Assembly: GCA_951406725.2 (NCBI GenBank)
Contig: OX597833.1
Location: 28,024,001 to 28,088,000, forward strand
Reading direction: 5' to 3'
DNA length: 64,000 bases
DNA from: Octopus vulgaris
Taxonomy: Eukaryota
Position 1 is the first letter of the stretch; every line of letters begins with the position of its first letter. The position numbers were made by a program, and so were the translations under genes. A model generated the notes under the pieces. That model made no database searches and was not told where the DNA came from. It saw only the letters and a list, made by a program, of their open reading frames with translations. This document shows, piece after piece, positions 1 through 64,000 of the stretch.

Positions 1-428
1 GCATATATCTACGTACACACACTGACACGCACACACATATCTATATATATTCACAAAATATAGATCCTCACAAAAATATTCCACGCATGTATGTACTCAC
101 ATACATTTACATATGATACACACAAATACGTGTGTGTAGGTGTTTATATAAACTCATATATATTGCCTATAGTTAAGCAAGTATTGCTGTATGTATTATT
201 AAAAGCAGAAACTAATAAAATATACACATGCTACTTATGTATTGAGTACTTTCCCCTGTTTTTAGACACAAACATTCACCATCCATATATTTATGCGTGT
301 ATATGTGTATCTACATACACTTATAGTATACATACAAATCTACGTATATATATATATGTGTGTGTGCGTGTGTGTATACATATATATACATACACATGTA
401 CACACACACTCATACATACACGCGCACA

Positions 429-461
<33 letters not shown>

Positions 462-821
462 GCACACACACACACATATATACACGCATATATATATATA
501 CATAATAACAAATATTCGAGAATATTTATGTAAGTGTGCATAGATGTAAAGTAGTTATGCATATATTATTGAAAAGATAGATGTTGGTAATGTGCGTACT
601 TATGTATGCTATATTGTATATGAACACATTTTAATAGTGTTGTATATGTATATATATATACATACATACATACATACATACATACATGATAATATGTATG
701 TAAGTGTATGTGATTATTTGTAAAGTATGTATGGATGTATATGTACTCATATGTATATATGCGTGTGTATATGTGTAATTGCGTGTGATTCTGTATGTGT
801 GATTGTGGGTGGGTGTGATTT

Positions 822-978
<157 letters not shown>

Positions 979-1369
979 TTGAGCATATGTGTCTATGTGC
1001 GAGTGTTTTATGCGTAACACCAATACCATTACCTCTAAGCCTCGCAACGTGGAATGGCGCATTTTAAGGAATTATCTTCATTCTTCCTTTCTGTAAATGC
1101 TTTCCAAAGAAATTTGTCTTGACAGTGGAAATTTGGCAGCCATTAAAGATGGCGTCTTGTAGAAGAGTGTCTACTGGAGGCCATTTTGTTGGAGTGCTCT
1201 GTTCGTTTTTCTACGTGAAATTACAGCTTTAATGAATATAGAGTATGTGTAGTGAATGGCATGGGGTCTTTTCCTTGACTCTCCTTTTCGACCATCATCA
1301 CCACCACCACCACCATCGCCATCTTCTCTTTCTTTTCTGTTAGCTTTTTTTTCATGTATTTTGCTTTGT

Positions 1370-2200
<831 letters not shown>

Positions 2201-2252
2201 AGCATATATACAGATATATATATATATATTATGTGTGTGTATATGTATATGT

Positions 2253-2291
<39 letters not shown>

Positions 2292-2425
2292 ATGCAAAAA
2301 GGGGGAAAGTAGAACGCAGTACACATAATATGGTTGATTTATTCATTAAAACTTAGTATCGACTGTCATTGGTCTCAGTATGAATCTACAGTAAGTGTTA
2401 CTTCATGCTTCTGAAGTACCGTTTA

Positions 2426-2464
<39 letters not shown>

Positions 2465-3966
2465 GAATATAGACGAATATGTATTGAACGCTGCTTATCA
2501 TAATCGCGAGTAATGTTAACTGGCTCTTGTCACCAAAATCAGTGGATGGACTTCGCTTTAGTGTAATAACAATTAGCGAATTTCACTGTATGAATGTGTG
2601 TTTGTGTAATTACAAGTATATGCGCTTAGCATGGCTGTATATGTATGAACATATACGCATATACGTCTGTGTGTACTTGTGGGGATGAGGAGAGCTTGAG
2701 AGGCAGAGAGAGAGAGAAGGAAGGAGACACAGAGAGAGGACAGAGAGAAGGGGACAGAGAAAGGGGAACAGAGAGAAGAGGAAAGAGAGAGGGGACAAAG
2801 AGAATGAGAAGAGAGAGAGGACTGAGAGAGAAAGATCGTGCCTTCGTGTATTCTGGATTTAATTTTCAAATTTCTCATTTATAGAATAGGATCAAGTTTC
2901 AAACACAGAAACAAAAGGTTCTTTTTTTCTTTCACTAGAATCTAGGCATCAGTTGAGTATATATGCATTTATGCATGTTGCTTCTTCTCTTTCTCTTTTA
3001 ATTTGGAGTAAATTTTGACCAGCCACCGACTTAGTAGCAAGGTTATGAAGGAAAGCATCTTGTTTCAACCATCATCCTTTAAATCTTAAAAAGGTCTTGC
3101 AGGTCTCAGATCTCCTGATCATTTGTATGAATTAAGCATTTGTGTTCTCTCCCCAACATCCGAAGTTCAGCCATACTTTGCTCCATACGTGTTGGTATGT
3201 ATATTGTTGTTCTAATAACAATAATATATGTATGTATATGCGTCAATAAGCATCCTTTAGCATGTGTGCAGCCATGGATGTTACTGCTTGTGTGGATTTC
3301 AGTGTTTTGTCCAAATACCCACTAATAATTGCAGCTATAAGTCCAAAGCTATGGAGCATCTCCAGACTACGGCATTGATGCTTTCTTTTTCATTAATATC
3401 TAAACACAGCATGATATTAATATTTGTTGTACACTACTACGATTTCCACTGCTACAATCCATTTCTTTACACTGTATCAGACTTGTATTAAGACGGAGGG
3501 GGCGCTTTATGGCTCTCAACAAACACAATCATACTGTTGTTTCTGGCAAGCTAACAAAATCGTCACCGTTCCCAACAAAATGCTTAGCGGCATTTCTTCT
3601 GAGTTCAAATGCTGTCGGGATCGACTTTGCTTATCATCATTTGGGAGGGGGAAAATATAGAAGTAAGAGTGATTGTGTGGTAAGAAGTTTCCCGGGTCCA
3701 ATCCCACTGCATAGTACCTTGGGCAAGTGTCTCCTACTATAGCCTTGGGCATACCAAAGCCTTGTGAGTGGATTTGATACATGGATTTGCTGATATTCAA
3801 GCTGTTATTGCTAATGTCTTCCAAAGAGAAGTAGTTGTCATGGTGGTGGTCATGATGGTGGAAGTATCAGTCGTGCTGTGGTGATGGTGATTGTGATGGT
3901 TATGTTGACGAAAACGTGTGCAGAATATCAGAGCTTGTTACTTGAAGGTTAGTTACGGTAAGAGAC

Positions 3967-4032
<66 letters not shown>

Positions 4033-4494
4033 CAGTTGTAGTCGTAGTAGTAGCAGCAGCAGCAGCAGCAGCATATAAACAGATATTATTGGTATTGTGA
4101 GATTTAATACAGGAGAGTTATAGACAGATACACGCATACCTGTATCTGTAGTATGTATATATGCATATTGCCAGCCAAATAATGCTGAAATAGGCATCGA
4201 GCATTCTCACCACCATTGCTGGACAATTATCGTCTTCTACTGATATATTTTGGGCATCTTTAACAGAGTACGTCCATAAGGCGAATACCGCAGTTAATTT
4301 GGCTTTGTGACATATTTGTGTCGTTAAGTGTGATACAAATTGATATATCTATTTGTGTATGTATGTATGTGTGTATACACACATACATACATACACACAC
4401 ATACATACATACACTCATATGCGTACATACATACATACATACATACATACATACATACATACATACATACATACAATGAACATGGAGAGAGACA

Positions 4495-5395
4495 TGAAAT
4501 AAGAACTTATACAGATTTCTCCCCAAGAAGCAGTGGTAAAATCTACTTATCAGAACAACAGAAGAAAAAAACGAACCAGTTCACTGAGAAGATAGTATAT
4601 GGGTACTTGACACGTAAAACAAAGACCATGGAAGGGATCGATCATATCAACAGCTTGGCATAGAGTACCGACAATTTATGAGATCCCACTTTGAAGGCTA
4701 CATCCATGCAATCCAAGAACAAGAGATCCCTACCAGGCCCCTACAACATTAAGAGGCTAAAATACGTTGACAGACAAATGAAGGCTGTGCAAGATCAAGG
4801 CCGAAGACATCAACCACATTATTGCCAATTGTTAGAAAGTGTCTTCCAGATATTATCTTCTGCGAAGGCATGACACGGTAGCAGAACGGTTTAGAACAGG
4901 ATAATAAAAAAAGAGAATACCTACAAACGAAGCGGACCACATTGAGATCAATGACTCAAAAGAATAGCTACCAAGTTAAAACACAACCGGCCAGATATTG
5001 TTGTTGTGGAATCACAAAGAAAAGACATGTTCTGTTGCGGAAATCGGCTGCCTCTTTACGCGAATGTGGTTTGAAAAATACAAGAGAAAGAGGACATCTA
5101 CGGACCATTGAAATGGAGTTCGCAAAATTAATACCCAAGATACACTTTCAACTTCATACCCATTATTATTGGAACAGCAGGATTCGTACTAACCCGTCTG
5201 GAGCAAAATATAACTGAACTTGCAGTTTTAGGGAGAGGATGTGAATCCTTAATTCATATGCTACAAATAATCACGATATCTGGAACTATAAAAATCTGTA
5301 AGACCTTACTAAGATTTAAAGGATGACGATTAAATCATGATACTTTCCTTCTCAACCTTGCTACTAAGTCGGTGACAGGTCAACATTTTAAAAAT
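4495..5395 (+). mobile_element. Decayed 3' part of an RLE-type (R4/Dong-like) non-LTR retrotransposon, copy 1
   Basis: Frameshifted translation gives SHFEGYIHAIQEQEIPTR, then RLCKIKAEDINHIIANC (CCHC knuckle) and YYLLRRHDTVA (RHD motif). Colinear with 10490-11325, including the 3' UTR. Confidence 0.8.
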
Positions 5396-6039
5396 TACAT
5401 TGCCATAAGTGCCAATCCTGAGAAATTTGAGTTCTCAAAACCAGAAAGGAGAAAGAAGATCGAAGACTTCACATCAAAGCCATCACTGGAATAGTAAAAA
5501 TTTATAAAACTTAACAGAAATTTATCATTTATGTATATATGCGCATGTCTAGATATGAATGAAAATACATACATAAAACAAAACATAAGAATGTGTGCAT
5601 GCATTGATTTTAAATACTGCTCATATTCAAATAAGGTAACCCCGAAAAGGACTTTAATGCGCTCCCAGAGTATATAGAACATAGTAGGAAATACTAATAA
5701 GGTATGTATACTAAAATCGTGAAGTATGTTACGTAATAACAGGCTAATCATATATGAGATAATAACAATTCAAAGTAAATAACTCTGAAAAGGGCTTTTG
5801 TGCCTTCCCAGAGAATATTACCCTCACGGACACTAGTGTTGGTATATTCGTGAATAAGTCACTGACCGAGATAAGTGGATCCATTGTTTAAGAAAATACT
5901 ATTTACTTGTTTAAGGGCTGTACTGAATAAATTGCGAAAATAAATCTAACAGTTTAAATACTGAGAATTAAGCACACTCAATTTCATTTTTACCAAATAA
6001 TTTAGGAAACTGAATAGTTTATTTCCCTTGGCTATATAT

Positions 6040-6222
6040 AAGGATCCCTTCCAGGGGCCCTATTATATATTTTTTCAACAATCTGAGTATACCATGAGGT
6101 TTCCAGACATGAGTTCTACCCACGTATCAAGTTTCATCAAAATAGATAAAACGATGTAGGAGGAGTTAGTTAACAACTCCACAAACGCGCCCACAGACAG
6201 AATTTCCCACATATGTAGTAGA
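6040..6222 (-). mobile_element. Probable non-autonomous Helitron 5' end
   Basis: Minus strand begins A|TCTACTAC...CTGTCTGT...ATTTTGATGAAACTTG, matching the 5' region of the 58675 Helitron (ATTCTGATGAAACTTG). No 3' hairpin-CTAG found. Confidence 0.5.
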
Positions 6223-6240
6223 TATATATGTATATAAATA

Positions 6241-6324
<84 letters not shown>

Positions 6325-6794
6325 GATACATGTATCGGTGTGTGTGCGTGTGTGCTCGCGTGTGTATGCGTGAGTGCATGCGTGCGTTCGTGCGTGTGTG
6401 TGTTTGGTTAGCCTTGCTTGGATTCGCTAAGCTCTGGTCCTCAATCCATCTCTATTTTCCATGACTTATTCCTGTAGGTGGCATTTTGTGTCATCTGTAA
6501 AACTGTCGACATATTTATTCGCAGGGAGACCAATGCAATTTCGACCGACTTGCAAGACCTAGCGTGCTTGCGTGCGTGCGTACGTGCGTGCGAGCGTGTA
6601 TGCATGTGGTCTAAACAGGGAACTTTCAGACGTATATGAAATACACGAAAATTTATTTAAGAAACTTTTCCTATTTCTTTAGTCCTTTCTTTTTAGTTTG
6701 AGACAGTAAGGTTCCTATGTCCTTTAATATTTTAAGACTTTATCAGCCTTACCGTCTTCATTAATAAACTTTCTAATATATGCCCAATGCCTGT

Positions 6795-6920
6795 TCTCAA
6801 CTGGTATTTATTTTATCGACTCAGAAAGGATGAAAAGCCTTGGCAAAATTCGGACTCAGAACACGGACGAAATGCCGCTAAGCATTATGCCCTGTGAGCT
6901 AACGATTCTGCCAGCTTGCA
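6795..6920 (-). mobile_element. tRNA-derived SINE family C, partial
   Basis: Contains TTTATCGAC...GAAAGGATGAAA and GACGAAATGCCGCTAAGCATT shared with other family C copies. Confidence 0.8.
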
Positions 6921-6924
6921 GCTT

Positions 6925-6925
<1 letters not shown>

Positions 6926-6955
<30 letters not shown>

Positions 6956-7069
6956 AAGAAGAAGAAGAAGAAGAAGAAGAAGAAGAAGAAGAAGAAGAAG
7001 AAGAAGAAGAAGAAGAAGAAGAAGAAGAAGAAGAAGAAGAAGAAGAAGAAGAAGAAGAAGAAGAAGAAG
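6926..7069. repeat. (AAG)n microsatellite, about 48 units
   Basis: Direct reading; source of the poly-K ORF. Confidence 0.98.
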
Positions 7070-7691
7070 CGTTAAGATCCAACTATGTGAAGTGCAGAAT
7101 AGACAATATTGCCGATAGCGATAAATGCAGAATGTATGGTGAGAGGGGTGAAATGGTATGGCACAACGTTAGCGAATACCCGAAAATGGCACAACGCGAA
7201 TACAAAAGACGCCATGACAATATGGCAGGAATGATCAATTGGGATCTCTGTAGATATCGCGACCTACAAAAAGCAAAGACGTGGTATCAGCAAATCCCAG
7301 GAGGAGTCACCGAGAATGAGAATTGCTAAATCCAGTGGGATGCAATGATCCGGTGCGATCATCTGACCAGACATCGGAAACCGGACATCGTTGTGAATAA
7401 ATAAGAAAGAACATGTATGATAATTAACATAGCCAGCCCTGGTGGCAACAGGATTAATGTGAAAGAAGAAGAAAAAATAAACAACTATGACGATTTGAAG
7501 TGGGAAATACGAAGGTTTTGGTCAATGAGGAGAGTAGATATGATACCAATAATAATCGGTGCACTTGAAGCATCATCACACAGCCACCAAAATGGCTGAA
7601 AAAGATTGTTGCAAGTGTGAAGGTAGACCAACTACAAAAATCAGCATTGCTTGGAACTGCAAGAATTCTTCGCATGGTTCTTGGAGCATGA
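7070..7691 (+). mobile_element. 5'-truncated RLE-type (R4/Dong-like) LINE fragment, endonuclease domain
   Basis: DKCRM...YKRRHDNMA...HRKPDIVV...EEEKINNYDDLKWEI...IPIIIGAL...QKSALLGTARILRMVLGA*: decayed zinc knuckle, RHD motif and PD-(D/E)xK nuclease, with stops and frameshifts. Confidence 0.88.
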
Positions 7692-7699
7692 CCAGTAAA

Positions 7700-8075
7700 C
7701 AAGTATGCTGGCGTAGGCTCGAATCGTAACAAACTTTCTCACCTCTCCGAGTGTCAAACTATTACACCTGCTTGTTGTTTATACACCTGTCTTCGTCTTT
7801 TGTTTTTCTGTAAATTTCAACTATACATACGTATATATATACATATATATATATTCCAAAATGTAACTACACGTGGACTGTTGGCGATATTTTTCCTTCT
7901 ACTTCCTTTTCTTTTGGACTTTCTTATGTCTTCTCTTTCCGAAGAAGAGCTTTGCTCGAAACGTAAAACAATCTCTCTTTCTTTCCTTCTCTGAGCGTCT
8001 TATTAATACTTTGCATGTACCACGTCCGCGCGTTGTTGTTTTTTCTTGTCTCTTTTTCTACGTTTTTTTAACTAT
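7700..8075 (+). mobile_element. Two Penelope-like terminal-repeat (pLTR-like) fragments
   Basis: 7700-7830 is homologous to the reverse complement of 25520-25650. 7939-7965 has CCGAAGAA-GAGC-ttt-GCTC-GAAA-CGTA, a degenerate hammerhead-like motif. Confidence 0.5.
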
Positions 8076-8092
8076 TCATATATATATGTATA

Positions 8093-8166
<74 letters not shown>

Positions 8167-8979
8167 ACAGAAAAGAGGTATTTCGATTATCCCCACGTGG
8201 TGAGTTGTAATGTATATAAGAAATTAAAAAAGGAAAATACGCACACTTACATAGTTTTAATATAATTTTTACATTCTGTGATTTCACTACAGAACCTTAC
8301 GCAGTTGTTTGTTCATTGAGCAAGAGCGGTGTTTTGTATGGGGCTTATGTATTTTCTGTTGCATTCAAAGGATTTAACCGAATATGCGAGGACAATGTTT
8401 CGTATTTCATGCATGTGTATAAGTGATGGAATTTTTATCGTATATTTGACTACATCTTTTCTTAATCATTCCCGGAAGTGCCTATTATTATAGAGATTAT
8501 TTGTTTTGAATCCCCACATTTTTTGTTATTTCTGTTTCCGGATCTTTCCATTTTATGTTGGTCCCCCCCCCACACACACACACACCATTTCTTTCAGAGA
8601 TATATTGTCTTCTAATGGAAGTGATAGATATTTCTTGACCTGATAATTTTTGACAATAATATGTGCAGGATTTAAAGCGGCGAGTCATACATAAGAAATC
8701 CTCACCTAGTATATGCAAAGCAAAAAGATATTGTTAATAATAAATCTAAGCTATGCAAAACCAAAACTGAAGACATTATCCGCGTCGTTACCAACAAAGA
8801 GAAGCTTCTCTAGAAACTACATTTCCATAATGCATTATGTTGCAGTAAGAACAATCTGAATAAAGTGAGAAAGAACAAAAAATTAGAAGATAAACTTATT
8901 AAAAAGGATTATGCATACATACATACATACATACATACATACATACATACATACATACATACATACATACATACATAGA

Positions 8980-9320
8980 AGTGTGGCAGTGTGTTGAGCC
9001 CAAATTAATTAAGATGACGCAGGAAATAGCAATTAAAAACCGCAGAAACTTGACTATGGACTGAGCTGTGTGTTGTGTTCTTGAGCAAGACACTTTATTT
9101 CACGTTACTTCAGTTCACTCGGCTGTAGAAATGAGCTGGTCACTGGTGCCAAGTTGTATCGGCATTTGCCTTTCTTTTAGATAACATCGGTGGCGTGGAG
9201 AGGGGAAGCATGGTATGCATGAGCGATTGCTGGTTTTCCGTAAACAATCTTGCCCTGGCTTGTGCCTCGGAGAGGAACTTTCTAGGTGCAATCTCATGGT
9301 CATTCATGATTGAAGGGGAT
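8980..9320 (+). mobile_element. SINE related to family D, decayed
   Basis: Shares TTGAGCAAGACACTTTATTTCA...CACTCGGCTG with 38615-38895. Confidence 0.6.
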
Positions 9321-9327
9321 TTTTACC

Positions 9328-11325
9328 TGACTGGACTACCAAAAAGCCTTTGATAGTATACCACATGGACGTATTATTAAGGCACCGAAATTAACCAAAG
9401 CGCCACCACCACTTGTAATTGCCATCCACCACCAAACCAAAAACTGGTACACCTCCTTACTGCTTAGTGGTAACAAGGAATACATCAAATCTGACACTAA
9501 ACACAATCCAAAAAGGTATACTTCAGAGCGATGACTTGTTAATACTGCTCTTTGTTTTCTCATGAAATATCCTGTTATACCTGATCACAAAACAAGGTAG
9601 TTATAGGAATAGATCCAGTTACATATTTCCATTTTTAATGCTCTGAAGATGTATTAACTACATCAAACTGGATCTCATAACCCGATTTTCTAAAAACATA
9701 TGTGTGTTTTTTGTGGTAAAATAGAGGAAACGCCTGCTCTCATCCAAAACACTAAATAGGGATTCCAAATTTTGGCACAAAGCCAGAAATTTCAGGGGTG
9801 GCTGCAAGTCGATAGCATCGCACCTCGTGCTCAGATGGTACTTATGTTATTGACCCCGAAAGGCCAAAAATCGACCTCGGCGGAATTTGAACTCAAAACG
9901 TAAAGACGGACGAAATGTCGCAAAGCATTTTACCTGGAGTGCTAATGATTCTGCCAGCTTTCCGCCTTAAAGACACTAAATATGCAGGATCTAAAACTAC
10001 AGCCTTCACGCTCTGGAGGAAGTTACAAGTATCTCATCAATAAGGAATGGGCAAGGAATGACTAACTGAAAAACTTTTAAAGATATGGTCGTCTGAACTC
10101 TCTGTTACAAGCGCCCACAACACTTTTTGCAGTGCCTATCCTCACGCCCGGATTTAGCCTTCTAAACTGGTCACTGCAAGAGCTCAACGAGACAGACGTA
10201 CGAACTCGCACGCTGCTCAGTACTACTGAAAACTTCTGTATCAAAGGAGGCGTAGACAGGCTATACTTACCACGCAAGGATGATAGACGTGGTCTTAAAT
10301 CGTTACTGTTGTCATATGAAGCACGTATTTTGGTACTGAAGCAACATGTGCTGCAAATGAAAGAGGCCAGTTGCTATCTTGTTCAAGCTTGAAGGCTTGA
10401 AAACAACATCTAATAAACTTGAGAAGAGTGAAATAAGAGATGATGCAGATCTCTCCACGAGGATCAATGACAAATTCTATTTATCAGAGCTACAAAATAA
10501 AATGGACCAGTTAACTGAGAAGGTTGTGCATGGCTACTCAGCACGAAAGATGCTTTCCATGGAAAGAATAAAATCATAACAAAAGCTTGGCATGGAATAC
10601 CGACAAGTTTATGATATCCCATTTTGAAGGCTATCGCCATGCAATTCGGGAACTAGAGATTCTCACTAAGTACCTGCAGCATAAAAGACAGAAAACATTG
10701 ATGGACAACAAATGTAGGCTGTACAAAACTAAAACTGGGGAATCAACCACGTTATTGCCAACTGTTAGAGAATGTCATCTAGATATCATCTTCTCATGAG
10801 GCATAATGCGATAGCCAGAACAGTCTGGAATAGGATAGCAAAAAAGGAAACCAACAAACGAAGTTGACTATACTGAGACCGATGGCTCAAAAGACTATTG
10901 GTGGAATTTAAAAATTAAAACAGCTACCAAATTGAAACAAAACTACCATATAGTCTTGTGAGGGACCACAGGAAGAAAATGTGTCCTGCTGTAGAGATTA
11001 GCAAGCCTCGGGACACCAATCTGGTTCCAAAAATACAAGAGAAAGAAGACGTCTATGAACCATTGATAAGGAGTTTGTGTTATACCTATTATTGCTGGAG
11101 CAACAGGATACGTATCAACCCGCCTGGAGTACGATATGGCTGAACTTCGGTTCTTGGGGAGAGAATATAACTCTTTAGCTATTATGCTACAAATAATCAA
11201 AGTGTCTAAGACATTAAAATTCTGCAAGACTTTCTTAAGATTTAAAGAATGATAGCTAAAACAAAATGCTTTCCTCCACAAATTTGCCACTAAACATGTG
11301 ACCAGTCATAATTAGCTCTAAATTA
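9328..11325 (+). mobile_element. Decayed RLE-type (R4/Dong-like) LINE, copy 2 (RT remnant to 3' UTR), interrupted by a SINE
   Basis: LDYQKAFDSIPH at 9331; AVPILT...VDRLYLPRKDDRRGL; SHFEGYRHAIRELEI...KCRL...NHVIANC...MRHNAIA; VEISKP...KIQEKED. Confidence 0.85.
9760..9968 (-). mobile_element. tRNA-derived SINE family C, nested in LINE
   Basis: GACCCCGAAAGG...TCGACCTCGGCGGAATTTGAACTCA...GATTCTGCCAGCT. Confidence 0.85.
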
Positions 11326-11406
11326 AAATGACAAAAAGAAAACACATACACACACGCTTATATACATACATACATACATACATACATACATACATACATA
11401 CATACA

Positions 11407-11440
<34 letters not shown>

Positions 11441-11841
11441 CATACATACATACATACATAACTACTTAACTGATATTGTTTAAATTCCATTGAAAAGGCT
11501 TTGTTTTATGGGCGGAGACTGACCTTTTCTTTATTGGTGAGATATATAAAAACTGAAACTAGAAGAAAATGCACATACACACACACACACGTTCATACAC
11601 ACGCACGCACACACACTTGAACACACGCTCATACACACGCATACAAACATACACACACATCACGCTTGCACGCACGCGCGCGCACACACGCACACACAGA
11701 CACACACACACGCAAGCACACACACACACGCACACATGCAAACGGAAACGCAAACGCAAACACTGGGATCGGTGTATACACTTGCAATTATAACTAAACT
11801 TCTTTCTCCGCTGCAGCTGCTGCTGCTTATACTACTACTAT

Positions 11842-11889
<48 letters not shown>

Positions 11890-12469
11890 CACTACTATTC
11901 CGCATAGTTCTTACTTTAAGCAAGCAATAACAACTACACAGGAATACATTTCAGCCACAGAAACCCAGTGGTAAGGAGCAAAAAAAGGTTGACCTCGCTG
12001 TCAAAACATTATATTAAGACAGTTAAATCAGCTCGTATTCGAAGATGGTGTGGATGAATGATGCAAGAGAGAGAAAAAAATAACATAAAATAAAATAAAC
12101 GAAAGTAACACTTCAACAAGACAATTTACAGTCCATTATTATCCGGTTTTCAATATATATTTAAAAGATAACAGCGTTCAAATGAATGTTTTATCTATTC
12201 TAGTTTACTTTAATTTTCCACCAGAGGGCAGCAGCATCTGCTGCAATGGTGGCTGTGGATTAAGTATTGTGTAGTGTATCGTCTGTTATATCTGAGTAAA
12301 ATTGATTGTTGCTGAATGTTTGTTGATCTGAACAACATTTTCATTTTTCTTTTTCAATTTTTCTTTTTCGTTTCATTTTTTATTTTCCTGTGTATATCAG
12401 ATACCGTTGCTTATTTGAAATGGAAGATGTAGAATCGAAATAACTGGTATATTACTTGACTGACTCATA

Positions 12470-13010
<541 letters not shown>

Positions 13011-13489
13011 TATAGAGGGCATTATTACACATAAATGCCACACGCTAGGAGGGACTTTTAAAGTCATAACTACCAAATATAAACAGATCGTACCGAATGC
13101 AATTCTCAAAGCGAGTCATTTAAAAACAGAATTTAGCTCCATATCACCTGTGATTTCGCAATTAACGCGTTATACGCGTCCCTTGCTCTTCAGTGAAGCG
13201 AATCCAAAATATATCATAAATAAACAAAAACATCATACCAGGTGGACAACCGTCGCCGTCATCGTAGTATATGAAATGTTTACCCATCATACATTTATGT
13301 AAATGGCGGGCTCTTTTGAATTGCATTTCGGGAACAACGTGCTTTTTCGGAACAAATTTTAAAAATAGGATAAAATCTTAATAAGAAATCTTAACAAGAA
13401 ATTATCAAGTAGTTTTTCTATGGAAAAAATGTGATTTTCCGTGTATAACATTATAGTCTATTGTAAGAAAAGTAAATACTCTGTTGACA

Positions 13490-14999
13490 GGGTATGATAT
13501 ACCCATTTGAAACGTCCGAAACCAGGTCAAAGTTTTGAAGATTTGTTTGACATTACGAATCAACATGGCAGCTGGCTATCTAAAGAAGTCAAAGACTTTT
13601 ACAGTACACAAATTTAAAGTGGCGGTATAAATGACTACACTGCATCTCGGTTAGCTATGGTTCATCCTTCAAAGCGAACACCTTCCTCGTCAAGAGTGCC
13701 AGTTTCAACTTCACAAGCGTTTCTCCCATATGTTGAAGCAAGTAAAGTAACGTGCCTAAAACATTCTCAACTGTTACACAAATTTTTTGTATGCATTGAT
13801 GTCACTAACAACTTCTTGCAGATATATCTTCATCATCAGAAATATCTACTGCTGATTCTGCAGATGAAATGACATTACTAATAGACGAACAAGTTGGCAC
13901 CTCTAAACAACCTCACTCAACTCAGAAAGCAAAGAACTTGCTGCAAAAAAAAAATTTAAGCAGTCATAAAGAAGCCAACGCCTGCAAAGAGCTGAGAGAG
14001 AAAGGAGCACTTCTCTCCACTCCGTCACAGTCAGGAGTGTTCAAAGTTGCTAGGAACTAAAAGAAACTTTAAAAAATTATCAGTGGGTGCTCCCTTTTGA
14101 TGGAAAGGTTATGAAGAGTAAAGAAAGACAAGTTGCTGTTGTGAAAAACAACACAAGAGAAATTAGATTAGCAGCACTAACTCTGAAGAATGGCAGAGCA
14201 GACACCATTTTTCAAGGAATAAATGAAATTTTGGATGATTACGAATTGTGGCCAGCAATCAAAATGATGATCATAGACGCATGTAGTGTAAATACAGGAA
14301 AGCATACTGGAGTGGTTATTCGACTGCAGAACGAATTTGTAAAGCATGGATACCCTGCACCTCAATACATTGGTTGTCATCATCATGTGTTAAACCGCCT
14401 CCTAAAACATGTGATGAATGATACACTGAATAGAAAAGCTGCATCACCAAATATATCAGATCCGTTCATAGACGATTTCATAAAAAAAAACAACTATGAG
14501 GATTTGGTGGCAGAATGGCAACAAGGTGAAGCAAAACTTCAAATGGATGATAATCCAGGTTGGAGAGATTACCTCAAGTTTTTATTTGAACTTAGTCATG
14601 CTTTCTGATTTTATCAGCAACAAAGCATTTTCCCAGAAATTAAGTTTAGAAAACTTCCTAGACTTAGCAATGCACGTTGGAATTCACGAACAATCTTGAC
14701 CATCCTCACATACAGGCTTCTACCACAAAGTAGAGAAAAACTCTACGACGTGTATTATTTTATCAGCAGAAACTCGATGGAAATGTGGCTTTGTGACCAA
14801 AGGTTTGACAGCATGGCCTACCAGAAACTTTCACAAGCAGTTTCTGGATATACTAAATCAACCAAAAGGATCAGTAATTCAAGATGTTCAGCTTTCAAAC
14901 ATATGTGCTGAACGTGCAGTAAAAATAATAGATGAATTAGATTGCAGGTCTTCTGAAAAATTAAATCTGCGAATTGTTTTAACCAACAAGATTCTTTGA
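13490..14999 (+). pseudogene. Decayed DDE transposase, hAT-like
   Basis: Fragments FEDLFDI...WLSKEVKDFY, LPFDGK, IIDACSVNTG, YIGCHHH (CxxH), SNARWNSR (RW motif) and NICAERAVK, separated by stops and frameshifts. TIRs not identified; subfamily uncertain. Confidence 0.72.
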
Positions 15000-15529
15000 A
15001 AACTGCTGTTGTATTAGGCTGCACTTATTAAATCAACAATGCATAAGAGTACGTCTTATTACTTGAACAATATATGCATGTCCGTAGTACAAGTGTTGTC
15101 AATTATATTGTCATCGGTGGAGGAGTTTTTTGTGACAAAGAAAGAAATGATTATGATGTTTTTGTCATTAAACCATATAGTTCCCCTTCTGGTACTCGAC
15201 TTGAAAAATGTGCATGTGTGTATACATATTCGTGTGTACAGAGATTGAAAGAAGGAAAGATGGAAGGAGGAAGACGTAGGAAAATGCAGTGAAAGAAAAT
15301 CAAAGACTGGAAGGGTGATGAAGATAAAAAGATGCAGAAATGCAAAGACGGCTAGAGAGCAAGAGAAAGGAAATATGAAGAGTAGAGAGTGGATGAAGAA
15401 TTAACGATAACCCTATTATTAGCAGCCAAGAATTTGACTAATTCAGAAATGCTACAGCTAGGACCTTCAACGGCTTCAGTCTTAGACTCTTAATGTCAAC
15501 GAATATGTACACCGTTAACTTTCTCTATC

Positions 15530-15779
15530 ATTTATCTTTTATTTCTTTCAGTCATTAGACTGAAATACTGCGGCCATGCTGGGGCACTACCTTGAAGAAC
15601 TTTCAGTCGAATAAATCGATCCCAGTAGTTCTTTTTTTTTCACCTTCGTACTTATTCTATCGGTTTCTTTTGCCGAACCTCTAAATTGCAGGGACGTAAA
15701 CAAACCAACCCTACTCGTCAAGCGGTGGTGGGAGACAAACATACACACACACTCTTACTTTCTCTCTCACTCACGTACG

Positions 15780-15811
<32 letters not shown>

Positions 15812-15997
15812 TACACACACACATACACACACACACAAAACAGGCTTATTTCGATTTCCGTCTATCAAATCCACTCACAAAAATTGGTTGGCCCGAGGCT
15901 ATATTAAAAAACACTTGTCCAAGATACCACGCAGTGGGACTGAACCCGGAACTATATGGTTGGAAAGCAAGTTTCTCATCATACAGCCATGCTAGCG
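15530..15997 (-). mobile_element. tRNA-derived SINE family A
   Basis: Reverse complement of head (...CCGGGTTCAGTCCCACTGCGTGG), internal (CA)n tract and 3' CAGCATGGCCGCAG tail. Confidence 0.85.
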
Positions 15998-16214
15998 ACT
16001 ATATATAACATTAAATAAATTTATATCAACTTGTAAAAAGCCGAATGTAAGTCTCATAAGAATTTAAAATTCACCCTCACCTTCGCCTTGATTTCAAAAT
16101 TTTAATTAATTACCCAAGAAATGGAATCCCTGGCCTATGGTCAAAGAAATTCTCGTCCAAAAGAATAGTAAAATGATGAGATTCACTTTACTCCAAAGTC
16201 TTTAAAAATGTTCA

Positions 16215-16620
16215 ATACGAAAAGATGTCGTAACACATGGTTTTATCCACTCTTGGCTCTAAATGTCAAAAGCCCTGCAGCTAAATATAGTTCTCGTTGA
16301 TATGCACTTCCTATTGAATCAAAGGTATCTTAAGTTATCCAATCGCAACAAAATCAAGGTCAGCTACCCTTTCACGACCAGCATTAAAAATATCTTATGT
16401 AAACAATTAAACAATTTAAGTTCTAAATAAATAAAAAAAAAGAAGATAATATACGTACAAACATTAGTTATTACCACTTAAATATTACTGTCATAGGAAA
16501 ATAGTAATATGACTGAAGGAAATTTCAAAAGTCGCCGATACAATCACACTTCTGAAGCGAAGTAAATAGGAACACTAAGCCTTTTCAGTTATTTGCGAAA
16601 AATCAAATGACTACATAAAA
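16215..16620 (+). pseudogene. Penelope-like element relic (linker to GIY-YIG endonuclease)
   Basis: TWFYPLLALNVKS...LVDMHF (cf. WFNPPFSxNVKT...LIDKHF), NRNKIKVSY and MTEGNFKSR..YNHTS are Penelope-type motifs; heavily decayed. Confidence 0.6.
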
Positions 16621-17189
16621 GCTTCTTTGCTGACTCATGTGGTCTTTCTTTTATAGACAGAAAGGCGTTTGTTTAATATGGTTTGGTTGCTACACTGAAT
16701 ACATTGAAGGTTGCTCATTGGCTCGTTATTGTAATTTCAATTTTTCAGTTGACGTTGCTGTTTAGCCCTGCGCCACATCTGATGCACAAGACCTATAATC
16801 AAAGATATTCCATCCATAAACATCAGTCCCATTTCAGATATTCTCCATCTAAGACTTCAGTATTTAGGACATCCTTTCCGTTTCTTTTTAAAGATAGTAG
16901 TGCAATCTCTAGGAGATTTGACTGCTATTTCCAGCAGGACAAGTGAAAACATTGTCAATGGTGGTTCTCTCGTTAATGGCGTTGATGTCACTTCTGCTGC
17001 TGTAGATGTTTTTGTCGTTGTTGTTGTTGCTGCTGCTGCTACACTTGCTTTTGTTGTTGCTGTCTCCAAAGACTAATTAGAGTGTTTCAACTGCCATAAA
17101 TGTCTCAACACACTTCATTTAAACATGACACACTAGGGTGGATGGGATATAGATGCAGTTTGCTATATTACAGTAATTGTTGTTGTCAC

Positions 17190-17930
17190 AATGATGATGA
17201 TGATGGTGGTGGTGGTGGTGGTGACGGCGTCGGCGATAGTGATGATAGTGACAGGGATCGTTGTGGCAATGGTATTGTTGTTAAAGTGGTAATGGTGGTG
17301 TGAGGTGAAGGACTATTGTGGTGACGACATTGTAGCTGTAGTTGTGATGGTGATGATGAGGAGGAGGAGGGGGGATAATGATGGTGATGATGATGATGGT
17401 GGTGGTGGTGGTGGTGGTGGTTGTGGTGGTGATGGTGGTGATAGTGGTGGTGATGATGAGGGGGGGGGGGATAATGATGGTGATGATGATGGTGGTGGTG
17501 GTGGTGGTGGTGGTGGTGGTGGTGGTGGTGGTTGTGGTGGTGATGGTGGTGATAGTGGTGGTGATGATGATGAGGGTCATGATGGTGATGATGATGGTGA
17601 TGATCAAAATCATCATCATAACCAGCAGCAGCAGCATAACGTTAGTTTTGTTGCGATGAGACATTGATACGGTGGTGGCGGCGGCGGCGGTGGTGGTGGC
17701 GGTGGCGGCGGTGGTGGTGGTGGTGGTGGTGGTGGTGGTGGTGGTGGTGGTGGTGGTTGCGGTGACAGTGGTGGTGGTAGTGGCGGGTTAGTGATGGTGA
17801 TTGGTGACAGGGAGGAGGATATTTGTATGGGCGGATAATAATAAGTTCTGGAAATCGTGGGTAGCGATACTATTTTTTGGTGGTGGACGGTGATGGGGAT
17901 GATGATGATGATCATGATGATGATGATGAT
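17190..17930. repeat. Compound (GAT)/(GGT)/(GGC) microsatellite field with a higher-order duplication at about 17370-17580
   Basis: GGGGATAATGATGGTGAT...GGTTGTGGTGGTGATGGTGGTGATAGTGGTGGTGATGATGA occurs twice in tandem. Confidence 0.9.
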
Positions 17931-18419
17931 GTTGAAAGTATATTTAGTGATGTTAGTAATAGCGATGCTGGTGAAAGCGGACGCGAGCGGGGGTTAATGG
18001 TAGCGGTGAGAGTGATGGTAGTACTGATGGTGGTGTCCTTTATAGTTGTAATAACAATGATAGTTCAGCTTGTTGTTGTTGTTGTTGTTTTATTTGTTTT
18101 TGTTCCTACAAACATTGTTCTTATGTAGCAATTCCGATTGTTGCAGTTGTTGCTGTTGTTGGAATGTAAATTATTATTTACCGTCGTTGTTGATCTCCCG
18201 GTTTATATTATGATTATTGTAGTTGTTGTTGTTGTTATGGGTGCATTTATTGGTTTGTTTTGTTTTGTTTTGTTTTTTTACTTTTTGTTGTTGTTGTTGT
18301 TGCTATAGCTACCTGAAGCTATTAGAATCATTAAATGCTAGTCTTTTTATACCTTACATTATTCAAGATTTCATAACAGACAACAACAACCATTAAAATA
18401 ACAACAAAGACCAACGCAC

Positions 18420-18549
18420 GTACATATCTGTATGTAGAAATATGTACGTATGTGATTGTGTGTATGTGTGTGTGCGTGTATGTGTGTGTGCGTGTGCGTG
18501 GAATAGTGTTCTAACACATCCTTTTGATACAGACATACACCAACATATA

Positions 18550-18590
<41 letters not shown>

Positions 18591-18634
18591 CACGTACATA
18601 TATATATATAGCACACATGCATATACGTATATAA

Positions 18635-18683
<49 letters not shown>

Positions 18684-18784
18684 CATATATATATACATGT
18701 ACATATATATAGACATATCATAATACAATCTGATATATATATACATATATATAAATACATATACATCTACATTAACGTATATAA

Positions 18785-18832
<48 letters not shown>

Positions 18833-18853
18833 GTATATAAACATATATGTGTG

Positions 18854-18887
<34 letters not shown>

Positions 18888-18956
18888 CGTACATATGTAT
18901 ATATAAACGTGTAAGAGTCTACAAGTGCATATATATAGGTACATATATTGTACATA

Positions 18957-19007
<51 letters not shown>

Positions 19008-19020
19008 GTGTGTGTGTATG

Positions 19021-19062
<42 letters not shown>

Positions 19063-19434
19063 AACGTGTTGGAAGAGTCTGCAAGTGCAGGTGCGTATGT
19101 AACCAGTTATAAATGGCTGGATATATCCATATGAAAGAATACATGTGTGTGTGTCTTTGCACATATGTGTATAATAAGTAGTTACATATTTGTATATACG
19201 TATTTATGTGTCTTCTGTGTGCATGCTTATATGCTTGTATGTGTGTGTGTGTGTGTTTGCGTGTGTGATGTACATGTATTTTCTGTGGTGTGCGTGCGCG
19301 TATTGCGTCTAAAATATTTGAGTCCATTTTTTTCTACTTTGTAGAGAGGGACACACTTTCTAATGTATTTTCAGTAATGATCAGTCAATTATATATACAT
19401 ACATTTCTCTGTGCGTTACATACATATATATATG

Positions 19435-19468
<34 letters not shown>

Positions 19469-19470
19469 CC

Positions 19471-19511
<41 letters not shown>

Positions 19512-19792
19512 CTATGTGTGTGTGTGTATACATACATACATAAATATGTGTGCGCGTGAGTGTATGTCCGTGTGTGAGCATGTGCTTCTGTGTGTGTTTT
19601 ATGTGTACATGCTTGTGTGAATGGATGGATGGATGGATGGATGGATGGATGGATGGGTGGGTGAATGGATGTGACTGCGAAAATAATATATCTGTCAAAG
19701 AGAATGGAATTGAGAGGTAATGCGCATTTAAATATTTAGTATATTATATACATACATATCTATCTATCTCTCTTATTAGCTAGCTGTCTACC

Positions 19793-19866
<74 letters not shown>

Positions 19867-19986
19867 ATATGTATATATATATATATGTATGTATATATAT
19901 AGATATATATGTAGGTGTATATATATATATATATATATATGTAGGTGTATATATATATATATATAGATAGATAGATAGATAGATAG

Positions 19987-20071
<85 letters not shown>

Positions 20072-20110
20072 TATTTATATATATATATATTATATATATA
20101 CACACACACG
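18420..20110. repeat. Extended (TA)n/(TG)n/(GATA)n/(GA)n/(GGAT)n microsatellite field
   Basis: Direct reading. Confidence 0.93.
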
Positions 20111-20484
20111 TACAGGCGTATATATAATGACTTCGTCCGTGCAACGTCTGTAAGTGTATTGGAGAATATATGAAAATATTCACATGTGTGCTTGTTTGTG
20201 AGTGTGAATATGCGTATGTGTGTCTACGTGTGTGTGCGCGTGCGTGTGTGTGTATATGTTTCTATTCTTGTTCATTGTGGCATTGATATATATGTGCGTG
20301 TTCAATATATATCTCATGTTTGTGTGTGTATGTGTGCGTGCGTGTGTGTGTGTGCGTGTGTATTGCACGATGACGGAGGCAGTGAGGGGGGAAGAGAAGG
20401 AGAGAGAAAAGAGTGTGAGGAGCATTGCGTCGCTGCCTGTAGTTTGATGAAAGACACGCCCGCACGCACGTACGCACACACACA

Positions 20485-20516
<32 letters not shown>

Positions 20517-21094
20517 GCAACATACACAAACAAACACAAGCATGCAAAAGCATATACACATTCATACAAAAACAGCAACAACAACAACGGCGGCAGTAGC
20601 AGCAGCAGCAACATTAGAATTGAGACAACACAGGGAGCCATGCAGAAACAACACACTATTACACTATTACACACAGATCAGCCAATCAGCAGCGATGTAT
20701 TTGTAACCAGTTCTTCTCCTCCCACCACCACCTAATCTGTGATTGTTACCCTGTCAGACGCAATGTTCGCCTGTGATTTCACGTGAACGCGCCTGACGAC
20801 GTACGGTGGTTGTATGGGTTTATTGTTCGGTTAATGACAGCGGGGGCTGTATTTATACATACATACATAAATATATCTATATGTACATATAAATGCATGC
20901 ACACACACACACGCACACACACACACACACACACACAACACAGACTTATCTATGCACACTATATAATATGTATGCATATAAGAACACCTAAAAAGAATAA
21001 CGCCGGGTGACAGACAATGCAATGTACAAACACGTACAACCGTCCACGCATTTTATGTGAGTGTGGATGTGTGGATGTGTGTGTGTGTGTGTGT

Positions 21095-21128
<34 letters not shown>

Positions 21129-21307
21129 CTGTGTACATATGCATACATAGATTCATAAATATATACTCGCACATATACACATGTATATACGGACATACAT
21201 TTACATATGTATACATATATACATAGGTATACGCGTTCATATATGCGTATGGATACAAATGGATTTATATTTATGTATAATATATACATATAGATAGATG
21301 GACAGAG

Positions 21308-21383
<76 letters not shown>

Positions 21384-21411
21384 GCAGATATTTATATAAT
21401 TTATATACACA

Positions 21412-21717
21412 GGCGTAGGAGTAGCTGTGTGGTAAGTAGCTTGCTTACGAACCACATGGTTCCGGGTTCAGTCCCACTGCGTTTATATATATATGTATAT
21501 GTGTGTAAATGTTTGTGTGTCTGTGTTTGTCCCCCAACATCGCTTGACAACCGATGCTGGTGTGTTTACGTCCCCGGAACCTAGTGGTTCAGCAAAAGAA
21601 ACCGATGGAATAAGTACTAGGCTTACAAAGAATAAGTCCTGGGGTCGATTAGCTCGACTAAAGGCAGTGCTCCAGCATGGCCACAGTCACTTGACTGAAA
21701 CAAGTAAAAGAGTAAAA
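21412..21717 (+). mobile_element. tRNA-derived SINE family A, internally deleted
   Basis: Head GCTGTGTGGTAAG (A-box-like) and GGTTCAGTCCC (B-box-like); tail CAGCATGGCCACAGTCACTTGACTGAAACAAGTAAAAGAG. Confidence 0.9.
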
Positions 21718-21803
21718 AATATAGATGGATAAACTGGCAAAATGACCATTCCGAAATATAATAATATCTGTTTCAACACACGACTTCACATAAAAAATCT
21801 TGC

Positions 21804-21855
<52 letters not shown>

Positions 21856-21861
21856 TATATA

Positions 21862-22000
21862 TACGGCAGGCTTCTTTCAGTTTTCGCCTACCAAATCCAT
21901 TCACAAGGTTTTGGTCGGCTCGAGGCTATAGTGGAAGACACTTGCCCAAGTGGAACTGAACCCGGAACCATGTGGTTAGCAAGCAAGCTTCTTACCACAG
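21862..22000 (-). mobile_element. SINE family A, 5' half
   Basis: Matches 50680-50830. Confidence 0.85.
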
Positions 22001-22188
22001 TCACATTAAATTCTGCATTATTTTGAAGAATTTCTGTATTTTGCAGGCATGTAACGAATTTATTTATTATTATATACAATATGAATTATTTACATGTTTC
22101 TAAGTTACGAAACAGTTTGTTGTCAGATTAAAATTTCTTATTATTTGATAAAATTTCATCAACATATTTCTTTATCATCTATGACTTT

Positions 22189-22292
<104 letters not shown>

Positions 22293-22984
22293 TATGTGTG
22301 TATGTGTGTATGTATGTATGTATAACTTGTTTTAAATCTCTGAGCGGGATATATAGAGTAACAGTACTGGATAGTAATATTTATATGCCAACAGAATGTG
22401 GCAGTCCTTTAAAGGACGATGTTACTGTTGTTTTCGCCCCAGGAAAACATCTTTTGTGTCCCGAGCATTTTTAAAGTGTGGAAATATACACCGGTGTGGG
22501 ACACACTGTTCCATGGTCGACTCTTATTTCTGTGAATCTATGTGGAAAATGAGATAGGAGAAAGATATTTTATTTTATAAAATCCTTTCGTTCTTGAGTT
22601 TTTTAACTAATAAATGTTTGTTTTAAGCAACGTTTTGACTGTTATTTCTAGCAACCGCTGTTAGCTTGCTCGTAGCTTTTAAACATTTAATTTACTCGCG
22701 GATGTTTTAATGTTTTTCACTGTTTACTGTAGCTAGATTAATGTTCTGACATGCCGGTGCCACCCGACTCGCTACAGTGACAGATGACGGAAGAGGCAGC
22801 AAACGCGCTGTTTTCTGATTGGCTGAAAATTATCAAAATTATCCAAATTTTTCTGGAATAAATGAATAATAAATTTGGATTCAGCATCAAAGATTACATC
22901 TATATGATATATCAAAACCATTTTTTTAAAGGTTTCGACATGCAGTAAACGATAACCACAAGACCGCCTAGTACTCTCGGACCC

Positions 22985-23070
22985 TTTTCCCGAATCACTA
23001 GGTTACGGGGACCTAAATACACAAACACCAGTTGTCAAGCGGTGACGGGGACAAAGACAAACATATATAT

Positions 23071-23112
<42 letters not shown>

Positions 23113-23262
23113 AGCGTCTTCCAGTTTGGTCTACCAAATCCATTCACAAGGCTTTGGTCGGCCCGAGGGTGTAGCAAAAGACACTTGCCCAACGTGCCAC
23201 GCAATGGGACTGAGCCCGGAACCATGTGGTTATGAAGCAAGCTTCTTACCATACAGCCACGC
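22985..23262 (-). mobile_element. SINE family A
   Basis: Matches 50540-50835. Confidence 0.87.
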
Positions 23263-23265
23263 AAA

Positions 23266-23777
23266 TCTATATATATAAAACTGTAGTTGTGTGAGTGTCT
23301 GTCCCCTTCGATTTAGATTCCTAACTACTCCCACATTTTGCGGTGCAGTTTAGCCAAATTCGGGTATCTTATAGTCGTGATTCATATCGAGCCCGTCTGA
23401 GTATTAGCGCGCGTCTACGATGAGTCTACGATTTTAAAAATAATTTAACATCATTTTTTATTCCATTTTAATGCATAATTTTTCGTGTGTCGATGGCGGC
23501 GGACTTGGCGTCCATGGTCACACCTGCACCTGTTTGCTTCTCCCCCTTCTTCCCTCCCTCGTGAAGCTGTGGGGAAGGGAGTGTAAGGAAATCAACGTCG
23601 TAAAGCGTTGTCAATGAGACCAGCGTTCTTTTAGAACAACGACTTCATGGCTTGAAGACACCAAAACAGAAATGGCTAAGAAAGCCCAAATTGGCATCTA
23701 TAAGGGAAGTAACTCTCTAAAAATGCTTATATAGTTATTTCCCTTACAAACCGAGCAACGCCGGGCGATACTGCTAG
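23266..23777 (+). mobile_element. Non-autonomous Helitron
   Basis: A|TC 5' end, 3' GC-rich hairpin (CCGAGCAACGCCGGG) followed by CTAG|T; inserted between A and T with no TSD. Confidence 0.85.
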
Positions 23778-24971
23778 TATATAATAAAACTGAAATGTAA
23801 ACAAACAACTGATATCAACTCAGTTTATGATGTTTATATACTTTTGCGTGTGGACTCCCTCTGTTTCATATTTTATTCGTTTGGACACTCCTAACCATTC
23901 CACGTTTTATTAAATCATATTATATTATATTATTAGGAATTGTATAAAATTTTTTTGACATTTTGTGTATTGTAGAAGTATAACCAATTTATTGAAGATA
24001 AATTTTAACGACCAAGTCTTATATGAACCCTGGTTGAGAACCACTGATTTAAACAATGACACTACCAAAGGCTAGACACGAATGTTTTCGTTTTTCTTTT
24101 TTTATGGCCGTGTTCCAACCCGGGCCGCAGCGAGGGAGTCCACCAGTCACACTTCTCGGTCCAACATCACTGCCTCGAGGTCCTGGATACATTCCAGGCC
24201 AGTCTCTTCGACCAAGTAGTCGTTGTAAGTGTAATAACATTTTCCGCTTCTTTCATAGATACATACATATACGTATATATATATATTAACACAGAGATAA
24301 TACACATACATTATATATATGTACGGTTGGACACTTATTTTTGGACATTTATTTTTCAATCACTACAATTATTTCCATGCAACGTAGTTCTCCAAGAGTG
24401 CAGGTACTTGATTATGTAACCGCTTTCCTGCCTTATGAGATCTAGTTGTGTTTCCTCAGGCGATATGTAAATATTGTCTCCCTAAATTTAAAATCCTCGG
24501 CTTAAAGAACACCCTCTCGCTCTGTCGTGGCCTGAATTTAGTAGTAATCACTGAGTTTATCAGGTGTGTTGTTGCTGAAGGACCATTGGCAAATTACTTT
24601 GAAAATGTAGATGTAGTGGGATGGTGATTCTGCTACTGTTAAACTGGTTGCCGTTTGAAAGGGATTGGCATTTGGTTTCTTTGTAGTGTTGATTTGTTCT
24701 TCATTGTAGGTTACACATGCATATCCCCTTGGCTGACATTTAAGAATCAGCCTATACGCACACACACATGGTCGTTCACATATACATCTATATAGGTACT
24801 AACGCTCGGACACATACATGCACGCGCACGCACACACACACACACACATATATATACACGCACACGGATATGAACGCACTCTCACATATATACACATATA
24901 CAAATATATGTATATATATACACATGTACGCATGCATATACATAGGTGTGCGTGTGTGTGTATGTACATAT

Positions 24972-25248
24972 CTGGCACTCCATCGGTTACGACGACGAGG
25001 GTTCCAGTTGATCCGATCAACAGAACAGCTTGCTCGTGAAATTAACGTGCAAGTGGGTGAGCACTCCATAAACACGCATACCCTTAACGTACTTCCCTGG
25101 GAACTTCAACGTGACAAGGCTAGGTACGACTTATTCTTGCCAGCTGAGTGAACTGGAGCAGCGTGAAATAAAGTGTCTTGCTTAAGGAATTGAACTCCCA
25201 ACCTTACGATCGTGAGCCGAATGCCCTAACCACTAAGCCACGCACCTT

Positions 25249-25250
<2 letters not shown>
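24972..25250 (-). mobile_element. tRNA-derived SINE family D
   Basis: Minus-strand head GAAGGTGCGTGGCTTAGTGGTTAGGGCATTCGGC; body CACTTGCACGTTAATTTCACGAGCA shared with 38615-38895. Confidence 0.85.
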
Positions 25251-25294
<44 letters not shown>

Positions 25295-25311
25295 TAGATA
25301 GATAGATAGAT

Positions 25312-25344
<33 letters not shown>

Positions 25345-25486
25345 TAGATAGATAGATAGATACATACATACATACATACATACATACATACATACATACA
25401 TACATACATACATACATACATACATACATACATACATACATACATACATACATGCATACATACATACAAACATACATACACAAAAC

Positions 25487-25520
<34 letters not shown>

Positions 25521-25524
<4 letters not shown>

Positions 25525-25790
25525 CGGGAAGCTTTATGAAAATAGACAAAAGACGAAGGCAGGTAGGAAACAAACAAACAATTGTATTAGTATGGCGCTC
25601 AGGAAATATAAATAAAACAAGTCTTTAACGTTTCGAGCCTACGCTCTTCAACAGAAAGATACACAGAGAGAAAAAAAAACACAGAAAGAAGGAGAGAAAA
25701 AAATGCGTGCAGTAACTAACGAATCAACATGGCGATCTGATTTCGGCCAGAGGTCAAAGATCAAACATGAGACGCGAGAGCAAAATAAGG
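25521..25790 (-). mobile_element. Penelope-like terminal-repeat fragment abutting (TA)n, with a variant hammerhead-like motif
   Basis: Minus strand TCTTT-CTGTTGAA-GAGC-gtag-GCTC-GAAA-CGTTAAAGA at 25659-25622; homologous to 7700-7830. Confidence 0.55.
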
Positions 25791-26104
25791 GGAGATAATA
25801 GGGTTGATAATAGGGTTGAATGACCAGCTATTAGTGCGTAGGAGAGGTCTGGACGTGTGTATGTATAGGGTTGGTGTATGTATTAGTATGTATTAGTATG
25901 TATAAGGGTGTGTGTGTGTGTGTATGAGAGAGTATTAGTGCGTATGATAGGTCTGGACGTGCGTATGTATGGGGTTGGTGTATGTATTAGTATGGCACAT
26001 CATATATGATGTGATGTGTAAAGTCGTGTGGTGTAGTGTGGAGAGAGGAAAAGAGGGGGAGGGGGAGAAGAGGGGGGAGAGGGGGAAGAGGAGAGGAGGG
26101 GGCG

Positions 26105-26154
<50 letters not shown>

Positions 26155-26276
26155 CGTGGATACATTCATTCAAGCATACTACACACGAAGTCAAGCATGC
26201 ATACGTACATATAGAAATACAATCTGATACATGCGCACATGTATAGTGGGAAGCGCAGAGGTAGAGAGTTCATTGA

Positions 26277-26307
<31 letters not shown>

Positions 26308-26313
<6 letters not shown>

Positions 26314-26530
26314 TACTGTGTTGTATCTGGAAAATGCAAATTCGGCGCGGTTGCAACATCTTGCTATTTTCTCAGCATGCTTGTTTACCAAGGTATCGTA
26401 ACTTAACAGAATGCACAAGGCTTTCTCGAGGCACAGGCCACATACGCCAGATGATATATTATATGGGTGTGCATTTTTTTTATAATTGACCATTCTATTT
26501 CATATTTTATCTTTCCTTCTTTTAATCTCC
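26308..26530 (-). pseudogene. Penelope-like GIY-YIG C-terminal fragment
   Basis: EWSII...PYNISSGVCGLCLEKALCIL...LVNKHAEKIARCC resembles the Penelope C-terminal WxI...Y...CxLCLxEK...LNKRxE...C pattern. Confidence 0.7.
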
Positions 26531-27209
26531 ATATTAGGCCCGCTAGTGATGTTGCTTGTCACAGACTTATCTTTCGGAACGACGAGATATGGTTGCAATA
26601 ACGGACATTCAATAGGTTTTCGGAGACTCATAATTCGATAAAGGTATTTATGGCCGGTGTATGGGGTTACCCTGGGTTTCGCGTCCATAAAGCGCTTTAT
26701 GGACATGAGTAACTTCATCATAACAATCTCTATCTAAATACTCTACTGCCCTATAACTTAGAGTTTGCTTCTCTTTCGGATTTATGATTTACTGACGATA
26801 CATACATACATGCATACATACTACGGGCTTCTACAGAGTTTCCAAATTCACTCACCAGACATTGGTCGGCTAGGGTTGTAGTGTCGCGCAGCAGAACTGG
26901 ATCCGAAGCCACGTAGTTCCAAATCAGGCTTCTTAGCCACAAAACTATGCCTGCGTGCGTATGTATATGTGTGTGTGCGTGTGTGTGTATGTATATGTGT
27001 TTATACAAACATACTTACATACTTGTGTGTGATTGTGCGTGTGTATGTGTGTGCGTGTGTGTATGCATATATATATATATATACACAGATAAATATTCAT
27101 ATAAAAAGTATACGTTGCTTATATATATTTGCATACATATATACGTATGTCCGTGTATGTATACATCCATTCTTACATTCATACATACATACATGCATGC
27201 ATACATACA

Positions 27210-27243
<34 letters not shown>

Positions 27244-27675
27244 CATTACATACATACATTACATACATACATACATACATACATACATGCATACATGCAT
27301 ACATGAGAATGAGTGTACATTTGAAATCATAATTATAAGACATTGCTTTGACGCCTAATTTAATTGGCTTACGGTTATTCATGATGTTCTTCATGTCGTC
27401 TCCATTCTTATCACCATTCTTGCCGTTGACTTTGTTCTTGGCACTGTAGTTGTTGTTGCTGTTTTAGCGTTGTTGTTCTGGTTGTTGTTGCTGTTGTTGT
27501 TTCACTAAAAGAATAGAAGTGTAAATGTTCCGTTGATTAATGAATTATAATGATCTGTCTTTCTCTGGGAGCGGAGGAACGAGTGTATGTTTGGACTATA
27601 TATATATATATATATATATATATCGTTTTGGGATTTGGTTTACAAGATTCTTTATATGAGTTCGTGTGTTGAAGC

Positions 27676-27849
27676 ATATTCTGTTGTGTCTGGGGAGAGT
27701 CATTTTCTTTTTGTGCCTTATAATCTAAAACACTCACGGGTAAAAATTTAGGAAAATAAAAATAAGGAATAAGTGGAAATTTTACCGGTGAGTATGTTAA
27801 ATTATAAGGCACAAAAAGAAAATGACTCTCCCCCAGACACAACAGTATG
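27676..27849. repeat. Inverted repeat, arms about 73 bp (27676-27748 / 27777-27849), spacer about 28 bp
   Basis: GGGGAGAGTCATTTTCTTTTTGTGCCTTATAAT is the reverse complement of ATTATAAGGCACAAAAAGAAAATGACTCTCCCC. Confidence 0.92.
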
Positions 27850-27896
27850 TGTGTGTGTGTGTGTGTGTGTATACGTATGTATGTATGTATATGTAC

Positions 27897-27927
<31 letters not shown>

Positions 27928-28039
27928 TGTATGTATGTATGTATGTATGTATGTATGTATAAATGTATATGTATATATGTACAAGTATATATGTGTGTGT
28001 GTATATATATATATATGTGTCTGTGTATGTGTGTATATG

Positions 28040-28090
<51 letters not shown>

Positions 28091-28124
28091 TCAAAATAAG
28101 CAACAAGAATATCTTCGGTAATTA

Positions 28125-28207
28125 GGTACGATCGTTTCACGCTACATCATTTTATTAAACATTGTAAGTATTACAGCAGTTTTAAAATGCTGAGCAATCA
28201 TCAGCCA
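28125..28207 (-). ncRNA. Minimal type-I hammerhead ribozyme motif, left arm copy
   Basis: Reverse complement TGG-CTGATGA-[helix II]-GAAA-CGATCG-TA-CC. Confidence 0.55.
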
Positions 28208-28689
28208 TTTATAGAGGTTTTCCATTAATACATATAATTATTTTCATGTTAATCGATAACATTATAAAGAGGGTAGATACACAGACAGAGATGTTGATTT
28301 GAATGTTAAGAACATTAAGGTGTTAGAATTGATCTTCTGACTGAAGAGTTTCTTTAAGTTATTTTGATCTGCAAGAAAGTGGGGAGGGATATTCTGTTGA
28401 ATGGAGACAATATAATCCCCCTTCCACTTTAATTTCTTCAGGAATAACTTCTGACATTTATTTCACCCCTACCTATTTCTATAAATAGAAAATCTCTTTT
28501 GTCTCCATTCAACCGAATATCCCTCCCCACTTTCTTGCAGATCAAAATAACTTCAGTCAGAAGATCAATTCTAACACCTTAATGTTCTTAACATTCAAAT
28601 CAACATCTCTGTCTGTATATCTACCCTCTTTATAATGTTATCGATTAACATGAAAATAAGTACATGTATTGATGGAAAACCTCTTTAAA

Positions 28690-28761
28690 TGGCTGATGAT
28701 TGCTCAACATTTTAAAACTGTTGTAATACTTAAAATGATGTAGCGTGAAACGATCGTACCA
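28690..28761 (+). ncRNA. Minimal type-I hammerhead ribozyme motif, right arm copy
   Basis: TGG-CTGATGA-ttgctcaaCATTTTAA...TTAAAATGatgtagcgt-GAAA-CGATCG-TA-CCA; helix I is only 3 bp and the base of helix II is U.U. Confidence 0.6.
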
Positions 28762-28877
28762 AATTACAGAAGATATTCTTGTTGCTTATTTTGATTATAA
28801 TCACCCCATGGATTTATATGGATAACACCGTACAAAATTCTGGTGCATCTGACTTAAGTACCATTTTCATTTGAATC

Positions 28878-28931
<54 letters not shown>

Positions 28932-28947
28932 CATATATTTACATATA

Positions 28948-30204
28948 GGAGGGAGTACTCAAAAGAAACAGGTATTTTGCAATATTCTTTTATTCCCCTT
29001 ATTTTATAGGTTTGCATTTTTATTGCCTTCAAAGTTTTCCACTGTTCGTAGCAGTCCTGGAACTCTTGCAAAGCGATACCTTTTAACGCCTTCGTGGGTT
29101 TTTTTTTCTTCCTCATCTGCAAAACGCTTTCTTTAAGGACTTTCTTCATTCGGGGGCTAGAAAATAGGACCATGGAGCAAGATCAGGTGATTAGAGAGGT
29201 TGGGTAAGTGGGGTCATGCCATTTTTGGTCAAAAATGGTTTCACACGCAAAGTGGTATGCGCAGAGGCATTGTCGTGATGAAACCCACCACTCTCCACAT
29301 TGTCACAAGTCGGGGCGTTTTCGACTCACTGCGTCTCGCAAATGCTTCAGAACTGCCAAGTAAAATGTCTGGTTAATAGTTTGACCAGGAGGAACAAATT
29401 CTGTGTGAACAATTCTTTTCACACCGATGAAACAGATCAACATCATTTTAACATTGGCCTTCACTTGACGCGCTTTTTTAGGGCGTGGTGACATCAAATG
29501 CTTCCATTGACTTGATTGCTACTTCGTTTCTGGGTCGTAGCTGTAGGAGCAGCTTTCGTCACTAGTGATGACCTTCGAAAAAAGGTCCGGATCAACTTCC
29601 AACTGTTCTTTCAGTTCATGACACGCATTTAGTCGTGACTGCTTTTGATCTTCTATGAGTAGGCGAGGTACAAATTTTGCTGCAACTCTTTTCATTTGCA
29701 ATTCTTCGCTCAAAATTCGCTGGCAGGAGCTCCAGGACACACCAGTCATATCAACAAGTTCGTGAATTGTTCGGCGACGGTCCTCCAAGATCAATTCATG
29801 AATTTTTATGAAGCTTTCATTCGTTCAGAAGATCGACGTTCGCCCTGAACGAGGTTGGCCTTCAAGCGACAAGTGACCATTCCTAAAGCGTGAAAACCAG
29901 TCGTAAACTTGTGTTTTGCTCATGGCAGCGTCTTTGTAAGTTGTTTGAACAACTGTTTCGGCCGCCATATTCAGCCAACAGAAAACAGAATTTCCTTCGT
30001 TTCGGCCATCACAAAAATCCACGAACAGGGGAAAAGCACTGCAAAACAAAGACGCACCACGTAGCAGCACGACCTCAGACGACGACGTCTGTTAGAAGAC
30101 TGATACCTGAGGGTTGCATCAAGTGACTTCTAGCGGCGGAAGTGTGAACTTAACGGGCTTGTCCCGCAGAGAACGTTTCCGGTTACTTTTGGGTAAGTGC
30201 TCTG
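28948..30204 (-). mobile_element. Near full-length decayed mariner transposon (about 1.26 kb)
   Basis: Fragments VYDWFSRFRNG...PRSGR, AAKFVPRLL, ITSDES...YDPETK, SPRPKKAR...EFVPPGQTIN; degenerate TIRs (GTACTCAAAAGAAACAGG vs reverse-complement TTACCCAAAAGTAACCGG). Confidence 0.92.
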
Positions 30205-30924
30205 AGATTACTTACTATAACAAACTGTGTGTGTGTGTGTGCGTGTCTGTGTGTCTGTGTGTCTGTCTGTGTTTGTGTCTGTGTGTGTGCGCGTGCGCGC
30301 GTGTCTGCACAGAAGAACATATATTTTACTGCCGATGCTTTGCTGTATGTGTGTATGTGTTTACACGCGCGCATACACACATACATCCCAACATCCTCCA
30401 CCCCCACAGGCACCCTATACACATAGTATGTATATATATTTTCATAGCTGGGGGTTCCCCACGGTGACGTAGCAACATGTACGCCGCTTTTGCTAATTGT
30501 TGTAGGTGCCCATATAATGGTGAACAGACATAAACAACCTCTCGACTCTTCTCTCCTTTTACTCAAGATGTTACAGATGGACGGAGAGAAAGTTGTACCA
30601 ACACTCGACTTGTACACATTTTGAAGCGAGTTGAATGAAGTAACGTGCAATATAGTGCCTTACGAAAAGACACAACGTGCTGCCCGACCCAGGAATTGAA
30701 TCCATAACATTCTTAATCATGAGCTGAATACTCTAAGCATTAGACCACACACCCAGAAAGAAATTGTACTGGGGTTTACTTGGTCGAACAGACCTTTCGA
30801 TATTCTTCTAGAAGCTTTATGCTTTGGATTCTTTATACGATGATCAGCTTTACCTAATACCAATAACTCGGTTTTACTGTATCACTTTTGCGGGAGAATA
30901 CTAGCGTATACCAGAACCAAAGGC

Positions 30925-31035
30925 ACAGTCGTGACTGTGTGGTAAGAAGCTTGCTTCCCAACCACATGGCTCCAAGTTCAGTCCCACTGCGTGGCGCTTT
31001 GGGCAGGTGCTTTGTATTATAGACTCAGGCCGACT
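30925..31035 (+). mobile_element. SINE family A, head only
   Basis: GACTGTGTGGTAAGAAGCTTGCTTCCCAACCACATGG...AGTTCAGTCCCACTGCGTGG. Confidence 0.8.
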
Positions 31036-31759
31036 ATGAAGATGTGTGTGTGTGTGTTACATATATAATACATATGTATTATGTATGTAATACACACATA
31101 GGAGAAGTCAACTCGAGACCAAGTAAGACCACTTCTAAAACTCGGCAAGTCCGAACAAACGTACCGACAGTTCAGGGAGTTGCTGAGCGTGAATTTGCTT
31201 TGAGTGGATAAAGTGTTTCACTGCACTGAATCCACTTTTCAGTGCAATCAGCTAAAAAACCAGTGCACAACAGAGGTTGAGACGACCAGAAACCAACAGC
31301 ACTTCAGGTTTTACTCTACGAGTTTATCTTCTACAAGGACGTTTTAATGAGAACTAGATGTCTTTCACTCTAACGGATGCTAATAATCTGGATCAGAGTA
31401 GATGTGGGACCAATAGCGGTTAAGAGGCAGTTCCACAAAGACCCTAGAACTCAACATGAGGTAGAATCATGTGTATTTAACACATCTCTTATCTCCAATG
31501 AACAAACCTGTTCTTTTCCTTAATGCATATCATCATTAGAGAAAGCTTTATTTTTGAGATTCTTTTCATTTGTCATATGGAGGTGGTCCCATTTGCTGTC
31601 TGGTAATTATGATACATTTCCTAGAAGCGAAGATGACTTTAATAAATCAAGAATTTATATTGTACTGTATTTGGTGTACTGTATTTGTCTATGCTGTTCA
31701 TCTATATGATACGAGCCACTTAGAGTTATTCCTCTAAGCTCACATCTGTTTTCATGATG

Positions 31760-32200
31760 TGTTTGAGAGGGAAACATAAACTCAGATAAATATGTGTCTA
31801 TATTGCAGAAAGGACTCCTTCCAATCTTCTCAAGTGGCGAAATGATTAAAGAAGACCCTTTATTTATGTAAGATGGGACTCCTTGTCACGCGGCTAAAAT
31901 GACCCAAGATTTGCTGGAAGAGAATGGCATTAAAAAGCTTCCATGGCCAAGCCAGCCACCAGATATGAACCCTATTGAACACCTCTGGGGCATAATGGAC
32001 AGGACACCTCTTAAAAAGAATAAGAAAGCATTTTCAAAGCCAGATCTTTTGAGATTACTGCATGAAACTTGGCAAGAAATTCCCCAAGAGAATATTCGTC
32101 ATCTGATCAGTAACATGCCTAATAGGGTCCTTGCATTGAAAAATGCAAAGGGCATGCCTACTAAACACTTAATATTCACATAATAAGAATTAATAAATAA
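31760..32200 (+). pseudogene. Tc1-family transposase 3' half (D34E)
   Basis: EGNINSDKYVSILQKGL...DGTPCH...WPSQPPDMNPIEHLW; 34 residues counted between the second D and the E. Confidence 0.9.
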
Positions 32201-32334
32201 TTTAAATATATAATTTCAGATTTAAATAAATTAATTTCTGTCATGTCTGTGTATACACGCACAAACAGATACATATGCATATCTATCATTATATAAATGG
32301 ATATCTATAAAAATTATATATATACAGACATACT

Positions 32335-32417
32335 CAGAACGACCATTGCTGGTGACAGCTCCCCATACTATTACAGAGATACCGCCATGTTTCACCGTTG
32401 GTTGAAGTCGTTTCAAA
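32335..32417 (-). pseudogene. Tc1 transposase fragment, inverted relative to 31760-32200
   Basis: KRLQPTVKHGGISVIVWGAVTSNGRSE, the conserved TVKHGG...VWG block. Confidence 0.85.
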
Positions 32418-32595
32418 TATACTAAATACACAGGCGAACAGAAAACACAGAAGGTCACCGATTCTTCATCAGTTATCAGTCAGAGGATCAAATGCAATTT
32501 CGGCCATTATCGATACTGATTCCACTGTGGAGGTATCGACAAGAAAATTGCTGGGAATGGGTCCAAAACATAACAAAGCGATATTTTCATTCTTT

Positions 32596-32651
<56 letters not shown>

Positions 32652-33117
32652 CCCTCCTCCCACTATCACATGACTCGTGACGACCTAAGGCGGTGTCATT
32701 CTTTTTCGTATTGCCTTCAACCGCACTGGAGACGGTTTTCTGAACTCCTCGCTCTACCCCTCCCGTGTTTATAGTCCTTTAGGACAGTTTTCATTTCTCC
32801 TTCACGTTACCCATTTTTGTCTTGTCTTGCAGCCCCGAGGCTCTTTGTTGTATAGTATCATCATTACTGTCTTCGTGTGGCCCTAAGCCTTTAATGTGTT
32901 TATTGTTTTGCTCCTCGTCTGTCCACTAAGGGTCTCGTCTCGAGCCCGTCTCGTTTTGTTATGTTTTGGCCTCCTTCCCGGCAAGCTTCTTGTCGGTGCC
33001 TCCAGAGTGGAAGCAATATTATCGATAACGGCTGAAATTGCGTTTGACCCTCTGGCCGATAACTGATGAAGAATTGGTGACCTTCTGTGTTTTCTGTTCG
33101 CCTGTGTATTTAGTATA
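32418..33117. repeat. Inverted repeat, arms about 165 bp (32418-32581 / 32951-33117), probably PLE-derived
   Basis: The peptide ILNTQANRKHRRSPILHQLS appears in opposite-strand ORFs 32398+ and 32883-; CTGATGA core at 33063. Confidence 0.88.
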
Positions 33118-33145
33118 CGTTCGTCTGTTTGTTTACTGCACATTT

Positions 33146-34245
<1,100 letters not shown>

Positions 34246-34869
34246 CAGTCAAGTATACCAGAAGTCCTTACTGTTTCGGGCAGTTACACTTGAGACAGTT
34301 CGATCTGGTTGCCCCCCAAAAATGTTCAGCTAAGTGCATTAGACTTTTTTGTAAGAAAGCTAGCGAATGTGTACGGCGACAAATTCAAAAAACGGAGAAC
34401 ATGGTACACAATTACAAATACAAACAACAAGAATATAACAACAGGTGTCTTTCGACCGAGAACGAATCAAATTGAACTGGCGTGTATGAAGTGAAAGCCT
34501 AAAGGCAGGAACATAGAAGATGGACATAAGAGGTGTTGGCGGTCGGCAGTCTGGCCAAGAAAGAAAGATCATGGCTGGCCGGACACCGGTCACGTGGAAG
34601 GAAGAGAGAGTGGGAGAGGCAGCGAGATTGAAGGATTAGAAAAAAATCAGAGACAAAGGGAAGGTACAGGGGAGATAAACGAGGAGGAAAAGTGGGAGTT
34701 AAGGAAAGAGAGGGCCAAGAAATGTGAGAAAGAAAGGGGTAGCAAGAAAAAGAAAAGGGGAAGAAAGTATGAAGGTGACTAAAAGATAGAGTAAGAGTCG
34801 CACAAAATTTAGAAACATGCCTACTATAAGGTAAGCACAAGTGTGTTCGTACGCTGCTATATGTATATA

Positions 34870-34985
34870 CAACAGGCTTCTTTCATTTTCCGTCAACCAA
34901 CTTCGCTTACAAGAATTTGGTTGGCCCGAGGCTATAGTAGAAGACACTTGCTTAAGGTGCCATGCAGTAGGACTGAACCCAGAAA
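34870..34985 (-). mobile_element. SINE family A, partial
   Basis: GGCCCGAGGCTATAGTAGAAGACACTTGC...GGACTGAACCC. Confidence 0.8.
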
Positions 34986-35153
34986 CATACACATATATAT
35001 ATATATATTTGAATTTCATCTAGTTTCAGCTCACGAGCTGTGGCCATGCTGGGGCACCGCCATTTGGTGTTACTACATAAATTTACTTCACGAATGCTTT
35101 TTAGCAATTGACATTTGGTGCATCAGTGTTTGATGCAGCTGCCCTCATCTGCA

Positions 35154-35199
<46 letters not shown>

Positions 35200-35339
35200 A
35201 TGCATTAAAACTCGTCCGTACATATCTATATATATATGTATGCATATATATATATGTATGTGTGTGTGTGTGTGTGTGCCTGTCTGTCTGTCTGCCTGTC
35301 TGTCTGTGTCTGCGTTTGTGTGCGCGTGTGTGCCTTTGT

Positions 35340-35545
35340 GTTTCGTTTGTCCTCTGCCACTGCTTGCCAAATGATGTTGGTTTGTTTGTGTTCCCGCATC
35401 TTAGCGATTCGACAAAAGTGACCGATAAAATAAGTCCCAGGCATTAAAAAAATAAGTACTGGGTTCGATCCATTCGAAAAAGCCCTTCAAAGCAGTGCCC
35501 CTGTATGGCCGCGGTTCAGTGAGTGAAACAGGTAGAAGATAAACG
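35340..35545 (+). mobile_element. SINE family A, 3' half
   Basis: TTTGTCC...GACCGATAAAATAAGT...ATGGCCGCGG...GAAAC. Confidence 0.7.
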
Positions 35546-37211
35546 ATTAAATACAAGAGTTGTCCTAGGCTTAAACATTTTATTTAATTACGATCGAAAA
35601 ATCCCGTTCCCTCTGAAAAATCTAATATTCCCATAAACCCTCTTAATATTTGCCTTGCGAGCCCACAACGCCCCTAAGGAGAGGTTAACGCCAGGGTTAG
35701 ATTAAGACCAATAGAAGCTCTAAGCACTTAAAAGATTTTAGTGTCCCCATATATATGTAATTCAAAATATAAACAATAATAAACCATGATTATTTTTTCT
35801 CAAAATAAGATAAAATGAGATAAAAGATGGAAAATAATATATATTTTTGTATATTTCTATTCTATTTATACTTGAAAAGTTTTCTCCAACTTTTTTTAAT
35901 TGCCAAGTCTTTGATCAGATCCTCACTATGACACCATGAACACTTCGAAATTACATTTCCAATTATATGAGTATTATTTTAGCAAGTTTAAAGTGTTTTC
36001 TTTTGTGCCGTAAACCATTCATCATTTCTGTTAATCCAGCGCCATATTAAGTCCTTGAAACCTACCACAAAATGCTATGATAGTCATGGCTGGAACGTCT
36101 TTCATCATAAGTCAGCTAGTCGCGAATGACCCGCAACTACGGGAGAGGTGATATAATTATTAATGATGACATATTCATGATAGTTGATGGTTTGGGGGGA
36201 TTTTGTTTTTTTGTTTTTTGTCTTTTTTCAGTTTTCAATTCCAACCACGACTAGCCTATTGTTTTAAGAGTACCTCGGACTACGACAACTAATATGTCCG
36301 TTCCCTCTTAGGAAACTATGGTGTTAATTGAGGTAAATTGACTGCTAATTATGGAAGATCGAAAGAAGGGTAATGGCACCTCGTTGTCTCATCATTCTTC
36401 ATTGTGGTGATAATGGCGGCGGTGGCGGTAGTGCTAGTTGTAATAATAGACTGCAATAGTAATATAATAGTAGTGATGGTGATAGTAGTTGTGATAGTAG
36501 GTTGTAATAGTAACTGTAATAGTAGTGGTTATGATGGTATTGGTCGTGTGGTGGTGGTCGAGGTCGTGTTGGTTGTGATGCTGATGGTTGTGCAGCTGCC
36601 GATTGTGGTGGTGGTGCTGCTGCTGCTGTTGCTACTGCTGCTGGTTGTGATGATGGTAGTCGTTGCCATGTGGTAGCGGTTGTGATAATGATCTGTAATA
36701 GTGGTGATATTAGAGACGCTGATAGTTATATTAGTGGTAATCTGGTTGTGGTTATGGTTATGATAATGGTTATTGTTGTTGTCGGAAAGGTGGTGGTGCT
36801 GGTGGTGGTGGTGCTGGTGAGGTAGTTATCGGCAAACGGTGAGGTGAGCTGGGCTGGGCCTCACGGTACAACCAACCATTCCGCTTGGGGATCGCCTATC
36901 TCACTGAAGTTTCTGCACTTGATTCTCTTTCATTCTTCCTCATGCCACTGTCAATGGCATCAAACGTTCAAACTTGATGAGTCGTCCTCCTCCGTCTCCA
37001 TCACCTACACCTCCTCATTATTCTCTTTCTCTTATTTGCTCCTCCTCATCATACCTCTACTGCTGCTGCTACTACTACCACTACTACTTCTTCACAACTT
37101 CATTAACAATTGTTTTGTTTCTTGGCGTCGTTTTGTTTTATCTCTTGCGTCTTCATTTGACGAGTTTCTTGTCTCTTGTTTAGCTTTGTGTATCCGCATA
37201 TATATACATAC

Positions 37212-37245
<34 letters not shown>

Positions 37246-37295
37246 ATGTGTGTGTATACATATATACATATATACACATATACATATATATATAA

Positions 37296-37390
<95 letters not shown>

Positions 37391-37408
37391 CATACATACA
37401 TACATACA

Positions 37409-37453
<45 letters not shown>

Positions 37454-38614
37454 GGATATATATGAGTGTGTTTGTGTGTGTTTGTGACTGTATGTATATT
37501 ATATATATACATATATACATATATATGTATGTATGTATGTGTGTATACATACACACACACACGCATATATATGTATGTATGTTTATGCGTGTATGTGTGT
37601 ATATGAATGCGTGATTGTGTATTGTTAGCGGTTGTATATGAGTATTAGAAAGAAACTTTGTGCATGTGTATGTATGCGTGTGTGTGTGTGTGCGTGCGTG
37701 CGCGCGCGCGTGTGTGTTTCACAGCAGCCATCTTTACCTAGCACAAAGGAGCCAATTAATTTATAAAGGAGATCTGCAATTTTATTTTTTTTTTTTTTCG
37801 GGGTATTTTTTTCTCCTCTTCATTACCTCCTCAACCTCAACTGTATCCCCCCACCTCTACTTGAACCCCCATCTCCAACTTCACCGCAGCTGCACCGCAC
37901 CACTCCCATCACTGACAATCACGATGCCGTCAACTGCAAAAACAACAGCAATAACAACAACAACAATCGGCATGAACAATTAGAAAATCGTCGCCAACGT
38001 CATCATCACTATCGTCATCATCATAATCCTCATCATCATCATTGTCAAATTCCCCATCATCATCAGCAGCAGCACCATCAGCAGCAGCAACCACAACATC
38101 AACAACAACAGCAACTGTCACAGTAAACAATCTATATTTGACTGAAGCATTCCTCACTCTGACACAACCACCATCAACAACAGCCACAAAAACAAAAACC
38201 AGAACATCAATACCACACACAATCTACTCTGGAATCAAATCCAGCACCACACCACCAATAACAACACACCACGCCATCACCATTAACAAGAGAACTTGAA
38301 TATGATCACCCGAACTGCTAAAAATACTAACTAAATTCCCTTTTAATCACTCTCATCTTAAAAGCATCTAAGACGTTGGATCATGTAGTCTCGGATTGTA
38401 TAACTGAACATAAAAGACTGGGTAGTCATGATTGGAATACTTTTGGCCATAGATCCACTCAGTGGCCGATCTGAGGCTCCACATAAATAACACAACAACT
38501 CAAAACCGAAGCTATGTGCGGTCACAAAATCTGCTAAAAATAGCAGCTAAATCTCCTTCAGGTTACGCGCTTTGCTGTCTGATGTAGTCCGAAATACATT
38601 ACGAGTCAATAAAT

Positions 38615-38895
38615 GAAGGTGCATGACATAGTCGTTAGGGTATGCGGCTCAAGTCATAAGGTCTTAAGTTCGGTTCCCAGCGGAGCGTTGTGTCCTTGAG
38701 CAAGACACTTTATTTCATGTTGTTCCAGTCCACTCGGCTGGTAAAAATGAGTTGTACCTGTAATTCAAAGGGCCAGCTTTATCACATCGTGTGTCTCGCT
38801 GAATCTCCCTGAGGACTACGTTTAAGGGTACGCATGACTGTGTAGTGCCCAGCCACTTGCACGTTAATTTCACGAGCAGGCTGTTCAATCAGATT
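38615..38895 (+). mobile_element. tRNA-derived SINE family D
   Basis: Colinear with the reverse complement of 24972-25250. Confidence 0.82.
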
Positions 38896-40011
38896 GGTGT
38901 TTTCTTTGATTCATTATGTTGTTTGTTTGCTATTGATTTTGAGTTGTTTTTTTTTAAGTGAAGATCCCGTGGTAAGTACAATGGCTGACAACCTCTGTTA
39001 CTGATGTAGCTATCGCTCATGACATTCCTTTCTCCTTCCGCAGCTTTATCTGAAAAATACCAACCATGCTTCGATTACCTCAAGGAACACATCAGAAAAT
39101 AACTCAAAAATACTTTCACAAACATGGTTTTAAAAAAACAGCCTTAGAACAAGAAATAAAATTAAGTTTCGAGTACTCAACAACCCTCCACAATCACCAA
39201 CATAGACAAAACAGAAGCAGCATAGACAAAACATGGACACAGGAGCAGAAGCATGATACTGTAGTGCAAACATAGCACTGCGGAACAAAGAGACAACACA
39301 GTACGAACATAAACACAATTGTAAAAATTAAAATCCTGTAGTAAAAACATAACACTGCAGTGTAAATATGTTACCACGTTGCATATGTACATGCTCACAT
39401 GTTCGTTCGTCAGAACGACGTGGACGATCTAGTCTTCATGGTTGAAAGACAGCTGGTTGATGACTTACGCAGTAACTCTGCAGTAGTTCTCATCCGTGAT
39501 TCCTATTTTATTCAATAGAAGGGGTCTTTCGTAGCCATTCGATATCTAAAAACTCCTATAATATTTTTATAATTGAATATTATTAGGAATTGTATTAAAA
39601 AACTGTTTAAACAGTGTGTATTGTAGAAATATAAGCAGTTTATTGCACATAAATTTTAACAACAAAATCTTATATGGACACCAACGCCACCACCCCACAT
39701 GAGCCATACGGAACCGGTTTAGGGCTATTGATTTAAAGTGAAGATAAATTGCGTGCAATCAACCTTACTTTATCGTCCGTTACTATACTCAGCCCAGTGG
39801 ATGACCAGGATATCTTGCACGCTTCATCTTACTTTCTGCACTTCACAATGATTTGATGTAGCTGCCTTTCTTTTCATTGATCCATAAAAGGTTTCTTCCG
39901 CAAAGTTCGCTGGATCCAGTCTTCATATAGGGAAGCCCTAACTCATCAACTTTCATACCAGCAACTCTTAAGAATATCAAATGCAATCAAAGTTTACACT
40001 CAACATTACCA

Positions 40012-40126
<115 letters not shown>

Positions 40127-40676
40127 GATGCAGTACTAGGCAGTGGCTCTCATGGCTTCTGATCTTAACTGATTGGAAGTGCTATCATGTACATTGTTTT
40201 GCCTTGGTATAAAATACGGGCTACAGAAAATATTCTGCTCAATACCACAGATTTGCTTGTCAGTTGTTTGACCTTAACCAGTTGAGCAAGTCCCTTAGTG
40301 GCTGACGATATGTGCATCTCCGATCACGAGCAGAAGTAGTGGGGGTGCATCATAGCCAAGTGTTGTGAGGGATTCTTTGGGGTTTGAATAATTCACCTCT
40401 GGAAACATGGGTGCTTCGTTCAACATCCTTAAACAACCCTTGTTCAGGGACCTTTTGAGCGGGATGGGTTACTCGACCAGTAGAAAATTCTAACTGGGCC
40501 CCACCTGCAAGGTCATGTGCTGTTTATCTTGGTATGATATCAGCATGTCGCGCACACATGGTTGTGATGCATGTGCCTGGTGTACTCTTATCAGACGGGT
40601 AGTCATGATGGGTATACTGGGCTTCGTATATTTTACCCCAGTGTCACCTTGATGGCATGCACTGCTCTCTCACTCA
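40127..40676. mobile_element. About 550-bp non-coding insert flanked on both sides by (TAA)n
   Basis: Sharp boundaries to (AAT)n on both sides, complex interior richer in GC than the flanks, no recognisable coding frame. Confidence 0.6.
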
Positions 40677-40769
40677 ATAATAATAATGATGATGATGATG
40701 ATGATAACAATAATAATAATGATAATAATACCACTACTACTACGCTCACACGAAAGGTAAACTCACTAG

Positions 40770-40945
40770 CAATTACAAGCCAACGGCGTCTGTCTTTACG
40801 TTCTGAGTTCAAATTCCGCCGAGGTTGACTTTGCCTTTCATTTTTTCGAGGTCGATAAAATAAGAAGCAGTTAAACATTGAGGTCGATGTAATTGACTTA
40901 CCCACTCCACTGAAAATACTGGCCTTGTACCAAAATTTGAAAACA
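40770..40945 (+). mobile_element. SINE family C
   Basis: CTTTACGTTCTGAGTTCAAATTCCGCCGAGGTTGACTTTGCCTTTCAT. Confidence 0.85.
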
Positions 40946-41359
40946 ATTACAAGACAATTGGGAGCAATTGCATAGTTGCTCAACATGTAAAAATAGCTCC
41001 TAAACCTCCCTCAAATCAAACTCCATCGGCGCAAACAAGGGGAAAAAAACAATTAAATAACTTAAACCTAAACACCTATAGAAAGAAAGGAAGACACTCA
41101 CGGCTGGAACGGCTCTTACCATAGGTTTAATGGATCTAGGCTGACCTGGAGCAAAATACTGCGAATAGGTAGAGACTGGACAATGGGGAAAATAGATGTC
41201 TAAACTGCTCCACTGCACAAACTGCTGCATGTCGTGGTGCATAGTGCAACACAGCACACCAAAAAGAAAACCAGTGTACGATGGAGTGCAAAGCGCATCG
41301 CTGCACCCCAAAGAACAGACTACTGCATATTGGAGCACGCCGTCTAGCACTGCACACCA

Positions 41360-41550
41360 ATTTCGTCCATCTTTACGTTCTGAGTTCAAATTCCGCCGAG
41401 GTTGACTTTGCCTTTCATCCTATCGGGGTTAATAAAATAAGTACCAGTTGTCGAGGGATCGATATATAAGTACCAATTGAGTACTGGGGTTGATGTAATC
41501 AACTTATCCCCTCCCAAAAAATTGCTGTCCCCGTGCCAAAATTTGAAACC
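41360..41550 (+). mobile_element. SINE family C
   Basis: Same core as 40770, with tail GTGCCAAAATTTGAAACC. Confidence 0.85.
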
Positions 41551-42926
41551 AATTTGGTAAAAACAATGAACAGCTACATGTTTGAGTTAGCAGTTTCACA
41601 CTGCGCAACAAATAACAAGACTGATGCAAAGTGTGACATTGCCAAAGAAGCAGCAGCATACAACTGCATATCTGAGTACACAGTACACCGTACACAAAGC
41701 AGCAGAATGCTGCATGCAGGTGTGCATTGTGCTACACAACACCACAAGCCAATATGGAGTGGTGGTATATCGCATACCAAACAAGAGATTTCCACGCTTT
41801 CTTTCTCTCTCCCTCCTTTGTTCCCGCAAATTGATCAGACTATCTAATGAGTGAGTCGTGGGCTTTCATGTGTATAGGGACGTCTGCAGGGTGGAGATTT
41901 TATGGCGTCTAACCCACGTCCTTGCCAATTTCAAAATCACAGATCTTAGCATATCCCCTGTTCCTGAAAACCATTTCCATAAACGTTCGTAAGGAACCCC
42001 TTAGTGCCCTTTTTCTTCAGAAATAGAGGGAGAATTGAGCTTCAGCGGGGGCAGTGATCTCTTTTCTGTAAAAATGTCTGAAGAAACTAGTGAACATGAT
42101 CGTTATAAATGGACAACATCGATCCGACCGTGACCATCAGTTCGTTACGGAACGGTTCAATACTAACATCTAGTTGACAAAGGAATCCACTGATGATTGT
42201 CTAGAATTAAATAACATCAGTAAAAACCATCTGCATCACGACCATCCCCTATAAGCAGTATAAAGTTGGGTGGCCTCTATGTCGTCATTCTACCTCCTAG
42301 AAATAGTAACAAGGTCTCTTTCAAGTCACACGCCAGTGGGTTTCAAAAAGAAGGATTAGTACATATTGAATAGTGTACTCCTAGATATTAGCCTGGATGG
42401 TCACGAATTGAAATGTTTTTGATCATACCTCTACTGGAACAAGATTAAACAAAAACAACAAAACAACAACTACTACTACTACTTTTCAACTGGCGTCGTC
42501 TCACCATCTACTACACTGTCACTACCACCATCACACACCACTACATCACTACATACACTACAAATGACACAAACGGCCAGCATCATCACCAGCACCAACC
42601 CCTCCAGCACCATCACCACTATTACTACAACCATCTTCACCAAGATCATCCCCGCCTCCACCGCCACCACCAATAACAACAACAGCAACAACAACACAGC
42701 AATCCGTATCAAAAGAAAAAGAAATTGACGAGAACGGGAGAAGGGCAAGAAGAGCTGGAGGTGGAGTTAAAGAGAAAGTGAAAGTAAAAAGGAGGAAGAT
42801 TGTTTGAGAGAGAGGGAGGAGAAAATGGTGGTGGTGGTGGTAATGGTGGTGGTGGTGGAGGGAGAGATACAGAGAGAAAGAAAGAGACAGAGAGAAAGAG
42901 AGAGAGAGAAAAAGAGAGAGAGAAAA

Positions 42927-42969
<43 letters not shown>

Positions 42970-43529
42970 TAAAGAGAGAGAAAGAGAGAAACGTCCGCCA
43001 TCGCAATCATATTTCATACAAGTGCACGCATGCACATATACGCAACTGACAACCCACCACAAACAACAACAACCATCACCGCCACCACCGCCAAAAACCA
43101 CCACCATCTCCATCCCCACCGTTCTCCATCCTCCAACCCCATCCCCCACTACTTCCCTTCCTCCCAGCTAATTCCCAATGGACCAGTCCAGATCATTCCA
43201 CTAATTTCCCAACTAAAAACGAATTTAGAGAAACAATTAATTAGATTTTAATTTCATCTGATACTGCTGCTGCTGCTGATGATGATGATGGTGATGACGA
43301 CGACGACGACGACGATGACTATGATGATGACGATGATGATGTCCTTCTAAAACCTGCTGTTGTTTTTGTTCTTGTTAGTGTCTCAGTTGTTTCTGTAGTG
43401 GATTTTGTGGTTTCCTCTGTTGTTGCTGTTGTCGTCATTGTTGTTCACTCCATATCTATCTAGCATTCATTTATTTTTACGTCATGCTTTTCATCCCTTT
43501 CTCTCTCTCTTTCCCTCTTTCCCTTTCCC

Positions 43530-43604
<75 letters not shown>

Positions 43605-44021
43605 TACTAGCTAGTTTTGTTGTTGCCTGAATATTCTATGTATCTGTCCAGACTTTCCATATTTTTTGCTTATAAATATATATCTCTCTCCCTCCCTCCC
43701 CACCTCTCTCTCTCTTTCTTCCATACATACACTTACACTCTCCTCTTTCTCTTCCCCACCTCTTTCTTTCTCCCCTTTTCCCTTTCCCCCTTTCACTCTC
43801 TTCTTTTCTCTTACCCTTTTTCTGTTCATTCCTCGTTATTCCTCTTCTCTTTTCTCTTTCTTCTCTCTCTATCTCAGTCTCTCTTGTTCTCTCCCGTCTC
43901 TCTCCATCTACCTACCTCTTTCTAGTTACATACCCTTGCCCCGGTATCTCTTTAATAGAGAATACGGTTTAAACACGACATAAACTACCTTGAAAAGAGA
44001 GCAGTAAATAAAAGGATCTAA

Positions 44022-44089
<68 letters not shown>

Positions 44090-44270
44090 CCTTTCTACTA
44101 TAGGCACAAGGCCTGAAACTTGGGGAGGGGGGCTAGTCGATTATCTCGACTCCAGTGGGTAACTGGTACTTATTTCATCGACCCCGAGAAGACGAAAGGG
44201 AGAGTCGACCTCGGCGGAATTTGAACTCAGAATGTAAGGACGGATGGGCGAAATGCCGCTAAGCATTTAG
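44090..44270 (-). mobile_element. SINE family C with (TTA)n tail
   Basis: GTCGACCTCGGCGGAATTTGAACTCAGAA; adjoins (AAT)n at 44023-44089. Confidence 0.87.
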
Positions 44271-44279
44271 CTCACAAAA

Positions 44280-44990
44280 CCAAGTGGTGTAAATGATAAT
44301 TTATAATCTGGATATAGAAGCTGGAGGTTTTGAAACGGCTGTTCATGATTATCTTCTTTCTCTTTGATTTTCAGAGATATTCACATCAGCAGGATAGCTG
44401 ACCTCTGTGATGGTACAAACTGTCTCTTGTCTGTCCCAAACAACAATATCCGATCTGTTGTTTTACACTTGACGGATGCTTTGATGAGAATTTTCCACCA
44501 GCATTCCTTCTGCAGATGTTTTTGCATGTCTTCAATAACGGCAGGATTTTCTATATTTATTCCAGGACAGTTATTATTTTTTTCTGGATGGCATTGTATA
44601 TTGCTTTTGCGACAGACTGTCGCATACGAAGGTAGTAACTTGATGACATTTTTGGGCAGCTGCTAACCACATGTGTGATGTTTTCCACAGAAATACGAAA
44701 TAATCTACATTTTAAGTTGTATCTTGAAGTTCCAAGGGATTCGCTGTCTCTTGTTAATTAGGTATTTAGTAGCAACCTCTTGTTCTTTAATTGCATAAAA
44801 TTTGAAGCGTGACATTATGTAGCGGTCACGAGTCCTAGAGAGTCGTTTTCAAGTCTTCAGGAAACATACCCTGGTAGAGTATTTTATGTTTTCCCTTCGA
44901 GTTTTATGCAAGTTTTTCTTGAGAGAGTTCAAGCTAACAAAGTGACAATGCTTTTTGAGTTAAGAGAGTTCCCGTTATTTTGTCCTGGAA
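44280..44990 (-). mobile_element. Decayed RLE-type (R4/Dong-like) LINE fragment, copy 4
   Basis: Minus-strand YAIKEQEVATKYL, SCPKMSSSYYLRMRQSVAKAIYNA, NRSDIVVWDRQETVCTITEVSYPADVN, KIKEKEDN...LYPDYK. Confidence 0.82.
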
Positions 44991-45284
44991 ATAGCCACTC
45001 CGAAATGCATGCATCACTCGGTCTGGATAGGTGGCGCTGTGAGCTGATTTAGGTGTATTCGCGCCTATTTGTCTACAGCAAGAAATTTTCTCCATGACAA
45101 AATACAGTGAATGGCTTTCTTACGATTCGAATATGCCTCAAACATATTTAAACTGATAAGAAGCTTGCATTTATATACATCACTGATCAGCGTTGTCAGC
45201 GTTGTCGGTGCTGTCAGCCCTTATTTAAGGCAAGGCGCTGAATAGCTCAACAATTCATTGAACAATGACGGCAATATCATAAGC

Positions 45285-45595
45285 GTGGAGGCGCAACGGC
45301 CCAGTGGTTAGGGCAGCGGACTCGCGGTCGGAGGATCGCGGTTTCGATTCCCAGACCGGGCGTTGTGTGTGTTTATTGAGTGAAAACACCTAAAGCTCCA
45401 CGAGGCTCCGGCAGGGAGTGGTGGCAACTCCTGTTGTACTCTTTCGCCCCAACTTTCTCTCACTCTTTCTTCCTGTTTCTTGGATAACGCTGCGATGGAC
45501 TGGCGTCCCGTCCAGCTGGGGGGAACACATACGCCACAGAAACCGGGAAACCGGGCCCATGAGCCTGGCTAGGCTTGGAAAGGGCGCATAAAAAA
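45285..45595 (+). mobile_element. Full-length tRNA-derived SINE family B with 12-bp target-site duplication
   Basis: Head GGCCCAGTGGTTAGGGCAGCGGAC...GGTTTCGATTCCC; central GCGATGGACTGGCGTCCCGTCCAG (V-domain-like, from recall); A-tail; TSD AATATCATAAGC at 45273-45284 and 45596-45607. Confidence 0.93.
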
Positions 45596-46711
45596 AATAT
45601 CATAAGCAGAACCTGTCTCTCGTCTCAGTTGGCAGCATCTACCCTTCTGGCCATCTATGGCTGATAACTACTCCGAAATGCGTGCCTCCCAGTCTGGTTA
45701 GGCGACCGTGTGAGCTGACTCGGTGTATTTACGCTTATTTGTCTACAGCGAGAAATTTTCTCATGACATAATACAGCGGAGAGGAAGGCCCCGGAACGAC
45801 ACACATTTTCTCCTGATGTCCTATAAACTTGTTAGTGTTCAGTATGCGGTGCTTTCAACAGGCAACACTTGCATCTGCAAGTTGTTTACAAAAAATCTAT
45901 CTGTTTATCTATCTATCTTTCTACACACGCGCGCGTGTGCGTGTGTGCATAGTGAATATTCGTCGCATATATTTTCCATTTCATTTAAATTTGTTCGTTA
46001 TAAACCTTCGTTAGATTGTCATAACTAACATTCAAAATTTTACGTTTTTTATTAGGTTTTTCTGTAACCTTCAGCCAGTAACATCAAAAAAAGATTTTTC
46101 TTACATACTTTCTAAAACATTTAAACATCGAAATTTCACTGTTTCAATGCACGGTCGCCCGTGAACATCGAAGTCACAGTCTCTGTGTGTTTCTGCCTAA
46201 TAAAACATTTAGATTCAACCTCATTGTTCACGTATTTTCTTAGTTAACAGTTTTTTTTGTTTATGAAAACAATCTAACACCAAGTTCAGATTCACCTTGG
46301 TTTATTTTAGTGGTCGAGAAATAAAGTACCAGTCAAGTACTTCTCAAGATTGAAATTTAGGCAATGTGTTACATATCCCGGTGCCCAAATAATTACAGAT
46401 ATAAACCTGAACTTCTAATCTGGATAAAGGAACTGCAAGTTTCTCAGTAGTTCAGCGTAGATATTTTCTTTTTCTCTGATCTTGTGTTAACATCCGCTGG
46501 ACAGCTGATTTCCATAATTGTACACAGTTTCCCTTCTCTATCCCAAATCATTATGTATGTATGTATGTATGTATGTATGTATGTATGTATGTATGTATGT
46601 ATGTATGTATGATAGAACTGGTTTCTAACCTAGATCCAAGGCTCCTTCATTGGAATTTCAATATCAACAACAAGGTATTTTTGTATGTATGTATGTACGT
46701 ATGTATGTATG

Positions 46712-46745
<34 letters not shown>

Positions 46746-47649
46746 TTCTCATGTATATAGTTGCAAATGTAGACATGCTCATATATATTTGAATGTTATA
46801 CTTTTGGATAGTTTTTTATGTATGTATGCATGTATGTATGGGTAAGTATAAGTATAATTATAAGTATAAGTATATGAATGTATCTATGCATTTGAGCATC
46901 TTCATAAAAATACTTATATTCAAATTTATGAATGCTTCAAAGTGACATTTACAACAAAAATACCTCTAAGTCACAGCTAAAACCGCCAGGCAGGCGTAGT
47001 AATATCACTACTGTGCTCTGTGTAGCAAATGCGAGATTCCAATCCCATGTATGACATTGTCCACCTTTTTTCTGTTTAAGGTGTCTTTAGCCCATATATT
47101 ACAAGCTGCTACTAAATTTCTATTAGAACAGCTTCATAAAAAAGGCTTGTCTTCATACGTATGTTTGTGTGCGTATTATATGTGCGTAGAAAGGGAAAAG
47201 TTGCCTTTCAGAAAATATATTAAAAGCTTGACAGTATTCCAGCTCAGTCTTTCTTAATGGAAGTCTTTCACAGTTTCTTATTAATTTTTTTTTAGGTTAG
47301 TTTAGTGACAATAACATTGCTAAATCCAGCCATCTTTGACGTTTCAAGGCTTTCTGGAAACGTCAGCAGCGAAATGTTATTCTTATTAACTAAATATGGA
47401 GGATTAATAAGGAGATGAGATAAAAGAAAAAAAAAACCTTCTTCAGAAAGATCATGCTAGAACGTACCCATGTATTCGTATACCTTGCAGGCCTTAAGAA
47501 TCATGCGAGACGTCATCAGCGAAGAGAAAACCAAACTTGAGATGTTTCTTAGAATGAAATGTGTCTAAGAAGCAGTCTTACTCGGTCACGAGTCGACTTA
47601 CATTTATGTGTGTGCGTGTACACGCGCGCGCGTGTATATATATATTATC

Positions 47650-47840
47650 TTTTATTTTTTGGTTATTTCAATCATTAAATTTCGGCCATGCTTGAATCGA
47701 CCACAGTACTTGATATTTTTTTGTAAAGCTTGGTACTTATTCTGTCAGGCTCTTTTGCCGAACTGCTAAGTTACAGAGAAATAAACACACCAACACCGGT
47801 TGTCAAGTAGTGATGGGGAACAAACACAGACACAAAGACA
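47650..47840 (-). mobile_element. SINE family A, 3' half
   Basis: CTCTTTTGCCGAACTGCTAAGTTAC...GGTTGTCAAG. Confidence 0.75.
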
Positions 47841-47866
47841 CGCACACACACACGCACAACTATGTG

Positions 47867-47942
<76 letters not shown>

Positions 47943-47976
47943 TATGTATGTCTATATGTATGTATACGTATGTATG

Positions 47977-48014
<38 letters not shown>

Positions 48015-48127
48015 CATGTATGTATATGTGTGTGTATATATGTATGAATGTATATATATATATATGAGTATGTATATGTGGGTGTCTATATGTATATATA
48101 TGTGTGTATATATATGTGTGTATGTGT

Positions 48128-48170
<43 letters not shown>

Positions 48171-48854
48171 AAAGTATGTATTTGTAAATGCATGTATGGA
48201 TATGTATGTGCATAAGTATATGTGTATTGGTATCGAAAGCGTTTGGAACGTGTAAACAGCGAAATAACATTGCTCCGTTTATAATAGAGTTCCCAAAAGA
48301 AGTAAAAATGGAAAGAAAAGCCTACGAAAAAGACCAACCTTAGGCAGGCAAAGAAACGCATGAGAGCAAGGCTCTCTCTCTCCCTCTCTCTCCCCTTATC
48401 TCTCTCCCTCTCTCTCTCTCCCCTCTCTCCCCTTATCTCTCTCCCTCTCTCACCTTCTCTCTCTCTCCCTCTCTCTCTCCCTCTCCCTCTTTCTCTCTCT
48501 CTCTCCCTCTCTCTCTCTCAGATCTACAGGATCATGCTCAAAGTGGTTTCGTCACTCGCGCGTACCATCTTTGCTACATTCACCTACCTTTTTTTGAAAC
48601 TTTCATGAGACACAGCTTCCTTCTCTACTCTCACCTTTTTTTTCATGTCGAAACTAAAAGTTCTAGATTGTATTGTCCCCTCTATGTTCGGCCCTGCGTT
48701 GCTAATAAAGAAATCTATATGTGGATTGGTATGTATAAACAAAAGAATTTGAGTGTACATATTTCTGTATCAGTGTGTTAGTTTATTTATGTTTGTATAT
48801 GTAAATCTATGTACGCCTATATTATATCCGTAAATATCCAAGTATATTAATTAT

Positions 48855-49265
48855 CTTCTATTGCCCACAAGGGGACTAAACATTGAGGGGACAAACAAGG
48901 ACAGACAAAGGGATTATGTCGATTACATCGACCCCAGTGCGAAACTGGTATTTATTTAATTGATCTCGAAAGGATGAAAGGCTAAGTCGACCTCGGCAGA
49001 ATTTGAACTTAGAACGTAACGTCAGACGAAATACCTATTTCTTTACTACTCACAAGGGCTAAACACAGAGAGGACAAACAAGGACAGACATTCGGATTAA
49101 GTCGATTATATCGACCCCAGATGCGTAACTGGTACTTAATTTATCGACCCCGAAAGGATGAAAGGCAAAGTCGACCTCGGCAGAATTTGAACTCAGAACG
49201 TAGCGGCAGACGAAATACGGCTACGCATTTCGCCCGACGTGCTAACGTTTCTACCAGCTCACCGT
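48855..49265 (-). mobile_element. SINE family C, dimeric form
   Basis: A unit of about 180 bp (...GGACAAACAAGGACAGAC...GAATTTGAACT...CAGACGAAATAC) occurs twice. Confidence 0.9.
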
Positions 49266-49859
49266 TGTATATCAATTATTGTCTCCCCTACGTTACAACA
49301 AATTACACCAGCTCATTTTTGGTTCGTTTTTCCTTTCTATGAAAACATACTCAACAATGATATACACGACTACAATATAAACAACTATTTCGACATACAC
49401 TAACAAAAAAAAACCCTTCTTGTATACCTAATGACTCTATTTCTGATTATATATAAGTTTATAACGTAAGTAATCCCCTCGTTTTATACCTTTTTACTCG
49501 TATAGTATTTATCTCTAAATCTTAAAAATATATCAAGCGGTTCCTAAATATTAATTACAACATAAAACACTTATTTTTGTCTATGAATATTTATCCTATT
49601 ATTTACAATAAATACTTAAATTATAAATTTTATTAACTAGAAATTATTATCTAATACTATGACTAACTACTAATCTTTCAAAAAAAATATCTGATGTCGA
49701 AAGGAGAATTGACGGTCAATTAACCCTTACATGACCAACATCTCCAAAAGAAAATTTTCAAATAAAAGCTAACCAGAGATAGAAAAAACCAAAGATAAAT
49801 CTGTATGTAATAACCTTTCCAGTTTTGGAACGAGTAGAGGAATTATGAGAGGAGGAGGA

Positions 49860-50010
49860 GGAGTCGATTGTATCGACCTCAGTGCTCAACTGGTGGTTTA
49901 TTTTGTCAACCCCGAAAGGATAAAAGACAAAGTCGACCTCGGCGACATTTGAACTCAGAGACGAGAGAAACACCGCTAAGCATTTTGGCCATCGCGGTAA
50001 CAATTAAGCC
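49860..50010 (-). mobile_element. SINE family C
   Basis: CCCGAAAGGAT...AAAGTCGACCTCGGCG. Confidence 0.8.
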
Positions 50011-50054
50011 AGCCTGCCGCCTAAATCTGTAATATCGATTCCATGGGTTGAAGC

Positions 50055-50265
50055 TGCGAGCTGGCAGAACCATTAACATGTCAGGCAAAATGCATAGCGG
50101 CATTTCGTCCGTCTTTACGTTCTGAGTTCAAATTCCGCCGAGGTCGGCTTTACCTTTCATCCTTTCGAGGGTCGATAAAATAAGTACCAGTTCGACACTA
50201 TGGGTTGATGTAATCGATTTAGCCCCTTCCCTGAAATTGCCGGCCTTGTGCCAAAATTTGAAATT
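50055..50265 (+). mobile_element. SINE family C, head-to-head with the 49860 copy
   Basis: GCGAGCTGGCAGAACC...GAGTTCAAATTCCGCCGAGGTCGG...GATAAAATAAGTACCAG. Confidence 0.88.
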
Positions 50266-50415
50266 AATATCGATCCTTTGACAGGAACAAGGGGGTATAG
50301 GGGAGATAAGTCACACTTAAGTCTGCTGGTTGTAGATCTAAGAAAAGAAATACCGACAGATAAATACTAAGTTGAAATACCGACAGATAAATACTAAGTT
50401 GATAAGCAAATTTAT

Positions 50416-50627
50416 TTACTCTTTACTCTTTTACTTGTTTCAGTCATTTGACTGCGGCACCGCTTTTAGTCGAGCAAATCGACCCCAGGACTTATTCTTT
50501 GTAAGCCTACTACTTATTCTATCGGTCTTTTTTTTGCCGAACCGCTAAGTCACGGGGACGTAAACACACCAGCATCGGTTGTCAAGTGATGTTGGGGGGA
50601 CAAACACAGACACACAAACATATATAT

Positions 50628-50678
<51 letters not shown>

Positions 50679-50841
50679 CGACAGGCTTCTTTCAGTTTCC
50701 GTCTACCAAATCCATTCACAAGGCTTTGGTCGGCCCGAGGGTATAGTAGAAGACACTTGCCCAAGGTGCCACGCAGTGGGACTGAACCCGGAACCATGTG
50801 GTTGATAAGCAAGCTACTTACCACACAGCCACTCTTGCGCC
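50416..50841 (-). mobile_element. Full-length tRNA-derived SINE family A
   Basis: Minus-strand head GGCGCAAGAGTGGCTGTGTGGTAAG...GGTTCAGTCCC, internal (TA)n, tail GACTGAAACAAGTAAAAGAGTAAAGAG. Confidence 0.93.
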
Positions 50842-51038
50842 TATTTATTCATTTATTCATTCATTTATTTATATAGTCATGCTGCAATAAATTTCATGGA
50901 AATAAAATAGTTACGAAGCTAGATACAGACAGCTTGTTAAGTTACAACATAACACAGCACATACAGAAACATGTATACCTTTCTCTGTACGTGCGGGTGG
51001 AGCGTGTGTGTTTGAGTGCATGTATGTGTGTGTGTATA

Positions 51039-52040
51039 TACAGAGTGTTCAGGATAAATTTGACGATTTTTATATCTCCCTTTTTCAGGAAAAGCCTGAT
51101 GTATTGGTGAACGGTCAACGGCGTTGGAGCGCATAAAGATTAAAGTTGTAGTTGACAAAACAATTAAGTGAATATTGGAAAATAGTTACCTGTGTCGTGA
51201 TGATTCATGCCGGGTATCAAAATGCGGACATCATGACTGCTGTTCTGTGCTCTGGACATACTGTAAGAGCTGTAAGACGTAACATAGACAGCTGCAATGG
51301 AGACCTCGAAGAGACATAGCAGGAGCCCTGACTGCGTCCGCACGTCGGAATTCATCCAATAACTACAGGACAAAGTAATGGAAAATCCAAGGAAGCGAAT
51401 CTAGGCTTTGGCAAGGGAGATGGGTGCTGGAGTCACCACCATGAAACTGACCCTGATTGAGAACCTTCACTACAACTCGTACAAGATGCGCAAGGAAAAA
51501 TTCCGAAAGCCAAGGTCAAGGAAAACCGCTTGGCAAAAAAACTCCTGGATAAGTTAAGGCATCCTGTTGAGGTGGGGAAGAACTGGTTCTTCTCGGATGA
51601 AAAGAACTTCTGCCAGGACCACTGCACAGCACCCAGAACAACAGGTGACTTTTCTACAACACATGTGCTGTCCAACGTATCATTTAAACCATGTTCTCCC
51701 AAACTGCGATGGTCTTTGGGTGTAGATCCACTGAGGGTGGCGTCAAATCACTCCACACTTTCGAACAGGGCTTTAGGCTCAATTCAGACGACTATGGGAA
51801 GCTGTTGGAGACTGCTGTCAAACATTGACTGGAGAGGGTTGCTGCAGGATTCGGCTCCTTGTCATACCTCCGGAAAGAATCAGATGTAGTTGTCGGTGAA
51901 TCTCTACCACTTCGCTTGCCCCGATTTCTGGCCTCCTAATTCCTTCGATTGTTATCCCATGGATTCTTATGAAAGACGCCAACCACACTGCTTGCAACAT
52001 CAAGGCCGAACTGATGGCCAAGGTGTTCAAAGACCTATGA
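51039..52040 (+). pseudogene. maT-type (DD37D) Tc1/mariner relic
   Basis: TA+CAGAGTGTTC left end; WFFSDEKNF; QDSAPCH...WPPNSFDCYPMD with 37 codons counted between the second and third D (one is a stop). Confidence 0.85.
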
Positions 52041-52393
52041 GGTAGGCATCGTTGTATGTGAGTATGTAGTGTTTAAAAGGCCGCCGTTTATAGAATGTTA
52101 ATCATTGCCACCACCACCTCCTAAAAGGAGATGATGGTGGCGACGGTGATTAACATTCTGCAAACGGTTCTATTGGGCCTGCTAGAGAAAATAATGTAGA
52201 CCATTTCAGCCGTTTTCTTGTTAATTGCTCCTCTCATTGAAGCACACTAATTACAACAGCTTCTGTTAATGTGTTAGTTGGGTATTAATTAAACAGATTA
52301 TTAATCATCATCATCATCTTCTTCCTCGTCATAATCATCATCATCATCATATTCATCATTATCATCATCCTCATCATCATCATCATCATCATC

Positions 52394-52424
<31 letters not shown>

Positions 52425-52884
52425 CGTTTCGCTCTGATGTAGTCTCTGTGTGATCAATTAAGGAAAGCTTTGTTGAGTAATTAAAGCACGATCTGAATCT
52501 AGTTATAACAAGTTATTAGTAAATTAATTATCATGGTTATTGTGCTTGTTTAGTAATCAATTCCTATTACAATTTGCTTTGTTGACGTTATAAACATACT
52601 GTGTTAAGGAACAAACATTGCAGATTATTGTGTTAACAAAGTTGACTTGCAAACAGTATTTAATAAACAATCAATTTAAATGTCGTGAGAACATACGGTA
52701 GCTAAGCGGTGAAATGGCAGAGTCGTTAGAGTGACGGACAGAATGACTTGCGATATTTGTTATGGCTCTCTAAACAATAAGTTCAAATACTGCAGTGGTT
52801 AACTACTTTTCATCCATTCGAGGTTGATAAATAAAGTATCAGCACTGCGTTAACAGTTATTTGTCTATTTCTATATTCATTCGT

Positions 52885-53135
52885 CCAACCATTTCCTCCG
52901 TTCACTATTCCTGGAAAGGTCTTGAGAGTAGGGCTGTCAGGCATCTCCTCCATTGGGTCCTACCAGAAGAAACCATCATTGCACTTTGTGACTGAAATTT
53001 AAAGCGTGGCCGACTAACTCTGTGGATATTACCCGACCATCTCGTTCTTGGTTTACCCTTAGGTCTTCTGACGGTTCGCTCGGCTTGAAGAATCCTAACT
53101 TGGCTTGACGAATCCTCTCAGCAATTCATTTAGTA
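52885..53135 (-). mobile_element. RTE-like LINE 3' fragment
   Basis: Minus-strand RILQAERTVRRPKGKPRTRWSGNI resembles the RTE C-terminal RxRGRPxxxW motif, also seen as GRGRPRKTW in the 59089 ORF. Confidence 0.55.
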
Positions 53136-53139
53136 ACCA

Positions 53140-53542
53140 TTATTCTTTTCTACTCTAGGCACTAGACCCGAATTTTGGGGGGAAGAGAGCCAGTTGATTA
53201 GATCGTCCCCAGTACGCAGCAGGTACTTAATTTATCGACCCCGAAAAGATGAAAGGCAAAGACTACCTCGGCGGAATTTGAACCCAGAACGTAAAGACAG
53301 ACGAAATACCTATTTCGTTACTACCCAAAAGGGACTAAACACAGAAGGGACAAACAAGGACAGACAAACGGATTAAGTCGATTATATCGATCCCAGTGCG
53401 TAACTGGTACTTATTTAATCGACCCCGAAAGGATGAAAGGCAAAGTCGACCTCGGCGGAATTTGAACTCAGAAGGTAGCGGCAGACGAAATACGGCTACG
53501 CATTTCGCCCGGTGTGCTAACTTTTCTGCCAGCTCGCCGCCT
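53140..53542 (-). mobile_element. SINE family C, dimeric form
   Basis: Same internal junction (CAGACGAAATACCTATTTC) as 48855-49265. Confidence 0.9.
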
Positions 53543-53661
53543 CATTTAGCAATCATATTTAAACAATTATGTAAAGAATATTGTTTGTTTTCTCTTGAAA
53601 CGAATAATCCTAACCGAGATTATACTCAAATTAATCAACGATATTCTCTTTATATAAACAT

Positions 53662-53995
53662 AGGCGAAGCCGTGGCTGTGTGGGCAGAAGGTTGCTTCTC
53701 AACCACATGGTTGCGGGTTCAGTTCCACTGCATGGTACCTTGAGCAAGTGTCTTATACTATAGCTGCAGGTCGACCAAAGCCTTGTGAGTGAATTTGATA
53801 GTCGAAAACAGAAAGAAGCCCGTCGTGTGTGTGTGTGTTTGTGTGTGTGTGTTTTCATATATGTGTTCGTCCCCTACCACCGCTTGACAATCGGTATTGG
53901 TGTGTTTACCTACCCCTAATTTTAGCAATTCGGCAAAAGAGCTCGATAAAATAAGTACCAGTGCCACAGCATGGCCGCAATCTAATGACAAAAAC
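53662..53995 (+). mobile_element. SINE family A
   Basis: GTGGCTGTGTGGG...GGTTCAGTTCCACTGC...CAGCATGGCCGCAATC. Confidence 0.87.
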
Positions 53996-54299
53996 AAGGA
54001 AAACAAAAAAATAAAAAAGATAGTGAACAATTATACCAATTGTTCATTTGTTAAACATTTAGATTATAGTCTTTATTCCGTAAAGATAAAAAAAAATCAG
54101 ATTAATAAGGAACTGGTATATTAATAGGATTTTATATCAATACTGTAGTAGAGTATAGTATTGAAATAAAAAAACACATTTTAGCCAACATCATGATATA
54201 CAGGAACTTTGAAGAGGTGTGAACTAAAAGGAGCCTCCAATCCAAGAGATAAGAGATGGATGGAGCCCCTAGGCGTGAAGTTTTGCATATAGCTTTGAC

Positions 54300-54610
54300 A
54301 GAAGTTTAGCATATAGGCTTTGCAGATGTCTAAAACAACAACATTATTTTCATCGAACTTCCTTCCCTAAAGCGACAGCCCGATGGTGATTGCCTTAAGA
54401 GAGTAGGTTTCCAGTGAACCTGAATCTGCACAAACCATGCTTGTCATTGACAAGATGGTAGAGAATGCCCTTGTTAATGGTTGTCTCCATCACCTTAGAA
54501 ATGGCAGAAGTGAGAGAAACAGGGTGATAGTTGGTTGGGTCGAAGAATTTGCCTTTCTTTGGAATGGAACACACTAAGGAGCGCTTCCAAATGTCAGAGT
54601 ATATCCACGT
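54300..54610 (-). pseudogene. LINE reverse-transcriptase fragment (CR1/Jockey group)
   Basis: [13 protein letters not shown]...[18 protein letters not shown]...; downstream VLDICKAY. Confidence 0.8.
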
Positions 54611-54963
54611 ATGTATGTATGTATGTATGTATGTATGTATGTATGTATGTATGTATGTATGTATGTATGTATGTACGTAATAACTTGTCCTGTAATTTTC
54701 CAAGATTATGATCTTAAGAATACTATCAGTTGCTGGATGTTTTTCTAATCCGTATTTCGAGCAATTCATGACAAGATACGCTGTCGATAAAACAGTTGCT
54801 CCCGCAAAGCAAATTAAATAGAATTTGGGATTTGGGTCAAAATTGGTAACAGCGAAAACAAACAAGAAGGGTTACTAAGCCTAAACGAGGTGAGGTGGCG
54901 AACTCGAAGGAACAAGCATGGACAGGAGACAGGCAAGAATGCGTCTGATTCCTGCAGCTGAAT

Positions 54964-55034
<71 letters not shown>

Positions 55035-55058
55035 GAAAAAAGAAAAAAGATGACCGAT

Positions 55059-55102
<44 letters not shown>

Positions 55103-55614
55103 TGCAGCGTGGAAGGTGTTTATAAACCATTTAAAAACAATCAAAAACCGCTTGATTCACTTCAACATTTAAATTTAATTTGTCAAAATATTTTCGTCGC
55201 TTTGAGACCGCGACCTGTTCACTGACAAAGCTGCGTGCAGCATCTGAGAAAGTAACAGTTAGTTCATGATATATATGTACGTATGTATGCGTGTTGTGTG
55301 TGTGTGTGTATGTTTGTATGTATGTATGTATGTATGTATGTATGTATGTATGTATTATGTACGTATGTATGTATGTGCGTATGCATATGTTTACATGCGT
55401 ATGCATGTGTGCATGCTTATACGCATGTGTGTATGTAGGTATTATGTACTTATGTATGTACGTGAGTATTTAGATAAGTGTGTAAACGTCTCTGTGTGTC
55501 TGTATGTACACACATACAGACTCGTCTACACACCTGAATACTCACGTACGTACGTACATACATGCATACATACATACATACATACATACATACATACATA
55601 CATACATACATACA

Positions 55615-55645
<31 letters not shown>

Positions 55646-57990
55646 CTACGTGGATATACTCTGACATTTGGAAGCACTCCTCTGTGTGTTCCATTCCAAG
55701 GAAAGGCAAATTTTTCGATTAAAAAACATGGTGAGAATAGGTGCAAGTTCAAGAATGAAGATCATCTGCTCAGTTTTTTTTGCCGAGAATTTTGTTACAA
55801 TTTTCAGAGATAAATTCCTTCCAGCAGTAATGTTACCATAAGTCCAGCTCTTAGAAATGCAATGGTTATGACAAACAGTAGAGGAACTAATAACAAAGAT
55901 GTTATTCAACCTGCAACAGCATTAACAAAAAAGTGACTGCAAAAAGTATGTTCGAACCAACAGCAACTGGCATCTGTTGAAGAAGTTTTCAAGAAATAAT
56001 CTTACCTACTAATCAATAGGCACTCTTGAGGGTCAAGAAGAAATATTTCACAATTCTTCAGAATTCTAAAGTACATATCTTCAGATTTCAGTATGCATGA
56101 CACCGAGTCGCCATTAGTGCGGCAACGAAATGTAGATAAAACACAGTGTCAACAGTTTTCAGTTCGGTTCAGATCTGAATTAGCAACAAGCTGTGAAAGA
56201 TGCTGCGTGTGAGTAAATTGCGGCCTTATACAATGATACAAGATAAATGATTAAGAAACTTGAGCCGTATGTTACTGAGGCTGCTATTTGCATCGTGTGC
56301 ATCAAATGCGAGAAAACAATTAGAACTAAAATCCAATCACACCAAGAGTTATACTCTTTTGACTAAGGAGACTTCAGTTTCCAGAATACTTAAGTTTTGC
56401 TACGTCGATCTATAAATCTCAACTCTAAAAATTAACAGATATTGGACAGCATCTTGAAGAATACTGCTTTTCAATTTTATGTATTTCGCTCAAGTTTTGG
56501 AATCCATCATAATCTCCATTTTTATATCTCTGATGGTAAAAGTAAAAACAACGAGGGTTCCGAATTGCAGATATATTCAGAACTACCAATACTATGATGG
56601 GTTCAGTTAAACTACGGTAGTAGTTGAATAATATTCTTACGGCCGCAATTTACTCACACAGCATCTTTCAGAGCTTGTTGCTAATTCAGTTCTTAACCAA
56701 ATTGAAAACTATCAACACTTTTGAAAAGGACTGGTCCCTAGCTATATTTTGGCATAAAAAATTTGAGATTTGATCCAGTAGAAAAAAGTTTACATTACAA
56801 TTTGTAGCAACGTTATAGGAGAGTAAGTAATGCCACCAATCAAGTTTACATCTAAATAACTTTTTTTTTTATTTTAAAAGCAAAATATATTTATCTGAGC
56901 TTCAATGAGAGAAGAAAGCATGAAGAATTCCATAGTTTTGTTCCCATACAACAAAAATTTGTATCAAAAAAGTTGTGAGGCAAAATATCATGAAAAAAAA
57001 ATAAGGCAAAAAATTGGATTTAAATATAATTAACTTTTATATTTTAAAAACAAACAATATTTTAATTAAGGTTAAATGATAGAGCTCAATTCAAGGAATT
57101 TCATGGTATTAATCTCATGCAATGAAGTTTTAAAAGAAAACAGTTATGAGTGTTTGTTTCTCAAATTTGAGAGTGATAATATAGTTCTATACTATTTTAT
57201 GAATATAATTCTATAAGGGGACTTTTAATATATGTCACCAGCATCATTGAGGTAACGAAAAAATTATCAGCGACACCGCTAAATGACACATTTGACACAT
57301 TATTAATTAGCTTAAAAGCATAGCCCGGGGAAAATATGGATTACATGAAAAATGCGAGCAAAATAGATAGTATTCTTAAGATCATAAACCTGAAAAATTA
57401 CAGGACAAGTTATTTCACTTGGAAAAGTTCAGAGCAACTTATTACATCTGGTATTGTAAAGAACAAGGAAAGTTTTACTTAAAATATTGCAGCTAAGGAT
57501 AAAATTTGAACATTAAAAATTATTTGATTTAAATTTACAACGTAACATTATAATTAAAAAAGGTGCCATCATTTTTGTTAAAATATTGACACACTAGAAT
57601 ACTTAAAAAATTAGAGCCAGAAGTAGCAGTATAACTAAAGCTATTTTGCTAATTATTAATTGATATAACTGATAATTAATTAATAATTTTTTAAATTATT
57701 TTTTTAAAGTGCAAAAAATATTTTAATGGAGTTATTTTTGTATTTTTAACAAAAATAACAAGTAATAACAAATATTTTATTTGAAATTTTATCCTTAGCT
57801 GCAATATTTAAAGTAAAAATTATCTTAAGAAGATTATTTCCCTTGCTCGCATTTTTCCATGTAATGTGTAAATGTAATATGTGACAGTTATTCAGTAACC
57901 ATGATAAAATCCGAGTTTCGGTTGCCGAGGTGGAAATCCACGCCGACATCTCTTATCCGGCCATCGGAAAAAATGCTATGAAAAATGATC

Positions 57991-58031
<41 letters not shown>

Positions 58032-58091
58032 TTTACTTAAAATATTGCAGCTAAGGATAAAATTTGAACATTAAAAATTATTTATATATTG

Positions 58092-58160
<69 letters not shown>

Positions 58161-58162
58161 CT

Positions 58163-58662
58163 TACTTTGATACTTTGATAGGTTTCGGCCATTATTGGCC
58201 CAAGCCATGTCTAACTTAATAGCACCACCTGGTGAAGTCTTTCAAGTCAGAATTTGGGCACTATGGCCCACTCAAGTAGAGAGTTATTGTTTACAGAGAC
58301 ATATCCGGGTGTAGGGGGTTTATCCGGGATTTCTTGAAGGAATCTGTCCAAAGACTTCTTGAACCCTATAGGGTCAGTTTCTGTTTTAATGTGTTTTGGT
58401 GTAATGTTAAAGAGAGCGGGGCCAATTGAGGTGAAATAATTGTGCCGTATTGTTGTTATGAGATGAGAGTGCGATTTTTGTTTTGGGCGGATGGCACGGG
58501 GCCCAAGCCTTGGATGTACCTTAAAGGTGATGCCAACATCATTTGGGCAATGCTGATGGAATATTTTCCACATCATGCAGATGATGTAGCGCTCACGACG
58601 ACGTTGGAGAGAATAGAGTTTTAGCTTTTCTAGTCGACCCCAATAGTCGAGGCCTGTCATGC
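58163..58662 (-). mobile_element. 5'-truncated CR1-group LINE (ORF2 C-terminus, 3' UTR, tandem tail)
   Basis: YWGRLEKLKLYSLQRRRERY...FKKSLDRFL; minus-strand tail (TATCAAAG)x2; flanked by (TA)n. Confidence 0.85.
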
Positions 58663-58674
58663 CATATATATATA

Positions 58675-59056
58675 TCTCTCTATATAAACGGCAGTTTGTC
58701 TGTGCGTGTTTCTGTGTGTCTGTTTTCTCGTACCCTCACTCTGACCACGGCTTTCAACCGATTCTGATGAAACTTGACACACACATAGCCCAATGTCATA
58801 ATTCAAAACTAACGCAGCGAAAATTTTGAAAAGTTCCCCCAGTTCTGAAAAAAATCGATAAATTCGACATGGGGTCGAGAATTAGAAACCCAAACCACAG
58901 ACCGTCTAGGGGACGCAACTCTACCTTTTTTAACTCTCAAAAAAAATTTACCATAATTTTTTTTCCATTTTTTTGCTATTTTTTGGCTATAACTCTCTAA
59001 AAATGCTTTATAGTTATTTCCCTTACAAACCTGAGCAACGCCGGGCGATACTGCTA

Positions 59057-59057
<1 letters not shown>
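58675..59057 (+). mobile_element. Non-autonomous Helitron
   Basis: A|TC start; 3' hairpin CCTGAGCAACGCCGGG then CTAG|T; last about 68 bp almost identical to 23710-23777. Confidence 0.87.
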
Positions 59058-59088
<31 letters not shown>

Positions 59089-59094
<6 letters not shown>

Positions 59095-61347
59095 AGTGCC
59101 ACAGACCAAGTTTGTGGATGGTGCAAAGTCCCTTCCAGACCTAGAATTACGTGGTGGTGGAATAGTGCAGTAGATAAAGCCATCTGTGAAAAGAGACGGG
59201 CCTGGAAAGCCTGGAAGGATGGGGGCAGCAGGGAACTGTACCAGATAGCCAAAAGGGAGGCTGGGCGGCAGGTATACATTGCCAAAGATGTAGCAGAAAA
59301 GAAGAAGTTTGCCAATGTCCAGCGTCGCGAGGATCAAAGAGCTGAAGTATTTCGGATTGCCAGACAGTGTGTCAGAGAAAATAGCGATGTTATAGGAGAG
59401 AAATGTGTCCGCATGGATGATCGGGCACTTGCTTTTACTACTAGTGAAAAGAAAGAGGCTTGGAGAAGCCATTATGAAAGACTGCTAAATGAGGAGAATG
59501 AATGGGAGGAGGAGAGCCTGCCAAATGTTGACCCAGTAGAGGGACCAGCTACCCGAATAGACAGCTCCCTTGTAGATAAGGCAATTAAGGATATGAAACC
59601 AGGCAAAGCCCCTGGCCTATCAGGAATCACTGCTGAGATGCTTAAAACAGCTGGCTATGTGGGCCATGCCATAGTCACCCGCATTGTAAACCAGGTAGTT
59701 CACAATGGAGCCATACCCAATGACTGGTGCAGCAGTACCATAGTCAACTGCTACAAGGGTAAGGGTGATGCTCTAGATAGAAATAACTACAGAGGTATCA
59801 AACTGTTGGACCAGGTGATGAAGGTCTCAGAGAAGGTCATAACCAATCTCATTAGGGAGAGAATTTGTTTAGATGAAATGCAGTTCGGTTTTGTACCAGG
59901 TAGAAGCACCACTGATGCTATATTCCTGGTCCGACAACTGCAGGAGAAGTACCTAGCTAAAGATAAACCCCTCTACATAGCTTTTGTAGACTTGGAGAAA
60001 GCCTTTGACAGGGTTCCCCGTTCCCTTATCTGGTGGTCGATGCGGAAACTGGAGATTGAAGAATGGCTAATAAGGGCTGTACAGGCTCTATACAGAGAGG
60101 ATGTTAGCAAGGTTAGGATTGGCAACGAATATAGTGAAGAATTCCGAGTAGAAGTAGGTGTGCACCAGGGCTCAGCCCTCAGTCCCCTTTTGTTCATCAT
60201 AGTCCTTCAGGCAATAACAGAGGAATTCAAAACGGGATGCCCCTGGGAGCTCCTCTATGCCGATGACCTAGCTCTCATAGCAGAATCACTACCGGAACTA
60301 GAAGAGAAATTTCGGGTATGGAAGCAAGGGTTGGAATCAAAGGGCCTTAGAATAAATGTAGCAAAGACCAAAGTATTAGTAAGCAGCAAGAGGTACTCAA
60401 CACACATCCCCTCGGGTAGGTGGCCCTGCTCAACCTGTAGGAAAGGTACAGGTAGAAACTCCATAAGATGCACCCAATGTAAGTTATGGACACATAAGAG
60501 GTGCAGCAACATTAAAGGGAAATTAACAGATAAGATAGCTTTCATGTGCGGCAGATGCACAGGGACAATAGACACAACAGACACTCAGAAAACAGATTCC
60601 ATCACACTCCAGGGAGAGAAACTAGAAGTAGTTGATAGTTTCCGCTGCCTGGGAGACCAAGTTAGTAGCGGAGGTGGATGCACAGAGAGTATCACCACTA
60701 GAATACGAATAGCCTGGGCAAAGTTCAGAAAGCTCCTACCCCTACTGGCAACAAAAGGCCTCTCCCTCAGAGCAAAAGGTAGATTGTATGATGCATGTGT
60801 GCGAACTGCCATGCTTCACGGTAATGAAACATGGGCTGTGACTGCAGAAGACATGCGTAGACTTGAAAGAAATGAAGCTAGCATGATCCGCTGGATGTGT
60901 AGTGTCAGTGTGCACGCAAAACAGAGTGTAAGTATCCTGAGAGAAATGCTGGATATAAGAAGCATCAGATGTGGTGTGCAAGAGCGACGCTTGCGATGGT
61001 ATGGTCATGTGCTGCGGATGGATGAAGAGAGATGTGTGAAGAAGTGCCACTCCCAAACAGTTGAAGGTATCAGGGGGAGAGGTAGACCCAGGAAGACATG
61101 GGATGAGGTGGTCAAGCATGACCTCAGAGCATTGGGCCTCACTGAGGCAATGGCGAAGGACCGAGATCTCTGGAGATATGCTGTGACTACAAAGACCCGG
61201 GCTGCTTTCTGCAGCAATTCCACATACCCCCTACCCATTCTAAGTACCCCGGATCCCCAAAGTACCCCGGATCCCCAAAGTACCCTGGATCCCCAAAATA
61301 CCCCGATCCCCAAAGTACCCCGGACCTCGTTGCCCCCGTGCCGCTGA
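59089..61347 (+). CDS. RTE ORF remnant: reverse transcriptase with inserted PHD-like zinc finger; AP endonuclease absent
   Basis: Open 752 codons with NYRGI, QFGF, FVDLEKAFD, GVHQGSALSP, LLYADD, CSTC...CTQC...HKRC...CGRC and RLRWYGHV...GRGRPRKTW. The first codon is TTG directly after (TA)n, so it is a truncation point, not a real start. Confidence 0.9.
61242..61326 (+). repeat. 18-bp minisatellite (AAGTACCCCGGATCCCCA, about 4.7 copies) at the RTE ORF end
   Basis: Direct reading; encodes STPDPQ repeats. Confidence 0.93.
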
Positions 61348-61597
61348 CACGTTAAAATGCTCGAACCGATCGTGACGATGCCGGACCCTCCGGCCCCTGT
61401 GCAGGTGGCACGTAAAAAGCACCCAATCCACTCACGGAGTGGTTGGCGTTAGGAAGGGCATCCAGCCGTAGAAACTCTGCCAGATTCAGACTGGAGCCTG
61501 GAGCGGCCCCTGGCTTCCCAGACCCGGTCAAACCGTCCAACCCGTGCTAGCGCGGAAAACGGACGTTAAACGATGATGATGATGATGATGATGATGA

Positions 61598-61693
<96 letters not shown>

Positions 61694-61695
<2 letters not shown>

Positions 61696-61909
61696 AGGCG
61701 CAATGGCCCAGTGGTTAGGGCAGCGGACTTGCGGTCGGAGGATCGCGGTTTCGATTCCCAGACCGGGCGTTGTGTGTGTTTATTGAGCGAAAAACACCTA
61801 AAAGCTCCACGGGGCTCCGGCAGGGGATAGTGGTGATCCCTGCTGTACTCTTTCACCACTCTAAAGGCGGTGCTCCAGCATGGCCGCAGTCAAATGACTG
61901 AAACAAGTA
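61694..61909 (+). mobile_element. Chimeric SINE: family B head joined to family A tail
   Basis: 61694-61860 matches 45287-45450; 61861-61909 matches 21658-21706. Confidence 0.85.
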
Positions 61910-62039
61910 CAAAAAAAAAAATATATATATATAATATAATATAATATAATATAATATAATATAATTTAATATAAATAATATATATATGCATACATATATG
62001 TACATACATACAACCATACATACATACATACATACGTAC

Positions 62040-62388
<349 letters not shown>

Positions 62389-62394
62389 TATAGA

Positions 62395-62826
62395 TATAAG
62401 TAAATAAATGGAGTTGAACGAAGATGTTATTAAAATTCTTTTACTTTCGACATATGTTTCGAAGACAACATTGGTTTTATTCCAAAGGAATAAACGGTAT
62501 AAAATGCAATCTTCTCGTCAGGAAAGAAAGAGAGCCTATCTCAACAATAAGACATTATAACAATTACGATGACTGCCTAAATGATAAACAGAACGTTATT
62601 AAGTGTTTTAAAAAAACCGTTAGTAGATTTGACGTCAAAGGCAGATACCAGGAAGAGAAGGGTTAAAGAAATAATAAGTAAAGAACTAATAAAGAGGGAT
62701 GCGTTGGTTGAAAAAATGTTCAAAGGCTTACAAGTAGATTTCTCTATTGAAGTAAAGTGCAAGTTAAACTAACTGTTTAAACTAATTTTAATAACATCTT
62801 CGTTCAGCTCCATTTATTTACTTATA
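62395..62826. mobile_element. Module bounded by 43-bp inverted repeats (62395-62437 / 62784-62826), Penelope-like
   Basis: TATAAGTAAATAAATGGAGTTGAACGAAGATGTTATTAAAATT vs its reverse complement with one mismatch; contains a hammerhead motif. Confidence 0.8.
62444..62526 (-). ncRNA. Minimal type-I hammerhead ribozyme
   Basis: Minus strand CTTTC-CTGACGA-GAAGATTGCATT...AATGTTGTCTTC-GAAA-CATATG-TC-GAAAG: intact core, 5-bp helix I, long helix II, GUC site. Confidence 0.82.
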
Positions 62827-62977
62827 CTACACAAATTACTACACATTAACCCGGAGTTTCTACCTTTGAATAGGCCGCTTCATCCGTGTTACTTGCGTGA
62901 ATTTTGCTACCCTGGTAACTGTTTATTGAATTTTCCATGTTAACGGTAAACATTCATTCATCCATATATATATACAT

Positions 62978-63073
<96 letters not shown>

Positions 63074-63092
63074 CATATATATATATATACAC

Positions 63093-63471
63093 GCAAATAA
63101 TAAAATGGAGAGGATACAAAACAACACATCACCCCGTAGACATTCCAGTGTGTCTATTTATTCCAAAGCATTAGAAAGTATTAGAAGAAAACATACACAT
63201 GTAGCAACTGTGTGTTACACACTCATGTATTAATATTACAAAAAAGACCAAACGATCAGTTCCTTACAGCCGTTTCTGCCAAGAGGCAACGAAATCCTCT
63301 TGGCAGAAACGGCCGTAAGAAACTGATCTTTTCTGAAATCTTAATATATGTGTGTATAACACATAGTTACTACATTCTTCTAATACTATCTAAGACTTTG
63401 GAATAAATAGACACACTGGAATGTCTACGGGATGATGTGTTGTTTTGTATCCTCTCCATTTTCTTATTTGC
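63093..63471. repeat. Long fold-back palindrome (arms 63093-63286 / 63296-63471, 9-nt loop)
   Basis: CCGTTTCTGCCAAGAGG-caacgaaat-CCTCTTGGCAGAAACGG at the centre; outer arms also complementary. Confidence 0.93.
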
Positions 63472-63714
63472 CGTATAAATTAAGGGTAAACCACTTTTAC
63501 CACCCGCCCATATATGACACTCAGATGCGAGACTGCCACGCAATAATCAGCATTTGACTATGAATAATTGGGTACACTACCAGCAGTATATTGGATAGGC
63601 ACTATCCCTTGGTTGGTTTCCCAGCCTCTAACTCTCACAGAAATATATGTGTGTGTGTCTGTATGTATGTATGGAAGTATGTATGTATATATGTACGTTT
63701 GTATGTATATACAT

Positions 63715-63756
<42 letters not shown>

Positions 63757-64000
63757 ACATAAATAATATATAAACATGTGCATATATACATACATATATG
63801 TACATACCTACATCTATATGTATATATACATGCATATATGGTACAGGACACCAAAAAAACGTTGAACACAATGAGAAACGAAAACATAAAAACAAAAACA
63901 TAGAAACGAATTTTTTTCAAACAACGAAAAAACAGAGTACAAGACATACAACATAAGGAATATTCCCCTTCTTCAGTTGTCCCTGTTTCATCTACTCTGC

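What the first reader, a model, noticed from the sequence alone, without database searches (positions are those of the whole stretch)
63093..63471. Fold-back centred exactly on a hammerhead helix II, with the CUGANGA half replaced by its mirror image
Seen: both strands read hairpin-GAAA-CGGCYG-TA outward from the centre (GAAA-CGGCCG-TA at 63306-63317), which is the 3' half of a minimal hammerhead. The central hairpin TGCCAAGAGG/CCTCTTGGCA sits where helix II belongs, but the position of CUGANGA holds the reverse complement of GAAAC. Inference: the ribozyme's own stem nucleated a snap-back or template switch, producing a palindrome with two outward-facing 3' ends. This could be a route from ribozyme-bearing retroelements to MITE-like palindromes.
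Basis: partly seen in the sequence, partly recalled or inferred. Interest (0 to 1): 0.7.

Follow-up and report, generated by a model that had tools for sequence, protein, structure and literature searches.

The report
Twin-primed stub of Penelope retrotransposon
The palindrome is two truncated, back-to-back copies of the tail end of an old Penelope-type jumping gene that carries a predicted self-cutting RNA motif; it was likely written once, from both cut DNA ends, rather than folded back on the ribozyme's own stem, and it is a known kind of genomic debris.

Summary
The palindrome and motifs are real, but the central hairpin is made by the junction itself. Parent copies are non-palindromic: the 3' end of a decayed Hydra-clade Penelope-like element whose predicted type I hammerhead has CUGANGA about 105 nt upstream and a 96-nt stem II. 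The pivot is a 4-nt inverted match that does not pair in the parent fold and is unique (1 of 75 junctions). The right arm runs 170 nt past the reported end. All 53 of 53 fully resolved head-to-head pairs join one arm ending at a short fixed site to one ending at a long fixed site, and 17 of 53 share no sequence. Snap-back cannot build that; priming from both target ends can (inferred). This locus lacks CUGANGA, so it cannot be an active ribozyme, and it has not spread like a MITE. Inverted truncated Penelope copies are in print. The scan already reported two-start twin priming and long stem II hammerheads on other DNA of this genome.

The parts
62963..63092 (.). (TA)n microsatellite, left flank, likely the insertion target
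   Evidence: sequence; 196 of 239 family copies with a short or long end have a TA/TG-type repeat at that end
63093..63299 (-). Short arm: 5'-truncated family copy from -35 to the short fixed 3' end (about +180, counted from the predicted cleavage site), subfamily A, 92% to consensus
63265..63276 (-). 3' half of hammerhead core in the short arm (GAAA, helix III with one CpG-type change, UH site)
63277..63286 (+). 5' strand of the central hairpin: mirror image of the parent's helix II 3' strand, not a parent 5' strand
63287..63295 (-). 9-nt single-copy spacer, belongs to the short arm only
63296..63299 (.). Junction: 4-nt microhomology shared by both arms (family -35..-32 against -22..-19)
   Evidence: unpaired with each other in parent folds
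63296..63643 (+). Long arm: 5'-truncated family copy from -22 to the long fixed 3' end (+348), 87% to consensus, two internal deletions
63306..63317 (+). 3' half of hammerhead core in the long arm with 8-nt palindromic helix III; predicted cut after 63317
63474..63643 (+). About 170-nt tail between the two fixed 3' ends, present on one arm only; homologous to the stretch just 5' of the ORF in younger sister families
63644..63800 (.). TA/TG/TATG-rich simple repeat, right flank
   Evidence: sequence

Best explanation
The palindrome is a single head-to-head insertion of two 5'-truncated copies of the 3' end of an old Hydra-clade Penelope-like retrotransposon, likely made when both nicked strands of a (TA)n target primed reverse transcription at two fixed sites of the element's uncut RNA and the two cDNA ends annealed through a chance 4-nt match. 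Shown: parent family, its ORF remnants upstream, two fixed 3' ends, one-of-each pairing, junction microhomology, loss of CUGANGA here. Inferred: priming from both ends; start sites at UAUA-type motifs; joining by annealing of the 3' ends (CCTC with GAGG) and fill-in; an uncut template, since both arms cross the predicted cleavage site; one RNA molecule, with the downstream polymerase displacing the internally primed cDNA and stopping near its end. Predicted, untested: the parent motif is a dimer-type type I hammerhead with a 96-nt stem II.
For: Parent: 28 other loci continue past the pivot into non-mirror family sequence (27 into the common continuation, one after a short deletion). ORF link: RT, endonuclease, long 3' UTR and hammerhead region are collinear in two loci, L122 and L120; DKT, CxCX5C and no CCHH match the Hydra definition. 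Ends: of 256 distinct copies 127 end long, 112 short, 17 other. Pairing: 53 of 76 junctions have both ends resolved, all 53 long+short, 0 long+long, 0 short+short; 17 of 53 arms do not overlap; 0 adjacent tail-to-tail. Here the spacer belongs to the short arm while the tail is on the other. Junctions: 34 of 75 overlap by 1-9 nt, 7 by 10 or more, 4 blunt, 30 with filler. Shared source: 78 of 471 rare alleles are shared by the partner arm against 6.5 expected (32 pairs); here one substitution and a 2-nt deletion occur in 0 of 72 other copies. Arm starts lie within 40 nt in 19 of 36 overlapping pairs, 12.8 expected, p 0.005 stratified. Two RT starts bounding the tail, on either strand, and uncut RNA as main template were shown in vitro for another PLE (PMC11167929, passages).
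Against: No intermediate is observed; twin (one RNA) and dual (two RNAs) priming cannot be told apart with certainty, and shared alleles could come from one source locus or later conversion. 30 of 75 junctions carry filler rather than microhomology and several breakpoints are imprecise. Loci were picked by BLAST rank or exact patterns, so arm lengths are biased. Pfam gave no family for the ORF pieces and the Atlas only unnamed clusters; the clade call rests on motifs compared by eye. No intact pLTR-ORF-pLTR copy of this family was found. Within-family covariation does not exceed shuffles (5 pairs against 5.1); helix I forms with probability only 0.08-0.26 in monomer folds; the first helix II pair is A-A where sister families have G-C or G-U. 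No TSD can be read in the microsatellite flanks.
Confidence: 0.8

Rival explanations
1. One reading: the ribozyme's helix II nucleated a snap-back or template switch, giving a palindrome that could become MITE-like.
For: The junction lies on the 3' strand of helix II and has a 4-nt inverted match. Arm starts tend to lie close together. Natural palindromes do serve as pivots in a few copies: two loci at about +110, one on helix III, one just 3' of the cut site. One junction, L224, joins -19 to -109, near both helix II strands.
Against: Pivot bases do not pair in the parent. The loop-bearing arm lacks the 170-nt tail that the other arm has, so it cannot have templated it. 1 of 75 junctions has both starts in -40..-11. 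5' ends on this stem strand: 4 in 764 nt at risk (5.2 per 1000) against 5.6-7.0 in +2..+100 and 6.6 inside the stem (103 copies). One genomic copy.
Confidence: 0.04
2. Published model: self-priming on an antisense transcript makes the head-to-head repeat (Arkhipova et al. 2013).
For: Accounts for head-to-head geometry, palindromic junctions and a one-sided tail if the transcript starts at the long end (PMC3846280, passages). In 6 of 19 close pairs the long arm reaches further 5', as this model needs.
Against: In 13 of 19 close pairs, this one included, the short arm reaches further 5'; 17 of 53 pairs share no sequence, so neither arm copied the other.
Confidence: 0.08
3. Two independent insertions, or a later replication or repair error that duplicated one arm in inverted form.
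For: PLEs tend to insert near other PLEs (PMC6765202, passages); arms differ at 20 of 205 shared positions.
Against: Strict one-long one-short pairing in 53 of 53; no TA repeat at the junction; private alleles shared; a later duplication of the short arm could not create the tail, and flanks are not mirrored.
Confidence: 0.06
4. Ordinary MITE, or assembly artefact.
For: Terminal inverted repeats and TA-rich flanks.
Against: Parents are non-palindromic, the junction is unique, arms are only about 83% alike with their own indels.
Confidence: 0.02

Closest known systems
Insertion units of EN+ Penelope-like elements: inverted 5'-truncated copy at the 5' end, tail on one end only (Craig et al. 2021, PMC8557442, passages, section 11, supplement part 2; Arkhipova et al. 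2013, PMC3846280, passages)
   Same: Head-to-head geometry, 5' truncation, one-sided tail, (TA)n target, hammerhead motif near the 3' end.
   Different: Tail about 165-170 nt against 30-40 bp described; both arms are stubs with no ORF; pairing rule and non-overlapping arms favour two priming events over the published self-priming idea.
Hydra clade of C-terminal EN+ PLEs (PMC8557442)
   Same: DKT motif, CxCX5C linker, C-terminal endonuclease without CCHH, (TA)n preference, hammerhead with an extra mismatched pair next to the core as in many listed Hydra motifs.
   Different: 3' UTR of about 3 kb (listed families are mostly under 3 kb in all); stem II domain 96 nt, longer than any motif in supplement File S2 (longest about 52 nt, in a non-Hydra element).
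PLE hammerheads with palindromic helix III, dimer type (Cervera and de la Pena 2014, PMC4209133, parts 1-2 of 4 read)
   Same: Type I order, extra base after CUGANGA, short helix I, palindromic helix III, nearby motifs on opposite strands already noted there.
   Different: Very long rod-like stem II; A-A instead of G10.1-C11.1; at this locus the CUGANGA half is absent.
L1 twin priming and dual priming (PMC2837659, passages)
   Same: Both target strands prime; inverted junction with short microhomology; some pairs with an internal deletion.
   Different: Internal start is fixed rather than variable, and 36 of 53 pairs duplicate sequence instead of deleting it.

Membership tests
EN+ PLE, Hydra clade (parent family) | RT followed by C-terminal GIY-YIG-type endonuclease, linked to this 3' end | tested here: met
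   Broken RT and EN pieces collinear with the hammerhead region in L122 and L120; Pfam silent
EN+ PLE, Hydra clade (parent family) | DKT motif, CxCX5C linker, no CCHH | tested here: met
   Seen in L108 translations, compared by eye with section 11 and supplement alignments; no tree built
EN+ PLE, Hydra clade (parent family) | pLTR direct repeats around the ORF | tested here: inconclusive
   Seen in sister families L315, L316, L326 (98-99% repeats); no such copy found for this family
EN+ PLE, Hydra clade (parent family) | (TA)n target and tail on one end | tested here: met
Type I hammerhead ribozyme (parent motif) | CUGANGA and GAAA boxes, UH site, helices I-III | tested here: met
   All four subfamily consensuses; N7 is A or U; RNAalifold recovers basal helix II; sister families keep the layout with changed helix I and helix III sequence
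Type I hammerhead ribozyme (parent motif) | R10.1-Y11.1 closing pair | tested here: not met
   A-A in this family, G-C or G-U in sisters; mismatches here are common in listed Hydra motifs
Type I hammerhead ribozyme (parent motif) | Compensatory covariation within the family | tested here: inconclusive
   90.4% of cells paired, but 5 double changes against 5.1 shuffled
Type I hammerhead ribozyme (parent motif) | Self-cleavage | not testable with these tools
   3 of 103 5' ends fall within 1 nt of the predicted cut (about 0.6 expected, post hoc); weak hint only
Type I hammerhead ribozyme (this locus) | CUGANGA box present | tested here: not met
   absent on both strands
MITE | Many dispersed copies of the same palindromic unit | tested here: not met
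   1 exact pivot in the genome; top BLAST hits match one arm only
MITE | TSD and matching termini | tested here: not met
   Ends differ by a 170-nt tail; TSD unreadable in simple repeats
Non-LTR retrozyme | Tandem non-coding units each with a hammerhead, no ORF | tested here: not met
   Parent extends several kb into an ORF; no tandem hammerhead units seen in mapped loci

The most novel reading that the evidence does not exclude
Penelope head-to-head repeats are written by twin priming on one uncut RNA at two fixed starts, with the 3'-primed polymerase displacing the internally primed cDNA and halting near its end; and a whole lineage of Hydra elements carries functional hammerheads with 85-100-nt rod-like stem II that short-stem descriptors and Rfam miss.
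Probability: 0.5. Interest if true: 0.5.

Novelty: new member of a known kind. Interest (0 to 1): 0.27.

Why it matters
The locus itself is inert debris. Its family gives a count-based test of an open point, how Penelope-like elements form inverted repeats: 53 of 53 long+short pairs and 17 non-overlapping pairs favour priming from both DNA ends over the self-priming model in print, and tie the in vitro two-start result to genomic structure. A search for 'Penelope-like' with 'twin priming' listed 3 papers and one with 'inverted' and 'microhomology' added listed 1, none about this by title or abstract (not read). The scan has noted the same pattern in other families of this genome.

Tried and rejected
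Rfam at gathering score on the window: 0 hits; E-value scan of 11 loci was swamped by microsatellite miRNA models, no hammerhead among the 150 rows shown of 332. Neptune-type PLE proteins found with PF01541 did not match the family body; the one adjacent hit (L063) is a different element joined to it. An inner second CUGAAGA inside stem II was considered as the core, and as part of a re-wired hammerhead like those in earlier notes: it has no adjacent helix I or II partner, lies in the paired rod, and is kept in 20 of 37 copies against 26 for the outer box; rejected by inspection, not by an exhaustive search of permuted folds. Arm-to-arm gene conversion of the outer 86 nt (4 differences against 14 in 119): Fisher p 0.085, not claimed. 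RNA editing recorded in both arms: 3 of 39 shared rare sites are A>G, no excess. Expression: no RNA holder listed; laid RNA reads came from other copies (0 of 94 and 0 of 121 at 99% or more) and none bridged the junction, so no evidence either way. Early hazard figures used a shifted scale for subfamilies C and D and were replaced. L146 was dropped as mis-chained. Lunse et al. (PMC5785218) is not held and was not read.

Full report
Observation. The 379-nt fold-back is real: -149.4 kcal/mol as DNA, z -30.8. The arms are about 83% alike with two deletions in the right arm. The window lies in a 2.8-Gb genome; earlier scan notes call it octopus, which I did not test.

Parent. A search of the own genome gave 705 first-look candidates, 40 scored; the best hits match query 1-207 only. 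In the 28 other loci examined the sequence goes on past the pivot into non-mirror family sequence. Read on the strand that carries GAAA, the parent has a 3-bp helix I with a further 4 bp, CUGANGA, one extra A, a 96-nt stem II domain, one extra A, GAAA, an 8-nt palindromic helix III and a UA site. An exact 22-mer has 88 matches, which fall into four subfamilies of 21, 24, 23 and 20 (groups partly set by hand). The stem II domain folds with z -3.5, -4.6, -4.0 and -1.6; the enforced hammerhead is within 3 kcal/mol of the best fold. RNAalifold recovers the basal helix II. Against: no covariation above shuffles in 37 copies and low helix I probability in monomers.

Class. Walking upstream, the family runs through about 3 kb of non-coding sequence into broken RT and endonuclease frames, collinear in L122 and L120. 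The pieces carry DKT and CxCX5C, lack CCHH, and follow the Hydra alignments of Craig et al. 2021 (section 11; supplement passages); Pfam does not name them. Younger sister families were found with this RT; 9 of 14 fetched loci carry the same hammerhead layout with a long stem II (85, 86 and 100 nt where measured), helix I UCU/AGA in place of CCU/AGG, a different helix III palindrome and G-C or G-U at the first helix II pair. This between-family change is the best support that the motif was functional. L315, L316 and L326 show direct pLTR repeats, and L322 shows an inverted copy ending at the short site in front of a full element ending at the long site.

Junction. The short arm spans -35 to about +180 and the long arm -22 to +348, counted from the predicted cut. 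They overlap by 4 nt. Those bases never pair with each other in the parent folds, while the true basal helix II pairs mostly at 0.87 or more. The hairpin looks like helix II only because the mirror of a stem's 3' strand resembles its 5' strand. The exact pivot occurs once in the genome.

Family-wide test. In 304 loci, chosen by BLAST rank, exact patterns or position, I found 76 distinct head-to-head junctions and no adjacent tail-to-tail pair. 53 have both 3' ends resolved and all are long+short; 14 are long+unresolved, 7 short+unresolved, 2 unresolved. One mis-chained case was dropped, leaving 75. Pivots range from about -650 to +305. In 17 of 53 the long arm stops before the short end, so the arms share nothing. 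Among 36 overlapping pairs, starts lie within 40 nt in 19 (12.8 expected, p 0.005 stratified; within 15 nt p 0.053); in those 19 the short arm reaches further 5' in 13. 5' ends are not enriched on the helix II 3' strand; 3 of 103 lie at the cut site, a weak post hoc excess. Partner arms share rare alleles about 12 times more often than random copies.

Mechanism. Shown: two fixed ends, one per arm; microhomology or filler at junctions; common source of the arms. Inferred: both nicked target strands prime, one at each start; the cDNA ends anneal and are filled in; the template was uncut because both arms cross the cleavage site; close starts suggest one RNA with the downstream polymerase catching up. 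This fits in vitro data on an anole PLE, where both strands are extended, two starts bound the tail and uncut RNA is the main template (PMC11167929, passages; that paper saw no difference in start site between strands, which my pairing rule does not match). It resembles L1 twin priming (PMC2837659, passages) but with a fixed internal start and frequent duplication. Snap-back and antisense self-priming (PMC3846280, passages) need one arm to be a copy of the other; that fails here and in the non-overlapping pairs.

Novelty. The layout is described for PLEs, Hydra included, and nearby opposite-strand motifs were noted in 2014. The long tail, long stem II and pairing rule were not found in my searches (listings only where not read; part 1 of 5 of the 2026 retrozyme preprint read, its supplements not seen). 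Earlier scan notes report them for other families of this genome; a look-up by sequence found none for this family. Verdict: real, explained, a new member of a known kind; the proposed ribozyme-to-MITE route is not supported.

Noticed in passing
window 62395-62960: A second head-to-head insertion of another repeat family between two (TA)n runs: 49-bp inverted arms at 94% (62395-62443, 62778-62826) and a one-sided tail of about 135 nt; relatives in L213, L113, L238.
   Followed up: partly
L315-L328 (e.g. L315 sense 848-3730 ORF, hammerheads near 362 and 5941): Young Hydra families with open frames of about 955-960 aa, 99% pLTR repeats and long-stem II hammerheads; three loci (L322, L326, L328) have a CCGAAGA core variant.
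   Followed up: partly
L249, L252, L231, L221: A few junctions pivot on natural imperfect palindromes of the element (two independent loci at about +110, one just 3' of the cut site, one on helix III).
   Followed up: partly
L064, L287, L298: Copies that start at or one base before the predicted cleavage site, possible traces of cut RNA used as template.
   Followed up: partly
L108 4830-5700: Long (AAT)n asparagine-coding inserts between RT and endonuclease, like the N-rich inserts described in rotifer PLEs.
   Followed up: no
L092 (3' of ORF): A young Neptune-type PLE family with many 781-aa frames; its 3' end seems to hold a hammerhead with the U3-A8 core variant, read by eye only.
   Followed up: no
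L063 1074-1425: A family copy is joined directly to a Neptune-type endonuclease fragment in the same direction, with no simple repeat at the joint.
   Followed up: no
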